64,000 bases of DNA from Hyphomonas sp. (GTDB taxonomy: Bacteria > Pseudomonadota > Alphaproteobacteria > Caulobacterales > Hyphomonadaceae), in contig NZ_JAGYJH010000001.1 of NCBI RefSeq assembly GCF_018402285.1, positions 83,589-147,588 of the forward strand. The letters are read 5' to 3'. The notes below the pieces were generated by a model. That model worked only from the letters and a program-made list of their open reading frames with translations, had not been told where the DNA came from and did no database searches. Of the stretch, positions 1 to 64,000 are shown one piece after another. Both the position numbers and the translations under genes were made by a program. Numbering within the stretch: the stretch's first letter is position 1; the number at the start of each line of letters is the position of its first letter.

Positions 1-153
1 GTCACGTCCCTTTAATGTCCGGCCGCATAAGGCGCCTGCCAAAGTCAAGAATGGCAGCCAAAAAACCGCAAGGCCCCTGCCGTTACGGTAGCAGGATTAC
101 CAGACACAACCGGTTTAGGGAACGTTAAGTTCGCCAGCCGCCCGCAAAATTGG

Positions 154-2160
154 TCAGGCGAACTCCACCATGATCTCGTCGGCCGCCACGCTGTCGCCCG
201 CCTTTACGTTGATGGCCTTCACCGTGCCGGTTGCGCCTGCACGGATAATGTTCTGCATCTTCATCGCCTCGACGATGCACACCGCCTCGCCTTCCTGCAC
301 TTCCTGACCCATCGTCACGTCCATCGACACGACCAGCCCCGGCATGGGCGAAATGACCAGCTTCGAGGTATCCGCCTTCGGCTTCTCCGGCAGGCGGGCG
401 TGCATGTCGGCCACAAACGGGGTACACACAAGCGCGCGCAGCGCCACGCCGCGATGCCGGAAGAGATAGCCCTCGGTCCGGTCGGCAAACTTCACGGCAA
501 ACGGCTTGCCGTCCAGCACGCCGTCCACAAGATGCTCGCCCGGATGCCAGGACGTCACAAGGCTGTGCGCCTTGCCGCCATCCACCGTGATCTGAGCTTC
601 CCCGTCCTTGCCGATATCAATGGTCACCGGGTGATGCTTGTCGCCCAGGATCACCACCCAGTCCTTGCGCATCGAGGCCGCCGGATCAGACATCTGCCCC
701 GAAATCTGCGCCGCCCGGCGCGAGAAGAAGGCATGCACATAGGCCGCCGAGCAGATCAGCTGCGCTTCCTGTTCCTTCGTCGGCTCTGTGCCCTGGAAGC
801 CTTCGGGGAACTCGTCCTTGATATAGGCCGTCGTGATGTTGCCCGAGCGGAACCGCTTCTCGTCCACAACCGCCGCAATGAACGGAATATTGTCCTGGAT
901 GCCCTCGATGTGGAACCGGTCGAGCGCCTCGCCATGCGCGTCCAGCGCCGCGTCGCGGTCTTTGCCGTGGGTGATCAGCTTGGCGATCATCGGGTCGTAG
1001 AACATCGAGATTTCGTCGCCCTCGCGCACGCCGGAATCCAGGCGCACGGTCCCGCGCGCCACTTTCCCTTCCGCAGGCGGATGGAAGCGCTTCAGGCGGC
1101 CAATCGAAGGCAGGAAGTTCCGGTACGGATCTTCCGCATACACCCGGCTCTCAACCGCCCAGCCATTGATCTTGACATCAGACTGCTTGATCTTCAGCTT
1201 CTCGCCGTAAGCCACCAGCAGCATCTGTTCGACAAGGTCCACCCCGGTGATCATCTCGGTCACCGGATGCTCGACCTGCAGGCGGGTGTTCATTTCCAGG
1301 AAATAGAAGCCCTTGTCCTTGCCGGACGCCACAAACTCCACCGTCCCGGCGCTGTCATAGTTCACAGCCTTGGCGAGCGCCACAGCCTGCTCGCCCATCT
1401 TCTTGCGCGTCTCCGCGTCGAGCAGCGGCGATGGCGCTTCCTCGATGACTTTCTGGTTCCGGCGCTGGATCGAGCATTCGCGCTCGTTGAGGTAGATGCA
1501 GTTGCCATGCTTGTCGCCCAGCACCTGGATTTCGATGTGGCGCGGCTCCAGGATGAACTTCTCGATGAAGATCCGGTCATCGCCGAAGGAGGCTGTCGCT
1601 TCGGCCTTCACCGCCGGGAAGCCTTCTTCGACTTCCTTGTCGTTGGCCGCCACGCGAATGCCTTTGCCACCGCCGCCAGCCGACGCCTTGATCATCACCG
1701 GATAGCCGATCTGGCGGCTGATCTCGACGGCGTGCCTGGTGTCGGTGATGAGGTCCATATGCCCGGGCACGGTCGAAACGCCGGCCTCCGCGGCCAGCTT
1801 CTTCGAGGAAATCTTGTCGCCCATCGCGTCAATCGCGTGCGCGTTCGGGCCGATCCAGCCGATGCCCTCTTTCTCGAGGCGCTTGGCAAAGCCGGCATTC
1901 TCCGAAAGGAAACCAAAGCCCGGATGGATCGCCTCGGCGCCGGTCTGGCGCACGGCGTCAATGATCTTGTCCTGGACGAGGTAGGACTGGGCCGCCGGCG
2001 AAGCACCGATATAAACGGTCTCATCGGCCATCTCGACCGCCATCGAGCCGGCATCGGCATCCGAATAAACCACGACCGTTTTGACGCCGAGCCTCCGGCA
2101 GGTCTTGATGACACGAACAGCGATTTCACCGCGATTGGCGATCAGGATCTTCTTGAACAT
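154..2160 (-). CDS. pccA: Propionyl-/acyl-CoA carboxylase alpha subunit (biotin carboxylase plus biotinyl carrier domain)
   Basis: 668-aa ORF. N-terminal ATP-grasp biotin carboxylase sequence MFKKILIANRGEIAVRVI. C-terminal biotinyl-lysine motif EAMKMQN. Length and architecture are typical of PccA. Confidence 0.9.
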   Translation of the reverse strand: MFKKILIANRGEIAVRVIKTCRRLGVKTVVVYSDADAGSMAVEMADETVYIGASPAAQSYLVQDKIIDAVRQTGAEAIHPGFGFLSENAGFAKRLEKEGIGWIGPNAHAIDAMGDKISSKKLAAEAGVSTVPGHMDLITDTRHAVEISRQIGYPVMIKASAGGGGKGIRVAANDKEVEEGFPAVKAEATASFGDDRIFIEKFILEPRHIEIQVLGDKHGNCIYLNERECSIQRRNQKVIEEAPSPLLDAETRKKMGEQAVALAKAVNYDSAGTVEFVASGKDKGFYFLEMNTRLQVEHPVTEMITGVDLVEQMLLVAYGEKLKIKQSDVKINGWAVESRVYAEDPYRNFLPSIGRLKRFHPPAEGKVARGTVRLDSGVREGDEISMFYDPMIAKLITHGKDRDAALDAHGEALDRFHIEGIQDNIPFIAAVVDEKRFRSGNITTAYIKDEFPEGFQGTEPTKEQEAQLICSAAYVHAFFSRRAAQISGQMSDPAASMRKDWVVILGDKHHPVTIDIGKDGEAQITVDGGKAHSLVTSWHPGEHLVDGVLDGKPFAVKFADRTEGYLFRHRGVALRALVCTPFVADMHARLPEKPKADTSKLVISPMPGLVVSMDVTMGQEVQEGEAVCIVEAMKMQNIIRAGATGTVKAINVKAGDSVAADEIMVEFA

Positions 2161-2323
2161 GCGTCCTCGGCCCTCGAAACTGCAACAAACCCGTCTCCGT
2201 TAAGCCGCCCCTGCCCCCTTGTCCATGCTTGCCCCACCGGCAATTTGCTGCGCTGCCCCTTGCAGCCAAACGGCGCCCAACTAAAGCTGGCGGCCGATAA
2301 AAAATGACGGGAGGGTCAGGTTC

Positions 2324-2523
2324 ATGGGCGGCGCAGGTAAATGGCTTCGGGGCATCGCAAGTGTTGGCGTTGTCATCATCCTCCTGCTCGGCGCAGGCTG
2401 GGTGCTGGTCGGGCCTGACTGGCGCGCCCTCATCGCCCATCCGCCCTCTGGCCGCGACGTTCTCTTCTGGTCAAATCCCCAGCGCGACGCCGCCTTCCGG
2501 ATGATGGACCGACCTGCCCCTGA
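2324..2523 (+). pseudogene. Detached 5' fragment (RBS, start, membrane anchor) of the serine-hydrolase gene downstream, in a different frame
   Basis: ATG 2324 is preceded by GGGAGGG (2309-2315). It encodes a hydrophobic anchor GIASVGVVIILLLGAGWVLVG, then VLFWSNPQRDAAFRMMD. It is in frame 2, whereas the hydrolase core (2620..3543) is in frame 1, which stays open back to 2524. Confidence 0.5.
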
Positions 2524-2619
2524 TCATCGAATCGCGCCCCATCGCGGCCGGCGATACCTCCCGCGCCGCTGCCTGAAGGTCCCCCGCTGGACCTCGGCCC
2601 GCTCGACCTTGACGCCTAT

Positions 2620-3543
2620 ATGGCCTCCCAGAACGCCGCCGCCCTCGTCATCCTGCAGGACGGCAAGATCCGCCTCGAACGGTATGGCAACGCCTTCACG
2701 CCCAGCGGCCGCTGGACCAGCTTCTCCGTTGCCAAATCCCTCACCTCCACTCTTGTTGGCGCCGCGATCGTGGACGGACATATCGAGAGCCTCGAAGACC
2801 CCGTCACGAAATATATCCCCGGTCTGGCCGGCTCCCCCTATGACGAGGTGACAATCGCCCAGCTCCTGACGATGACCTCCGGCGTCGCCTGGAACGAGGA
2901 CTATGAAGACCCCAATTCCGATGTCGCCCGCTTCGACAGCGCCGAGCCTGTCGCCGGTGAGATCGGCATCGTCACCTATATGCGCGGCCTCGAGCGCGCC
3001 CATCCCCCCGGCGAAGTCTGGAACTACTCCACCGGTGAAACAAACCTCATCGGCGTCCTCGTCAGCGCCGCCACCGGCAAGCCCGTCGCAGACTATCTCT
3101 CCGAAAAGATCTGGGTGGCCTATGGCATGGAACAGGACGCCACCTGGCTGCTGGGCCAGGACGGCCACGAAATCTCCGGCTGCTGCATCCAGGCCTCCAC
3201 GCGCGACTTTGCCCGCTTCGGCCAGTTCATCCTCGACGGCGCCATGACAGATGCGGGCCCCGTTGTCCCCGCCGGCTGGCTTGCCGCCGCCACCGTCAAG
3301 CAGGCAGACATCAGCGAGCCCGGCTATGGCTACGGCTATCAGTGGTGGACCTGGGACGAGGGCGCCTTCATGGCCGACGGCATCTTCGGCCAGGGCATCT
3401 TCATCGACCCGGCCCGCAACCTCGTGATCGCGTCCAACGCCAACTGGACCACCGCGCTGGGCCTGCGCGATGGCGAATGGCCCGCCCGCTCGGACTTCTA
3501 CCGCAAGGTTCAGGCTGCAATCGACGCCGAAGCGGCGGAGTAA
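2620..3543 (+). CDS. Serine hydrolase, beta-lactamase/esterase fold (core ORF)
   Basis: 307-aa ORF with an SxxK motif (FSVAKSLTSTLVG). No recognisable RBS lies before ATG 2620. Confidence 0.8.
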   Translation: MASQNAAALVILQDGKIRLERYGNAFTPSGRWTSFSVAKSLTSTLVGAAIVDGHIESLEDPVTKYIPGLAGSPYDEVTIAQLLTMTSGVAWNEDYEDPNSDVARFDSAEPVAGEIGIVTYMRGLERAHPPGEVWNYSTGETNLIGVLVSAATGKPVADYLSEKIWVAYGMEQDATWLLGQDGHEISGCCIQASTRDFARFGQFILDGAMTDAGPVVPAGWLAAATVKQADISEPGYGYGYQWWTWDEGAFMADGIFGQGIFIDPARNLVIASNANWTTALGLRDGEWPARSDFYRKVQAAIDAEAAE

Positions 3544-3831
3544 AGCCTCACCAAAACCATGTGTAACCGGGGACATGGGTTACAGGTGTCATGGTATTTT
3601 CCGTGTGCAGCTGGAGTTGACGCGCCTCGGCAAATCCACCAGACGCGACGCCTGCGAGCTCCTCCGGGAACTGACGGAAACCACCAGTACCCGCTTCTGT
3701 CACAACATGTCCTCCGGGCTGGCCTGCCCCATGGCCTGCCCTGCCCCCGCCACTTCGCAGGGGAGGAAAAGGACGCTTGCCTCCCTGTGTCAAATATGTT
3801 AGTGAACGCTCACTTTTAAGGAGAAGGCCCC

Positions 3832-4800
3832 ATGCCCGTCATCCGCCTCGACCTCGCCGCCCTCATGAAATCCGGCCAGATCACGCCCGAGGAGGCCACC
3901 CGGCTTGCCGCCCTCGCCCTGCCTGGCACGCGCGCCGGCCTGGCGGTCAACCTGCTCCTGATCTTCGGCGCCGTCGCGGTCGCCATTGCCGCCATCGCCC
4001 TTGTGCCCAATGCGGCCACCGGCCTGATGCTCGCCCTCGGCGCCATCACGGGCGCGGAAATCCTCCGCCGCCTGAAGACGGGTCCTGTCACCGGCGATAG
4101 CTTTGCCCTCCTCGCCACTGCCCTTGCCCTCATGGGCACACTCGGCCTCGCCGGCTGGACCGCCTGGCAGTTCCAGGACGCCCCCGCCACCGCCCCTGCC
4201 GTGCTGGTCACCTTCGTGCTCGCCGCCGGCGCCCTCTGGTATTGCTCCGCCTTCCTCGCAGCCCTGGCCGTCCTCGCCCTCGGCGCGGTCTTCGGCACAG
4301 GAACGGGCTACTGGCATGCCAGCTACGGCCTCTTCGTGGAGGAGCCGGTGATCACGATCGCTGTCTTCGGCGCCCTCGCCGCCGGCCTCTATCAGCTGCG
4401 CGCAACGCTCCCGGAAGCCTGGTCCAATCTCACCACTGTTGCGGCCCGCACCGGTCTTGTCCTTGTCCATTTCGGCTTCTGGGTCGGCTCGCTCTGGGGC
4501 GATGTCATCGGCGACAGCTGGCTGCCCTATGGTTCGCGCTCGGAGGCTGGCCGCATCCTTCCCTGGATATTCTCCCTCGGCTGGGCCGGCTTCTCCCTCG
4601 CCCTTGCCCTGCGCACCCCGCGCGGCGGCTTCCTGTCAGTCAGCGCCCTCGTCTTCCTCGCCATCCATGGCTACACCCAGTATTTCGAGACCTTCGGCGC
4701 CGAGCCGATGAGCCTCCTCATCGCGGGCCTCGTCCTGGTTGGCCTCGCCATCGGCGTCGCCCGGTTCGTCCGCCGGGGCGAGCTCAAGCCTGACGGATGA
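3832..4800 (+). CDS. Polytopic membrane protein, function unknown
   Basis: 322-aa ORF. AAGGAG RBS about 7 nt upstream of the ATG. Many Ala/Leu/Gly-rich hydrophobic segments. Confidence 0.6.
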   Translation: MPVIRLDLAALMKSGQITPEEATRLAALALPGTRAGLAVNLLLIFGAVAVAIAAIALVPNAATGLMLALGAITGAEILRRLKTGPVTGDSFALLATALALMGTLGLAGWTAWQFQDAPATAPAVLVTFVLAAGALWYCSAFLAALAVLALGAVFGTGTGYWHASYGLFVEEPVITIAVFGALAAGLYQLRATLPEAWSNLTTVAARTGLVLVHFGFWVGSLWGDVIGDSWLPYGSRSEAGRILPWIFSLGWAGFSLALALRTPRGGFLSVSALVFLAIHGYTQYFETFGAEPMSLLIAGLVLVGLAIGVARFVRRGELKPDG

Positions 4801-5218
4801 ATTTGGAAAAGGTGTAGATCAGGTCTCGCGGCGCCTCGGCCGTCATCAGGCTGTCGACAGGATCGTCGCGTCTTGCCAGCATGGTCCCGGCAACTTTCGT
4901 GGATTGGCCGTCTTTGTCCACGCGGAAGTAGTTCATCGACCAGAGCGGAAAGGCCCGCGTTCGGGAGCATTCGGCCAGGATGCGCACCACGCCGCTATGC
5001 CGGTCGTCCTTCATTATCCGGCCGAAAATGTCCTCTACCTCTGCGCGCGGACCCTCGATCAGCTGCATGAAGCTCGCCCCATTATGGGCGAGGTAGCCGG
5101 TGATGTGGCGCTCTTCATTATTGGACTGGGAGGTGTTGAGAATACTCAGCATATCCGTCTCCGTCAGGCCGGGACGGGCCGTGCTCACATAGATCAGGCG
5201 GAACAGGTCATGGCTCAT
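4784..5218 (-). CDS. Stand-alone BLUF domain blue-light/FAD sensor protein
   Basis: An internal Met of the 299-aa ORF gives a 144-aa protein, MSHDLFRLIYVS...ITGYLAHNGASFMQLIEG...DDRHSGV...WSM. Conserved BLUF Tyr, Gln and Trp/Met positions are present. The upstream part of the ORF is Ala/Arg-rich shadow sequence. Confidence 0.85.
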   Translation of the reverse strand: MSHDLFRLIYVSTARPGLTETDMLSILNTSQSNNEERHITGYLAHNGASFMQLIEGPRAEVEDIFGRIMKDDRHSGVVRILAECSRTRAFPLWSMNYFRVDKDGQSTKVAGTMLARRDDPVDSLMTAEAPRDLIYTFSKFIRQA

Positions 5219-5393
5219 GCAGATAGAACGAACAGCCATATATACCGGTTCCCGGCAAGCTGCTGCACCGCCCGGTTGCCCCGCCGCCCCCGCGCCGCGC
5301 GCCACGCGGGCGCGCCCCTCCCTTGACTTCCCCGCCGGCCCCCAGCCCATTGATAAGGCAGCAAAAACCGGACCGGGATAAAGGAAACACCAG

Positions 5394-6206
5394 ATGACCC
5401 AACGAGACCTTGAAGGCCGCACCGCTCTGATCACCGGTTCGGCCACCGGCCTTGGCCGCTCGATCGCCCTTAAGCTCGCCGAACGCGGCGCCAGCGTCAT
5501 CATCAACTGCACCAAGTCGATTGCCGATGGCGAAGCCACCGTCGCCGATTGCCAGGCCGCCGGCGCCCAGGCCCGTCTTGTCCCGGCGGATATCTCCACC
5601 GATGAAGGCTGCCAGAAGCTCGCCGATGCCGCCGCCCAGGCCGGCCGGCTCGACATCCTCGTCAACAATGCCGGCATAACCAAACATGCCCGCGATCACA
5701 GCGACCTGGACGCCCTCAGCCGGGAGGATTTCCTCAACCTCTACTCTGTCAATGTCGCCGGGCCCTTCATCCTTCTGCAGAAAACCAAGGACCTGCTGGT
5801 CGAGGCCCACCGCCAGACCGGCCGCGCCTCTGCCGTCCTCAATGTCTCCTCCATTGCCGGTGTGGCCGGGGTTGGCTCATCGGTCGCCTATGCCGCCTCC
5901 AAGGGCGCGTTCAATACCATGACGATCAGCCTCGCCCGGGCGCTGGCCCCCGCTATCCGCGTCAACGCCGTCTGCCCGGGCTTCATTGGCACCCGCTGGT
6001 TCAAGGACACGATGAGCGAGGAGCAATACACGAAGATGGAGGCCGGGGTGGCCGCCTCGGTCCCCCTGAATGTCGCCTCCGGCCCGGACGACATTGCCGA
6101 TTCCGCCCTGTTCCTCGTCAGTGACGCCTCCCGTCACATAACTGGTGAAACCCTGCTGGTGGATGCCGGCATGCACCTTGGCTATGCCCCGCTGAAGGCA
6201 CGCTGA
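5394..6206 (+). CDS. SDR family oxidoreductase
   Basis: TGSATGLGRS cofactor motif, NNAG, and YAASK catalytic motif. 270 aa. Confidence 0.9.
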   Translation: MTQRDLEGRTALITGSATGLGRSIALKLAERGASVIINCTKSIADGEATVADCQAAGAQARLVPADISTDEGCQKLADAAAQAGRLDILVNNAGITKHARDHSDLDALSREDFLNLYSVNVAGPFILLQKTKDLLVEAHRQTGRASAVLNVSSIAGVAGVGSSVAYAASKGAFNTMTISLARALAPAIRVNAVCPGFIGTRWFKDTMSEEQYTKMEAGVAASVPLNVASGPDDIADSALFLVSDASRHITGETLLVDAGMHLGYAPLKAR

Positions 6207-6403
6207 CTCGCCCTCTGCCTGATTTCTGGACGCTGCAGCGCACAATTGCGAGGCAAGGGCATCTGCATCTGCCTAAAACAGCGGCGTTCCGCCCCCTCTC
6301 GCCGGTGTTCCCGTCAGGGCAGCATCGGCAAGACCGGGAAAGCCCGGCACTTTCGTCCATGGCGCTCAAGCGGGAGCGTGATCAAAAGACGGGGTTAACA
6401 CGC

Positions 6404-7075
6404 ATGCGTATGAAATTTCTTCAGGCGGGAGTCGCACTGGCTGTCATGGTGGCGGCTGCCGGCACTGCCTCGGCCCAGGGTGAGTTCTCGGGCAACGTCG
6501 CTCTGACCACAGACTATGTCTGGCGCGGTGTCTCCCAGTCCAACGGCGACATGGCCATCTCCGGCGGCTTCGACTATTCCAACGGCATGTTCTATGCCGG
6601 CACCTGGGCATCGAACGTCGATTTCGGTGACGCGTCCGACACCAACGTGGAAATCGACTTCTATGGCGGTCTTGCCGGTGAACTCGAAAGCGGCATCAGC
6701 TGGGATGTCGGCGTGATCTACTACGCCTATCCCGACGCGGAGGAATCCGACCTGGACTTCGTCGAAATCAAGGGCGCGCTCGGCTATGCCTTTGAAGGCG
6801 GCCTCGCTGTCGGCGGTGAAGCCTATTACGACATCGACAACAAGAACCTCTATCTGAACGCCACGGCAGGCTATTCCCTGTCCGACGCCTTCAGCGTGGA
6901 CGGCAGCGTCGGCAACTACCAGTTCGATGCTGGCGGCGACTACACCAACTGGTCGCTCGGCGGCACCTACTCCGCCCTCGGCTTCGGCTTTGACCTGCGC
7001 TACTGGGATACCGACATCGACGCCACCGACATCGCCGACGAGCGCATCGTGTTCACCATTTCGCGCTCAATGTAA
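6404..7075 (+). CDS. Outer-membrane beta-barrel protein (TIGR02001/TorF-like family as recalled)
   Basis: Signal peptide MRMKFLQAGVALAVMVAAAGTASAQ. VALTTDYVWRGVSQSNG..FYAGTWASNVDF..EIDFYGG pattern. Start is 6404 or 6410. Confidence 0.75.
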   Translation: MRMKFLQAGVALAVMVAAAGTASAQGEFSGNVALTTDYVWRGVSQSNGDMAISGGFDYSNGMFYAGTWASNVDFGDASDTNVEIDFYGGLAGELESGISWDVGVIYYAYPDAEESDLDFVEIKGALGYAFEGGLAVGGEAYYDIDNKNLYLNATAGYSLSDAFSVDGSVGNYQFDAGGDYTNWSLGGTYSALGFGFDLRYWDTDIDATDIADERIVFTISRSM

Positions 7076-7112
7076 TCTGCCTGAAGGACCTGGAAACAGG
7101 GCCTGAAATCTG

Positions 7113-7160
7113 AAGCCGCGTGCGGGGTGTCTGTTTTCCCGGCACGCGGCTTTCTTTTTT
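7113..7160 (+). terminator. Rho-independent terminator
   Basis: 11-bp stem AAGCCGCGTGC / GCACGCGGCTT followed by TTTCTTTTTT. Confidence 0.7.
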
Positions 7161-7234
7161 CGCGTTTACGAAGAGGGGGTAGAACCGCCTCAAAAGGCGG
7201 TTTATAGGCATGATCTTTCCCTGAGGAGAGGCGC

Positions 7235-8356
7235 ATGCGAATTGGTGTTCCAACAGAAATCAAAAAGCAGGAATCCCGTGTCGGCCTGACACCTGAAAGC
7301 GCTGGCGAGCTCGTTCGCGCGGGCCATCAGGTGAACATTCAGGCAGGCGCGGGTGTTGCTTCAGGCTTTGCTGACGAAGCCTATACCGCCATCGGCGCGG
7401 CAATCCTGCCCGATGCCGCCGCCCTGTTCGGCGAGAGCGAACTGATCGTAAAAGTGAAGGAACCGCAGCCGGAAGAAACCGCGCGCCTCACGAAGAACCA
7501 TACCCTCTTCACCTACCTCCACCTCGCTCCCGATCCGGTCCAGGCCAGGGGCCTGATGGATTCCGGCTGCCTTGCGATTGCCTATGAAACGGTGACCGAT
7601 GCGCATGGCGCCCTGCCGCTGCTGCGCCCGATGAGCCAGGTGGCCGGGCGCATGTCGATGCAGGTGGCTGCCGGCGCGCTGATGCGCACCAAGGGACGCG
7701 GCCGCGGCATCCTGATGGGCGGCGTGCCCGGCGTGGCGCCTGCAAAGGTCGTCATTATCGGCGGCGGCGTCTCGGGCACCCATGCCGCAGAAATCGCTGT
7801 CGGCATGCGGGCCGATGTCTGGATCTTCGACCGCAACAATGAACGCCTTGGCGAGCTCGACGAGCAGTTCCGCGGCACCGTCAACACGATGTATTCCACC
7901 GCCCACTCCCTCGCCGAAGCGATCAAGGACGCAGACCTCGTGATCGGCGCTGTGCTGATCCCCGGCGCCTCGGCTCCCAAGCTGATCAGCCGCGCGCAGC
8001 TCTCCACCATGCAGCCGGGCTCGGTACTGGTGGACATCGCCATCGACCAGGGCGGCTGTTTCGAGACAAGCCATCCGACCACGCATGATGACCCCATCTA
8101 CGAAGTCGACGGCATCCTCCACTATTGCGTGGCCAACATGCCCGGCGCCGTGCCGCGCACTTCCACCTACGCGCTCAACAACGCCACCCTGCCCTTCGTC
8201 ATGCAGATCGCCAATCTCGGCGCCCGCAATGCCATCAACGCCAACAAGCATCTGGCCAATGGACTCACGGTCGATCAGGGCACCATCGCCCACAAGCTCG
8301 TCGCCCGCGACCTTGGCGAAAAATATGTGCGTCCGGAATGGCTGACGGTCATCTGA
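7235..8356 (+). CDS. ald: Alanine dehydrogenase
   Basis: MRIGVPTEIKKQESRVGLTP N-terminus, GGGVSG NAD motif, 373 aa, GAGGAG RBS. Confidence 0.95.
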   Translation: MRIGVPTEIKKQESRVGLTPESAGELVRAGHQVNIQAGAGVASGFADEAYTAIGAAILPDAAALFGESELIVKVKEPQPEETARLTKNHTLFTYLHLAPDPVQARGLMDSGCLAIAYETVTDAHGALPLLRPMSQVAGRMSMQVAAGALMRTKGRGRGILMGGVPGVAPAKVVIIGGGVSGTHAAEIAVGMRADVWIFDRNNERLGELDEQFRGTVNTMYSTAHSLAEAIKDADLVIGAVLIPGASAPKLISRAQLSTMQPGSVLVDIAIDQGGCFETSHPTTHDDPIYEVDGILHYCVANMPGAVPRTSTYALNNATLPFVMQIANLGARNAINANKHLANGLTVDQGTIAHKLVARDLGEKYVRPEWLTVI

Positions 8357-8374
8357 CCATCTGACTCCAGATGT

Positions 8375-8410
8375 AAAAGCCCGGACAGCGTCCTGCTGCC
8401 CGGGCTTTTT
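8375..8410. terminator. Bidirectional hairpin terminator between convergent ald and amidohydrolase genes
   Basis: AAAAGCCCGG ... CCGGGCTTTT, with A-run and T-run flanks. Confidence 0.6.
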
Positions 8411-8429
8411 GCTGCCTTGCGCTGCGGCC

Positions 8430-9737
8430 TCAGGGTTTGATGACCTCGCCGCGCGCCATGACGAAGCTGACAGATTTCAGCAGCTTCACATCCGCCACCG
8501 GGTCTCCCTTCACGGCGATGATGTCGGCGCTCTTGCCGGGCTCCAGTGTGCCGGCCGTTTCGGTGATGCCGAGCAGGTCGGCCGCGTTCACGGTGGCCGC
8601 CTTGATGGCTTCCATCGGCGGCATCCCGAAGCGCACCATCAGCTCGAACTCATCCCCGTTGCGGCCATGCTTCGAAACGCCGGCATCGGTGCCGAAGGCA
8701 ATCGGAACGCCCTTGGGATAGAGGATTTCGAGGCTCTTGCCGGTGATGCCGATGCGCCATTCGATCTTGGCGCGCACATCGGGCTCATACGCGTCGGGAT
8801 TGGCTTCCAGCCGCTCGATATATCCGTTCACGGTCGAAAGGGTCGGCACATAATAAGCGCCCGAGGCCACGAACGCCTCGATGGTTTCCGGGTCAAGGAT
8901 TGTACCATGCTCGATGGAATCCACTCCCGCTTCCAGCGCCAGGCGGATACCGTCCTCGCCATGGGCATGGGCCGAGACCTTCTTGCCAAAGAGGTTTGCC
9001 GTCTGCACGATGGCCACTGCCTCGTCCTCGAACATCTGCTTGCCAAGGCCCGCGCCGATCCGGCTGTTGACCCCGCCGGTGGTGGCGAGCTTGATCACGT
9101 CCGCCCCGCGCGACACTTGCAAACGGACCGCCCGGCGGCAATCCTCGGCCCCGTCACACGTATTGCCCGCTGCCTTGAAATAGGGACGCAGCTCGTCGCG
9201 GTATCCCAGCGAGCCATCCATATGGCCCGACGACACCGAGATCGAATTGCCCGCGTCCAGAATGCGCGGCCCCTGGATCTGGCCATCATTGATCGCGTCG
9301 CGCAGCGCCAGCACCGCCCCGTCGCTGTCGCCCAGATTACGCACCGTGGTGAAGCCTGCGCGCAGCGTCTTCATCCCGTTCTCCCAGGCGTCAAAAGCCT
9401 GCGCTGCCGGCGAGAGGGTGATCTCTTCCAGCTGCCCGGCAATCCCGCCGGAATCAGACGTGAGGTGGACATGCGCGTCGATCAGGCCGGGCAGCACATA
9501 GCTGTCCTTCAGGTCGATCACGCGGACATTGCGGCCCGCCGCCTTGAAACCATTTTCCACGGACACGATCTTGCCATCTGTCACGGTAATAGTGGTCGCC
9601 CCGCGCGGCGCATTGCCCGGCACATCCAGCACCTTTCCGGCGTGGATGATCACGGTCTCAGCGGCAGACGGCAGCGCCGCCGCAACGCAGAGCGCTGCAA
9701 TTGCGGCAGCGCGTTTCAGGCTCAGGGTAAAGGTCAT
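8430..9737 (-). CDS. Secreted metal-dependent amidohydrolase family protein
   Basis: Signal peptide. LPGLIDAHVHL metal-binding motif. Later HAHG and DAG motifs. 435 aa. Confidence 0.85.
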   Translation of the reverse strand: MTFTLSLKRAAAIAALCVAAALPSAAETVIIHAGKVLDVPGNAPRGATTITVTDGKIVSVENGFKAAGRNVRVIDLKDSYVLPGLIDAHVHLTSDSGGIAGQLEEITLSPAAQAFDAWENGMKTLRAGFTTVRNLGDSDGAVLALRDAINDGQIQGPRILDAGNSISVSSGHMDGSLGYRDELRPYFKAAGNTCDGAEDCRRAVRLQVSRGADVIKLATTGGVNSRIGAGLGKQMFEDEAVAIVQTANLFGKKVSAHAHGEDGIRLALEAGVDSIEHGTILDPETIEAFVASGAYYVPTLSTVNGYIERLEANPDAYEPDVRAKIEWRIGITGKSLEILYPKGVPIAFGTDAGVSKHGRNGDEFELMVRFGMPPMEAIKAATVNAADLLGITETAGTLEPGKSADIIAVKGDPVADVKLLKSVSFVMARGEVIKP

Positions 9738-9854
9738 CGGATCAGTCCTCCCGGGTCAACAGATCTGGCATAACTCTTATAGGACGGTTGCGCCGAGAAA
9801 ACCCTCATCATCCATCCCATCTCGGCTAGGGTGGGCAAAGACAAGGAGGCCCTC

Positions 9855-10721
9855 ATGATCGAACTCATCATCGACAAGCGCGCGCGAGACCTTGGCGGCG
9901 GCTTTGAAGTCGGCCGCGTGCTGCCCTTTGCCAGGCGGCGGATGGTCGGCCCCTTCATCTTCTTCGACCAGATGGGCCCGGTGGATTTCGCCCCCGGCAT
10001 CCCGCGCGAACTTGACGTGCGCCCGCATCCCCATATCGGCCTTTCGACGGTCACCTATCTCTATTCCGGCGCGATGACCCACCGAGACAGCCTCGGCTTC
10101 AAGCAGGAGATCCGGCCCGGCGCCGTCAACTGGATGACCGCGGGCAAAGGCATCACCCATTCTGAACGCCTCGAGCATGCCCGCATGAACGGCGCCCACA
10201 TGTACGGCATCCAGGCCTGGGTGGCTTTGCCGCAGGAAGAAGAGGAAACCGGTCCCGGCTTCTGGCACCACCCGGCCGCCAGCCTTCCGGTCTGGAACGA
10301 GGCTGGTCTCAAGGGCCGCCTCATCGCAGGGTCTGCAGAGGGCATGGACGCAGGCGTAAACGTCCGCTCCCCGATGTTTTACATGCACTGGGACATGGAG
10401 AAAGGCGCCCGCCGCAAGGTGACCGGTGAATACACCGAACGCGCTGTCTATGTCACCACCGGCGCCGCAAACGTGGCCGGCCAGAAGATCGGCGCGGGCC
10501 AGATGGCAGTCCTTGGCAAGGGCGACGTGATCGTCACCGCGGAAGAGGCGTCCACCGTGATGGTGCTCGGCGGCGAACCGATCGGCGAACGCTTCATTTT
10601 CTGGAACTTCGTTTCCTCCTCCAGGGAGCGGCTCGAACAGGCAAAGGAGGATTGGAGACAGGGCCGGATGAAACTGCCCGATGGCGACGATCAGGAATTC
10701 ACGCCCTTGCCCGAAGGCTGA
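9855..10721 (+). CDS. Pirin family protein
   Basis: RRMVGPFIFFDQMGP and HPHIGLSTVTYLYSG motifs. ATG 9855 has an AAGGAGG RBS (9843-9849). The ORF track starts at GTG 9831. Confidence 0.9.
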   Translation: MIELIIDKRARDLGGGFEVGRVLPFARRRMVGPFIFFDQMGPVDFAPGIPRELDVRPHPHIGLSTVTYLYSGAMTHRDSLGFKQEIRPGAVNWMTAGKGITHSERLEHARMNGAHMYGIQAWVALPQEEEETGPGFWHHPAASLPVWNEAGLKGRLIAGSAEGMDAGVNVRSPMFYMHWDMEKGARRKVTGEYTERAVYVTTGAANVAGQKIGAGQMAVLGKGDVIVTAEEASTVMVLGGEPIGERFIFWNFVSSSRERLEQAKEDWRQGRMKLPDGDDQEFTPLPEG

Positions 10722-10728
10722 AGACGGT

Positions 10729-12393
10729 TCAGGCAGCTCGCCCCGAATGCGGGCGCGCCAGTGCCTCGGCATCACCCTGCTTGGTGGACGTGGCGCTGGT
10801 GTTGAACTTCAGGATATAGACGATCGAGCCGTTCCGGGCTTCGCGCATTTCGATCTGCCCACCGATGGTCTGCATCAGCGCGCGCCAGACAAGCCGGTTT
10901 TCCGAGCTTTCGGAAAGATACTCTTCGGTCAGTTCGGTCTGCATCTGGCCGTTGGCAAGCCTGGCGGCTTCGACCGAGACCCAGCCCTGCTCGCCGCGCA
11001 CGCCGCAGCGTACCCGCAGGGATCCCCCGCCCCGGCACACCTGGCCGAGCTCAAGCAGCACGGCCGAGAGCACCCGCGAAAGCACCCGCGCCGCCTTGGC
11101 GCTGTCGATCATTGTATCCTGCCCGCCCGGCTCGTCGATTTCGACGCCCAGGGTGGTGATGGCCGAGTGTTTCTGGGCAATGACCTGAGCAAGCGTCGTC
11201 TTCAGCGACACATCCGAGCCATCGACGATGCTGTCGCCGCCCTGTGTGATCGAGAGAACCTCATCCACGAGGCTGAGCGCCTGATCGGCAAAGCTGACCA
11301 TCTTGTCGCCCGCAAGGCGCACTTCGGCGTCATCAAACGGGATCTGGCTGCGCGTTTCAAAGCGCGAAGCAATCGTGCGCAGCGTGCGCAGCGGCAGGCG
11401 CAGCTCGCGTGTAACCGAGCCGACAAAGCGCTCCACGGCAAGGCGGGCTTCTTCAGCGTCACGGCGGGCCTCGTCGGCCTCCTGGCGCAGGTCGTCCATG
11501 CGCGAAACGTCCGTATGGATAATAACCCGGCCACCCGAGCTTGTCGGCACGCAGGAGCGCATCACGCCGCCCACGTCTGCCAGCTTGCGCATCTCCGTAC
11601 CGGGGCGGAAATCGGCCTGCTCGAGACCCTTGGGGAACCAGCGCTGGTGAACGGCGTTCTGGATGATCACATTGCCAGCCGCATCATAGATCGCGAAGGC
11701 TTCGGGAATGGCGGTCACAGCGTCCAGCAGCTGCTCATGGTTCTGGGCGGCGAGGCGCTTTGCCTCCATCTCCAGCAGCAGGTTGCGATAGGCGTTGAGG
11801 CTGGCGAAAGCCGAAGCCAGCGTCAGCACGATACCCAGCGCGACAATCGTAACGGGCAGGCCAACCGGTTCGAGCAGGAAACCAATCGTCGCCGTGGTAG
11901 CAGCGCCCAGAAGGAAACGGGCTGCAACATTCGCGACCGGCGAAACAACTGCCACCACGCCGGCGCACATGCCGAACACGATGGCAAACATAGAAACCTT
12001 GATGCCGACATCCCCCGTGGGCGCCAGCATAACGCAGAGGCCCCACCAGGCGCCAACGACACCGGTGGCAACTTCCGCCTTGCGCAGGAAACGTCCGCGC
12101 ACGGGCCTTGCGGACGAACGGTCCCACCGGCTGCGGCTCCAGGCGATCTGCGAAATGGCAAAAACCCAGATCGGGATCATCCATCCAAACAGAAGCGCTG
12201 TGTTGGTGCTGCCAAACAGCGTGAACACGACTGCGGCGGAATTGATGATGTTGATGAAGCCCATGACCGTGAGTAGTGACACCAGGCGATGGTGCATATA
12301 GGCAGGGATGTCAGGCGTCTCACGGCGCTTGAGCCGTCCCACTCCGACGAGCGGGAACAGTATAACGTCTGAAAGGCCAATCGACATCTTCAT
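10729..12393 (-). CDS. Membrane-bound PAS sensor, histidine-kinase-like but lacking the phospho-acceptor His (pseudo-kinase)
   Basis: About 6 TM segments and a PAS-like region. DHp-like box FVGSVTRELRLPL (the usual form is SHELRTPL). The C-terminal HATPase-like tail has no clear N/G1/G2 boxes. Start chosen at MKMSIGL (12393), because the longer ORF overlaps the divergent gene. Confidence 0.75.
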   Translation of the reverse strand: MKMSIGLSDVILFPLVGVGRLKRRETPDIPAYMHHRLVSLLTVMGFINIINSAAVVFTLFGSTNTALLFGWMIPIWVFAISQIAWSRSRWDRSSARPVRGRFLRKAEVATGVVGAWWGLCVMLAPTGDVGIKVSMFAIVFGMCAGVVAVVSPVANVAARFLLGAATTATIGFLLEPVGLPVTIVALGIVLTLASAFASLNAYRNLLLEMEAKRLAAQNHEQLLDAVTAIPEAFAIYDAAGNVIIQNAVHQRWFPKGLEQADFRPGTEMRKLADVGGVMRSCVPTSSGGRVIIHTDVSRMDDLRQEADEARRDAEEARLAVERFVGSVTRELRLPLRTLRTIASRFETRSQIPFDDAEVRLAGDKMVSFADQALSLVDEVLSITQGGDSIVDGSDVSLKTTLAQVIAQKHSAITTLGVEIDEPGGQDTMIDSAKAARVLSRVLSAVLLELGQVCRGGGSLRVRCGVRGEQGWVSVEAARLANGQMQTELTEEYLSESSENRLVWRALMQTIGGQIEMREARNGSIVYILKFNTSATSTKQGDAEALARPHSGRAA

Positions 12394-12481
12394 GCGAGTA
12401 TTACTAACAGGACATGATGAAGATGGGTTTTTACCGAACTGTGCGACCTTCAAGGTCCCTTTAACCAAAGAATAACTCTCT

Positions 12482-13756
12482 ATGAGCCCGACAAACCGGA
12501 CTTCCCTGGCAATTGTCGGCGCGGGCCCAGCGGGCCTCACCCTTGCGCAATTCCTGCGTCTTAAGGGGTATTCGGCAGCCACCCTGATCGAACAGGCAGA
12601 CCGTGTCGGCGGAAAATCCGACAGCCTTGACCTTGGCGACATCGTTGCGGAGATGGGCACGTGTTACGCCACAGGCGCCCACAAGGATGTTGTCGGGTGG
12701 ATGAAGCGCCAGGGCGGTGATCTGCGCATCCTGCGCAAGACGACGATCGATGGCGCCGGCCTGAAGGATTATATTGGCGATGCGGGCGGCCCGCCGCTGG
12801 GCGCGCAGGTGCTCAGCTATCTGGCAAAGCGCGACCGCCTTCTGAAACAATTGAAAAGGACGCCGGACAAACCTTCCCTTCTGGCCGAAGCGGCCATGCC
12901 GACGGATGCCTGGCTGGCTGAAAACAAGCTGCCGAAAATGACCCGGCTGATGTACCGCGCCATCACCTCACTCGGCTACGGTTACCTCAACGAAGTCTCG
13001 ATCTATCAGTCGATGCAATGGGTCGATCACCACACCATCCTCAGCGGGGCCACCGGAAAGCTGATCATGCCGGCGGCCGGATGGTCGGATTTCTGGAATG
13101 TCCTGTCGCAGAATTTCGATGTCCGCCTGTCCAGCAGCATCCTGAAGATCGAGCGTTCGGGACAAGACAGCCTGTTGCACTTCAAGGATGGAACCCAGCT
13201 TGCTGCAGGCGCCCTTGCCTGCACCATCCCGATGGATAACTGGGCCAGTCTGGTGAATAATCCGACGGCAGATGAAACAGCCGTCGCCGGCGCGATCACC
13301 TGGAAGGGCTATGCTACGTCGCTGATCGTGGTGGAGAACTGGTTCACCAGCGAGGACATCCGCTCCTTCTCCAAGGCCTTCCTGCCCGGCTCCTATCCCG
13401 GCCAGCTGATCTCGGCGCGCTATGAAGGTTACAGCCCGGATTTTGGCGGGCATCTCTATGTCACCGGCCAGATCCCCGGCGACTACACCCTTCCGGAACT
13501 GCGCATCTTCCTTGAGCGCGACCTGGCAGACCTCGGCGCCAGTCTCGTCAATGTGGTCAACGCAAAGACCTGGCGCTACTTTCCCCATTATGACCTGAAA
13601 GCCATCAGCGCGGGCCTCCTGGGCACCATGCGGGGCATGCAGGGCCAGGCCGGCACCTGGTATACCGGCGCCACCTTCTCGCATGAATCTGTGGCGAATG
13701 TGTCCCGCTTCAACAAGGCGCTCACGCCCGCATTACTGGCGCGCCTGAAGGGCTGA
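12482..13756 (+). CDS. FAD/NAD(P)-dependent oxidoreductase (amine-oxidase-like fold)
   Basis: N-terminal Rossmann motif LAIVGAGPAGLTLAQFL. 424 aa. Confidence 0.75.
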   Translation: MSPTNRTSLAIVGAGPAGLTLAQFLRLKGYSAATLIEQADRVGGKSDSLDLGDIVAEMGTCYATGAHKDVVGWMKRQGGDLRILRKTTIDGAGLKDYIGDAGGPPLGAQVLSYLAKRDRLLKQLKRTPDKPSLLAEAAMPTDAWLAENKLPKMTRLMYRAITSLGYGYLNEVSIYQSMQWVDHHTILSGATGKLIMPAAGWSDFWNVLSQNFDVRLSSSILKIERSGQDSLLHFKDGTQLAAGALACTIPMDNWASLVNNPTADETAVAGAITWKGYATSLIVVENWFTSEDIRSFSKAFLPGSYPGQLISARYEGYSPDFGGHLYVTGQIPGDYTLPELRIFLERDLADLGASLVNVVNAKTWRYFPHYDLKAISAGLLGTMRGMQGQAGTWYTGATFSHESVANVSRFNKALTPALLARLKG

Positions 13757-13899
13757 TCGCAATCCGTGCATGAATAAAGCGGGCGGGAGGCAGTTCATTG
13801 CGCGCCTGCATAAGTGTTATCGGCCACGGGCAGGATCACGAACCTCAGCCCAGCCCCCAGATGTCAGGCGTTGAACGACACGCCATCGGAGGCTTTCAG

Positions 13900-14526
13900 A
13901 TGTCCACACTTCTTGTCATCAATTCCAGCGCCAATACCGGCGATTCGGTGTCGCGCACCCTCATCGACGACGCCGTCGGCCAGTTCCTCGCGGCAGCGCC
14001 GGGCATCAAAGTCGTGCGCCGCGACCTTGGCACCACCCCTGTCCCCCACCTCACCACGGCGAACCTCGCCGGCGTGCGCGGCACCCCCGCCACCGAGGAA
14101 GAGCATTCGGCCCGCGCCCTGTCAGACCTCCTGATCAGCGAGCTGCGCACTGCCGACACCGTCGTGATCGCCGCACCGATGTACAACTTCTCCGTGCCTA
14201 CCAGCCTGCGCTCCTGGTTCGATTTCGTCCTGCGTGCCGGCGAGACCTTCAAATATTCCGAGGCCGGCCCGGAAGGCCTGCTGAAAGGCAGGAAGGTCGT
14301 CGTGCTCACCTCGCGGGGCGGCCTCTATTCGGAAGGCCCCGGCGCGGCCGCCGACTTCCAGGAGCCTTATCTGCGCCACCTGCTCGGCTTTGTCGGCATC
14401 ACGGATGTGACCTTCATCCACGCCGAAAAAATCGGCTATGGCCCCGACGCCCGCGCCGCCGCCATCGCGTCGGCCAGAGGCCAGATCGCCAAGGTGGCCA
14501 GCACCTTCTCCACCGTCGCTGCCTGA
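13900..14526 (+). CDS. azoR: FMN-dependent NADH-azoreductase
   Basis: MSTLLVINSSANTGDSVSR and APMYNFSVPTSLRSWFD motifs. 208 aa from the internal ATG. Confidence 0.9.
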   Translation: MSTLLVINSSANTGDSVSRTLIDDAVGQFLAAAPGIKVVRRDLGTTPVPHLTTANLAGVRGTPATEEEHSARALSDLLISELRTADTVVIAAPMYNFSVPTSLRSWFDFVLRAGETFKYSEAGPEGLLKGRKVVVLTSRGGLYSEGPGAAADFQEPYLRHLLGFVGITDVTFIHAEKIGYGPDARAAAIASARGQIAKVASTFSTVAA

Positions 14527-14569
14527 CCCTCCCGGCAACCGGCCACCCCTGCCGGATGGCAGCGACGCC

Positions 14570-14600
14570 GCGCCCGCGCTCGTCTCCCGAGCGCGGGCGC
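14570..14600 (+). terminator. GC-rich hairpin downstream of azoR
   Basis: Perfect 13-bp stem GCGCCCGCGCTCG / CGAGCGCGGGCGC with a 5-nt loop. The trailing U-tract is weak. Confidence 0.55.
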
Positions 14601-14672
14601 CTTGCGCTTGGGAGGTCGCCAATCCGTTGCTTGCCAAGCCAAAGACCACGCCTTAACGCTGCCAGGCAAGGT

Positions 14673-14706
14673 GCCGGCGTGGTGGAACGGTAGACACAGG
14701 GGACTT
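14673..14706 (+). pseudogene. 5' half of a disrupted intronless tRNA-Leu(UAA) (acceptor 5' strand to U34)
   Basis: GCCGGCG TG GTGGAACGGTAGACAC A GGGGA CTT. Its partner strands are 3.6 kb downstream at 18330..18381. Confidence 0.8.
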
Positions 14707-14749
14707 AAAATCTGTTGGCAACCCTTCACGTCTGCACGGGGTCGAGTGG
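14707..14749 (+). other. Degenerate tRNA-Leu 3'-half-like sequence at the left junction
   Basis: AAAATCTGT is identical to the start of the 3' exon of the element-borne tRNA. GGGGTCGAGTGG resembles its T arm GGGTTCGAGTCC. There is no pairing with the GCCGGCG acceptor strand. Confidence 0.45.
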
Positions 14750-14861
14750 AAAAAGTAGAAACAAGAACAGGAGGTTGTGGAGCGCTTAGAAGAATGAAAA
14801 ATTTGCAAGGGCAGAAGACTAGGAGCCAATTGGGAGCCAATACAGTCAGAAAGCCTCGCAA

Positions 14862-15196
14862 GCGGACGTGGTGGAATCGGTAGACACAACAGACTTAAAC
14901 CATGTGATTGAGTGCCCCGGTGGAAATGCCGGGAGTAGAACTGCTCAAATTCGGGGAAAGCTAAGGGTCCAGATCGGACCGATGCCAATCCCGAGCCAAG
15001 CCTGGCGAAAGCCGGGAAGGTGTAGAGACTAGACGGGCAGCATCTAAGGTCAGCGCGCTGACTATGATGAAGGGATAGTCCAGACCACAAACGGTGCCTT
15101 TTGCTTCTGCAGTCTGGGCGTCGGCGGTGAAAACCGTAGTCGGTAAGAAAATCTGTCGGGGGTATCCCCGTGCGGGTTCGAGTCCCGCCGTCCGCA
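14862..15196 (+). tRNA. tRNA-Leu(UAA) interrupted by a group I intron. Exons are 14862..14896 and 15148..15196; CCA is encoded at 15197..15199.
   Basis: Exons join to GCGGACG TG GTGGAATCGGTAGACAC A ACAGA CTTAAAA TCTGT CGGGGGTATCCCCGT GCGGG TTCGAGT CCCGC CGTCCGC A. All stems are fully Watson-Crick. Confidence 0.9.
14897..15147 (+). ncRNA. Group I (IC3-like) self-splicing intron, 251 nt, no ORF
   Basis: Inserted between U34 and A35 and ends in G. Core strings CCAAUCCCGAGCCAAGCC, GGGAAGGUGUAGAGACUAGACGGGCAGCAUCUAAGGUCAG and GAUAGUCCAG resemble the cyanobacterial tRNA-Leu intron core as I recall it. Hairpins GUCAGCG/CGCUGAC and CCAGAC/GUCUGG fit P8 and P9. Confidence 0.85.
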
Positions 15197-15502
15197 CCAT
15201 TCTTGTTTGATCCCGTGTCTCTGCGCTCAAATAAATCGTGCTCATGGTTGCGGTGCGGTTCGAGCTGGCTCCTCGCGCCCGGACCATTCTCTCCCACTGA
15301 AACGAAGACTGAGCGCTGGGGCGCCGGTCTCAGGCATTTCTTGGTTTGACGGAGGGAACGACGGCAAGTCAGCAGCATGGCGACAGACCCGCCCTTGGGG
15401 AGCTTTGATCGTCCGTCATTTCGTATCCCTTGGGTTTACCAAGTGCGATGCATTCAAGATACCGAGCTTATCAAATTTCGAAAGCCAGCTATTTTGTATC
15501 CC

Positions 15503-16300
15503 ATGACGCGACAAAACGAGACAAAGCTAAAATGGCTGCTGGAGACCGTACTGCCGGGTCGGCTGGTCGATACGCCGACGCTGGAGCGTCATGGCATCAC
15601 GCGCATGCTTGCCCACAAATACATAGACAGCGGCTGGCTCGAACCTGTCGTGCGCGGACTCTACCGACGTCCGCAGGCCGACGTTCGCAGCGAAGACTGG
15701 CAACTCGTCGTGCGCTCGCTGCAGCACGGTATGGACTATTCATCAGTCGTCGGCGGACGCACTGCGCTGGAGCTACAGGGGCTCGCTCACTACGTGCCGA
15801 TGCGAGGTGATCAGGACGTCCACCTTTATGGCGATGCGCACCCGACCTGGCTGAAGCGGCTGGATGCGGCTGGACGCTACCGGCTGCACAGCACCAAACT
15901 GTTCGACATGAGCGCTGATGAGGAGACGACGGAGGTCGACTCACCCGTCGGCCCGCTAAAGTGTTCAACGCCGGAGCGTGCCATCCTCGAGCTGCTGGAT
16001 GAGCTGCCAAGGTATGAGAGCGCTCATACAGTCGATAAGGTCTTTGAAGGCCTCGCCTCTGCGCGCCCCCGCAGACTGGAGAAGCTGCTGGCGTCATGCA
16101 CGAGCATCAAGGTGAAGCGCCTCTTCTTCGTCTTCGCCGACAAGCACGGCCATGCCTGGCGTCGTCATCTCTCGCCAGAACGGTTCGACCTCGGTTCGGG
16201 GCCTCGTGCCCTCTTTGAGAACGGCCACTACCATCCACACTACGCCATCTCCGTGCCGCCGGAACTGATGCCGCAAAGTGAGGCTCGCGATGGTGCGTGA
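15503..16300 (+). CDS. abiEi: Type IV TA system AbiEi family antitoxin / transcriptional regulator
   Basis: N-terminal wHTH-like KLKWLLETVLPGRLVDTPTLERHGITRMLAHKYIDSGWLEPVVRGLYRR, then VVGGRTALELQG. 265 aa from ATG 15503. Confidence 0.8.
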   Translation: MTRQNETKLKWLLETVLPGRLVDTPTLERHGITRMLAHKYIDSGWLEPVVRGLYRRPQADVRSEDWQLVVRSLQHGMDYSSVVGGRTALELQGLAHYVPMRGDQDVHLYGDAHPTWLKRLDAAGRYRLHSTKLFDMSADEETTEVDSPVGPLKCSTPERAILELLDELPRYESAHTVDKVFEGLASARPRRLEKLLASCTSIKVKRLFFVFADKHGHAWRRHLSPERFDLGSGPRALFENGHYHPHYAISVPPELMPQSEARDGA

Positions 16301-16433
16301 GCGATATGTGGATCAGGTCCGGCTGCTGGTCGATATTCTGCCAGCCGTAGCGGCAGAGGACGACTTCGCCCTGAAAGCCTGTGCGGCGATCAACTTTCAT
16401 GTTATATTACTGATCGGGAAGATTTTAGCATAA
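16290..16433 (+). pseudogene. Truncated AbiEii/AbiGii nucleotidyltransferase toxin (first ~37 codons only)
   Basis: Start overlaps the abiEi stop. MVRERYVDQVRLLVDILPAVAAEDDFALKACAAINF matches the conserved toxin N-terminus (..ALKGGTAINLF..). Similarity ends near 16400, where an AT-rich junction begins. Stop at 16431. Confidence 0.7.
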
Positions 16434-16458
16434 ATATACCGCCAAGAGCTTACAACTA

Positions 16459-16519
16459 CCCGTTCGGGAACATTTTGCTTGACGCCAGCCCGCTAATCAC
16501 ATATCTTCCCGTTCAGGAA
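16459..16519 (+). promoter_or_regulatory. Putative sigma70-like promoter flanked by two 12-bp direct repeats (candidate HTH operators)
   Basis: TTGACG (16479-16484), 17 nt, TATCTT (16502-16507). CCCGTTCGGGAA at 16459-16470 and CCCGTTCAGGAA at 16508-16519. Confidence 0.4.
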
Positions 16520-16523
16520 GATA

Positions 16524-18005
16524 ATGATAATGACACCAACAGATATTGGAATCACCATACGCGCCGCACGAAAGGCGCAAGGCCTGCGGCAGGACGAACT
16601 TGCGGCTGCGGCCAATGTCGGCGTGCGTTTTCTGATCGAGCTCGAAGCCGGCAAGGAAACCGCCCAGCTCGGCAAGACGCTGGCCGTTCTGTCTGCGCTC
16701 GGTATCGACGTGGCGCTATCCACCCCTGACGAGGCGCGGCGCATGACGCGGCGGCTGATCGTCTGGTGGAACGGCGCGCGTGTTGGTCAGCTCGCCCTGA
16801 ACGAATACGGCGAACCTGAGTTCACCTATGCAGCCGACTGGCTCGCAACCTCGAACGCGAGGCCGGTTTCAGCGTCCTTGCCGCTGCAGCCCGAACCCTT
16901 CGACCGGAGGGCAACACTGCCCTTTTTCGAGGGTCTTCTGCCGGAGGCGGCCCAGCGCACTGCGATTGCGCAGGCGCTTGGCATTTCTGAACGAAATGAG
17001 TTCCGACTCCTGGAAGAAATTGGCGGCGAGGTCGCCGGGGCGATCGAAGTCTGGCCGGAGGATATGGAACCTGCTGTAGCAGGGTCGCCAGAGGCATCCC
17101 GAATTCTGAGCGATGACGAACTGGTCGCGCTGATCGACCGGTTGCCAACGCGCCCCATGCTGGCGGGCGGCGAAGACCGCTTGCGGCTTTCGCTCGCTGG
17201 CGCCCAGTCGAAACTGCCTGTGATCTGCAAGGATGGCCAGATCGCGCTGCCCGCACCAGGGCAGCCAACAACCCATATCCTGAAGCCCGAGATCGCCCGG
17301 TTCGAGGGCACTGCCGAGAACGAGGCCTTCTGCATGCGGCTCGCCTGCGCCATCGGGCTTGACGTTGCTCACGTCCAGTATCGCAGCATCAGCGACAAAC
17401 GGTTCCTGCTGATCGAACGCTATGACCGGCAGACCGGCGAAGACGGGAAGACGATGCGTCTTCATCAGGAGGATTTCTGCCAGGCGCTTGGTTTCACGTC
17501 AGCGCGCAAATATGCAAGCGATGGCGGGCCGGTTTTCCGGGACTGTTTTGCCCTTATCCGGCGGGTAACGACGCGACCCGCAGCCGAAACGCTGAAGCTG
17601 CTGGATGCGGCCCTGTTCAACGCCATCATCGGCAATGCCGACGCCCATGCGAAGAATTTCAGCCTGCTCTATCTGCCGGACCGCACGCAGCTCGCACCGC
17701 TCTATGATCTTCTCTCCACCGTTGCCTATCCGGACCTCAGTCAACGCTTCGCCATGAAGATCGGCGGACGCCGGACGCTGGAGGAGATTTACCCCGCCGA
17801 TCTCGACAAGTTTGCAAGGGACATCGAGATCCGCGCACCGTTCGTTCGCAGACGGATGGGGGAGATTGCAGAGGCCGTTATCGAGCAATCGGATGGTGTT
17901 GCGGCCGCGCTTGTGTTGGCGAGTGATCGGCGACAGCTGCTCAATGAGATATGCGATACCGTTGCCGGGCGAGCGAAGTTACTACTGGATCGGCTCAAGT
18001 CCTGA
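16524..18005 (+). CDS. hipA: HipB-like XRE HTH domain fused in frame to a HipA family serine/threonine kinase toxin
   Basis: Residues 1-73 are an HTH (IRAARKAQGLRQDELAAAANVGVRFLIELEAGK). From Met74 (ATG 16743) it is HipA: LSLAGAQSKLPV P-loop-like motif, GNADAHAKNFSLLY catalytic loop, YDLLST. There is no stop codon between the two parts. Confidence 0.85.
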   Translation: MIMTPTDIGITIRAARKAQGLRQDELAAAANVGVRFLIELEAGKETAQLGKTLAVLSALGIDVALSTPDEARRMTRRLIVWWNGARVGQLALNEYGEPEFTYAADWLATSNARPVSASLPLQPEPFDRRATLPFFEGLLPEAAQRTAIAQALGISERNEFRLLEEIGGEVAGAIEVWPEDMEPAVAGSPEASRILSDDELVALIDRLPTRPMLAGGEDRLRLSLAGAQSKLPVICKDGQIALPAPGQPTTHILKPEIARFEGTAENEAFCMRLACAIGLDVAHVQYRSISDKRFLLIERYDRQTGEDGKTMRLHQEDFCQALGFTSARKYASDGGPVFRDCFALIRRVTTRPAAETLKLLDAALFNAIIGNADAHAKNFSLLYLPDRTQLAPLYDLLSTVAYPDLSQRFAMKIGGRRTLEEIYPADLDKFARDIEIRAPFVRRRMGEIAEAVIEQSDGVAAALVLASDRRQLLNEICDTVAGRAKLLLDRLKS

Positions 18006-18064
18006 TGGATACCCAGTCACCGTTACGCAATACCGAAACCGGTTCGCCCAATATCAGGATGGCG

Positions 18065-18190
18065 CTACTCTCCAACTGCGCGATCGCGCTGCTTGAGCAT
18101 GCCGACAAGAGCGGCGGTCTTGGACTGACGCTTGATTGCCTGCACATGCTTCTCGGCCGAAGACTCTTTCGGCCCGGATTTCTGTCTCAT
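18065..18190 (-). CDS. 41-aa basic ORF of unknown function at the right arm of the insertion
   Basis: ATG 18190 is preceded by AGGAG with 5-nt spacing. MRQKSGPKESSAEKHVQAIKRQSKTAALVGMLKQRDRAVGE. Below the ORF-track size cutoff. No family assignment is possible by eye. Confidence 0.3.
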   Translation of the reverse strand: MRQKSGPKESSAEKHVQAIKRQSKTAALVGMLKQRDRAVGE

Positions 18191-18329
18191 CTTCACTCCT
18201 CGTATCAGTTACGATGAGCCAGAAATCCTCCTTAAGCAATTTAGCCGAACTGTCTCATGGTCGCTGACGGGGAACAGCCATTTTTTAAGCCTTTCTGCAA
18301 GTGTTTGCAAAAGGCATTCTAGCCCTCTT

Positions 18330-18381
18330 AAAATCCCTAGGCCCAACGGCCGTGCCGGTTCGAATCCGGCCGCCGGCACCA
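18330..18381 (+). pseudogene. 3' half of the disrupted tRNA-Leu(UAA) (A35 to CCA)
   Basis: AAAA TCCCT AGGCCCAACGGCCGT GCCGG TTCGAAT CCGGC CGCCGGC A CCA. The acceptor strand is the exact complement of 14673-14679. Confidence 0.85.
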
Positions 18382-18532
18382 GTTTCACTCTGATCGGGTA
18401 TCGCCGCGCCTACATGCGTCACGCTCAAGGCTGGTTGCGCCGCAGTTTCGGGGGGAGTGCCCCCGTTGCGCCATTTGCCCTTCTGCGAAAAATCGTTAGC
18501 TTTCCCGGCAAGAAGATCGCGGGGAAACGCAC

Positions 18533-19978
18533 ATGACGACTGGAGACCGGCAAGCCGCCGCGTTGCGGCCAGGCATTGCCGCGCAGCTCGGCCTGTTCAT
18601 CGGTCCGGCGCTGGCCATCCTGATCGCCCTCCTGCCCCCGCCCGAAGGTCTGGAGCGAGGCGGTATGCTGGTGGCCGCTGTGCTCGTTCTCATGGCGGTC
18701 TGGTGGGCCACCGAGGCCGTGCCAATTGCGGTGACCTCCCTGCTGCCTCTCGGCCTTCTCCCCCTCACCGGTGTCGCCAGCCTGAGGGACATCGCCGCCC
18801 CTTATGCCGATCAGGTTGTCCTGCTCCTTCTGGGCGGGTTCATCATGGCGATCGGCATCGAGAAATGGCACCTCCACCGGCGCATCGCCCTCAACGTCCT
18901 TCTCTTGTCGGGCGCCCGCCTGAAACTGCTCGCGGGCGGCTTCATGCTCGCCACGGCCCTTCTGTCGATGTGGATTTCCAATACGGCCACCAGCCTGATG
19001 ATGGCGCCAATTGCCCTCTCCGTCGCGGTGGCCGCCGGCGGTGGCCCGCGCCTTGCCGGCGCGCTTCTGCTGGGAATTGCCTATTCCGCCTCCATCGGCG
19101 GCCTCGCCACCCCGGTCGGCACACCCACCAACCTGATCGCCATAGGCTGGCTCAGCGAAAATGCCGGGATCGACATCAGCTTCCGGGAATGGATGAGTTT
19201 GGGCCTGCCGGTTGCCCTCATCATGCTGCCATTGGCCTGGCTGATCCTGACCTGGGGCCTCAGGTCCGACGCCGCCGCCGCCAGGGCCGCCGAAGCCACG
19301 ATCCGCAACCAGCGCAACGCACTCGGCCGAATGACCACTCCTGAAACCCGCGTCGCCATCGTCTTCGGCGTCGTGGCCCTTGCCTGGATCACGCGCGAGC
19401 AGCTGGTCCAGATACCTCTCCTCGCCGGTCTCACCGACATGGGCATCGCCATTCTCGGCGCCATCCTGATGTTCCTTGTGCCCCATGGCAGCCATGCCCC
19501 TGAACACCAGCCCGGCGGCTGGGCGCTCCTTAACTGGGACGATGCCCGCGCTGTGCCATGGGATGTCGTCCTGCTGTTTGGCGGGGGCCTGTCTCTGGCT
19601 GCGGCTGTCCAGGCTTCGGGGCTCGCCGGATGGCTCGGCAACTCCCTGGCCGGCTTTGCCAATGTGCCGCCCATCATCCTCATCCTCATCGTCGTCGCGA
19701 TCATCATCTTCCTGACAGAAATCATGTCGAATGTGGCCGCCATGACGACGTTCCTGCCCGTTCTGGGCGCGCTGGCGATGGCAACCGGCGTGGACGTGCG
19801 CAGCCTCATCATCCCTTGCGCGATGGCCGCCTCCTGCGCCTTCATGCTGCCGATCGCGACCGGGCCGAATGCGGTTGTCTTCGGCATGCGGCAATTCTCG
19901 ATCGGGCGGATGATGCGGACCGGCTTCTGGCTCAACATCGCCTGCGTGATAATCGTGACCCTGTATTTCGGCCTCTGA
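18533..19978 (+). CDS. DASS/SLC13 family anion (dicarboxylate/sulfate) transporter
   Basis: 481 aa, polytopic. AVWWATEAVPIAVTSLLP motif and a repeated SNTAT/SNVAA hairpin motif. Confidence 0.85.
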   Translation: MTTGDRQAAALRPGIAAQLGLFIGPALAILIALLPPPEGLERGGMLVAAVLVLMAVWWATEAVPIAVTSLLPLGLLPLTGVASLRDIAAPYADQVVLLLLGGFIMAIGIEKWHLHRRIALNVLLLSGARLKLLAGGFMLATALLSMWISNTATSLMMAPIALSVAVAAGGGPRLAGALLLGIAYSASIGGLATPVGTPTNLIAIGWLSENAGIDISFREWMSLGLPVALIMLPLAWLILTWGLRSDAAAARAAEATIRNQRNALGRMTTPETRVAIVFGVVALAWITREQLVQIPLLAGLTDMGIAILGAILMFLVPHGSHAPEHQPGGWALLNWDDARAVPWDVVLLFGGGLSLAAAVQASGLAGWLGNSLAGFANVPPIILILIVVAIIIFLTEIMSNVAAMTTFLPVLGALAMATGVDVRSLIIPCAMAASCAFMLPIATGPNAVVFGMRQFSIGRMMRTGFWLNIACVIIVTLYFGL

Positions 19979-20100
19979 GGCCGGACCGCAGCGGCGCCAG
20001 CCGGGTTGTCACAAATATACAATCGACGCGTAGGTTTAAGATACCTGCGCCCCGCGAGCTGTCAGTATTGTGTCAGATTTGTTGGGTTAGACGCTGCCCG

Positions 20101-20766
20101 GTGAAACGTGCATCCTTTGCCCTTATTGCCCTGACCTGCGCCGCGGCCCCGGCCGCGATGGCGGAAAACCAGGTCTGGACATCGATCGACCTCACAGCGG
20201 GCCCTTCAGCAGACGGGCAGCTGGGACCCCGTCTGGAAATCAATTCCCGCTACGAACCGGATGGCGCACCCTCGCGCATCGAACTGCGTCCCGGCGTGAC
20301 CTACGCGCTGCGCCCTGGCGTCGAACTCGCAGGCGGCTACTACTGGGGCCACACAAACCAGTCCGGACCGGACCGGAATGAGCACCGCCTCTGGCAGCAG
20401 GCAAGCTATGACATCGCCCGGGGCGGGGGCTTTGAAGTGTCGGGCCGGACCCGCATGGAGCAACGCTACCGGGAGAGCTTTGACGACACCGGCGCGCGCA
20501 TCCGCCAGCGTGTGACAGTGTCCTACAAGGTTCCCGGAACGCCGTTCACCCTCTCGGCTGGGCCGGAAGTCTATTTTGAATTGTTCAAGACCGATTGGGG
20601 CGCCGAAACCGGCCTGAGCGAAGTGCGGACCAAGGCGAGGATTGACTGGGCCGTGTCAGAGACGCTCGAACTGAGCCTTGGCTATCTCAACCAGTTCCAA
20701 AACGAGCAGGATGGACCCGACGAAAGCGACCGTCATATCCTGATCGGCCTGTCCAAAGCCTTCTGA
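20101..20766 (+). CDS. DUF2490-like outer-membrane protein
   Basis: GTG start and signal peptide VKRASFALIALTCAAAPAAMA. EHRLWQQ motif. Alternating beta-strand pattern. The ORF upstream of 20101 overlaps the transporter gene. Confidence 0.7.
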   Translation: MKRASFALIALTCAAAPAAMAENQVWTSIDLTAGPSADGQLGPRLEINSRYEPDGAPSRIELRPGVTYALRPGVELAGGYYWGHTNQSGPDRNEHRLWQQASYDIARGGGFEVSGRTRMEQRYRESFDDTGARIRQRVTVSYKVPGTPFTLSAGPEVYFELFKTDWGAETGLSEVRTKARIDWAVSETLELSLGYLNQFQNEQDGPDESDRHILIGLSKAF

Positions 20767-20780
20767 TCTGTCCCAACGAA

Positions 20781-20810
20781 AAGCGCGCCTCCCGTCAGGA
20801 AGGCGCGCTT
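20781..20810 (+). terminator. Hairpin terminator
   Basis: AAGCGCGCCT / AGGCGCGCTT 10-bp stem, followed by an A-rich tract. May act for both convergent genes. Confidence 0.6.
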
Positions 20811-20863
20811 AAAAATCTGGTCATCTGCGCAGGCGAGCCAGAGGCGTCTGCCTGCGGGAAAGA

Positions 20864-21073
20864 TTAGGCCAGCTCGATGGCGCTGACCGCCGACTTGCCG
20901 GAACGCTTGTCGATGGCGGTGTCGTACGACACTTTCTGACCTTCGTTCAGGTGGGCGATACCCGAACGCTCGAGCGTCGAGATGTGCACGAATACGTCAT
21001 TTCCGCCGTCGTTGGGCGAAATGAAGCCGAAGCCCTTCTGGCTGTTGAAGAACTTCACGATACCATTTGTCAT
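20864..21073 (-). CDS. cspA: Cold-shock protein, CspA family
   Basis: [27 protein letters not shown] (RNP1/RNP2 motifs). 69 aa. Long AT-richer leader at 21074-21240. Confidence 0.95.
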
Positions 21074-21247
21074 TTATATAAGTCTCATAGTCATTGGTGG
21101 ACTGACAATGCGTCAGCCCTTGCATATCGAATTTTGGAGAGTTTCTGAAACCGCAACTCACCTTGGTGAGCGCACGCGCCTGATCGTCCGGCCAATGTCG
21201 ATGGCAGGCATATGCGCTATCCACAGGCAGAATGCAAGTTTAATTTA

Positions 21248-21280
21248 CTGTCAGGCTCCGGACGCTCCGGAGCCTGACAG
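21248..21280 (-). terminator. Perfect 15-bp hairpin just downstream of the thiolase gene
   Basis: CTGTCAGGCTCCGGA cgc TCCGGAGCCTGACAG. There is no clear U-tract. Confidence 0.5.
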
Positions 21281-21285
21281 GTTTC

Positions 21286-22497
21286 TCAGTTAACGCGCTC
21301 GAACACCGCCGCGAGTCCCTGCCCGCCGCCAATACACATGGTTTCAAGGCCATAGCGCGCCCCGCGCCGGTCCATCTCGCGCAGCATCGTGGCCAGGATC
21401 CGCCCGCCTGTCGCGCCGACCGGGTGGCCAAGAGAAATGCCGGAGCCGTGTACATTGAGGCGCGCATAGTCCTCTTTGGAGAAGCCCATCGCCTTGGTGC
21501 AGGCAAGCACCTGCGCAGCAAACGCCTCATTCAGCTCGATCAGATCGATGTCTTTCAGGCTGAGACCGGCCCGCTTCAACGCTTTTTCCGTAGACGGAAC
21601 AGGGCCAATCCCCATCACCGCCGGGCCGACGCCCGCCACAGCCCAGGAGACAAGCCGGGCGAGGGGTTTGAGGCCGTTGGCCTCTGCCAGTTCGCGGGTC
21701 ATCACCAGACAGGCCGATCCGCCATCATTCTGGCCGCTGGCATTGCCGGCAGTCACGGTGGCTTCTGCGTCCTGCTTCAGGCGGATGGCCTTGAGCTTGG
21801 AGAGCACGTCCACCGTGGAGTCGCCGCGCGGATGCTCGTCGCTGTCGACAACCGTGTCGCCCTTTCGGCCTTTGACCGTGAACGGAATGATCTCTTCTGC
21901 AAACACGCCGGCCTTCTGCGCGGCCACAGCCTTGGCATGGGAGGCGGCGGCAAACTCGTCCTGCGCCTCGCGGGTGATCTGGTAATCGCGGCGCAGGTTT
22001 TCCGCCGTCTCCAGCATGCCGCCGGGCACGGGGAAGTTCTTCCCGCCCGCGGTAAGACGGCCATTAACAAGGCCGTCATGCACGGTCATGTTGCCCTGGC
22101 CGAGGCCCCAGCGCCAGTTGGTGGAATAGAACGGCGCGTTGCTCATCGATTCTGCGCCCCCTGCGATCACGCAATCCATCGCGCCGGTGGCCACCTGCAT
22201 CGTGGCGTTGATGATCGCCTGAAGCCCCGAGCCGCAGCGCCGGTCGATCTGCATGCCGGTGACGTCCACCGGCAGACCGGCGTCCAGCGCCACAACGCGG
22301 CCGAGCGCAGGCGCGTCCATCGACGGATAGCACTGGGCAAAGATCACATCATCGACCTTGTCCCTGGCCAGGCCCGTCCGCGCCATCAGGCCCTCGACCA
22401 CAGCCGCGCCCAGTTCATGCGCGTGCACGCTCTTGAACGAGCCGCCAAAACCGCCCACCGCCGTCCGTACCGGCTCGACAATCACCACATCGCGCAT
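21286..22497 (-). CDS. Acetyl-CoA C-acyltransferase (thiolase)
   Basis: 403 aa. RRCGSGLQA active-site Cys region. C-terminal GLETMCIGGGQG motif. Confidence 0.95.
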   Translation of the reverse strand: MRDVVIVEPVRTAVGGFGGSFKSVHAHELGAAVVEGLMARTGLARDKVDDVIFAQCYPSMDAPALGRVVALDAGLPVDVTGMQIDRRCGSGLQAIINATMQVATGAMDCVIAGGAESMSNAPFYSTNWRWGLGQGNMTVHDGLVNGRLTAGGKNFPVPGGMLETAENLRRDYQITREAQDEFAAASHAKAVAAQKAGVFAEEIIPFTVKGRKGDTVVDSDEHPRGDSTVDVLSKLKAIRLKQDAEATVTAGNASGQNDGGSACLVMTRELAEANGLKPLARLVSWAVAGVGPAVMGIGPVPSTEKALKRAGLSLKDIDLIELNEAFAAQVLACTKAMGFSKEDYARLNVHGSGISLGHPVGATGGRILATMLREMDRRGARYGLETMCIGGGQGLAAVFERVN

Positions 22498-22580
22498 TCA
22501 TTCCTCCCGGGACTTCTCTGAAATCTGGCCTCTGTTAAACCCGCCCTTTGCGACAACGCAACCCGGACGGGCTTGAGTTG

Positions 22581-23363
22581 TCAGCCCTGCTGGTCCCGGC
22601 CCCGCGCGGTGACCTGCTTGCGGGCTTCTTCCACGGCCGACGCTGAAACCGACCTGGAATGCTCGATCGATCGGGTCACTTCTTCCTTCATCGAGGCGGC
22701 GAAATTCATGCCGAAGCCGTCATCGATCAGGGCCTTGTACTTGCGCAGGAGATCCGGGTTGGTGGACGTCATCTCGGCCGCCATCTGCAGCGCAGCGGGA
22801 ACAAGCTCAGCAGCCGGGTAAACGCGGTTGACGAGGCCCCATTTTTCCGACGTGTGCGCGTCGATGAAATTGCCCGTGAAGGAGAGTTCCTTGGCTCGGC
22901 TTATGCCGATCAGGCGGGAGAGTTTCTGCGAGAGCCCCCAGCCTGGCACGATGCCGACGCGCGCATGGGTGTCGGCAAAGCGTGTATGCTCGGAGGCGAG
23001 CAGCACGTCGCACATCAGGGCAAGCTCAAAGCCGCCGGTGATGGCAAAGCCGTTGATCGCGCCGATGATCGGCCAGGGATAGGCTTCAAGGGCTGCGAGC
23101 ATGTTGATCGATTTGGAATCCTCGTCCGCGCCGAGGGCAAAGCCGGTCTGGCCCGCTTCCTTAAGGTCGATGCCAGCGGTGAACGCCCGGCCCGCGCCGG
23201 TCAGCACGACAGCGCGGATTTCCGGGTCGTCCTTCAGCTCGGTGAACACGCGCACGATCTCGGCGCGCAGGGCACGGTTGAGCGCATTGAGGGCGTCGGG
23301 GCGATTAAGCGTGACGAGGCAGACGGCGCCGTGGCGTTCGGTCAGGACGATGGGCTGGGACAT
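22581..23363 (-). CDS. Enoyl-CoA hydratase/isomerase family protein
   Basis: LNRPDALNAL, GAGRAFTAGIDL and GGFELAL crotonase motifs. ATG 23363 has a GGAGGA RBS. Confidence 0.9.
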   Translation of the reverse strand: MSQPIVLTERHGAVCLVTLNRPDALNALNRALRAEIVRVFTELKDDPEIRAVVLTGAGRAFTAGIDLKEAGQTGFALGADEDSKSINMLAALEAYPWPIIGAINGFAITGGFELALMCDVLLASEHTRFADTHARVGIVPGWGLSQKLSRLIGISRAKELSFTGNFIDAHTSEKWGLVNRVYPAAELVPAALQMAAEMTSTNPDLLRKYKALIDDGFGMNFAASMKEEVTRSIEHSRSVSASAVEEARKQVTARGRDQQG

Positions 23364-23442
23364 GGGGCGTTCCTCCGGATATAGTCGCAAGAGGTGTTAG
23401 GACGGGCGGCAGGGCCCGCCAAGCCTGACGCGGCGTCCGCCC

Positions 23443-23928
23443 TTACCCTTTGCGGCGGGTTACCAGCCGGAAGACGCCGATCAGCGCGGCCAGGACAGCG
23501 ATCGCCGCTGCCAGCCAGAACAGGCCGAACTTGACCGGGGTGATCCACACCTTGGCATCGAGCGCGTCCGCCACGCCCGACAGGGCGAGGGCCTGGACCG
23601 TGTTCTCGGTGAGATCAAGGATCAGGACGGCAAAGGCCGGCACAGAAGCGATCTTCCCCCACTTGCCGAAGAAGCGCAGCGCCATGCCCGCAAACAGGAG
23701 GCCGAAGCTCAGCGGGAACAGCGTGTCGATGATCAGGGTCACCCAGAAATGTGCGGTCTTCTGATCAGCTGTCAGCCCCTCAAACAGGGCGCGGACTTCG
23801 ACGGGCTCGGACACAAGGTCGAGATAGGCCCCGCCGACAGAAGGGGCGAAAATCTCGAAGCCGGCGGCTGCAATGATCATCAGAGCAAAGAGCGCCCACA
23901 GGACCGGCGCGCGTGTCAGGAATTGCAT
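23443..23928 (-). CDS. Small membrane protein, function unknown
   Basis: 161 aa with about 4 hydrophobic helices. Confidence 0.55.
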   Translation of the reverse strand: MQFLTRAPVLWALFALMIIAAAGFEIFAPSVGGAYLDLVSEPVEVRALFEGLTADQKTAHFWVTLIIDTLFPLSFGLLFAGMALRFFGKWGKIASVPAFAVLILDLTENTVQALALSGVADALDAKVWITPVKFGLFWLAAAIAVLAALIGVFRLVTRRKG

Positions 23929-24022
23929 ATTGTCCCCTCCCCCGGGAGTTTCGCTGGCATTTTATAGCGCGGGGTTGGCGCAATGGTTGAAGTTTTTTGT
24001 CCCCTTATCGACGCTTTTCCGG

Positions 24023-24781
24023 TCAGGCCGGATCGAGCACAGGCTCCACGCCCAGGCTGCGCATCAGAGCCTCCAGCTCGCCCTGAACGGTCGTCAGCAG
24101 GGCAGTATCGCTCGCGCGGGCAACCAGCGCGACGCCATTGTCGCCCATGCCCAGATACCAGGGATAGGAACCGATGGAGACCCCGGGATAAGTCCTGGCA
24201 ATGTCTCCGAGCCGTTCGGCAAGGTCACCCTCGCGCAGGCCCGCCCCGCGCAGCTGGACCTTGTGAACCCGCTCGCCGCCTTCCAGGCGCGGGCCGATGT
24301 CTTCGAGCATCGCGCGGGCAATCTGGGGCACGCCGGCCAGCGTGAACACGTTCTCCATCTGGAAGCCCGGCGCGCCAGAGACCGGGTTTTTCACGATCCT
24401 TCCCCCATGCGGAATGCGGGCCATACGGCGGCGGGCCGGGGTGAATTCGGTGTTCATGGCCCTGTAGCGTTCCGCCATCTCCGCCATCACCTCGGGGTGT
24501 TCCGAAATGCCGGTATTGAAGGCTGCCGCAATAGCGTCGGCCGTGATGTCGTCATGCGTCGGACCGATGCCGCCCGTGGTGAAGACGTAGGTGTACTTCG
24601 CCCGCAGCGCATTGACCGCCGCCACGATCTCCTCCTGCACGTCCGGCACCGTCCGGCACTCGAGAACCGGTATGCCGATCGGCTCCAGATACTGCGCGAT
24701 CTGCTGGAGATTGATGTCACGGGTGCGCCCCGAGAGGAGTTCATCCCCGATCAGCAGGACAGCGGCGGTGGGCTGGGTCAT
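24023..24781 (-). CDS. Molybdopterin-binding (CinA N-terminal/MoCF-biosynthesis) domain protein
   Basis: AAVLLIGDELLSGRTRDINLQQIA and TTGGIGPTHDDITA motifs. 252 aa. Confidence 0.85.
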   Translation of the reverse strand: MTQPTAAVLLIGDELLSGRTRDINLQQIAQYLEPIGIPVLECRTVPDVQEEIVAAVNALRAKYTYVFTTGGIGPTHDDITADAIAAAFNTGISEHPEVMAEMAERYRAMNTEFTPARRRMARIPHGGRIVKNPVSGAPGFQMENVFTLAGVPQIARAMLEDIGPRLEGGERVHKVQLRGAGLREGDLAERLGDIARTYPGVSIGSYPWYLGMGDNGVALVARASDTALLTTVQGELEALMRSLGVEPVLDPA

Positions 24782-26112
24782 TCAGTTTCCTCGAGGGCTT
24801 CATAGACAAGGCGGGCGGATGCGGCGCGGGCATCAAAGCCCGGTCCGGCGCCGCCGAAGTGCTGGATCATGCCGATGAAGTAAAGGTCGTTCGCAGGGTC
24901 CACCCAGAACCAGGTGCCCGCCGCTCCGCCCCACATATAGGCGCCGACAGGATAAGCCCGGTCTTTGCCCGGCTCCAGGACAACGGCCACATCAAGGCCA
25001 AAGCCGACCCCGGTCGCCTCATCGGCAGATGTGCCGTCATGGCCGATATAGACCCCGTTTGGCAGATGATCGGTCGCCATCAGGCGCACCGTCTCCGGCT
25101 TGAGGATCTGCACGCCGCCGAGCGTGCCTTCATTGACGAGCATTTGGGCAAAGCGGGCATAGTCGTCCATCGTTGAGACGAGGCCATGGCCGCCGCCTTC
25201 AAACGCAATGGTTTCCTTGCGGAACTGGAAGCCCGGGGCGCCGGCCGGGACAAAGCCCGAGCCATCCGGCGCGTTGACATAGACATCGGCAAACCGGTCA
25301 TACTCTGCTTCGGGAACGAAGAAGGCGGTGTCCTTCATGCCAAGCGGATCGAAGAGGCGGGTCTGGAAGAACTCCCCAAGCGTCTGGCCCGACAGTTTCT
25401 CGATCAGATAGCCCTGGATATCGACGGAGATCGAATAGTCCCAGGTGGTGCCCGGCTCGTGCAAGAGCGGGATGGACGAGACACGCTGCATAAAGGTGTC
25501 CATGTCCGGCGCAGCGAATATATCGAGTTCCCGGAACCTGTCATTCACATAGTCGCCCCCGCGCAGACCATAGCCGAAACCGGCGGTGTGGCTCATCAGT
25601 TCCTGGATGGTGGGCTGGCGGCTGGCAGGCTCAAGGATGGGCTGGCCATCTGTGTCCATACCCTTGAAAACCTGCAGGCTGCCCAGTTCCGGGATGTGTT
25701 TGGAGACCGGATCGTCGAGCTGGAACCTGCCTTCTTCCCACAGCATCATGAGCGCCACGCCCGTGACCGGCTTGGACATGGAATAGATGCGGTAGATCGT
25801 GTCTCCGGCAAGCGGGGCCTGATCGGCTTGCCGGCGTATACCGGCCTGGATGTCGGAGACGATCTTACCGTCCTTGACCAGCCGGGTCGCGATGCCCTTC
25901 ACCTGCCCGTCCGTCACATACTGCACCATCCGGTCTTCCAGCGCGCGAACCGCGTCCTGATCGAACGCCTCTGGCCCGGGCTGGGCCACAACCGAGAGGG
26001 GCTGAGACGTATCTTCGGGAACAGAGACGGCCGGGGCAGTAGCGCAAGCGGCCAGAAGGGCGGCCAGCGACAACGCCGCCGTTCCGGCAAGAGATTTCCT
26101 GAAGCTGGTCAT
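24778..26112 (-). CDS. Serine hydrolase (beta-lactamase fold) lipoprotein
   Basis: Lipobox LLAACA. SxxK motif in YSMSKPVTG. The stop overlaps the downstream start (ATGA). ATG 26112 has a GGGAGAG RBS. Confidence 0.85.
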   Translation of the reverse strand: MTSFRKSLAGTAALSLAALLAACATAPAVSVPEDTSQPLSVVAQPGPEAFDQDAVRALEDRMVQYVTDGQVKGIATRLVKDGKIVSDIQAGIRRQADQAPLAGDTIYRIYSMSKPVTGVALMMLWEEGRFQLDDPVSKHIPELGSLQVFKGMDTDGQPILEPASRQPTIQELMSHTAGFGYGLRGGDYVNDRFRELDIFAAPDMDTFMQRVSSIPLLHEPGTTWDYSISVDIQGYLIEKLSGQTLGEFFQTRLFDPLGMKDTAFFVPEAEYDRFADVYVNAPDGSGFVPAGAPGFQFRKETIAFEGGGHGLVSTMDDYARFAQMLVNEGTLGGVQILKPETVRLMATDHLPNGVYIGHDGTSADEATGVGFGLDVAVVLEPGKDRAYPVGAYMWGGAAGTWFWVDPANDLYFIGMIQHFGGAGPGFDARAASARLVYEALEETE

Positions 26113-26225
26113 GGTGTTCTCTCCCGCCATTGGTCTTGCCCCTAACTGGCAGCGGCTGCTCTCTTCGGCAAGGCAGCAGTTGATTAGGTGTGGAAAACAG
26201 CTCTTTGCCCTGCCATATTGGGACA

Positions 26226-27047
26226 ATGAACGACACACATCTTCTCCTGCCCATGCGCACGGGCGAAATCCGGATCCACGATGCCGAAGGCTTCGAGGGG
26301 ATGCGCCGCGCCGGCCGTCTCGTCGCCGAATGCCTCGACATGCTCGTGCCGGAAGTAAAACCCGGAGTGACGACCGAGCACCTGGACAATCTGGTCCGCC
26401 AATTCGTTCAGGATAACGGCGCGGTTTCGGCCACGATCGGTTATCGCGGATACCGCCATGCCTCCTGCATCTCAGTGAACCACGTCATCTGCCACGGCAT
26501 TCCCGGCGGCAAGGCGCTGAAGGAAGGGGACATCGCCAATATCGATGTGACCCTCATCATCGATGGCTGGCATGGTGACCATAGCCGCATGTACGGCGTG
26601 GGCGAGGTAAAGCGCAAAGCCGAGCGCCTCATGGAAGTGACCTATGAGGCCCTGATGGCAGGCATTGCCGCAGTAAAGCCTGGCGGCCACTTTGGGGACA
26701 TTGGCGGCGCGATCAGCGAGATTGCCCGCCTCAACCGCTACTCCGTTGTCGATGATTTCTGCGGCCATGGTCTCGGCCGCCTCTTCCATGACGAACCCAA
26801 CGTGGTCCACTCGGCCAAGGCCGGAACCGGGCCGGTGCTCAAGCCTGGCATGTTCTTCACCATCGAACCGATGCTGAACCTCGGCCGCCGCGACGCTGCG
26901 ATCCTTCCCGATGGCTGGACCGCCGTGACCCGCGACCGCCAGCTTTCGGCCCAGTTCGAACACTCTGTGGGCGTGACCGAAACCGGCGTGGAGATCTTCT
27001 CCGCCTCCCCCAGGGGCTGGCATGAGCCTTACAAGGTGACGCTCTGA
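26226..27047 (+). CDS. map: Type I methionine aminopeptidase
   Basis: VNHVICHGIP, DGWHGD and HGLGR.FHE metal-ligand motifs. 273 aa. Confidence 0.95.
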   Translation: MNDTHLLLPMRTGEIRIHDAEGFEGMRRAGRLVAECLDMLVPEVKPGVTTEHLDNLVRQFVQDNGAVSATIGYRGYRHASCISVNHVICHGIPGGKALKEGDIANIDVTLIIDGWHGDHSRMYGVGEVKRKAERLMEVTYEALMAGIAAVKPGGHFGDIGGAISEIARLNRYSVVDDFCGHGLGRLFHDEPNVVHSAKAGTGPVLKPGMFFTIEPMLNLGRRDAAILPDGWTAVTRDRQLSAQFEHSVGVTETGVEIFSASPRGWHEPYKVTL

Positions 27048-27095
27048 CCCGGTCTCGGAGGGGGAGCGCAGCGCAGACGAAAACCCCGCTGCCAA

Positions 27096-27571
27096 GGCCA
27101 TCGCGACCGGCAGCGCGCCAGGCTCCTGAAGCGGGGCCCCGGACGACCATCAGATCCTGGAAAAGCTGCTCCAGGCCTTCATCCCGCGCCGGGCGCGAGG
27201 AGATCAAGGCGAAGGAGGTTATCCCCTCCTGGTCTGTGCTGGTAGCCTGTGTGCGCCGCGAGCTTCAGCATGAAAAGGACGAGCAGTTCTGCGTGATCTT
27301 CCTTGACCGGAAGAACCAGCTGATCCTGGACGAGATCATCGGCCGGGGCACGCTCGACCCTGCACCGGTCTATGCGCGCCAGATCGCGCGGCGGGCGCCG
27401 GAACTGCAGGCCTCCAGTCTCATCCTTGTCCACAATCACCCCGCCGGCGACCCCAAACCTTGGCGCGCAGACATCGGGATCACCGGCGAGATCATTGATG
27501 TGCCTTGGCTATTTGAACCTACCGTACACGGTCATCTCGTTTTCCGGACTTCCGGCCTCATCAAAGGCTGA
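27096..27571 (+). pseudogene. radC: Decayed radC (JAB/MPN domain) gene
   Basis: GHRDRQRARLLKRGP is in frame 3. DDHQILEKLLQAFIPRR..LLVCAGSL is in frame 1. The JAB part FCVIFLDRKNQLI..LVHNHPAGDPKPWRAD is in frame 2 (ORF 27236..27571). No start codon, and about 70 aa (the HhH region) are missing. Confidence 0.65.
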
Positions 27572-28298
27572 TCCGGCGCGTAATGCCGATGCGCGCGAGG
27601 AAGGCTTCGTCATGGCTGACGATCAGCAGCGCGCCATCATAGGCATTGAGGCCCGCCTCGACCGTTTCGAGCGAGGCAACATCCAGATGGTTCGTCGGCT
27701 CGTCCAGGATGAGCAGCTGGGGCGGAGATCGGCCGCCGAGGACGCAGGCAAGTCCAGCCCGCAGCCGCTCTCCGCCGCTGAGCGTCGATACGGTCTGCCG
27801 CGCGGCGCCCGCCCGGAACCTGAACCGCGCAAGCGCCGCGAGGCTGGCCCGTGTGCGCTGGCCGCCCGAAAGGCGCATGAGGGGTGTGTTGATGCCGATG
27901 CCGGAAAGGCCCGCCCGCGCCAGTGCTTCTGCGAGGCGCGCTTCCAGTGTCCAGTCGGCCTGGGCAAAGTCGTCTTCGGTGCCTTCACCTGCCTCAATGC
28001 GGGCAAGGCGCCCGAGCGCAGACCCGGCGCCGAACAGGCGCGCGAGGGTTTCTGCCGGCTCAGGCGTGAAGGACTGGCGCAAAGTTCCGATTGTGCCGGC
28101 CAGCCTGACGGCACCGAAGGCTGGCTGCGCCGCGCCGGCGATCAGCGTGAGCAGGCTCGATTTGCCGACACCATTGCGCCCCACAAGGCCAACGCGTTCC
28201 TGATTGAAACTGAAGCTGAGGTCTGAAAAAAGAACCCGGCCGTCAGCCAGGGCATATGTCACAGAGGCGAGTGTGATGGAGGCTGGCATTGCAAACAT
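27561..28298 (-). CDS. Collapsed ABC-F type ATPase (single chimeric nucleotide-binding domain)
   Basis: Walker A GRNGVGKSS. Two ABC signatures 30 residues apart (LSGGQRTRASLA ... LSGGERLRAGLA). One Walker B LLILDEPTNHLD. 245 aa, against about 500+ for intact ABC-F proteins. Confidence 0.75.
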   Translation of the reverse strand: MFAMPASITLASVTYALADGRVLFSDLSFSFNQERVGLVGRNGVGKSSLLTLIAGAAQPAFGAVRLAGTIGTLRQSFTPEPAETLARLFGAGSALGRLARIEAGEGTEDDFAQADWTLEARLAEALARAGLSGIGINTPLMRLSGGQRTRASLAALARFRFRAGAARQTVSTLSGGERLRAGLACVLGGRSPPQLLILDEPTNHLDVASLETVEAGLNAYDGALLIVSHDEAFLARIGITRRISL

Positions 28299-28561
28299 TC
28301 TTCCGGTGAACTGATCCGAGGGCGGTCATTTTCCGGAGAGTGTTCATGGCAGGGCGCCTCACGCTGACTTGTGGAATTCCATCCAGGCGGAGAAATTAGT
28401 CCCGCCCCGGGAAAAGTCCAACTCACCCGCCAGGTGAAACTGCAGCGCTCCCTGCGCCCTTCCCTGACGATAAGGCTTGCGGGCGGCAGCGGGACCGTTA
28501 CCGTCGCGACATAATCCAGCGCGCCGGCAGAAGCGTGTCTTTCCTGGGAGGCGAGCAACAC

Positions 28562-30061
28562 ATGACGGCAACCGCAGACGCGGCCGACACCGGCAACGGG
28601 CATATCACCGGTTTCGGCACCAAGCCGTATCGCTCCTATGTGCTGATTGCCCTGACGCTGATCTACACGCTGAACTTCATAGACCGGACCGTCATCACGG
28701 TTGTCGCCCAGCCGATCATCAACACCTTCTCCCTGAGTGACGCCCAATGGGGCCTCCTCACCGGCCCGCCCTTCGCCCTGTTCTATGCGCTGATGGGCAT
28801 CCCGATCGCGATGTGGGCAGACCGGGGCAACCGGGTCTTCATCATCGCGCTCTGCGTCGTTATCTGGTCTGTGATGACCGTATTGTGCGGCCTCGCCGCC
28901 AGCTTCATCTGGCTGCTGCTGTTCAGGGTCGGTGTGGCGATCGGCGAAGCGGGCTGCACGCCGCCGGCCAATTCCATCATCACCGATTACTACCCGCCCA
29001 AGAGCCGGGCGAATGCCATTGGCATTTACTCGATGGGGGTCACTATCGGCGGGGTGATGGCGCAGCTCTTTGGCGGCGCCCTCGCAGGCCTGCAGGGGGC
29101 TGATTTCGGAAACTTCCTGTCTTCCATCGGCCTCGGCGGCCTGTTCTCCGGCATCAACTGGGAAGAGGTGGAAGGCTGGCGCCTGGTCTTCGTAATCGTC
29201 GGCGCGCCGGGCGTCCTGGTTGCCCTGGTCCTCTGGCTGACGACGCGGGAGCCGCCGCGCGGATACTCCGATCCCAAAGGCAAGACGCCGATTGAGAAGG
29301 CCGGCTTCTTCGAGGCCTTCAAGGAGTTTGGCGCCAAGCCGACCTTCTGGTCACTATCTCTCGGGGCTGCCTTTGTTGCCTTTGTCGGCTATGGCCTGAT
29401 CAGCTTCCAGGCACCGTTCCTGATGCGGGTGCACGGGGTAAGTGTTTCAGAAGCGGCCATTCGCTATGGCGCGCCGCTGGCCGCTGTTGCCGCGTTTGGC
29501 ACGTTCCTTGGCGGCTTCCTGTCGGAAAAGTTCACCCCGCGTTTTCCGGCGATCGTTGCCTGGCTGCCGGGTGTGGGCCTGTTGATTGCCATCCCCGCCT
29601 ACATAGCCGCCTTCCTGACGCCATCCCTGACGATGGCGTTCTGGATGTGGGTGATCGCGGCGATTGCCCACTACGCCTATCTCGGCGCGCAATACACCGT
29701 CTCGACCGCCATCGTCAGCCCGCGCTCCCGCGCGACAACGGTTTCAGTGCTGTTGTTGATTGTCAGCCTTATCGGGAACGGCCTCGGGCCGATGTTCACT
29801 GGCATGATGAGCAGTGCCTTCATGGGCGGCATCATCAAGAAGAACGGTCTGGAAGAGGCCTTCGCCACCTTCAATCCCGGGCTATGCGCAGGGCGGATGG
29901 CGGAGCTCGGCGAAATGGGTCCGGCCCTCTGCTCGGCCTACGCTGAAGGCCTGCGCCAGTCGATGGTGGCCACGGTCATATTCCTGGTTATCGCCGCTGC
30001 CTTCTACTTCCTTGCTTCACGCACCTTCCTGAAGGATCGCTGGAGCCCCGCCGCCGATTAA
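28562..30061 (+). CDS. MFS transporter (Spinster-like)
   Basis: 12-TM pattern. LNFIDRTVI and GIPIAMWADRGNR motifs. 499 aa from ATG 28562 (the ORF track starts at GTG 28535). Confidence 0.85.
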   Translation: MTATADAADTGNGHITGFGTKPYRSYVLIALTLIYTLNFIDRTVITVVAQPIINTFSLSDAQWGLLTGPPFALFYALMGIPIAMWADRGNRVFIIALCVVIWSVMTVLCGLAASFIWLLLFRVGVAIGEAGCTPPANSIITDYYPPKSRANAIGIYSMGVTIGGVMAQLFGGALAGLQGADFGNFLSSIGLGGLFSGINWEEVEGWRLVFVIVGAPGVLVALVLWLTTREPPRGYSDPKGKTPIEKAGFFEAFKEFGAKPTFWSLSLGAAFVAFVGYGLISFQAPFLMRVHGVSVSEAAIRYGAPLAAVAAFGTFLGGFLSEKFTPRFPAIVAWLPGVGLLIAIPAYIAAFLTPSLTMAFWMWVIAAIAHYAYLGAQYTVSTAIVSPRSRATTVSVLLLIVSLIGNGLGPMFTGMMSSAFMGGIIKKNGLEEAFATFNPGLCAGRMAELGEMGPALCSAYAEGLRQSMVATVIFLVIAAAFYFLASRTFLKDRWSPAAD

Positions 30062-30098
30062 GTTTCAAACCATTTGCCTGACTGTCTTGGAGACCCGA

Positions 30099-31598
30099 AT
30101 GACCGACGCCGCCACTCCCAGCCAGACAACCACCGAAGCCGTCCCGGGCTACAAGACCGGATACGGGACCCCGCTTTATCGCGGCTATGTTTTGACTTCG
30201 CTGCTTGTTGTTTACATCTTCAACTTCATCGACCGCTCGATTTTCGGGATCCTGACCGAGCCGATGAAGCTCTCCCTGCAGCTTGAAGACTGGCATATGG
30301 GTCTGCTCGGCGGCCTCGCCTTCGCCATCTTCTACACAACCCTTGGCATCCCGATTGCCCGCGTCGCCGAACGCCGCAACCGGATGCTCATCATCATCAT
30401 CTCTCTGACCCTATGGAGCCTGATGACAGTGCTCTGCGGCTTTGCGACCAGTTTCCTGACGCTGTTCATCTTCCGCCTGCTGGTAGGCGTGGGCGAGGCA
30501 GGCTGCACCCCTCCGGCCCAGTCGGTGATCGCCGATTACTTCAAGCCGACAAGCCGGGCGACGGCCGCTTCAATCTACGCCCTCGGCGTTCCGCTGGGCG
30601 GCATGATGGCCGGCCTCGCAGCCGGTCCGATCAACGACTATGTGACCGGCGAAAATGTCTACAATCTGCTCGGTTCCTGGGGCTGGACCTGGGCGCAGGG
30701 TTTGGTGGACTGGAACAGCCTTGAAGGCTGGCGCATCGCATTTATCGCCGTAGGCCTGCCGGGCGTTCTCTTCGCCGTCATTCTGTTTTTCACGGTCAAG
30801 GAACCGCCGCGCGGCTATTCTGATCCTCCGGGCGCGCCGCGCAAGGCGGTGCCGGACGGGTTTGGAACGGTACTGAAGGATCTGATGCGCAAGCCCACCT
30901 ATGTGCATGTGGTTGCCGGCGCTGCCGTTGCCTCCTTCGCTGGGTATGGCGTGGCTGCCTTCTCGACCTCGTTCCTGCTGCGCACGCATGGGCTGACTCT
31001 GACTGAAGCGGCGCTGATCTTCTCGCTCGTGCTGGGTCTGATGGCTGCGCTGGGCGTATTCCTGTCGGGCTTCCTCGCAGACAAGCTGTCAGTGCGCTAT
31101 CCGACGGCACTCTCCTGGATGCCGGCGCTGGGCATGGGCCTGTCGGTCCCGCTCTACTGGCTTGGCTATCTCAGCCCTACCGTGCCGCTGATGATCCCGC
31201 CACTGATGCTGGCGGCGACGCTCCATTACTTCTACCTCGGCCCGATGTATGCGGTCTCCGCAGGCGTTGTGGACAGCCGGACACGGGCAACGGCCGTCGC
31301 AATCACCCTGTTTGCCGTCAACCTGATCGGTATCGGCCTTGGACCGACGCTCGCAGGCCTCCTGTCCACGGCTTTCAAGACGATGTTCATCAACGGATCA
31401 GACCTCGGCCTGACGCTTGCTATGTGCCGTGATGTGACCGGGCTCGCGGCTGAACAGGCCGCCGGGTGCCGGAGCGCGGACGCACGCGGCCTGCAGTACG
31501 CGATCGTGGTCTTTGCCTCGCTTTATGGCTGGGCAGCGATCCACTACCTGCTGGCCGGCAAGACGCTGAGCCGTGACATGCTGCCGAAAACTGCGTAA
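30099..31598 (+). CDS. MFS transporter, tandem paralogue of the previous gene
   Basis: FNFIDRSIF and GIPIARVAERRNR motifs. 499 aa from ATG 30099 with a GGAGA RBS (the ORF track starts at TTG 30087). Confidence 0.85.
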   Translation: MTDAATPSQTTTEAVPGYKTGYGTPLYRGYVLTSLLVVYIFNFIDRSIFGILTEPMKLSLQLEDWHMGLLGGLAFAIFYTTLGIPIARVAERRNRMLIIIISLTLWSLMTVLCGFATSFLTLFIFRLLVGVGEAGCTPPAQSVIADYFKPTSRATAASIYALGVPLGGMMAGLAAGPINDYVTGENVYNLLGSWGWTWAQGLVDWNSLEGWRIAFIAVGLPGVLFAVILFFTVKEPPRGYSDPPGAPRKAVPDGFGTVLKDLMRKPTYVHVVAGAAVASFAGYGVAAFSTSFLLRTHGLTLTEAALIFSLVLGLMAALGVFLSGFLADKLSVRYPTALSWMPALGMGLSVPLYWLGYLSPTVPLMIPPLMLAATLHYFYLGPMYAVSAGVVDSRTRATAVAITLFAVNLIGIGLGPTLAGLLSTAFKTMFINGSDLGLTLAMCRDVTGLAAEQAAGCRSADARGLQYAIVVFASLYGWAAIHYLLAGKTLSRDMLPKTA

Positions 31599-31609
31599 GG
31601 GCGCCGCCT

Positions 31610-32596
31610 ATGGCGGTATACACGCAAGTTTCCGATGAAGCGCTCGCAGGCTTCCTCGCCGGGTATGATCTCGGCGAGGCGCTTGCGTTCAAGGGCATCG
31701 CCGAGGGCGTCGAGAATTCGAACTTTTATCTCGAGACGCGCAAGGGACGCTACATCCTCACCCTCTTCGAGAAGCGGGTGAACGCGGCCGACCTGCCCTA
31801 TTTCATCGGCCTGAAACAGCATCTGTCCTCAAATGGCTTTCCTTGTCCCAAGCCGGTCATGGGGCAGGACGGCCAGGCGCTGCGCACGCTGGAAGGCCGC
31901 CCGGCGGTCATCGTCACTTTCCTGGACGGTCTCTCCCCCCGGCGCCCCAGCGCGAAGCAGTGCCGCGCCCTGGGTGAAGGGCTCGCGCGCATGCATCTTG
32001 CGCTCGCTGACTTCAAAGGCCATCGGGAAAACGCGCTCGGCCCCGCCTCCTGGCGACGGTTATGGGAGGGGCGCGGCGCAGACGCCGAAGCGCTCCAGCC
32101 CGGCCTCGAAGCGGAGGTGGATGCCTGTTTCGAGCAGATCAGCGCGGCACGCGCCTTTGCCGATGAGCTTCCGCGCGGCACCATCCATGCCGATCTCTTC
32201 CCCGATAACGCCTTCTTCCTTGGGGACACGTTCAGCGGCGCCATCGACTTCTATTTCGCCTGCACCGACGCCCTGGCCTATGACCTTGCCGTCTGCCTCA
32301 ATTCCTGGGCCTTCGAGGAAGGCAACGCGAGCGATGCCTCGCGTCTGGAATATAATTTCTCCAAGGGATCTGCCCTGATTGCCGGATACCAGTCCGTGCG
32401 CCCGCTTGAGGCTTCTGAACGCGAAGCCTTGCCGGCCCTCTGCCTGGGCTCGGCCATGCGGTTTTTCCTGACACGGCTTGCCGACTGGTCCTCGACGCCG
32501 GCCGGTGCCCTCGTAAAGCCCAAAAACCCTCTTGAATACGCCGCCCGGTTGGCTTTCCATCGCAAGATGGCAAGCGCCGAAGGCTATGGGGCATGA
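31610..32596 (+). CDS. thrB: Homoserine kinase, type II (APH-fold ThrB)
   Basis: MAVYTQVSDEALAGFLAGYDLGEALAFKGIAEGVENSNFYL..IHADLFPDN. 328 aa. Confidence 0.9.
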   Translation: MAVYTQVSDEALAGFLAGYDLGEALAFKGIAEGVENSNFYLETRKGRYILTLFEKRVNAADLPYFIGLKQHLSSNGFPCPKPVMGQDGQALRTLEGRPAVIVTFLDGLSPRRPSAKQCRALGEGLARMHLALADFKGHRENALGPASWRRLWEGRGADAEALQPGLEAEVDACFEQISAARAFADELPRGTIHADLFPDNAFFLGDTFSGAIDFYFACTDALAYDLAVCLNSWAFEEGNASDASRLEYNFSKGSALIAGYQSVRPLEASEREALPALCLGSAMRFFLTRLADWSSTPAGALVKPKNPLEYAARLAFHRKMASAEGYGA

Positions 32597-33183
32597 GCGA
32601 ACACCCGGTATCGGGACTTCCACGAGACACTTCACCTGCAGACGATGTCCTGCCTGCCTATGCCATGGCCTCGCGGCCGAGGCGCGTGAAGCGGGTCAAG
32701 CTTGCGCTCCTTCTGTCGTCAATGGCCGCCTGCGTCGTTGTGGCGATTGTCGGGTTTCTCGTGATGATGCTCAGTTTCATGGTTTTCGAACTGGCCGGCC
32801 AGACGCCGGGCCCGGCGGTCGGCGCCGGAGACTTTCGCGGCGGGGCGCTGCTGGCGGCCCAGCTGTCGGCGATGAATTTCATCCTGTTTTTCATAACAGT
32901 TCCAGCCGCCGCCCTGGCGCTGGGCCTGTCGATTGCCCGCTTCCCGCACAGGGGCATTACCCACATGATCCCTTACCTCCGCTGGGGCGCGATCTGGGGC
33001 GGCTTCCTCGTCGGAGGCACCACCTTTGTCTTTGGCCTGTTTGGCGGCCCGGCCTCGGCCGTCGGAGCGCTTATGTGCGGCGGAGCCATTGGCAGTCTGG
33101 CTGGCACCTTCTGCGGCTTCCTGTTTCACGCCATCGTACAGCCGGCCCGCCAGGTTACGGAAATGGATGTGAGTGTCTTCTGA
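32593..33183 (+). CDS. Membrane protein, function unknown
   Basis: ATGA overlap with the thrB stop. About 5 hydrophobic segments. 196 aa. Confidence 0.55.
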   Translation: MSEHPVSGLPRDTSPADDVLPAYAMASRPRRVKRVKLALLLSSMAACVVVAIVGFLVMMLSFMVFELAGQTPGPAVGAGDFRGGALLAAQLSAMNFILFFITVPAAALALGLSIARFPHRGITHMIPYLRWGAIWGGFLVGGTTFVFGLFGGPASAVGALMCGGAIGSLAGTFCGFLFHAIVQPARQVTEMDVSVF

Positions 33184-33225
33184 AGCCGCCTTGACGGCGG
33201 CGCCAAAGCCCCGCACCCCGCTCCC

Positions 33226-33678
33226 ATGACCGACAAAGACATCATCGAAATCTGGACTGACGGCGCCTGCAGCGGAAATCCCGGCCCGGGCGGCTGGGGT
33301 GCGCTCATCCGCTGGAACGGCCATGAGAAGGAACTCTATGGCGGCGATCCGGCCACGACCAACAACCGCATGGAAATGATGGCCGTGATCGAGGCGCTGG
33401 GCGCTCTCAAAAGGCCGTCAAAGGTCACGTTGAACGTAGATTCCACCTATGTGAAGGACGGCCTGACCAAATGGATCAAGGGCTGGAAACGCAATGGCTG
33501 GAAAACCGCCGACAAGAAGCCTGTAAAAAATCAGGAATTGTGGATGGCGATGGAAGAAGCCTGCAAGCGCCACGACATCACCTGGGTCTGGGTGAAGGGT
33601 CACGCCGGAGACGAGGGCAACGAACGCGCCGACGGCCTCGCCCGCAAAGGCACGGATGAAGTCCGCGGACAGAAATAG
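33226..33678 (+). CDS. rnhA: Ribonuclease HI
   Basis: [24 protein letters not shown] and [12 protein letters not shown] motifs. 150 aa. Confidence 0.95.
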
Positions 33679-33705
33679 CCCTTCTGGAACTTATCGCCTG
33701 CAATG

Positions 33706-33743
33706 AAAAACGCCCGGAGAGCTAAAACTCTCCGGGCGTTTTT
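33706..33743. terminator. Bidirectional rho-independent terminator between rnhA and ctrA
   Basis: AAAAACGCCCGGAGAG ctaaaa CTCTCCGGGCGTTTTT, a perfect 16-nt inverted repeat that includes the A and U tracts. Confidence 0.7.
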
Positions 33744-33762
33744 CTCAAAGGTCTCAGGAAGC

Positions 33763-34476
33763 TCAGGCGGCTTCTTCGATCTCGCTGGTTTTCTGGTTCG
33801 GGCGCGGATCACGCAGCACATAGCCCCGTCCCCAGACGGTTTCGATATAATGGTTGCCGCCGGTGGCCTGCTGCAGCTTTTTGCGCAGCTTGCAGATGAA
33901 GACGTCGATGATCTTCAGTTCCGGTTCGTCGAGGCCGCCATAGAGGTGGTTGAGGAACATTTCCTTGGTGAGCGTCGTTCCCTTGCGCAGGGAAAGCAGC
34001 TCGAACATGGCGTATTCCTTGCCGGTGAGGTGGACGCGCTCACCGTCGACTTCGACGGTCTTGGCATCAAGGTTCACCAGAATGTCGCCGGTGCGGATAA
34101 CGCTCTCGGCGTGGCCCTTGGAGCGGCGCACGATGGCCGTGATCCGGGCAATCAGCTCGTCCTTGTTGAACGGCTTGGTGAGGTAATCGTCGGCGCCGTA
34201 GCCGAGGGTTTTCACCTTCGCTTCGATGTCCGGATTGCCCGAGAGGATCATCACAGGCGTGTTCACCCGGCTCATGCGCAGCTGCTTGAGCACCTCAAAT
34301 CCGGTGATGTCCGGGAGCGACAGATCCAGGAGGATCATGTCAAACTCATAGACTTTGCCAATATCAACACCGTCTTCACCAAGGTCGGTGAGATAGACGT
34401 TGAAGCCAGCGGCTTTGAGCATCAGCTCGATTGAGCGGGCCAGTGCCCGATCATCTTCAATTAGCAGGACGCGCAT
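33763..34476 (-). CDS. ctrA: Cell-cycle response regulator CtrA (OmpR family)
   Basis: [24 protein letters not shown]...[61 protein letters not shown]. 237 aa. Confidence 0.95.
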
Positions 34477-34610
34477 CGCTCGTCTCCCGAATCATCCTAA
34501 GGTCAGTCGTAACTGGTTTGGTTAACATTGTGAATCCTAACGTACCTTTATTAACAGGTATTAAAAAAGCGTTGGAACACAGACGAATTGATTCACTTTC
34601 TCTGAACGGA

Positions 34611-35474
34611 TCAGTTGCCGATCTCGGCGGAGGCCTGCCCCATCATGACCTGTGCCACTGCAATGACATCCTGAACAGGCTGGGCCTGCGGATCAATTGA
34701 CATCAGCGTCTTCTGACAACGGATGGCATCGCGCACCTTGGCATCGCGCATGACGGTCCCCGCAAGGCGCGGCCGGAAACCGAGGAAAGTCTGGCAGGCC
34801 CGCGCAATGGCTTCATAGGTGCGCTGTCCGGCGGCGCGCGTATCTGCCTGATTGATGCAGACCAGCGGCTCGACCGACGGCGCATAGCCGCGCAGAACCT
34901 TGATGAAGGCGTAGGCATCGGTCATCGAGGACGGATCATCCGTGATCACGATCAGCGCCTTGTCGCCCGAACGGGCCAGACGCATGCAGTTGGCTTCGAT
35001 CCCCGCGCCAAGGTCGATCACGACATGATCATACTGAAGCGCCAGAGCCGACAGGCCTGCGGCCAGGCGAGCTACTTCTTCGGTCGGCAGTTCGGCCAGC
35101 GCGCCCGAGCCCGAGCGTCCGGGCAGAACATCAAAGCCGCCATGGCCGGCGCCGCCATCAATCGGCGTCACAGCATCTTCCAGCTCAACCCAGCCAGCGA
35201 CAACAGCCGCAAGATCGGTCTCCGGCGCGATGCCCAGCTGAACGTCGACATTGGCAAGGCCAAGGTCGCCGTCGACGAGCAGCACGCGGCGGCCGGACTG
35301 GGCCAGCGAGGAGGCCAGCGAAATGGAGACGAACGTCTTGCCAACGCCGCCCTTGCCACTGGCAACGGTGATAACCGAAGCAGGGGTAACCCGCGGCGGC
35401 GGGCGAACGGGGGGACGGTCCTGGGATCTGCGAACGGCAAAGCTCATGGGATCATGCAGCTCCTCTGAGGGCAA
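34611..35474 (-). CDS. flhG: MinD/ParA family ATPase, FlhG/FleN-like
   Basis: Deviant Walker A SGKGGVGKT. LVDGDLGLANVDV motif. Immediately downstream of, and overlapping, the flhF-like gene. Confidence 0.75.
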   Translation of the reverse strand: MPSEELHDPMSFAVRRSQDRPPVRPPPRVTPASVITVASGKGGVGKTFVSISLASSLAQSGRRVLLVDGDLGLANVDVQLGIAPETDLAAVVAGWVELEDAVTPIDGGAGHGGFDVLPGRSGSGALAELPTEEVARLAAGLSALALQYDHVVIDLGAGIEANCMRLARSGDKALIVITDDPSSMTDAYAFIKVLRGYAPSVEPLVCINQADTRAAGQRTYEAIARACQTFLGFRPRLAGTVMRDAKVRDAIRCQKTLMSIDPQAQPVQDVIAVAQVMMGQASAEIGN

Positions 35475-36462
35475 TCACGTCGCCGCGGGCATCTTCCATG
35501 AGAAGCGCAGCAAGACGTGACGGGGCAGCCGGAACAAGTCCGCCGCCAATGAAGGGCGTGATTGCCAGATGTGAGAAGGCGATTCCGGAAGACGTCAGGG
35601 CCGCAATGGCCCCGCCCCGGCGGCGCACAACATCAAGTTTCGTAAGGATCGCGCGGCGGACGCCGGCGCGGTGGAACGCCCGTGCCGATTCAGCCAGGTC
35701 GTCCGGATGCCCCTCCGCGGACAGCACAAGAACCGGCTCGGCGCGGATGGCGGCCACCAGATCGCCAAGGCTGGCTAGATCATCGCCCTCGAAGGGATTG
35801 ATCGCCGGAAGGTCGATTACACAACGGCGCCCTTCATTGCGCAGGGCACGCAACTCGCTGAACAGCGCATCGGGTGTTTCAGCAACGCGGATCTGGTCGC
35901 GCTCGCGCTCCAGATAGGCGGCGAGCTGTTCGCCCGCAGCAGAACCGTCGAGGTCTGCGGCAAGCGGCGTGATTTCAGTGCGGGCAACAGAGGCGCGGCG
36001 CGTCAGCTTGGCAGCCGTGGATGTCCGCCCGTGCCCGGGCGGACCAACAAGCAGAATGTCGCGGTCCATGCGCGCAGGGATCGGATCGCAGGTCACGAGG
36101 CGCGACAGGCCTTCTGCCATCGCTTCCTCAGGCGCGGAGAATTCTCCGGGGCGGCGCCCGGCGCCCTCGCTGGCCACGCGCTCGGCAAACCGTTGCGGCG
36201 CGCCATGCCAGAGCAGGGCATCACGGACCCGGGCAAAGATCGGATTGTCGACCCCGCGCCCATGGCCCAGATTGCGGGCATCCCGCAGGAAGACAGGTTC
36301 ATTGCTGGCAGCCGCAGCCCCGGCGCGATCGGTTGCCGCGCGAACCTCGACGCCGCCATCGACTTCCCGTTCGGACAGGATCACGGCATCTGCGCCCATC
36401 TCCGCAAAGATCATCGCCTTGGCAGCTTCCATCGATTCTGCAGCGAACATCTTCATGCGCAT
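35452..36462 (-). CDS. flhF: FlhF-like SRP-type GTPase homologue with degenerate G motifs
   Basis: FlhF-type N-terminus MRMKMFAAESMEAAKAMIFAEMGADAVILSEREVDGGVEV. GPPGHGRTST sits in place of GPTGVGKTTT. ILTKLD is retained. Confidence 0.75.
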   Translation of the reverse strand: MRMKMFAAESMEAAKAMIFAEMGADAVILSEREVDGGVEVRAATDRAGAAAASNEPVFLRDARNLGHGRGVDNPIFARVRDALLWHGAPQRFAERVASEGAGRRPGEFSAPEEAMAEGLSRLVTCDPIPARMDRDILLVGPPGHGRTSTAAKLTRRASVARTEITPLAADLDGSAAGEQLAAYLERERDQIRVAETPDALFSELRALRNEGRRCVIDLPAINPFEGDDLASLGDLVAAIRAEPVLVLSAEGHPDDLAESARAFHRAGVRRAILTKLDVVRRRGGAIAALTSSGIAFSHLAITPFIGGGLVPAAPSRLAALLMEDARGDVIALRGAA

Positions 36463-36687
36463 GGGCGTCTTGTCCTCGGATCACGCTGGTGCGGCAGGAA
36501 GAAGGTGATTCTCCGAAGCGCCGCGAACTTGTACTCATTGAAGCCGCGCAAAAGTTAATTTTGTCCGAAATTCCGTTAGGGTTTACAGGAAATTCAGAAA
36601 ACTCCGGCCTTTCGTGCAGGCAGGACACAAGGCTGGTCCCGCCGTCCCGGCGGCCTATCCTGAAACTGAGAAACGATAGGATCAGGC

Positions 36688-37089
36688 ATGCAGATTACAG
36701 AAATCCTTGCAGTTACTGGCCTCGGGCTCGGGGCGGCCATGGGCCTGGGCGCCCTCCTCGTGCCGGAATGGGCCTCCGGGGTCGTGCGCCTGAAGGCTGA
36801 TCCGGCCAAAGGCGGAGGCTATTCGGAGTTCCGCGCCACCTATGGCGGCCTGCTTTTGATGGTTCACGGCGTTGCGCTGGTCATCGTCCTGATGACACCG
36901 GCAGCAGGCTCGGTCCTGGTCGTCATGCCGATCGCCGCCGGTTGGCTGGGGGCAGCCATCGGGCGGACCGTGGCACTGATCTTCGACCGCGCCAGGCTCG
37001 GCAACGCGAAGATCATCCCGATCTGGATGGCGACGGAGGTGGGCCTCGCCCTTGCTATTGGCGCCCCGGTCCTGCAATTCCTCAGCTGA
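36688..37089 (+). CDS. Small membrane protein, function unknown
   Basis: 133 aa with four hydrophobic helices. Confidence 0.5.
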   Translation: MQITEILAVTGLGLGAAMGLGALLVPEWASGVVRLKADPAKGGGYSEFRATYGGLLLMVHGVALVIVLMTPAAGSVLVVMPIAAGWLGAAIGRTVALIFDRARLGNAKIIPIWMATEVGLALAIGAPVLQFLS

Positions 37090-37136
37090 AACCAGACCTT
37101 AGCCAGATCAAAGCCAGATCAAAGAAAGACATTGCC

Positions 37137-38050
37137 ATGACGGAGCGTCGCGAGACGGGCCGCCCGGCCCGGAAACCTTCCGGCCCAAAGCGGTCACCCC
37201 AACCCCGAAAACCTGCCGCTGTCCCTGCCGACTGGAGCGAGGGCGAACGGATCGCCAAATACCTCGCCCGGGCTGGCGTGGCGTCACGCCGGAGGTCGAA
37301 CGCCTCATCGAGGCGGGCGAAGTGACCGTAAATGGCCAGAAACTGTCGTCTCCCGCGTTCAAGGTGACGGGCAAGGAACTGATCAAGGTTGGCCGGAAGA
37401 CGATCCAGGCGCCCGACGCCAGCCGTCTCTGGCGCTATCACAAACCCTCTGGACTCATCACAACGACCAATGATCCCGCGGGCCGGCGGACGATCTTTGA
37501 CGAGCTTCCAAAATCCCTCCCCCGTACCGTGACCGTCGGACGGCTCGACCTGACAACCGAGGGCCTGCTGCTGCTGACCAATGACGGAGAGCTTGCGCGT
37601 TTCCTGGAGCTGCCGAAATCTGCTCTGGAGCGCACCTACCGTGTGCGCGCCAAGGGCACGGTCACCCAGCTCAAGATCGATGAACTGGCGAGCGGCATCA
37701 CGGTCGAGGGCGTCAAATATCAGCCGATCAGGGCTGTCTTTGATCGCGAGATGGGCGCCAACTCCTGGCTGACGGTCACTCTGACCGAAGGCAAGAACCG
37801 GGAAGTACGCAAAGCCCTGGAATCGGTCGGCCTGACCGTGAACCGGCTGATCCGGATCAGCTACGGCCCCTTCCTGCTGGCAGACCTGAAACCCGGGCAG
37901 GTCGATGAAGTTCCGCCCGACCTGCTGGAGACTGCCCTGGCCCAACTGGGGCACACGGTAGATTCTGCGCCGTCCAAGCCCGCCCCTGCCGCTAAGTCAC
38001 GCCTTGGCAGGCGAGGCCCTTCCGCTAGAGTAAAGGGGAAGCGGTCCTAG
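37137..38050 (+). pseudogene. rluB: 23S rRNA pseudouridine synthase RluB-like gene with a 1-nt frameshift in the S4 domain
   Basis: Frame A (ATG 37137) reads ..ERIAKYLARAGVASRR, then goes out of frame. Frame B from 37292 reads EVERLIEAGEVTVNGQKL...GRLDLTTEGLLLLTNDGEL, to the stop at 38050. The longest intact ORF is 37322..38050. Confidence 0.8.
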
Positions 38051-38081
38051 TCGCCGCAAATCCGCTCTGGAGGAAAATCCG

Positions 38082-39419
38082 ATGTCCAATACCGATGTGC
38101 TGGCGGTTCCGCCGGACACAAAGAAAGATCCTGCGCGCCGCATGAGCGAAGCGGCGGCGGCAACCTGCGAGCAGATCGTGACGCCAGCGGTCTATGCGGA
38201 TCAGCCGGTTCTGGACGCGGCCTTCAAGCGCCTGCGGGCGCAAGACCCGCTCGCCTGGTGTGAGCCGAAGGATTTCCGTCCTTTCTGGGCGGTCACCAAG
38301 CATGCCGACATCATGGAAATCTCGCGCCAGAACCAGTTGTTCACGAACGGCCAGCGCGAGATGCTGTCCTATCACGAGGCCGAGAAGGGCGTGTACGCCA
38401 AGTTCGGCCAGCCCCACCTCCTCAAGACGCTCGTTCAGCTGGACGATCCGCTGCACTTCAAACTGCGCCACCTGACCCAGGAATGGTTCATGCCGCAGAA
38501 CGTGAAAAAGCGCGACGACGCCATCCGCAGCATCGCCAAACACTATGTCGACCGGATGGAAGACCTGGGGGGTGAATGCGACTTCCAGCGCGACGTTGCG
38601 CTTTACTATCCGCTGCGCGTGATCATGCAGATCCTGGGTGTTCCGGAGTCGGACGAGCCGATGATGCTCAAGCTGACACAGGAGATTTTCGGCGCGCAGG
38701 ACGAAGACCTGATGCGCGACAAATCCCTCGCCGAAGAGCGCGATGTCGAGAAGGGGCTTGCCTCCATTCAGGCGACGCTTGCCGAGTTCTTCATGTATTT
38801 CACCTCGATCACGGCAGACCGCCGCGCAAACCCGAAAGATGATGTTTCCACGGTCATCGCCAACGGAATGGTCGACGGCGAACCGATCGGCCAGCTCGAA
38901 GCGATGAGCTACTACATCATCACGGCAGCCGCGGGCCACGACACGACCAGTGCCTCGACCGGTGGCGGCGTGCTGGCCATGCTGCAGAGCCCGCCGGAAC
39001 TGAAGAAGATGATGGATGACCCAAAAGGCATGTCGCGCACCGCGGTGGACGAGGCCATCCGCTGGACGACGCCGGTCAAGCATTTCATGCGCACCGCGCA
39101 GGAAGACTACACCCTCCGTGGCAAGAATATCCTCAAGGGTGAAAGCCTGCTGCTCTGCTACCCGTCCGGGAACCGCGACGAAGAAGTCTTCGACGACCCG
39201 TTCAGCTTCAAGGCTGACCGCTCGCCCAACAAGCTGATCTCGTTCGGCTATGGCGGGCACATGTGCCTCGGCATGCACCTCGCACGCCTCGAGATGCAGG
39301 CGATCTATGAGGAGCTCTTCAGCCGCGTGAAATCCATCGAACTTGCCGGCGAGCCGAGCTTTATCAAGGCCAACTTTGTCGGCGGCCCGAAATCCATCCC
39401 GGTGCGGTACAAGTTCTGA
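38082..39419 (+). CDS. Cytochrome P450
   Basis: Heme loop FGYGGHMCLGMHLA, I-helix AGHDTT, EXXR DEAIRW. 445 aa. GGAGGA RBS. Confidence 0.9.
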   Translation: MSNTDVLAVPPDTKKDPARRMSEAAAATCEQIVTPAVYADQPVLDAAFKRLRAQDPLAWCEPKDFRPFWAVTKHADIMEISRQNQLFTNGQREMLSYHEAEKGVYAKFGQPHLLKTLVQLDDPLHFKLRHLTQEWFMPQNVKKRDDAIRSIAKHYVDRMEDLGGECDFQRDVALYYPLRVIMQILGVPESDEPMMLKLTQEIFGAQDEDLMRDKSLAEERDVEKGLASIQATLAEFFMYFTSITADRRANPKDDVSTVIANGMVDGEPIGQLEAMSYYIITAAAGHDTTSASTGGGVLAMLQSPPELKKMMDDPKGMSRTAVDEAIRWTTPVKHFMRTAQEDYTLRGKNILKGESLLLCYPSGNRDEEVFDDPFSFKADRSPNKLISFGYGGHMCLGMHLARLEMQAIYEELFSRVKSIELAGEPSFIKANFVGGPKSIPVRYKF

Positions 39420-39487
39420 TGCCTGGGGGCGCTCCCGGGCGCCCCGCCCTGCCCCGCCTTTCCGAACAGAGACCGAGAGCCACGCCC

Positions 39488-40819
39488 ATGACCTTCACAA
39501 ATGTCACTGAAACCTATCAGGTCGAGAGCCCTCCCAAAGAGCCCAAATTCGGCAAGGCCTATGCTCTCAGTCCGCCCCAGGATCTTACCCAGCCGACTGT
39601 CTTCTCCGACCATGGCGGGTACACACACGAAGCCTTCGCCACCATGCGTGGCAAGGCGCCGGTCATGTGGCACCCTGAACAATACGGCGCAGGGTTCTGG
39701 GCGATCACCTCCTACGATCTCGTCAAGAAGGTGGAACTCGCGCCCGAGACGTTTTCGTCCCAGAAGGGCGGCATCCTGATGAATTACGGTATGGAGGGCA
39801 CGCCCCGCCATCCGCTGCTGCATTCATCTTCTCTCAACTCGCTGATCAATCTCGACCGGCCGTATCATACGCCTCTCCGCATGGAGCATATGGCCTATTT
39901 CCGGGCAGACTTCGTTGCTGAATTGAGGAAGCGGGTGGACGTGGAAGTCAACCGCCTCCTCGACACGATGGAAGCGCAAGGTCCGGTCATCGACATGGTG
40001 GAGATGTTCTCCGCCGAACTTCCTCTCTTCACGCTCTGCGAAATCCTTGGCGTTCCGCCGGCAGACCGCCCGAAACTGGTCCACTGGATGCACTTCCTGG
40101 AGACTTCGCAGTACCAGGCTCAGCAGGAAGGCCTCGGCAACGTCTCGCCCGAGCAGATCATGACGTTCATGACCGAAATCCAGGCGATGTTTGAATATGG
40201 CCGCTACCTGCTGGAAGAGCGCCGGAAAAATCCGCAGCCCGATCTTCTCTCGGCAATTGCCAATGTCCAGATCGATGGCAAGCCGCTGTCGCCCGAATTC
40301 CTTGATGGCTCGTGGTTGCTGATCGTTTTTGCCGGCAATGACACGACCCGCAACTCCCTCTCCGGCACGATGCGCCTCCTGACGGAATATCCGGAGCTGC
40401 GCGAGCAGCTGAAAGAAAAGCCTGAGCGCTTCCCCAACTTCGTCAACGAAGCCATCCGCATGGTAACGCCTGTAACCTATATGCGCCGCACCGCCACGCA
40501 GGACACAGAGCTTGGCGACCAGAAGATCGCTGAAGGCGAGAAGATCGTCATGTATTATGCAGCCGCCAACCGCGACCCGGCAAAGTTTGAAAATCCTGAC
40601 CGGTTCGATATCGACCGCGCCAACGCCAGGGAGCACCTTGCCTTCGGCCATGGACCACACGTTTGCCTTGGCCAGCGCGTTGCCAACATGCAGCTGGAGT
40701 CAGCTTACCGGCATATTCTCTCGCGCTTTCCGAATGTCCGCTGGACCGGTGAACAGACGATTGCACCCAACAACTTCGTACACGCCATTTCTTCCCTCAT
40801 GGTGGACCTTGGCAAATGA
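39488..40819 (+). CDS. Cytochrome P450
   Basis: Heme loop [15 protein letters not shown]-helix FAGNDTT, EXXR NEAIRM. 443 aa from ATG 39488. Confidence 0.9.
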
Positions 40820-41559
40820 CCACTGTCCTGCGCGAAGACCGGGACGGCCTTGCCGTCCTGACGCTTAACCGGCCCGACAAGCTGAACGCCCTCACCGTCG
40901 GCATGTTTGCAGAGCTGCGCGCGCATGTGACGGCGCTCTACAAGGACGACACCATCGGCTGCGTCGTTCTGCGCGGCGCAGGCAAGTGCTTCTCGGCAGG
41001 CCACGATCTTGCCGATATTGCCGAAGGCGAGAAAGTGCCCTCGCGCGGCTGGCATTCTGAAACCTTGCGCATGATGGAGCGCCTGCCCAAGCCGGTGATC
41101 GCAGCTGTGCACGGGCATTGCTATACCGGGGCGCTGGAAGTGGCGCTGGCGGCAGATTTCATCATTGCCGCCGAAAGCGCAAAGTTTGGCGATACGCATG
41201 CAAAATGGGCGCTCACTCCGATCTGGGGCATGAGCCAGCGCCTGCCCCGGCGCGTCGGCATTGCCACGGCAAAGCGCCTGATGTTTACGGCCGAAATGAT
41301 CAGGGCGGATGAAGCCTTCCGGATCGGTCTTGCAGAAAAGGTTGTTCCGGACGCTGATTTCGATGCCGAGATCGACAAGCTCGCCCGGCAGATCCTCGCC
41401 AACTCGCCCTTCAGCCATGCCGCCAACAAGCGCCTGCTGGAAGCAACTGACGCGCGGGATATGGACAGCGGCCTGCAATGGGAAATACTTAACAATGAGG
41501 GCGTAGGCCCTGACATGCAGGCTCGCATCGGCGCATTCATGGGGAAAGGCCGAAGCTGA
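40816..41559 (+). CDS. Enoyl-CoA hydratase/isomerase family protein
   Basis: LNRPDKLNAL, GAGKCFSAGHDL and GALEVALAAD motifs. ATGA overlap with the preceding P450 gene. Confidence 0.85.
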   Translation: MTTVLREDRDGLAVLTLNRPDKLNALTVGMFAELRAHVTALYKDDTIGCVVLRGAGKCFSAGHDLADIAEGEKVPSRGWHSETLRMMERLPKPVIAAVHGHCYTGALEVALAADFIIAAESAKFGDTHAKWALTPIWGMSQRLPRRVGIATAKRLMFTAEMIRADEAFRIGLAEKVVPDADFDAEIDKLARQILANSPFSHAANKRLLEATDARDMDSGLQWEILNNEGVGPDMQARIGAFMGKGRS

Positions 41560-41580
41560 GCTCCAAAAAGGGGACTGAAC

Positions 41581-42651
41581 TTGGCTGACTTTCTGATCCG
41601 GCGCGGCAATCTGCGCGACACTTCCTGGACCCATACACCGCTGCCTGCGCTGGCAGAGGGGAAGGCGCGGCTGAAGGTCGATGCCTTCGCGCTGACGGCC
41701 AACAATGTCACCTATGCCAGCTTTGGCGAGGCGATGGGCTACTGGAACTTTTTCCCAGCCGCTGACCCGGCCTTTGGCCGCGTGCCGGTCTGGGGCTTTG
41801 CCACCGTCACCGAGTCAAAGGCCGATGGTGTGGCGCCCGGCGCGCGCGTCTATGGCTACCTGCCGATCTCGGATGAATTTGACATTCAGCCCGTGCGCGT
41901 CAGCCAGACCAGCTGCATGGACGGCGCCGCGCACCGCCAGGGCCTCGCCCCGATCTACAATACCTACATCTTCAACGCCGCTGACCCGTCTTACAATCCT
42001 GCCTTTGAAGCTCAGCAGATGCTGTTCCGTCCGCTGTTCACCACGGGCTGGATGATCGACGACTGCCTTATGGAAGCGGGCACGGACATTCCCGAAACGG
42101 TGGTGATTTCCTCTGCCTCATCCAAGACAGCGCTGGCACTTGCCCATTGCCTGAAGCAACGCGGCGCTGTGGAGGCCATCGGTCTGACCTCGCCAGCAAA
42201 CAAGGCCTATGTCGAAGCCTCCGGCCTCTATGCCCGGACGGTCACCTATGACGAGGTTGACCGGCTGCATGCGCGTGGCCTGACTGCCTATGTGGATTTT
42301 GTCGGGCGCCCTGCCCTGACGGCCGACATTCATCATGCGCTCAAGGACAGGTTGGTGCGCAGCCTGGTTATCGGCGTCACCGACTGGGAGGGCAACCGCG
42401 CGCCGGTAGAGGCACCCGGGCCGCAACCGGAATTCTTCTTTGTTCCGACCTATGCCGCCGCGCGGGCAAAAGCTCTTGGGGCTGATGAGCTGAATGCGCG
42501 CACGTCAAAGGCGCTTGCCGGGTTCTATGCCGCTTCGGAAAAATACCTGACCCCCAGCCATCTGCAGGGCCAAAGCGCGATTGAGACGGCCTGGCAGGAT
42601 ACTCTGGCCGCCAGGGTTGCCCCGTCAACTGGCCTGATCCTCAGCCTCTGA
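41581..42651 (+). CDS. DUF2855-like protein (MDR-related fold), function unknown
   Basis: TTG start. FALTANNVTYASFGEAMGYWNFFPA..GRVPVWGFA..GARVYGYLP pattern, as I recall it for DUF2855. 356 aa. Confidence 0.65.
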   Translation: MADFLIRRGNLRDTSWTHTPLPALAEGKARLKVDAFALTANNVTYASFGEAMGYWNFFPAADPAFGRVPVWGFATVTESKADGVAPGARVYGYLPISDEFDIQPVRVSQTSCMDGAAHRQGLAPIYNTYIFNAADPSYNPAFEAQQMLFRPLFTTGWMIDDCLMEAGTDIPETVVISSASSKTALALAHCLKQRGAVEAIGLTSPANKAYVEASGLYARTVTYDEVDRLHARGLTAYVDFVGRPALTADIHHALKDRLVRSLVIGVTDWEGNRAPVEAPGPQPEFFFVPTYAAARAKALGADELNARTSKALAGFYAASEKYLTPSHLQGQSAIETAWQDTLAARVAPSTGLILSL

Positions 42652-42655
42652 ACTG

Positions 42656-43513
42656 TCAGCGCGGCGTCACCTTGATCTCGGTACGGCGGTTGCGGGCATG
42701 GGCCTCTGCCGTCGAGCCGCTGTCAATGGGCTGTGTCTCGCCATAACCGACAGCTTTGATCGTATCCTCCGCAAGGCCCTTGCCAACAAGATAGTTGCGC
42801 AGGGCATCGGCGCGCTCCTGGGAAATCCGAAGGTTGTAGCCGTCCGCGCCGCGCGTATCCGAATGGACACCAATCTCAATCTCGAAGGCACGGCACAGCA
42901 TGGAAATGCCGCCCAGCGCGTCGACCAGCGGTAAACTGACAGGAGAGATTTCTCCCCGGATATTTCCGAACTGGATCGTGCGCCCGCTGAGCGTGGCATC
43001 AAAAGCCGCCTTGCAGCTCTCCGCTGTGGTCAGTTGACCGGCCAATGATGCGAGCGGAACACCGAGCCCCTGCTCGCCGCCTTCCACGGAAATCCCGTCG
43101 ACAATGATAAGGCCCGCAACGCCCGCGCGGGGGTGGCCTTCGATGGCCGCAAGACCGGCAGAAAGACCATAAGCCTTTGCATCTGCGTCAGGCGCGGTGC
43201 CGGTGATAATGGCAACCTGATCGCGGATCGTTACGCCGAGCCATTCGATGCCTGCAGCTTTCAGCCCGGTGTCGATTTCCTGCGCCCACAAGGCCGGATT
43301 GCTCGCGGCAAGCTCCGGCGGCGTCGTGCTGACCATGAGACGCCCGTCGCGCATTTCATACATGCCGTCCGCAATCGGCACACATTCGTCGCCATTTACC
43401 ATAGGCAGCGCTGGCGCCGTTTGCGGCTGAGACGGCGCCTCACCACAGGCGGCCAATGCCAGAATGGCGCTTGCCGGAAGCAAAAGGGAGCGGATAGCCA
43501 TGACTTTCCTCAT
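42656..43513 (-). CDS. OmpA-family lipoprotein
   Basis: Lipobox LALAACG. C-terminal OmpA domain HSDTRGADGYNLRISQERADALRNYLV..NRRTEI. Confidence 0.85.
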   Translation of the reverse strand: MRKVMAIRSLLLPASAILALAACGEAPSQPQTAPALPMVNGDECVPIADGMYEMRDGRLMVSTTPPELAASNPALWAQEIDTGLKAAGIEWLGVTIRDQVAIITGTAPDADAKAYGLSAGLAAIEGHPRAGVAGLIIVDGISVEGGEQGLGVPLASLAGQLTTAESCKAAFDATLSGRTIQFGNIRGEISPVSLPLVDALGGISMLCRAFEIEIGVHSDTRGADGYNLRISQERADALRNYLVGKGLAEDTIKAVGYGETQPIDSGSTAEAHARNRRTEIKVTPR

Positions 43514-43613
43514 ACTGGCAACACCCGAGAGCCAGGCTTTGCCGACTTGAACTCAACAAGCAGCGCAGCCGCCGCTGTCAAAACGGCGCCTGCCCTGCCC
43601 CCGCCCCTGCAAT

Positions 43614-44891
43614 TTACCTGCCGGACTTGTAGACCTCACCGCCCTTCATGACAAAGGCCACCTTTTCCAGTGCCCGGATGTCCTTCAGCGGGTCGGTGGT
43701 GACGGCTATGATGTCGGCGTATTTGCCTGTTTCCAGCGTGCCGATGTCATCAGACATCTCCAGATGCTCTGCGGCAACAACTGTCGCTGAGCGGATCGCC
43801 TCTTCTGGCGTGAAACCGGCTTCGACCATCAGGGCAAACTCCTGGGCGTTGTCGCCATGGCGGGAGACGCCGGTGTCGGTTCCAAAGGCAACATTGACGC
43901 CGCCTTCATGAGCCCTGCGCAGCATTTCGATCATCAGGGGCCCCACTTCAGCCGCCTTGGCGCGCGAGGCCGCCGGCAACCAGGGCTCGTTCGTCCAGCC
44001 GGTAACGGTAGCGCCCGCAAGCACCGTCGGCACCAGCGTTGCGCCATTGTCCCTGAACAGGGCGATCGAACCTGCATCGAGATAGGTGCCGTGTTCAATC
44101 GAATCGACGCCGGCACGCAGGGCGGCGTCGACACCGCTCTTGCCGTGGGCATGCGCCGTCACCTTGCGGCCCATGGAGTGGGCTGCGTCGACAATGGCGA
44201 CCAGCTCTTCATCCGTGAACTGCTGTTCGAGGCCGGCCGCTGTGTTGGAAAGGACCCCGCCGGTGGCTGTGATCTTGATGAGGTCAGCCCCCTCCTTGAT
44301 CTGCTGGCGCACCGCGCGACGGCAATCATCTGCGCCATTGCAGATGTTCGCGCCGGTGAAAGCCGCCATCACGCGCGCCGAGTAGCCGTTGATGTCGCCA
44401 TGCCCGCCGGTGACAGCGACGCTCGCGCCGGACGCGCGGAGCCGGGGCCCGGCGACTGCGCCGCGGGCGATGGCATCGCGAAGTCCGAAAATGGAATCGT
44501 TGGGCGCGCCCACATCCTGGACGGTCGTGAACCCGGCTTTCAGCGTGACCAGCGCAAACGCTGCGCCGTCAAACGCGGTGTCCACATCGGAATTCTCAAA
44601 CTCCTTGATGCGGCCGTCAGGGCCGTTTTCGCCGGTGATGTGAACATGGCTGTCGATGAGCCCTGGCAGCAGGTAAGCATCGCGCAGGTTGATGACCGTG
44701 TAGTCCCTGGGCTTGGAATAGCCTGCCGTGATGGAGACGATGCGTCCGTCCTCCACCAGAATAGTCTGGCGTGTCAGATAGCCCTCGCCGGGTTTTGCCA
44801 GAACATACCCTGCATGGATGACGGCGTCCTCAGCGGCAGAAGACGCCGCAAACATGAGCGCGCCGAGCGCAGCAGCTATTATTTTTTTCAA
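43614..44891 (-). CDS. Secreted amidohydrolase family protein (paralogue of 8430..9737)
   Basis: Signal peptide. LPGLIDSHVHI motif. Same motif order as the other copy. Confidence 0.85.
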   Translation of the reverse strand: MKKIIAAALGALMFAASSAAEDAVIHAGYVLAKPGEGYLTRQTILVEDGRIVSITAGYSKPRDYTVINLRDAYLLPGLIDSHVHITGENGPDGRIKEFENSDVDTAFDGAAFALVTLKAGFTTVQDVGAPNDSIFGLRDAIARGAVAGPRLRASGASVAVTGGHGDINGYSARVMAAFTGANICNGADDCRRAVRQQIKEGADLIKITATGGVLSNTAAGLEQQFTDEELVAIVDAAHSMGRKVTAHAHGKSGVDAALRAGVDSIEHGTYLDAGSIALFRDNGATLVPTVLAGATVTGWTNEPWLPAASRAKAAEVGPLMIEMLRRAHEGGVNVAFGTDTGVSRHGDNAQEFALMVEAGFTPEEAIRSATVVAAEHLEMSDDIGTLETGKYADIIAVTTDPLKDIRALEKVAFVMKGGEVYKSGR

Positions 44892-44950
44892 AGGTATTTT
44901 CTCCCCTTACATCTGTGCACCGTAGCGTTTCCCGCCACACTTTCAACGCC

Positions 44951-45310
44951 TCAGGCGAGCGATCCGCCGTCAAACGGGGGAAGCGCGGCCTGCAGCTTCT
45001 TGGTCAGTTTCAAGCGGACAATCGCATAGGCCTGCGTGATCCGCTGGCGCAGCTCTTCCTCCGGCAGGTCATCGGGGCCAACCTCCACCCATTTTGCCCG
45101 CGCCAGATAGGGCGCCGGCCGGCCGGTGCCGGTCTCCACCAGGACATGAAAGGCCTCATCGCTGCATTTGAAAGAGATGCGGCGGCAGGCATTGTCGGTG
45201 GCCGCAAACATCTTGCCGGCGACCTTGTAGATCTGATCGTCGCCCCATTGCACCATGCACTCTGCCCCGGGCAAGGACAGGCAATGCTTCCGCAACCGGG
45301 CGGGCGTCAT
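44951..45310 (-). CDS. MmcQ/YjbR family DNA-binding protein
   Basis: 119 aa. LRKHCLSLPGAE...KVAGKMFA pattern. Confidence 0.8.
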   Translation of the reverse strand: MTPARLRKHCLSLPGAECMVQWGDDQIYKVAGKMFAATDNACRRISFKCSDEAFHVLVETGTGRPAPYLARAKWVEVGPDDLPEEELRQRITQAYAIVRLKLTKKLQAALPPFDGGSLA

Positions 45311-46215
45311 GCCAGCCGTTCCTTCGGATAAGCCGGGTAGCTCGCCTTCATCACGCCGTGATTGAGCAGCATCTCGGCGACCTGCTTCTGGCCGGAGGCA
45401 TCAAAGATCCGGGTGCGTATCCAGTAATTCTCCGCGCGGCGGGATTCAGACAGCGCTACCACTTCGCGGCGCAGCACATATTCCTCACCCACAAACAGCG
45501 GTCCTGCGATCATCCGGATCTCGAGATCAGCAAACAGGCCAATGCTTGGATGCTTCACGGGGAAGCGTGCGCCATGGCTGGAATAGTTTGCCAGCACACT
45601 GACCATCTCCAGCGGCACAACCGCTCTGCCCCAGGGCGAAGCGGACGCCTCTGAATACATCGGATTGTTCTCGGTGATGACCTTGAGCTTCTCGGCCAGT
45701 GAAAAGGGATAGAGATCACCCATGTTCTGGTCCGGTCCCATCCGGACGCGCTCCTGGGAGGCGCCCTGCATGCCGACCTTCATGTCCGCAAGGATCACCA
45801 GGTCATTGGCTGGCCGCAGGGTTTTCATGCGGCCTTCCAGCAGCGTCTCGCCATGATCGGGTCCCAGCGTCGCGCTTGCCTCCAGCACGGGCGTGCCGTC
45901 CTCCTTGAAAGCGCGCGCCTGGGTGCGCGTGGCGCCCGGCGCTGGCCGGTCGATCTCGGCGCGCACTTTCTCGCCGTCAAACACCATGTTGAGGAAGTGG
46001 CAGGAAAAACACCCTTGCTCGAACCAGACATTTCCCCAGACCCCGGCAAGCAGCGGCACGAATTGCTGGAAATGCGTCGGGCCTTCTATGGGGCCGGCCT
46101 TGATGCCCAGCCGCGCGGCCTCGGCATCATCGTGAAGCGATTTGTGGCCGCCATATTTCTGCTCGGTCAGCATGTTGACGGGGCTTCTCAGGGGGCCTTT
46201 GAGAATATCGGACAT
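45307..46215 (-). CDS. Conserved hypothetical protein (possibly double hot-dog fold)
   Basis: 302 aa from ATG 46215 with an AGGAG RBS. 4-bp overlaps with both neighbours. No motif I can name with confidence. Confidence 0.55.
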   Translation of the reverse strand: MSDILKGPLRSPVNMLTEQKYGGHKSLHDDAEAARLGIKAGPIEGPTHFQQFVPLLAGVWGNVWFEQGCFSCHFLNMVFDGEKVRAEIDRPAPGATRTQARAFKEDGTPVLEASATLGPDHGETLLEGRMKTLRPANDLVILADMKVGMQGASQERVRMGPDQNMGDLYPFSLAEKLKVITENNPMYSEASASPWGRAVVPLEMVSVLANYSSHGARFPVKHPSIGLFADLEIRMIAGPLFVGEEYVLRREVVALSESRRAENYWIRTRIFDASGQKQVAEMLLNHGVMKASYPAYPKERLA

Positions 46216-46262
46216 GATTGCTCCTGTGCTTTTACCGACAGTGCCACTTTCAGAGTTCTCCG

Positions 46263-47510
46263 TCACGCCTTTGCGCGCCCGCTTTCCGCGCCAAACAGGC
46301 GCAGTGCGAGATAGCTGAGCGCGACGAGGATCGCCGAGAGGATCAGTGCCAGCATGGCCGTACCGTTCCAGCCTGCATGGTCATAGACAAAGGTAGCGCC
46401 CCAACTGGCGATGCCGCCGCCGATGAACATCAGGCCGATATAAGCCGTCATCAGCCGCGTGCGCACGTCCGGCGGCAGGCCGAGAAACGTCATCCGTCCC
46501 GTCACGTCGATGAGCGGGCCAACCACATTCATGAGCGTCAGCGGAATGATCAGCAGCCAGAGGCTATGCCCGAACACGCCGAGCAGGCACACGCCGGAAA
46601 ACTGGATCAGCGAGATGATGAAGCGCGCTTTCCTCGCCCCGATCCGGTCAGCCCAGGCGCCGAGCGGGGCCGTGGTCACGAGGTTTAAGAGGGCAAGGGC
46701 CGCCAGATAGCCCACCGTGTCGGTGCCGTATCCCATCTGGGGCGATGTCAGGTGCAGGCCGAGGGTCAGCCAGACCGACAGGAAGATGCCAAAGCCGACG
46801 CCCTGGATGGTTCCCGACAAAAGCACTTCAGGATACCGCCGCACAATGGGAATGACCGACAGGACCAGACCAAGATAACTGCCCGCCTTTTCGCTGTCGC
46901 TGCGTTCGGACTTCTCCCGCCCATCCATGATCCGTGGAAGGAGCAGGGTGATCGCCAGCATCACGCCTGCAGCAATGTAGTAAACGGTGCGCCAGCCGAG
47001 ATGTTCCCCGATCCAGCCTGCCCCGACCCGCGCCAGAAGGATGCCGGCAATCACGCCGGTCGTCAGCGTGGCGGTCACCTGCCCCAGCCGCTGCGGCTCT
47101 ACCCGTTTGGACGCATAGGCCGGCAGGAGGTAAGGCGTAATGGTCGAAAACCCTAGAAAGGTCGATCCGGCCACGAACAGCCAGAAACTGGTGGCAAACG
47201 CCATTATCACCAGCCCGAGGAACTGTCCGGCGGCAAAGACGGTGGCCAGCTGCCGGTTGCTGAACCGGTCTCCGAGCGGCAGTAAAAAGAAGATGCCGAG
47301 CGCGAGCGCAATCTGGTTCAGCGCCGGCACAAGCCCGATGCCGGAGGCGGAGACCCCGAAATCCTTGGCGACCAGCGCGATGATCGGATGGATGTAATAG
47401 GCGTTTGCTGTGACCACTGCGCTTGCCAGCGCCAGGAGCAACAGGTCGCGCCGGGTCAGCAGCCGCCGGGCGTTTTCAGGGCGCGGCGGACTGGAAGGCT
47501 CTGCGCTCAC
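46263..47510 (-). CDS. MFS transporter
   Basis: 415 aa, 12-TM pattern. LPLGDRFSNR loop motif. Confidence 0.85.
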   Translation of the reverse strand: MSAEPSSPPRPENARRLLTRRDLLLLALASAVVTANAYYIHPIIALVAKDFGVSASGIGLVPALNQIALALGIFFLLPLGDRFSNRQLATVFAAGQFLGLVIMAFATSFWLFVAGSTFLGFSTITPYLLPAYASKRVEPQRLGQVTATLTTGVIAGILLARVGAGWIGEHLGWRTVYYIAAGVMLAITLLLPRIMDGREKSERSDSEKAGSYLGLVLSVIPIVRRYPEVLLSGTIQGVGFGIFLSVWLTLGLHLTSPQMGYGTDTVGYLAALALLNLVTTAPLGAWADRIGARKARFIISLIQFSGVCLLGVFGHSLWLLIIPLTLMNVVGPLIDVTGRMTFLGLPPDVRTRLMTAYIGLMFIGGGIASWGATFVYDHAGWNGTAMLALILSAILVALSYLALRLFGAESGRAKA

Positions 47511-48595
47511 CCCGGCATGCCGGCGCGGCGGGCATACTCATAGGCAAACCTTGCCAGCGGCACCACGCGGGCAGCATTGGACTCGGCGTTCGCGCTATTG
47601 GCCGTGCCATCGCGCACGCGCCCGATGATCCCCTGCAGGATGCCGGCCAGGCGGAAGGCGTTGTAGGAAAAGTAATAGTCGAGCTCGGGCAGGCCCTTGC
47701 GGCCGGTATGCTGACAATAGAGGCCTACATATTCTTCCATCGACGGAATGCCCCAGGCCTTGAGGTCCGGGATCGCCATGATCGATCCGCGTGCGGAGTC
47801 TCCTGGCGGCATCACCCAGTTCATGAGGTGGTAGGAGAAGTCCGCAATCGGATCACCCAGTGTCGAGAGCTCCCAGTCAAGCACGGCAATGACTTTGGAC
47901 TCGGTGGGATGGAGGACCATGTTGTCGAGGCGATAATCGCCATGCACAATCGTCGTGGTCTCGCCTGGCGGGATATTTTTCGGCAGCCATTCGATAAGCT
48001 GCTCCATCTCCGGAATATGCATCGTCTCGGAGGCTTTATACTGCTTCGTCCAGCGGTGGATCTGGCGGGCGATATAGTCGCCCTCCTTGCCAAAGCCTTC
48101 CAGCCCCGCCTTGCGCCAGTCGACATTGTGCAGGTCTGCAAAGGTCTTGACCTTCGCCTCGTAGATCGCGCGGCGTTCTGCCGGTGTGGAGTCGGGCAGT
48201 GTGCCATCCCAGAGGATCCGGCCCTCCACCATATCCATCACATAGAAGATGGTGCCCGCCACGTCCTCATCCATGCAAAGCCCATATGGGCGCGCAACCG
48301 GATAGCCGAGGGGGTAGAGCGCGTTGATGATCCGGAATTCACGGTCAACCGCATGGGCGCTGGGCAAGAGGGTGCCTGGCGGCTTGCGGCGCATCACGTA
48401 TTTCTTCTGTGGCGTGATCAGCTGATAGGTCGGGTTGGACTGGCCGCCCTTGAACTGGCGCACCACCAGCGGGCCTTCATAGCCTTCGACATTTTCCTGC
48501 ATCCAGGCGGCGAGCTTGGCTTCGTCAAAACGATGCGACTCGGCCACTTCCTTGGTGCCGGAATACAGGTCCTGTGCGGTATCGCCCTCTGCCAT
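47507..48595 (-). CDS. Phosphotransferase (APH/choline-kinase fold) family protein
   Basis: FKGGQSNPTYQL nucleotide loop, IVHGDYRLDN catalytic loop, LDWELS motif. 362 aa from ATG 48595. Confidence 0.85.
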   Translation of the reverse strand: MAEGDTAQDLYSGTKEVAESHRFDEAKLAAWMQENVEGYEGPLVVRQFKGGQSNPTYQLITPQKKYVMRRKPPGTLLPSAHAVDREFRIINALYPLGYPVARPYGLCMDEDVAGTIFYVMDMVEGRILWDGTLPDSTPAERRAIYEAKVKTFADLHNVDWRKAGLEGFGKEGDYIARQIHRWTKQYKASETMHIPEMEQLIEWLPKNIPPGETTTIVHGDYRLDNMVLHPTESKVIAVLDWELSTLGDPIADFSYHLMNWVMPPGDSARGSIMAIPDLKAWGIPSMEEYVGLYCQHTGRKGLPELDYYFSYNAFRLAGILQGIIGRVRDGTANSANAESNAARVVPLARFAYEYARRAGMPG

Positions 48596-48700
48596 TTTGG
48601 TCTCTCTCAATTCTGCCGGATTTTGTGCCGATACCATACAAGCCCATACCGTCCCGCCAAGACCTGCCGCCGCGTCGCGTCGCCTTTTCAGGATATCAGG

Positions 48701-49300
48701 ATGAGAATTGTTTGCCGTTTCAGCGCCTTGATCTTCCTGATCTTTTCCTGCGCCGAGTTGACCGCTCAGGCGAAAATGCCCGATCCGGACGGACGTATCC
48801 GGGCAGAAATCCTGGACCGAGCCCTCGCCGCAATGGAAACGCACGCCCCGAAGGACGCAGACACCGGAAAACTGGTCGTGGTCGATTACAGTCTCCACTC
48901 CAGCAGGGAGCGCCTGTTCGTCATCCATCTGGAAACCGGCTCGGTCTCCGCCTATCGCGCGGCCCATGGCATGGGCACCGACAGGGACCATGATGGCTAT
49001 CTCGACAGCTTCTCCAGCCTCCCCGGTTCACAGGCAAGCAGCGAGGGCACATTCCGTTTTTCCGAAGAATACACCGGCAGGCATGGCCAGTCCTTCCGTC
49101 TGGACGGGCTGGAGGAAACCAATGCCACCGCCCGCGAACGCGCCATCGTGATCCACGCAGCCAGTTACGCCGAGCCCGCCTTTCTTTCCCGGCATGGCAA
49201 GCTTGGGCGGTCGAATGGCTGCATTGTCTTCTCGAAGGACGACCTTGCCCGTTTCAGGGGAGAAGTGCCCGAAGGCACGCTGATCTTTGTTGGCAAATGA
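48701..49300 (+). CDS. L,D-transpeptidase catalytic-domain-like (YkuD-related) secreted protein
   Basis: Signal peptide. IVIHAA..GRSNGCIVF motif with the catalytic Cys. 199 aa. Confidence 0.7.
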   Translation: MRIVCRFSALIFLIFSCAELTAQAKMPDPDGRIRAEILDRALAAMETHAPKDADTGKLVVVDYSLHSSRERLFVIHLETGSVSAYRAAHGMGTDRDHDGYLDSFSSLPGSQASSEGTFRFSEEYTGRHGQSFRLDGLEETNATARERAIVIHAASYAEPAFLSRHGKLGRSNGCIVFSKDDLARFRGEVPEGTLIFVGK

Positions 49301-49352
49301 CGCCGCCTATTTTGCTTGATCAGGGCCACCAGAGGCGGCTAAACCGCGCTCC

Positions 49353-49601
49353 ATGACCGATACACCTCCCGACCGCCTGTCCATCTACCCCGATAGCCCG
49401 TTCTACGACTATGACGTGCTCGCGCGCGGCATTGGCGTGAGGTTTCGCGGCGAAGAGAAAACCACTGTCGAGGAGTATTGCATCTCCGAAGGCTGGATAA
49501 AGGTCTCGGCCGGCAAGGCTGTCGACCGTAAGGGGCGCCCGCTTCAGCTCACTCTGAAAGGCCCGGTCGAGGTCTGGTTCAAGGAAGACCCGGCGGCCTG
49601 A
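49353..49601 (+). CDS. DUF3297-like small protein
   Basis: 82 aa. PPDRLSIYPDSPFYD..GIGVRFRGEEKTTVEEYCISEGWIKV pattern. Confidence 0.7.
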   Translation: MTDTPPDRLSIYPDSPFYDYDVLARGIGVRFRGEEKTTVEEYCISEGWIKVSAGKAVDRKGRPLQLTLKGPVEVWFKEDPAA

Positions 49602-49697
49602 GCCAGGCGCCTTCCATACCCTGTTTCCGGGGGATGACAGGGCGCTTCAGGTATCAGACACTAAACGGCGACAGTCAAACCTGACAGGGAGCCGCTG

Positions 49698-51110
49698 ATG
49701 TTCTTTGCCCGCCTGATTTTCAGTCTCCTGGCGTTTAGTCTTCTTGTGGTTACAGCGCTTGCGGAGACGCCCTCCCAGGCACAGTTTGAACGCGGCATGG
49801 AGCTTGGCAAGGCGGGCGACATTGACGCGGCCTTACCGCTTATCAGGAGCGCCGCCGAAGCTGGCCTGGCCGAAGCCCAGTACACGCTGGGCACGATGTA
49901 TACCCACGGGCAAGGCGTGGCGCAGTCAAAAACCATCGCGCGCGAATGGTATCACAAGGCCGCCGTCCAGGACCACCCAGGCGCGATCTACAATATCGGC
50001 CTGCATTATGATCGGGGCCTAGAGATCGAGCAGAACCTTGCAACCGCGCTGGGCTATTATGAGCGGGCAAGTGCCCTCGGACATGGGGAGGCGGCCTATA
50101 ATGCCGGGCATATTCTCTTCATGGGGGATGGCGTCGACAAAGACATGGCCAGAGGGCTGACCTTCTTTGAGGTCGCCGCCAAAGCCGGTCTCGGCGGCGC
50201 CAGCCTGGCGCTTGGCTGGGCGTATGAATTCGGTCTTGGGACGGATCAGAATTACAGGCTCGCCAATATGAACTACACCCTCGCCGAACTGAACGGCAAA
50301 CCCTTCGCCAGCCTCTTCAAGGCCGACCTTCACGTAAAAATGAACGAGGAAGCCATCGCCCTGCAACAGGCGGGACGCTTTGCTGACGCGCTCGCCCTCT
50401 TCGATGCAGCGTGCGACGACGCATCGGGCTTTGGATGTTACAATGCCGGTGTCATCCGGCTCGAAGGGCGTCATGGTTTCGCCAGGGATATTCCCCGCGC
50501 CTTAAGCCAGCTGCGTGATGCCTGCATCTTCGAAACGGCTTATGGCTGCCGTGGCCATGCGGCCGCTGTTCTTTACGCGCCTGGCACCCTGCACAAAAGC
50601 GATGTGGAGATGGCCGCCAAACTCATCACGCAGGAATGCGAGGGGGGAGATCAGGGCCAGTGCCTGAACCTGGCCTACATGAAATACTATACCCGGTTTG
50701 GCATGCCCGACGCTGACGGCGCGATCAGCCTGCTCGCCAAAGCGTGCTACAATCATGGTTACAAGCCCGCCTGCAAACCGCATCAGGATCTCTACAACAC
50801 CCAACTCGCGTTGAGCCCGGCCCCCGTCGCGCCGCGCCAGAGAGGCGCCTTCGAACAATCGCTGCATAACGGGCTCGATGCTCTTGCGGGCGGCCTGAAG
50901 GTCTGGGGGCAGGCCGCAGCGGCCTCATCGGGAAGCAGCTACGCTTATGGAAACTATGGCGCGGCCAGTTCGAGTTCGACCACTTATAATCAGATGGACA
51001 CCTACCAGGCCTGGCAGGACAAGCAGGACTTCAACAACTACCTCAGCAGGATGAGTTCCTACGGCTCAGCCTATGCGGCCGGATGCCGTCCGGGAAATCC
51101 CTATTGCTAG
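49698..51110 (+). CDS. Secreted Sel1-repeat protein with an Hcp-like Cys-pair repeat region
   Basis: Signal peptide. At least four canonical Sel1 repeats (AEAQYTLGTMYTHGQGV..). Then four C-x7/8-C units and a Ser/Tyr/Gly-rich tail ending in C..C. Confidence 0.85.
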   Translation: MFFARLIFSLLAFSLLVVTALAETPSQAQFERGMELGKAGDIDAALPLIRSAAEAGLAEAQYTLGTMYTHGQGVAQSKTIAREWYHKAAVQDHPGAIYNIGLHYDRGLEIEQNLATALGYYERASALGHGEAAYNAGHILFMGDGVDKDMARGLTFFEVAAKAGLGGASLALGWAYEFGLGTDQNYRLANMNYTLAELNGKPFASLFKADLHVKMNEEAIALQQAGRFADALALFDAACDDASGFGCYNAGVIRLEGRHGFARDIPRALSQLRDACIFETAYGCRGHAAAVLYAPGTLHKSDVEMAAKLITQECEGGDQGQCLNLAYMKYYTRFGMPDADGAISLLAKACYNHGYKPACKPHQDLYNTQLALSPAPVAPRQRGAFEQSLHNGLDALAGGLKVWGQAAAASSGSSYAYGNYGAASSSSTTYNQMDTYQAWQDKQDFNNYLSRMSSYGSAYAAGCRPGNPYC

Positions 51111-51769
51111 CTGCCTGACGCCGCTGGCCCCAGCATCTCTTCGCAATGCACCACATGCTGGGCGCGCACCTGCTCCAGGGCGCGGTGGATCATCGCGCGG
51201 CCCTTGTCATACATCAGCTCCAGCGTGATCCCCCGCAGGGTCAGGATCAGGACGCGCGCATGCACCGTGCACGCCTCGACATCCTTTACGCCCGCCGCGG
51301 TCGCCGTGGCGCGGGTGTCCTGATCGATTTCCGCTTCGATCCGCATCGCAATCGGCCGCAGCGCCTCGCCGAGTGCTGCGTCCCAGCGCGACGCCAGCAA
51401 TGCTTCGGTGACGGCGGCGCCCTCGGGAATTTTCTGGGTCTCCCAGAAGAGGTCGCACATCGCCCGGTAGCGCGCCTGGGCATCGGGCAGGGCCCGCATC
51501 CGCTCGCGCGTATGGGCCATCATGATTTCCATCGCCGCCTCAACCGCGCCGGCGATCAGGGCAGTGCGTGTGGGAAACTGGTGAAGTACCGACCCCCGGC
51601 TGACACTGGCGCGTTCCATCACAGCCTCGATAGAGGTTGCCGCATAGCCCTTCTCGCAAAGGCATTCGATGGCCGACTGGATCAGCTGGCGGCGCGTTTC
51701 TTCGCCGCGCCGCGTAGTCCGGCGCCGGGCGCCAGCTTCCTGGCCAGAGAGGTCTGTTCGCGTCTGCAT
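51107..51769 (-). CDS. TetR/AcrR family transcriptional regulator
   Basis: HTH IECLCEKGYAATSIEAVMERASVSRGSVLHQFPTR. 220 aa from ATG 51769. Confidence 0.9.
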   Translation of the reverse strand: MQTRTDLSGQEAGARRRTTRRGEETRRQLIQSAIECLCEKGYAATSIEAVMERASVSRGSVLHQFPTRTALIAGAVEAAMEIMMAHTRERMRALPDAQARYRAMCDLFWETQKIPEGAAVTEALLASRWDAALGEALRPIAMRIEAEIDQDTRATATAAGVKDVEACTVHARVLILTLRGITLELMYDKGRAMIHRALEQVRAQHVVHCEEMLGPAASGS

Positions 51770-51819
51770 AACTGACAAAATCAGGCCCCCACAAAGCCGG
51801 TTGGTCAACACCGGAGCCC

Positions 51820-51841
51820 AAATAGTCAACATTGACTATTT
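51820..51841. promoter_or_regulatory. 22-bp perfect palindrome, candidate TetR operator
   Basis: AAATAGTCAA ca TTGACTATTT in the divergent tetR/cupin intergenic region. Confidence 0.6.
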
Positions 51842-51943
51842 AGAGCAGAATGATACGCGTAGACGAAACAGCTGCTCCGCCGGGCGCAGCACCAGAGGCT
51901 CCCGAGAGCCCGAACATAGATCACCGGCCAGGAGGAAACAACA

Positions 51944-52480
51944 ATGACGACAGCTGCCGCAAGGGAACCGTCCGCGTCGACCGGATCAGGCTTTGAAATC
52001 TTCAGATTTACGTCCGCGCCCACCCTCGAGGAGACCGGCCATATGGAAGTGGCAGACCTCGACGAGGACATGCAGGCCGGCATCGGCGGGGCGCTTGAAG
52101 CTGGCTTTGCCGAGGGCAACGTCGTCAAGACACTATTCTCCCGCCCCGGCTTCAGTCTCACCTATGCCTGGTTCAAGAGCGGCTTCCCGCTCCCTCTGCA
52201 TACGCACAACGCCGATTGTCTTTACTACATCGTAGCCGGCACGCTTCAGCTTGGCACCGAAACGCTCGGGGCTGGTGACGGCTTCTTCATCGGCGCCGGC
52301 AAGGCCTATCGCTACACACCCGGCCCGGAGGGCGTAGAAGTACTCGAATTCCGCGGCGAGGAAAACTTCGACATCAGGTTCATGGCGAAAACCCTGCCCG
52401 CCTGGGCAAAGATCACCGATGTGATCAAGGAGCGCCGCCCGGCCTGGGCCACCGAAACGCCGCCCAGCGCCGCGCGCTGA
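51944..52480 (+). CDS. Cupin domain protein
   Basis: PLHTHNADCLYYIVAGTLQLG cupin motif. GGAGGA RBS. 178 aa. Confidence 0.75.
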   Translation: MTTAAAREPSASTGSGFEIFRFTSAPTLEETGHMEVADLDEDMQAGIGGALEAGFAEGNVVKTLFSRPGFSLTYAWFKSGFPLPLHTHNADCLYYIVAGTLQLGTETLGAGDGFFIGAGKAYRYTPGPEGVEVLEFRGEENFDIRFMAKTLPAWAKITDVIKERRPAWATETPPSAAR

Positions 52481-52494
52481 AGCGAGGCTTGCCC

Positions 52495-53283
52495 ATGACC
52501 CGCAAGAGATTTGAAAACAAGGTCGCCGTCATCACCGGCGCCGCCTCCGGTATCGGCGCGGCCACCGCCCGTCTCCTTGCTCGCGAAGGCGCGCATGTCG
52601 TACTCGCAGACCTCAACGACAATGGCGGGAAATCCATTGCTGCAGACCTTGGCCCGACAGCCATGGCGGTGAAATGCGATGTTTCCAGCGCCGCCGATGT
52701 CGAAGCTCTCATCAAAGCGGCTGTGGAGCGGCATGGCCGCATCGACATCCTCTTCAACAATGCCGGCATCGGCAGCTTCGGCACCAGCGTTGAAGTTCAG
52801 CCTGCAGAATGGGAACGCGTCATCGCGATTGACCTGCACAGCGTCTATTACGCCTGCCACTTTGCAATCCCTCACATGCCGCGCGGCAGCGCCATCGTGA
52901 ATACGGCGTCCATTTCCGGTCTTGGCGGAGACTATCGCTTCGCTGCCTATAACGCCGCCAAGGGCGCTGTGGTGAACTACACCCGCGCCCTCTGCGTGGA
53001 CCATGCCCGGGACGGCATCCGCGTCAACGCGCTGTGCCCCGGCCTCGTCGAAACGCCAATCACGGCAGGCGTCCAGCAACTGCCCGGCCTGCGGGAGGAG
53101 TGGCTACAGCGCATCCCGATGGAGCGCGCCGCCCAGCCCGAAGAGATGGCGAGCGTCGTGGCCTTCCTGGCTTCGGAAGACGCCTCCTATGTAACCGGCA
53201 CGATCATGGTCGCCGATGGCGGACGCACTGCCCATACCGGTCAGCCCGAAGTCGCCCGGTTCGCGCTTCCCCCGGAAAACTGA
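52495..53283 (+). CDS. SDR family oxidoreductase
   Basis: ITGAASGIGAA, NNAG and YNAAKGA motifs. ATG 52495 (the ORF track starts at TTG 52489). Confidence 0.9.
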   Translation: MTRKRFENKVAVITGAASGIGAATARLLAREGAHVVLADLNDNGGKSIAADLGPTAMAVKCDVSSAADVEALIKAAVERHGRIDILFNNAGIGSFGTSVEVQPAEWERVIAIDLHSVYYACHFAIPHMPRGSAIVNTASISGLGGDYRFAAYNAAKGAVVNYTRALCVDHARDGIRVNALCPGLVETPITAGVQQLPGLREEWLQRIPMERAAQPEEMASVVAFLASEDASYVTGTIMVADGGRTAHTGQPEVARFALPPEN

Positions 53284-53311
53284 AGCCTTCGAATAAATCA
53301 GGATAAAGATC

Positions 53312-54373
53312 ATGCGCGCCGCTGTTCTTCAGGGCAAAACCCTCACTGTCCGCCAGATGCCGGACCCGTCGCCGCTGGCAGGCCAGCTCCTTGTCCGCCC
53401 CCTGTTCACCGGCATCTGCGGCAGCGACCTCAGCGCGCGCAAGCAGATGGCAGCACTGGCTGACACATTGGCAGACGAGGCGCAGGACCAGATGCCGGCG
53501 ATTATTCCCGGGCATGAATTCTCAGCCGAGATTGTCGGCATTGCGCCGGGCACGGACACGCGCCTGAGAACGGGCGACATCATTACGGGCCTTCCTTTCA
53601 CGCATACCCATGAAGGTCCCCAGACCATCGGCCTGTCACCGGGCCATGGCGGCGGGCTCGCAGAGCTATCCTGCATTGATGCCTCTCGCAGCTTTCGCAT
53701 CCCGGAGGGTGTGCCGCATGATCTGGCTGCCCTGACAGAACCTCTCGCGGTTGGTCTGCATGCAGCCAATCTCGCAAGCCGCAACCGCGCGCCCAATGTC
53801 GTCATCGGCTGCGGCCCGGTAGGCCTCGCGGTGGTCCTCGCGCTCAGTCTGCAAGGCCGGGGGCCGATCCTGGCAGCGGATTTTTCGGCAGAAAGACGCC
53901 GCACCGCCGGGCTTATGGGCGCCGACATCGTGATTGATCCGGGCAAGGGCTCGGCCTTCAGCCATTGGGGCGATCTCGGCCTGAAGACCTATCCGATGTC
54001 GCCGCTGCTGGAGCGGGATTTCCGCGGCTTGCCGCCGGGGGCAAACATCTTCGAATGCACCGGCGCGCAGGGCATGATCGACCAGGTCATCAAGGGCGCC
54101 CCGCCGCATAGCCATATCATCGTTGCCGGTGTCTGCCCGCATGAGGAAAAGTTGACGCCGCTGGAGGGTATCCTCCGGGAACTGACGCTCGAGTTCAGTT
54201 TTGCCTACCGGCCGGAAGAATTCGCCGCCGCCCTCGCCGTCATCGAGGCTGAGCCTGCAAAAGCCGCCCGCCTCATCACCAGCCGCCAACCTCTGGCGAA
54301 CACCGAAGCGGCCTTCGACAGCCTTGCCAAGCGCCCCAGTGAAATCAAGATCCTGATCGATCCGAACGTTTAG
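53312..54373 (+). CDS. Zinc-type alcohol dehydrogenase (MDR) family protein
   Basis: GICGSDL, PGHEFSAEIV and GCGPVGLA Rossmann motifs. 353 aa. Confidence 0.85.
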   Translation: MRAAVLQGKTLTVRQMPDPSPLAGQLLVRPLFTGICGSDLSARKQMAALADTLADEAQDQMPAIIPGHEFSAEIVGIAPGTDTRLRTGDIITGLPFTHTHEGPQTIGLSPGHGGGLAELSCIDASRSFRIPEGVPHDLAALTEPLAVGLHAANLASRNRAPNVVIGCGPVGLAVVLALSLQGRGPILAADFSAERRRTAGLMGADIVIDPGKGSAFSHWGDLGLKTYPMSPLLERDFRGLPPGANIFECTGAQGMIDQVIKGAPPHSHIIVAGVCPHEEKLTPLEGILRELTLEFSFAYRPEEFAAALAVIEAEPAKAARLITSRQPLANTEAAFDSLAKRPSEIKILIDPNV

Positions 54374-55662
54374 GCCTTGAGCGCCCGCCAGCCAATGTCG
54401 CGGCGGCAGAAGCCGCCCGGCCATGTGATTGCGTCAACACCCGCATAGGCGCGGTCAACGGCTTCGCGTAAAGTCGCGCCGCTGGCGGTGACGTTCAGGA
54501 CGCGCCCGCCTTTGGCGACGAGCTTTCCGCCTTCGGCAATGTCTGTGCCCGCATGGAAAACTGTGACGCCGTCAAGGACCTGCGCCGCCCCGAGGCTTTC
54601 AATGACCGTGCCTTTTTCATAGCTGCCGGGATAGCCGTTTGCGGCGAGCACCACGGTGGCGGTTGGCTGGAAGTCTTCCAGTTCCAGCAGCGCCTCAAAG
54701 GCTGCTTCGCTGCCCTTCAGGCCGCCGGTTGCCGCCACGAGGATCGCCGGAACGATGTCGCCCCTCAGGCCCTTCATCAGCACCTGGCATTCAGGGTCTC
54801 CGAAACGGGCGTTGAACTCGACGACCTTGGGCCCTTCAGGCGTTACCATGACGCCGATATAGAGCACGCCCTGATACGGCATCCCGTCTTTGGCCATGCC
54901 CTTGAGCATAGGGCCGGCGATCTGGCTTTTGACCCTCGCCATGATCTCTTCACTGACGACCGGGGCGGGGGCATAGGCGCCCATCCCGCCGGTGTTTGGG
55001 CCAGTGTCGCCATCGCCCACGCGCTTGTGGTCCTGCGCGGCGGGCAGGAAGATCGCGCCTTCGCCATCGGTGATGACGAATATGCTGGCTTCCTCGCCGT
55101 GCATGAATTCCTCGATCACGAGGGTGGCCGACGCATCGCCGAACTTGCCTGACAGCATCTGGTCGATTTCGGCCTCAGCCTCTTCCAGCGTCTCGGCGAT
55201 CACAACCCCTTTGCCGGCGGCGAGGCCATCGGCCTTGAGCACGTAAGGCGCGCGCATCTTGCGCAGGAAAGCCTTGGCCGGGGCTGTTTGGGTGAACTCG
55301 CCATAGGCGGCGGTCGGCACGCCGTATCTTGTCATCCGCCCTTTGGAGAAAGCCTTGGAGGCTTCCAGCTGCGCGGCCGCCTTGGAGGGGCCGAAGACAT
55401 CAAAGCCGCGGGCGCGCAGGATGTCGGAGAGGCCAAGGGCGAGGGGCGCTTCCGGGCCGATCACGACCAGGTCGGGCTCGATCTGGAGGGCGAGCTTTAT
55501 CAGGCCGTCGATGTCATCTACCGCAACATCGAAGCAGGGGCCGACCGCGTCCATGCCGGGATTGCCGGGCGCGCAATGCACCACGTCCACCAGCGGTGAC
55601 TGGGCCATTTTCCAGGCCAGGGCGTGTTCACGGCCGCCCGATCCGATCAGGAGTATGTTCAT
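54370..55662 (-). CDS. purD: Phosphoribosylamine-glycine ligase
   Basis: MNILLIGSGGREHALAWK N-terminus and ATP-grasp core. 430 aa. Confidence 0.95.
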   Translation of the reverse strand: MNILLIGSGGREHALAWKMAQSPLVDVVHCAPGNPGMDAVGPCFDVAVDDIDGLIKLALQIEPDLVVIGPEAPLALGLSDILRARGFDVFGPSKAAAQLEASKAFSKGRMTRYGVPTAAYGEFTQTAPAKAFLRKMRAPYVLKADGLAAGKGVVIAETLEEAEAEIDQMLSGKFGDASATLVIEEFMHGEEASIFVITDGEGAIFLPAAQDHKRVGDGDTGPNTGGMGAYAPAPVVSEEIMARVKSQIAGPMLKGMAKDGMPYQGVLYIGVMVTPEGPKVVEFNARFGDPECQVLMKGLRGDIVPAILVAATGGLKGSEAAFEALLELEDFQPTATVVLAANGYPGSYEKGTVIESLGAAQVLDGVTVFHAGTDIAEGGKLVAKGGRVLNVTASGATLREAVDRAYAGVDAITWPGGFCRRDIGWRALKA

Positions 55663-55704
55663 GGGGCGGCTTGATGCGCTGAGCAGGGCGTGGGATCAAG
55701 CCCC

Positions 55705-57102
55705 ATGCCTGACTCGCCCACGACAAATCAGCCTGAACTGACCGTTTCGGAACTCGCCGCGAGCCTGAAGCGGACGATCGAGACCAGTTACGACCAGGTG
55801 ACCGTGCGCGGGGAACTCGGCCGGGTCACCATTGCCAAGTCCGGGCACATGTATGCTGACCTCAAAGACGACAAGGCGGTGCTCAACACCATCATGTGGC
55901 GCGGGCAGGTCGACCGGCTGACCTTCCGGCCCGAGGAAGGCCTTGAGGTGGTCGCCACCGGGCGCCTCTCCACCTATGAAGGCCGCTCGGCCTATCAGAT
56001 GATCGCCAGCACGATGCGGCCGGCAGGCGCTGGCGCGCTGATGCAGCTGCTGGAGGAGCGCAAGAAGAAGCTTGCGGCGGAAGGCCTGTTCGACCAGGCC
56101 CACAAGAAGCCGATCCCCTATATGCCGCGCACCATCGGGGTGATCACCTCGCCGACGGGCGCCGTGATCCGGGATATCCTCCACCGTATCCGCGAGCGAT
56201 TCCCTGTGCGCGTCATTGTCTGGCCCGCGCTTGTGCAGGGGGAACAGGCGGCCGCTCAGGTCACCGCCGGTATCCGTGGCTTCAACGCCATGACCGGGGC
56301 TGACCGGCCCGATGTTCTGATCGTGGCAAGGGGCGGCGGGTCGATTGAAGACCTCTGGCCGTTCAATGAGGAGGGGGTCGTAAGGGCCGCTTTCGAGAGC
56401 GAAATCCCTTTGATTTCAGCGGTTGGGCACGAGACTGATACCACGCTGATCGATTATGTTTCCGACCGCAGGGCGCCAACGCCCACCGGAGCGGCCGAGA
56501 TTGCCGTGCCGGTGCGCACCGAGCTGATCCTCAGCATTGAGGAGTCTGGCCAGCGCCTGAAACGCGCCCTCACCCGCGCCCTCACCCGGGCCAAGGACAA
56601 GCTGGGCTCTGCCCGCCTGCCCCGGCCAGAAAGCCTCTTACAATCAAAGCGCCAGCGGCTGGACTTTGCCTCTGCGAGCCTTCCCCGCGCCGCCCTGGCA
56701 CTGACCCAGAAGGCGCGCCTGAAGCTCTCGCGCCTGCAGCTTTCCCCGGCCACTCTGAAGGCCGAGATACGCAGCCAGCGCCAGCGCCTGCGCGACACCG
56801 CCGTGCGCGCGCGCCCTGCCCTGATGCGGCTGATCGAGCAGCGGCGCAGCGCTCTGGCCTCTGAAGGCAAGCTGCTCGAGACCCTTTCCTACCAGGCCAC
56901 TTTGAAGCGCGGATACGCCCTCGTCCGGGACACGTCCGGCCAATTGGTGCGCAGTTCCGGCCAGGCTCGGACACTTGCGGCCATTTACGTCACATTCGCG
57001 GACGGAGATGTCACCGCCGCGCCTTTTGAAGGCGAGACACCGCCCCCGGCGCCAAAGAAATCCACAAGCTCCCCGAAGGGGGGGCAGGGCACCCTCTTCT
57101 GA
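55705..57102 (+). CDS. xseA: Exodeoxyribonuclease VII large subunit
   Basis: TVSELAASLKRTIE..VRGELGRV OB fold, VITSPTGAVIRDI, ARGGGSIEDLWPFN. Start is ATG 55705 or GTG 55690. Confidence 0.9.
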   Translation: MPDSPTTNQPELTVSELAASLKRTIETSYDQVTVRGELGRVTIAKSGHMYADLKDDKAVLNTIMWRGQVDRLTFRPEEGLEVVATGRLSTYEGRSAYQMIASTMRPAGAGALMQLLEERKKKLAAEGLFDQAHKKPIPYMPRTIGVITSPTGAVIRDILHRIRERFPVRVIVWPALVQGEQAAAQVTAGIRGFNAMTGADRPDVLIVARGGGSIEDLWPFNEEGVVRAAFESEIPLISAVGHETDTTLIDYVSDRRAPTPTGAAEIAVPVRTELILSIEESGQRLKRALTRALTRAKDKLGSARLPRPESLLQSKRQRLDFASASLPRAALALTQKARLKLSRLQLSPATLKAEIRSQRQRLRDTAVRARPALMRLIEQRRSALASEGKLLETLSYQATLKRGYALVRDTSGQLVRSSGQARTLAAIYVTFADGDVTAAPFEGETPPPAPKKSTSSPKGGQGTLF

Positions 57103-57117
57103 GCCCCGAGCCGCGGC

Positions 57118-57735
57118 ATGCATCCAGCTCCCCGCTTCCGTGAAACTGACCCGGCCGTCCTGCTGGCGCGGATGGCGGCCCACCCGCTCGCGCTGGTGGC
57201 CGTCAATGGCGAGACCGCGCCGCTGGTTGGTCATACGCCGGTGATTGCCCGGCATGACAAGGATGGCGTTCTGCTGCGCTTTCATCTGTCTGCGGCCAAT
57301 CCGGCGGCGGCGCGGCTCCTGGCCGGGGCATCGGCAGTGATCGTCTTCACCGGGCCGGACGCTTACATTTCGCCGGACTGGTATGGCGATGTGCCCGATC
57401 AGGTGCCGACCTGGAATTACCTGTCGGTGGAGGCCGAGGGCCAGGCGCGCGAGACAGGCCGCGACGGGGCGGCAGCATTTCTCGATGACCTCTCGGCCGT
57501 GTTCGAAGCCGCCCTTCTGCCAAAGCCGCCCTGGACGCGGGGCAAGATGAAGCCGGCCGCCTTCGAGGCGATGCTGGTCGGTATCCGCGCTTTCGAGATG
57601 CGGCCACGAAGACTGGAAGGGATAACGAAGCTCGGCCAGAACAAGACGGCGCAGATGCGGGCGGGCGTGATCGAGGCACTGGAGGGATTGCCAGGGGGCG
57701 GGGTGATTGCTGCCGCGATGCGGGGGCTCGCCTAG
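57118..57735 (+). CDS. FMN-binding negative transcriptional regulator (PaiB family)
   Basis: MHPAPRFRETDPAVLLARMAAHPLALV..PTWNYLSVEA. 205 aa. Confidence 0.85.
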   Translation: MHPAPRFRETDPAVLLARMAAHPLALVAVNGETAPLVGHTPVIARHDKDGVLLRFHLSAANPAAARLLAGASAVIVFTGPDAYISPDWYGDVPDQVPTWNYLSVEAEGQARETGRDGAAAFLDDLSAVFEAALLPKPPWTRGKMKPAAFEAMLVGIRAFEMRPRRLEGITKLGQNKTAQMRAGVIEALEGLPGGGVIAAAMRGLA

Positions 57736-58209
57736 GTTTCACGCAGCCGTTCTGGCCGGACGTAGCAGGCGCTGGCCGGTTTGATGGGTGAGTTCGGGGG
57801 TCAGTTTATAGCCAGGAAGTGTCGGCGTGCGCGGTGAGGGGGCAAGATTGATCATGGGGCGGAGGATACGCCCCCGGGCGGGAGGGGATGGAGAGATTTG
57901 CGGGACGAATTTTTTTAGGATGTTGATTGGGATAGGGGTTTGGCTGGCGCAGGGGACTTGGGTTTGTTGGATAAGGCGCAAGGCCCTTAACCTCCCATCG
58001 CTTTGCGATGGGTCCCTCCTTGTTCGGGAAATCGCAGTGCGATTTCTGGTCCCCACAAGCCCTCAAGCAAGAGAGGCGTAAAGTGAGTAGGACGCCTCTT
58101 ACCCTCTGCCATAAATGGAAGATGGGGCGCCCGCGCGCGAAGAGCGTGGGAAGTGAGGGTCTCGTGGATGCGGGATGACAGGGGGGGCGGGAAGCGGCTA
58201 GATAGGGTC

Positions 58210-59622
58210 ATGACCCAGACACTGCCCCCCGCCTTTCTCGCCGCCGTCAAAGACCTGCTTGGGCCAAAGGGCTGGAGCCAGGATCCGGAGAAGCTGCTGG
58301 AAGCGGCCACGCCCTGGCGGGGGACGTATCAGGGGACAACGCCTCTGATCGTGCGGCCTGCCTCAACTGCCGAGGCCGCGGCGCTGGTGAAGCTCTGCGC
58401 GCAGCATGGCGTGGCGATGACGCCGCAAGGGGGCAATACCGGACTGATCGACGGGGGCACGCCGCACGGCGAGGTGTGTGTTTCGATGACGCGGATGAGC
58501 GCCCTGCGCGAGACCGATCCGTTCAATAATTCCATGACGATTGAAGCCGGCGCAACGCTGGTTTCCGCGCAGGCGGCCGCCGAGGCAGCCGGGCGGCTGT
58601 TTCCCCTCTCGCTCGGCTCGGAAGGGACCGCGACGATTGGCGGCCTCATTTCAACCAATGCCGGGGGGGTGGCCGTGCTGCGCTATGGCATGATGCGCGA
58701 CCTGATCCTGGGGCTGGAGGTGGTTCTGCCATCCGGCGAGGTGTGGGACGGGCTTTCGGGGCTGCGCAAGAACAATACCGGATATGACCTGAAGCATCTT
58801 TTTGCCGGGGCCGAAGGCACGCTGGGCCTGATCACGGCGGCGACGCTGAAGCTCTTCCCGCAGGTCCAGAGCGCGGCGGCGTGGGTTATATGCGCGTCTA
58901 CGGATGACGTTGTGAAACTGCTGGCGCTGGTGCGCGGGAAGGTCGGGGATTCGGTGACGAGTTTCGAGATCATCCCGGCGAACGCGGTAGAGATGGTAGT
59001 GGCTGATATTCCCACTGCCCGGGACCCGATGCCATCGAACGCGCCGTGGCGGGTGCTGATGGAAGTTTCCCAGACGGACGGGGCCTATGCGCGCACATTG
59101 CTGGAACGCGCCCTGGAAGCGGCGATGGAGGAAGGCCTTGTGCAGGACGCGGCGATTGCCGAAAGCGAGACCCAGGCGAAATCCTTCTGGCATATCCGCG
59201 AGACAATCCCCCTGTCCAAGCGCGCTTATGGCGCGGCGCTGAACCAGGACATTTCCGTTCCCGTGAGCCGGATTCCGGCTTTCATCGAGGCGTGCAATTC
59301 CGCTGTGCGCGATGTTCTGCCTACGGCGGATTTTGTGATCTTCGGGCATGTGGGCGACGGGAATTTGCATTATTCCGTGGTCGAAGCGCAGGGGGCGGCA
59401 GAGCCGCAGCTCAAAGCTCATGAGGACGCGATCACGCGGGTGATCTTTGACACCGTGATGGGCCATGGCGGATCGATCTCTGCCGAGCATGGCGTGGGGC
59501 GGCTGAAGCGGGATGAACTTGCCCGCCTGCGCCCGCCCGCCGCCACCCAAGCGATGCGGGCGATCAAGCGCGCGCTGGACCCGCAGGGGATCATGAACCC
59601 GGGGCGGGTTGTGACAGTCTAG
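58210..59622 (+). CDS. FAD-linked oxidase (GlcD / D-2-hydroxyacid dehydrogenase family)
   Basis: PQGGNTGL FAD motif. C-terminal GGSISAEHGVGRLK. 470 aa from ATG 58210. Confidence 0.9.
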   Translation: MTQTLPPAFLAAVKDLLGPKGWSQDPEKLLEAATPWRGTYQGTTPLIVRPASTAEAAALVKLCAQHGVAMTPQGGNTGLIDGGTPHGEVCVSMTRMSALRETDPFNNSMTIEAGATLVSAQAAAEAAGRLFPLSLGSEGTATIGGLISTNAGGVAVLRYGMMRDLILGLEVVLPSGEVWDGLSGLRKNNTGYDLKHLFAGAEGTLGLITAATLKLFPQVQSAAAWVICASTDDVVKLLALVRGKVGDSVTSFEIIPANAVEMVVADIPTARDPMPSNAPWRVLMEVSQTDGAYARTLLERALEAAMEEGLVQDAAIAESETQAKSFWHIRETIPLSKRAYGAALNQDISVPVSRIPAFIEACNSAVRDVLPTADFVIFGHVGDGNLHYSVVEAQGAAEPQLKAHEDAITRVIFDTVMGHGGSISAEHGVGRLKRDELARLRPPAATQAMRAIKRALDPQGIMNPGRVVTV

Positions 59623-59706
59623 CCCCCTGCCCGGCCCGGCGAATCGGCCTCATATTAACGCCTCGTTAACCACGGCCTCCGCAAAGCTGGCCAGCCGCAG
59701 AACGCG

Positions 59707-61089
59707 ATGGGGACAGACATGGTCTGGTATACCGACCTCCGGAGCCGGAGACTTTTTTCAGAGGCCGAGGGCGACTGGACCTCCCGCCGTCTGCTGGAGC
59801 TGCGCGCGCAGCTTGCCTCTCCGCCGCCCAGGGGCGTACCGCGGCGGACGAAGGATGCGAGCCTCATCATCGGCACCTGGAACATCCGCGATTTTGACAA
59901 CAACAAGTTCCGCCACGGGCCGCGGCGGCGCGAGAGCCTGCACTATATCGCCGAAGTGCTTTCGGCGTTTGATGTCTGCGCGCTGCAGGAGGTCAACGAG
60001 GATATCGGGCCACTGAAGGATGTAATCCGCCTGATGGGGCCGGGATGGGATTTCATCGCGACCGATGTGACGACCGGGTCGAGCGGCAACCGGGAGCGGA
60101 TGTGTTTCGTATATGACGCCCGCAAGGTCCGTTTCCGTAACATCGTTGGCGAGATCGTTCTGCCAAAGCATGCGCTGCTGCCCGGCGAGCAGCAGTTTGC
60201 GCGCACCCCGTTCATGGTGAGCTTTCAGGCGGGGTGGTTCAAATTCTCGCTGTGTACGGTGCATATCTATTTCGGGGAGGCCGCGAAGGGGAGCGATGGC
60301 TATGCCCGGCGCGTGTCCGAGATCGAGTATATCGCCCGGGAGATGGCCGGCCGCGCCGAGCGGGAGAACGAGAACTATATCCTGCTGGGCGATTTCAACA
60401 TCAAGAACCCGGTGGACGAGACGATGGGGGCGCTGACCAAGGCGGGCTTCCACCTGCCGCCCGAGCAGTATCCGTCTAACCTTCTGGGGACGCACTATTA
60501 TGACCAGATCGCCTTTCGCACGCGCAAGGATGAGCTGACATTCCTGTCTTCTGGCGCGTTTGACTGGAGCCAGTCTCTGTTCCGGCCCGACCATTACGAG
60601 CATTACGCGCCTGTGCTGCCCAAACGCCACCGGGACCTCAGGCCCGATGGCAGCCCGCGCGATACCGGGAAGGACAGGGACTATTATTCGAGGCGCTGGC
60701 TGACCTGGCAGATGTCGGATCATCTGCCGCTCTGGGTGGAGCTGGCGATCGACTTTTCCGATGCCCACCTTCTGCATAATGTGAAGGGCGCGTTCGAGGC
60801 CGGAGATGTGCCTGCGCAGGTGGAGTTTACAGAAGAAGCTGAGCCCGTGGCGGCGCCGCCGGAGCCGGCCGAACCTGTGCGCCCCCTGAAGAAGAAGCGC
60901 AAGGCTCCCAAGGTGGCCGCGCCGGAGAAGCAGGGCACGCTGGCGCCTGCGCCGAAAATGAGTTTCGCCGAAGGCTGGCGGATTTTCTGGTGGGTGGCGA
61001 GCGGGGGCGCCGACCGGATGCGCAGGGCGAAGGAGGCGGGCAAGAAGGCCGCCAGGCCGCGCAGGGCGGCGAGGAAGCCTGACGCCTAG
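59707..61089 (+). CDS. Endonuclease/exonuclease/phosphatase (DNase I-like) family protein with a Pro/Ala/Lys-rich C-terminal extension
   Basis: GTWNIRDF, ALQEV, LLGDFN and SDHLPLWVEL catalytic-site motifs. The last ~110 aa are low complexity and basic. Confidence 0.8.
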   Translation: MGTDMVWYTDLRSRRLFSEAEGDWTSRRLLELRAQLASPPPRGVPRRTKDASLIIGTWNIRDFDNNKFRHGPRRRESLHYIAEVLSAFDVCALQEVNEDIGPLKDVIRLMGPGWDFIATDVTTGSSGNRERMCFVYDARKVRFRNIVGEIVLPKHALLPGEQQFARTPFMVSFQAGWFKFSLCTVHIYFGEAAKGSDGYARRVSEIEYIAREMAGRAERENENYILLGDFNIKNPVDETMGALTKAGFHLPPEQYPSNLLGTHYYDQIAFRTRKDELTFLSSGAFDWSQSLFRPDHYEHYAPVLPKRHRDLRPDGSPRDTGKDRDYYSRRWLTWQMSDHLPLWVELAIDFSDAHLLHNVKGAFEAGDVPAQVEFTEEAEPVAAPPEPAEPVRPLKKKRKAPKVAAPEKQGTLAPAPKMSFAEGWRIFWWVASGGADRMRRAKEAGKKAARPRRAARKPDA

Positions 61090-62342
61090 AGCGCGGCAAG
61101 CAGCGTTGCAGCCGCGGCCCAGAGGGGCTCGCTGGCCTTGACGATGACGGGATGATGGGTCGATCGGTCCCCGCCGGGCACGGAGGTTCCGGTGACGGCG
61201 AAGGCGATCTCTGCGTCGAGCGCCGGGGCGTGGAAGGCGCCCGAGTAGAGGCCGTAAGCTTCGCCGTGATGGCCGATGAGCCATGTGCCCGGGATGGGGG
61301 AGTTGCCTGGCAAATGCCATTGAACGCCGAAACCGAAATCGGTGAAATATCCCTCATCGGTGTCACCATTGGGGCGGGCGGGGTTGTAGATCCATTGCTC
61401 GAGGGGCCGGGATATCGTTCCGGGAACGCTGGCCGCGGCACGCGCGAGGATGGCCATGTCCTCCAGGCTGGCGCGCAGGCCGCCTTGCGGGCTGAAGAGG
61501 GTGCCGTTTGTGCCCGGAATGTAATCTGCGAGGCGAGCGCCCTCGTCGATCAGAATTGCCGGATCTCTTCCTTTGAGGTTGGCGGGGCCATCGGCCTCAA
61601 CCTGCCAGCTGCCTTCTGCTTCGCGGCTGTAGAGTGTGGCGGCTTTGCGTCGTTTTCCGCGCGAGACGCCCGACCAGTTGAAGCCCGCGTCGAGGCCGAG
61701 GGGGCCGATTACTTCGCGGGCGGCGAGGTGGTCGAACCTCTCTCCGGTTTGCTTCTCCAGTAAGGCGCCGGCGAGGCCGTAACCGAAATTGCAGTAACGG
61801 AAGCCGACGCCGGGAAGGCTCCACCATTCCGGGCTCCACATGCCGGGCGTGAACAGGTCTTCGGTGCGCCCGGGGGCGGCCATCCAGTAGACGTCCGGAT
61901 CGCGGAGGCCTGATCTGTGGCCAAGGAGGTGGCCAAGCGTGATCGGGATATTCGGGTAGGCCGCGTTTATGAGCGCAGGGGTGAAGCTATCCCGAATGTC
62001 CGCATCCAGATCGACTTCACCTTTCTCCGCGAGACGCTGCGCGGTGAGAGCGGTCGCCATCTTCGAGACCGAGGCGACGCGCATGGGGGTTTGCGGCGTG
62101 AAGGGGACGGCGTCTGCCTCGCCCGCTGCGCCCTGAGCGAGGCCGTCGGCATGGGCGAAAATCACTTCACCGCGATGGCGCACGACGAGGCCTGCGGCGG
62201 GGACCATGGCGGAATAGACGAGGTCTTCGATGCGGCGGCGGGCGGAGGCGGCGGGCGTGCGCAGGGGGTCAGGGCGATGGGCGCAGGCGGTGAGCGTCAG
62301 CCCCGCCAGACCTGTCATCAGGACGCGCCTGTTCAACGTCAT
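61086..62342 (-). CDS. Serine hydrolase (beta-lactamase fold) lipoprotein
   Basis: MTLNRRVLMTGLAGLTLTACA signal and lipobox. SxxK in VASVSKMAT. 418 aa. Confidence 0.85.
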   Translation of the reverse strand: MTLNRRVLMTGLAGLTLTACAHRPDPLRTPAASARRRIEDLVYSAMVPAAGLVVRHRGEVIFAHADGLAQGAAGEADAVPFTPQTPMRVASVSKMATALTAQRLAEKGEVDLDADIRDSFTPALINAAYPNIPITLGHLLGHRSGLRDPDVYWMAAPGRTEDLFTPGMWSPEWWSLPGVGFRYCNFGYGLAGALLEKQTGERFDHLAAREVIGPLGLDAGFNWSGVSRGKRRKAATLYSREAEGSWQVEADGPANLKGRDPAILIDEGARLADYIPGTNGTLFSPQGGLRASLEDMAILARAAASVPGTISRPLEQWIYNPARPNGDTDEGYFTDFGFGVQWHLPGNSPIPGTWLIGHHGEAYGLYSGAFHAPALDAEIAFAVTGTSVPGGDRSTHHPVIVKASEPLWAAAATLLAAL

Positions 62343-62345
62343 CGC

Positions 62346-64000
62346 TTATCCCCGCCGGCCGAACAGGCGTTCGATGTCAGCCAGCTTAAGCTCCACATAG
62401 GTGGGGCGGCCGTGATTGCACTGGCCCGAATGAGGCGTGGCTTCCATCTGGCGGAGGAGCGCGTTCATTTCGTCGCCGTTCAGACGGCGACCGGCGCGGA
62501 TGGAGGAGCGGCAGGCCATGTTGCCCATCACTTCCTCGAAGCGTTCCGACAGTGTGAGGCCGGCTTCATATTCGGCAAAATCATCGGCGAGGTCGCGGAT
62601 GAGGCCGGCGGCGTCCATCTCCCCGAACAGGGCGGGGGTGGCGCGCACGGCGATGGCGCCGGGGCCGAAGGGTTCGATCTCCAGCCCGAGCGCGGCGAGT
62701 TCCTCGGCGCGGGCACAGACGCGGTGGGCCTCGTCTTCGGAGAGCTCGACAATATCGGGTATCAGCAGCGCCTGACGGCGCACGCCGCCTTCGGCCATCT
62801 GGCGTTTCATGGATTCATAAACCAGCCGCTCATGGGCGGCATGTTGGTCTACGATGACGATACCGTCTGCCGTTTGAGCAATGACATAGGTTTCGTGGAC
62901 CTGGGCGCGGGCAGCGCCGAGGGGGTATTCCCCGAGCGGTCCCGGCGCGGGCATGGGGCCGGTTTCGACCTTTGCTGTGGGGGCGCCTTCATAGGCGCTC
63001 GCCTCCGGGACAAAGCCGCGCGGCGTGAAGGGTGCGTCTGTGCCATCTCCTTCGACCTGGCGGGCGGCGTAGCCCTGAGGCGGCATGACGGGGCGCTGGG
63101 TGTAGCCGCCGGGCCCACTTTGTGTTTGTGGCGCCTGCCAGAGGAAGCCTGCCTGCGGGGCGGGCTCTGCGCGGGCCTTGCCGAGGGCGAAGCCAGCGAC
63201 GGTGGTGGAGGCGCGGTGACCGGCGGCGGCGAGGGCATGGCGCAGCGCCGAGATCATCAGGCCGCGCACGCCGCCTGCATCGCGGAAGCGCACTTCGGTC
63301 TTGGCGGGGTGGACGTTGACGTCCACGCCTTCCGGATCAAGGTCGACGAAGAGCGCCACCATGGGATGGCGGTCCCGGGCGAGGAAATCCTGATAGGCGG
63401 CGCGCACGACGCCCGTCAGCATACGGTCTTTCACCGGGCGGCCATTGACGAACAGGAACTGCATCTGCGCGTTGCCGCGATTGAGCGTCGGCAAACCTGC
63501 AAAACCCGAGAGGCGCACGCCTTCGCGGGTCGCGTCGACGGCGACGGCATTGTCTGAAAAGTCCCGCCCCATGATGGCGCCGAGGCGCTTGAGACGGCCT
63601 CCATCGCCGGGGCCTTCAGCGGGATAGCGCAAGAGGTTGCGACCATTGCTTTCGAGGCTGAAGGCGACTTCCGGATTGGCCATGGCGAGGCGTTTGACGG
63701 CGTCGGTGACAGCCATGGCCTCGGCGCGCTCGCCGCGCATGAATTTCAGGCGGGCGGGGGTGGCGTGGAAAAGGTCGTTTACGTCGATGCGCGTGCCGGT
63801 GTCGCTGCGCCCGGTGAAGGCGGCGGGCCGGGGGCCATCGAGGCGGCCGGCATCGGAGAAGATTTCAGCGGCCTCTTCCCCGGCGGCGCGCGAGACGATG
63901 CGCATGCGGCTGACCGAGGCGATGGAGGGCAAGGCTTCGCCCCGGAAACCCATGGTGAAGATGTTGAGGAGATCCACCCGGCCGTCTGTGTCCGGCACGA
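62346..64000 (-). CDS. mutL: DNA mismatch repair protein MutL (partial; N-terminus lies beyond the window end)
   Basis: [14 protein letters not shown], the LFVNGRPV region, and a C-terminal dimerisation/endonuclease domain with ACRSSIRAG and QCNHGRPT. The ORF runs off the 3' edge of the window. Confidence 0.9.

Follow-up and report, generated by a model that had tools for sequence, protein, structure and literature searches.

The window analysed here, a 64-kb stretch of DNA, is an ordinary piece of chromosome, in which genes for propionyl-CoA carboxylase, alanine dehydrogenase, thiolase, enoyl-CoA hydratase and methionine aminopeptidase are found. It also contains a tRNA-Leu(UAA) gene that is interrupted by a group I intron and borne on inserted DNA (the island tRNA in what follows); the parts of this gene and of the insertion given below are read on the forward strand. 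The 5' exon (14862-14896) ends with U34, and the 3' exon (15148-15196) is followed by a gene-encoded CCA (15197-15199), the 3' part of the gene thus covering 15148-15199. Joined together, the exons make a tRNA of 84 nt that is accepted by ARAGORN, which, with introns allowed, gives it the standard class II fold, with all stems Watson-Crick and A as the discriminator. The 251 nt between the exons (14897-15147) form an IC3-like, ORF-less intron: neither a protein domain nor a sense-strand ORF was found inside it, and an antisense ORF running over the island tRNA (14653-15378) has no Pfam match. The intron is inserted at U34|A35, between positions 3 and 4 of the anticodon loop (CUU|AAAA), and both this loop site and the spliced anticodon UAA, as given by ARAGORN on the spliced and genomic sequences, are those of the class Leu.3Ug. 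No sigma-70-like promoter was found in a promoter scan upstream of the island tRNA, a negative that is uninformative for an alphaproteobacterium.

The gene is not seen by standard tools at their usual settings. Default ARAGORN calls no tRNA anywhere in the 64-kb window, and a Rfam scan at gathering thresholds reports nothing in the whole of it. When introns are allowed, ARAGORN finds a tRNA-Leu(taa) in the genomic sequence, with the intron described as i(36,251), that is, placed after position 35. A check with the Intron_gpI model (RF00028) had been proposed in an earlier, sequence-only reading of this DNA, and its outcome is divided: the model is matched in full (1-253) at 14887-15105 with E = 2.2e-11, as calculated for a local search of 901 nt (14600-15500), but the 49.4 bits reached stay below the gathering score, which is 50. 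This shortfall of 0.6 bit is why ordinary annotation shows no gene here. Intron-bearing tRNA-Leu(UAA) genes in general escape standard annotation, and the tRNA that carries the self-splicing tRNA-Arg(CCU) intron of Bartonella is likewise missed (PMC7717549).

The fold of the putative ribozyme was drawn by hand on the window sequence, comprising P1-P9 and the anticodon stem, and its pairs were then counted across an alignment of 58 sequences, made up of the window's gene and 57 homologous tRNA-Leu(UAA)-plus-intron genes. The intron helices are P1 (14894-14898/14908-14912), P2 (14916-14922/14927-14933), P3 (14941-14946/15035-15040), P4 (14951-14956/14989-14994), P6 (14995-14997/15019-15021), P6a (15001-15006/15011-15016), P7 (15025-15031/15076-15081), P8 (15041-15044/15066-15069) and P9 (15084-15088/15139-15144), and no mismatched pair is left in the window's own copy. 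Over the 58 sequences, 94.1% of the cells are paired, as against 77.8% after shuffling and 29-43% when the partners are slid, and compensatory changes are seen at 54 of the 77 pairs. Pairing is complete (100% of the cells) in P3, P4, P6 and P7 and reaches 99.6% in P8, with compensatory changes at five of the six pairs of P3, two of six in P7 and three of four in P8; the core helices of group I introns, P3-P8 including the P3/P7 pseudoknot, are therefore present with covariation. Furthermore, all 58 sequences have the U.G wobble of the 5' splice site in P1 (U35.G49 in the alignment numbering), and in all of them the intron ends with G (the invariant column G286, corresponding to 15147 in the window). 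On this model the intron is expected to splice: the pre-tRNA would fold into P1-P9, an external guanosine would attack after U34, held in the U.G wobble of P1, and the terminal G (15147) would then occupy the guanosine site, with the exons being joined into the 84-nt tRNA.

Several points that the sequence-only reading had made about this gene are borne out. ARAGORN agrees with the exons 14862-14896 and 15148-15196 as a tRNA-Leu(UAA) whose stems are all Watson-Crick; the group I intron at U34|A35 is supported by the same program, by the covariation and by an RF00028 match just under the gathering score; the intron core strings that were quoted are present in the window sequence; and the stated lack of a homing endonuclease is in agreement with the lack of a sense-strand ORF in the intron and of a Pfam match for the antisense one.

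The inserted DNA that bears the gene is about 3.6 kb long (14713-18326), as delimited by synteny and by alignment with the empty site, and it is absent from the locus in three Hyphomonas-like relatives. The gene order common to these chromosomes is Gcw_chp, AlaDH, amine oxidase, Flavodoxin_2, tRNA-Leu, Na/sulfate symporter, DUF2490 and thiolase; the order in the window, on both sides of the insertion, is also that of H. neptunium (L123 and L124) and of two metagenomic relatives, and the amine oxidase of the window (12482-13756) shows 74-76% identity to Hyphomonas proteins and 83-92% to those of metagenomic relatives. In L123, L124 and the relative L125, the empty site consists of a single intact intronless tRNA-Leu(UAA) of the resident type, directly upstream of the Na/sulfate symporter gene, and no intron-bearing gene is found there. 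In L125 this intact tRNA stands directly between the Flavodoxin_2 and symporter genes, a TM_HPP/CBS gene is additionally present between these two in H. neptunium, and a fourth contig (L126) ends inside the same resident tRNA.

In the window, the resident gene is split in the anticodon loop, exactly where the intron sits in the island tRNA. Its 5' half (tRNA positions 1-40), which in the relatives is part of the intact tRNA, lies at the left junction (14673-14712; 40 nt, 100% identical to L126 and 97.5% to L123, L124 and L125), cut just past the anticodon loop. The last 9 bp of this half (14704-14712), the anticodon loop plus 2 nt, read CTTAAAATC and are repeated directly at the right junction (18327-18335), with which the resident 3' half (positions 32-83 and CCA; 18327-18381, 55 nt, 98% identical to L123-L125) begins. 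The two halves thus overlap by the 9 nt of CTTAAAATC, a sequence that occurs once in the empty sites of the relatives, and when rejoined they make a valid tRNA-Leu(taa) according to ARAGORN. No working tRNA is called by this program at either junction: the left one runs on as TGTTGGCAACCC..., with a mismatched anticodon stem and a degenerate sequence, and the right one is without a 5' tRNA half. A tRNA fragment that would rebuild the target is absent from the junctions here and likewise in the 11 other loci described below. The repeat of the island tRNA's own 3' end was considered as an ordinary island boundary and none was found, the actual boundary being the resident 3' half, and no terminal inverted repeats of the insertion were found. 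Of the features by which tRNA-targeting islands are recognised, the split target, the direct repeat and the empty site intact in relatives are all found, and the tyrosine integrase inside the island is not: no integrase gene lies in the insertion or in the rest of the 64 kb, no transposase gene lies in the insertion, and tblastn searches with seven island integrases gave only noise.

The island tRNA gene begins 149 nt into the insertion, near its left end, and is followed by two cargo genes. The first (15377-16300) encodes an AbiEi-type antitoxin/transcriptional regulator (Pfam AbiEi_3, 1.4e-38; AbiEi_3_N, 1.6e-22), and the second (16524-18005) an HTH-HipA-like kinase (HipA_C, 4.1e-54; Couple_hipA; HTH_3); the last ~320 nt at the right end hold only small ORFs that belong to no Pfam family. 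Exact-protein look-up of the window's HipA and AbiEi gave no match. Compared with the resident tRNA-Leu(UAA), the island tRNA is equal at 63 of 84 positions and differs at the other 21; its exons, in contrast, are 100% identical to those of a gene on the chromosome of a Rhodobacter sp. (L045), the whole genes being 87% identical. Immediately downstream of the Rhodobacter tRNA comes a hipA homologue that is 74% identical to the window's hipA gene at the nucleotide level. This is the sole locus related to the insertion beyond the tRNA, and no split resident tRNA was found within the 8 kb examined around it. By these sequence comparisons, the island tRNA is foreign to the window's Hyphomonas-like chromosome.

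It is hardly credible that the intron-bearing tRNA is instead an old vertical gene, as in cyanobacteria and plastids, with an unrelated decayed duplicate beside it: although in the 3 kb upstream of about 60 of the 83 intron-bearing genes looked at there is no hallmark of an island, so that many copies may be long-resident, and the tRNA-hipA adjacency is common to the window and a Rhodobacter sp., three relatives with the same gene order and 75-92% amine oxidase identity have one intact intronless tRNA at this spot, both resident halves flank the 3.6 kb with the 9-bp repeat, and a gene that departs from the resident tRNA at a quarter of its positions has exons identical to those of another alphaproteobacterial order. 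What the earlier reading had raised only as a condition, a copy riding on an insertion, is hence confirmed, with the resident halves on its two sides and the empty sites intact in three relatives.

A tRNA-Leu(UAA) intron at this site is documented from cyanobacteria and plastids, reportedly by Kuhsel et al. in 1990 among others, and one from gamma-proteobacteria is said to have been published by Vepritskiy et al. in 2002 (J Bacteriol). The distribution of the combination was followed in a species-representative scan (one genome per species) with a pattern made of GACTT, the P4/P6 core and the J6/7-P7 core. Among the 120 matches listed, at least 80 genes are tRNA-Leu(UAA) with an intron of 200-280 nt at U34|A35, and several of the further loci are probably the same gene with the splice site misplaced. 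The hosts among these matches include the alphaproteobacterial Phenylobacterium, Hoeflea, Brevundimonas, Paracoccaceae, Rhodobacter, Azospirillum, Reyranella and Bradyrhizobiaceae, as well as Burkholderia, Paraburkholderia, Gammaproteobacteria, Acidobacteriota, Eremiobacterota, Bacteroidota, Planctomycetota and Bdellovibrionota. Moreover, 5292 intron-split bacterial tRNA genes have been mapped by K. P. Williams in a 2020 preprint, where Leu.3Ug is one of four classical classes and its seed Ncf2.Leu.3Ug is non-cyanobacterial-looking (10.1101/2020.01.27.920355).

When relatedness is measured as raw identity to the seed sequences of that preprint, the window intron is 76% identical to a tRNA-Thr intron (Mti5), 75% to Ncf2.Leu.3Ug, 64% to a tRNA-Arg(CCU)-type intron, 60% to the Azoarcus tRNA-Ile intron and 56.5% to the Leu intron of Synechococcus elongatus. 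As far as such identities go, it is not especially cyanobacterial-like, its 75-76% matches being proteobacterial tRNA introns, and it is a further member of a catalogued, widespread class. The sequence-only reading had recognised the core as cyanobacterial or plastid; its strings are indeed there, but the raw identities are higher to proteobacterial tRNA introns. Its premise of a cyanobacterial/plastid combination, rare elsewhere, fails in view of the abundant matches outside cyanobacteria, many of them alphaproteobacterial, and of the Williams catalogue; the host-range novelty claimed with it is gone, and the annotation stands. Since the class is known and widespread, no taxonomic surprise is left, and the interest lies in the setting of the intron rather than in the intron itself.

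With the cyanobacterial and plastid tRNA-Leu intron, the window's copy shares the host gene, the CUU|AAAA site, a core of the same subgroup type, the usual lack of an ORF, the U.G wobble and the terminal G, whereas its P9 region follows the proteobacterial layout and it was acquired on an insertion, not inherited. The tRNA-Ile(CAU) intron of Azoarcus and the tRNA-Arg(CCU) intron of Agrobacterium, which are said to have been described by Reinhold-Hurek and Shub in 1992, are, together with that of Bartonella, also small ORF-less IC3 introns of the anticodon loop with the same core (60-64% identity), but they are found in other tRNAs and at another loop position. Finally, the Leu.3Ug introns of the Williams preprint (10.1101/2020.01.27.920355) agree in class, in helices and in 75% identity to the Ncf2 seed, although the preprint is a map of introns, whose text does not connect them with islands, with integrases or with resident tRNAs that have been split.

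Such a link becomes apparent when the surroundings of the other intron-bearing genes are considered. At 11 other genome loci, the 5' half of an intronless tRNA-Leu(UAA), ending at the loop CTTAAAA or no more than 4 bases past it, is found upstream of the intron-bearing gene and on the same strand, with no intact intronless tRNA present. In 4 of the 11 (L004, L035, L036 and L089), the gap is filled by a tyrosine integrase of 408-442 aa with Pfam Phage_integrase and SAM-like domains, so that the resident tRNA-Leu truncated at its anticodon loop, the integrase and the intron-bearing tRNA directly adjoin one another. Furthermore, tblastn revealed a full-length or near-full-length integrase just upstream of the intron tRNA in L059, L104, L062 and L052, and C-terminal remnants of the integrase directly upstream of it in at least 8 further loci, including one on a Bradyrhizobium plasmid. 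These remnants document that the integrase decays, and the 149-nt spacer of the window could be the end state of this decay; no recognisable integrase remnant was found in the spacer itself. The island integrase is also absent within the 8 kb examined around six loci with short spacers (L013, L019, L034, L044, L114 and L115).

Since the 64 kb hold neither an integrase gene nor a remnant of one, the mode of insertion of the window's copy has to be judged from its relatives. It is very probable that the window carries a foreign intron-bearing tRNA-Leu(UAA), that the 3.6-kb insertion bearing it broke up the intronless resident gene, and that this insertion is an integrase-less, probably decayed relative of the replacement islands. 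By comparison with the family of integrase islands, it may be regarded as a decayed or trans-mobilised member, and island transfer would be the route by which an intron without a homing endonuclease reached a Hyphomonas genome. The island tRNA would then stand in for the resident gene, whose disruption is directly visible.

Very improbable, by comparison, is an insertion made without a site-specific recombinase, whether by a transposon or by the intron, the latter through homing of the endonuclease type or through reverse splicing. The insertion point is the intron's own site, there is no recombinase gene in the insertion and the 9-bp repeat resembles a target-site duplication, all of which would fit that case; however, the insertion holds protein genes, it shows no terminal inverted repeats, transposase or intron endonuclease ORF, and in related loci a tyrosine integrase lies at exactly this junction. 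The whole insertion was also considered as a spliceable intron and rejected, because it has protein genes inside and no possible 3' end is G.

It is also improbable, though somewhat less so, that the island tRNA is a dead relic whose intron no longer splices, so that the tRNA would not be made and the UUA/UUG codons would be read by another tRNA gene. The loss of the island integrase indicates that decay has occurred, and both the missing 0.6 bit of the Rfam score and the lack of a consensus promoter, from a scan that is uninformative for an alphaproteobacterium, would fit such a relic. Against this, every core helix pairs, nothing has been lost of the invariant core positions, the terminal G or the U.G wobble, the tRNA stems are all Watson-Crick and the resident gene is destroyed. 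Moreover, the exons are identical to those of the Rhodobacter gene while the intron has diverged (87% identity for the gene as a whole), a sign that the exons are under selection. A foreign and presumably working replacement gene on a probably decayed island is therefore the preferred reading of the locus.

The role of the intron in such islands was approached from a sample in which loci were picked solely by the similarity of their integrases. This family of enzymes is large, with 6761 matches at E <= 1e-20 among 8000 candidates scored, and the sample comprised 84 loci, 4 of them contexts from the family list and 80 metagenome loci from an integrase-alignment scan. One of the four contexts, on a gammaproteobacterial chromosome (L127, CP129466.1), shows the complete layout of tRNA-Leu(UAA) half, integrase and intron tRNA; in the other three the integrase is followed by a tRNA-Leu(CAA) without an intron, and in two of these it is also preceded by a truncated half of a tRNA-Leu(CAA). 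The truncated tRNA upstream of the integrase was taken as the target and the tRNA downstream of it as the replacement, and their loops were compared. Targets with CTTAAAA were paired with intron-split replacements in 19 loci by the strict pattern, or in 24 by ARAGORN (tRNA-Leu(taa) plus intron) with about 6 more miscalled as Ser or Phe, and in none with an intronless tRNA-Leu(UAA); in this sample, therefore, UAA targets are always paired with intron-split replacements. Targets with CTCAAAA were paired with an intronless TTCAAAA replacement in 15 loci, with an intron-split CTC replacement (the C-1 class noted by Williams) in 3-4 and with an unchanged CTCAAAA in a single one (L191), and TTCAAAA targets with CTCAAAA in 2. 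Altogether, the replacement loop differs from the target in all but 1 of ~46 pairs. The upstream tRNA of one further locus (L177) is intact.

These pairings suggest a functional reading, which is tentative and falls just short of being probable: a large family of tyrosine-integrase islands would cross over in the anticodon loops of tRNA-Leu, destroy the target and bring in a replacement in which the crossover sequence is disabled, with the intron acting as an immunity device and the integrase as the homing enzyme. The same reading would apply to UAA targets, through the CTT|AAAA intron, and to CAA targets, through a C/U swap at position 32 or an intron. In the window, the intron lies inside the 9-bp junction repeat and, judged by its position, would shield the island's tRNA copy from its integrase. 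A competing possibility, appreciable though rated below an even one, is that the link between intron and island is a historical accident, an ancestral island having captured an intron-bearing gene that does nothing for it. The intron-bearing replacement genes are all homologous, and one capture could have been spread by the exchange of cassettes among islands; nevertheless, whichever class is considered, target and replacement do not have the same loop (CTT becomes intron-split, CTC becomes TTC and TTC becomes CTC), the one pair mentioned above excepted, and the target/replacement classes are mixed among one another on a rough neighbour-joining integrase tree, with a CTT/intron island nested among CTC/TTC ones. 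Because this tree is crude and cassette exchange could mimic independent events, the protective role of the intron in these islands is likely but unproven.

Compared with Islander-type islands (PMC4383910), the likenesses are the tRNA target, the crossover in the anticodon loop, the direct repeats at the ends, the empty site intact in relatives and, in the islands related to that of the window, a tyrosine integrase at the junction. A standard tRNA-targeting island carries a tRNA fragment that rebuilds the target (PMC4383910), whereas in this case the broken target is left unrepaired and a whole tRNA gene of its own comes with the island; the intron breaks up the crossover sequence of this gene, in place of which the Leu(CAA) relatives show a change at position 32. 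A further parallel is the endonuclease homing of group I introns (PMC3984707), which follows the logic proposed here: the allele without the intron is attacked by a mobile unit at the place where the intron would sit, and an allele that has the intron lacks the recognition sequence. It differs in that no endonuclease or repair-based copying is involved, the enzyme being a tyrosine recombinase encoded outside the intron, and in that the outcome is the insertion of a whole island with a replacement gene, and not the conversion of the resident gene. No description of islands with intron-bearing replacement tRNAs, or of a link between tRNA introns and integrases, was found in the literature searched; its coverage is incomplete, so this absence is weak evidence of novelty. 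The gene appears to sit in a so far undescribed form of tRNA-targeting island.

The spread of group I introns that lack a homing endonuclease from one bacterial tRNA gene to another has called for an explanation ever since their patchy distribution came to notice in the 1990s. The window shows one such transfer with its junctions intact, a whole intron-bearing tRNA gene having been carried into a resident intron-free gene. A replacement tRNA that avoids the targeted loop makes the idea of protection by the intron testable, and suggests how ORF-less tRNA introns may spread horizontally. If the functional reading is true, integrase islands would explain the patchy and horizontal spread of such introns in bacteria and plasmids, and the window would be a small integrase-less example in which both junctions have been kept.

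Intron-bearing tRNA-Leu(UAA) genes are also found on plasmids of Bradyrhizobium and on more than 1270 plasmids of Enterobacteriaceae, Acinetobacter, Aeromonas and other hosts, enterobacterial resistance plasmids included. When viral contigs were scanned with the same pattern, intron-split tRNA-Leu(UAA) genes were present among the matches listed; phage contigs were considered as the source of the window's island and rejected, theirs being a separate setting, with genes in tRNA arrays and without the island integrase. A kindred gene, together with a kindred island junction, accompanies the aac(3)-IId/tmrB resistance module, and it occurs, unannotated, in ~12% of complete E. coli genomes.

A tRNA-Leu gene with a group I intron also occurs in a widespread antibiotic resistance module. 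Inside the aac(3)-IId/tmrB module of plasmid pCTX-M3 (locus L001, NC_004464.2; 3834-4299 and onward to 5808) lies a complete tRNA-Leu(UAA) gene with a group I intron of about 221 nt (36.8 bits, Rfam), a segment at which RefSeq has no annotated feature. About 140 nt upstream of this gene stands GGACTTAAAAAGTCTTTTTTTCTACCAT, the same junction that follows the truncated resident tRNA-Leu half in a Bradyrhizobiaceae chromosome (L019), and the two loci share 95% identity over the tRNA and its intron. Moreover, tmrB and aac(3)-IId are found immediately downstream of the intron-bearing tRNA, where the cargo of an island would be expected. The common junction, the degree of identity and the position of the resistance genes suggest that an island of this family in an alphaproteobacterium was the source from which the latter were captured. 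Among PLSDB plasmids, more than 1270 carry the segment, as do 646 of the 5426 complete E. coli genomes.

A further plasmid copy is carried by Bradyrhizobium sp. ISRA443, whose 317-kb conjugative plasmid (L002, NZ_CP094524.1) contains a tRNA-Leu(UAA) gene interrupted by a 204-nt intron (3533-4304; Rfam, 45 bits), adjoining the trb transfer genes and immediately preceded by a C-terminal integrase remnant.

Locus L013 harbours two facing intron-bearing tRNA-Leu(UAA) genes, at 5517-5826 (+) and about 5990-6285 (-), with 160 nt between them and a truncated resident tRNA half at 6508 (-) preceding one of the two; the pair may represent two islands or a rearrangement. In two loci with short spacers (L114 and L044), the ORFs adjoining the intron-bearing tRNA resemble fragments of large serine recombinases, as judged by eye from their translations, and some islands with a truncated resident tRNA and an intron-bearing tRNA may use a different recombinase. 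Furthermore, sister islands targeting tRNA-Leu(CAA) carry an intronless replacement tRNA, which differs from the target at position 32 of the anticodon loop. The target CTCAAAA is replaced by TTCAAAA in L128, L129, L132, L134-L137, L139, L147, L168, L183, L184, L186 and L209, while the reverse (target TTCAAAA, replacement CTCAAAA) is observed in two loci, L181 and L210.

Group I introns were also found in the tRNA-Leu(UAA) genes of at least 73 predicted phage contigs (IMG/VR, L211-L330). Among the matches listed, these contigs are low in GC (median 36%), their intron-split genes often lie within arrays of 3-22 tRNA genes and are about 73% identical to that of the window, the island integrase is absent from all of them, and an upstream tRNA half is present in just one. 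As regards archaea, the intron pattern was matched on a contig from a MAG labelled as a Methanosarcinaceae archaeon (L032), on which no split tRNA was called; the contig is probably bacterial and was binned wrongly, as has been suspected for similar cases by Williams (10.1101/2020.01.27.920355).

In the window itself, a 22-nt inverted repeat (16402-16423/16503-16524), possibly an operator, is located between abiEi and the start of hipA, and a 22-nt hairpin (18176-18197/18207-18228) lies near the right end of the island. Finally, after the CCA of the resident tRNA there are about 88 additional bases (18382-18470), where this CCA is duplicated (GGCACCA...GCGCCATTTGCC), before the sequence that directly adjoins the tRNA in H. 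neptunium and L125, both relatives with an intact resident gene; an earlier event at the 3' end of the tRNA may have left these bases as a scar.
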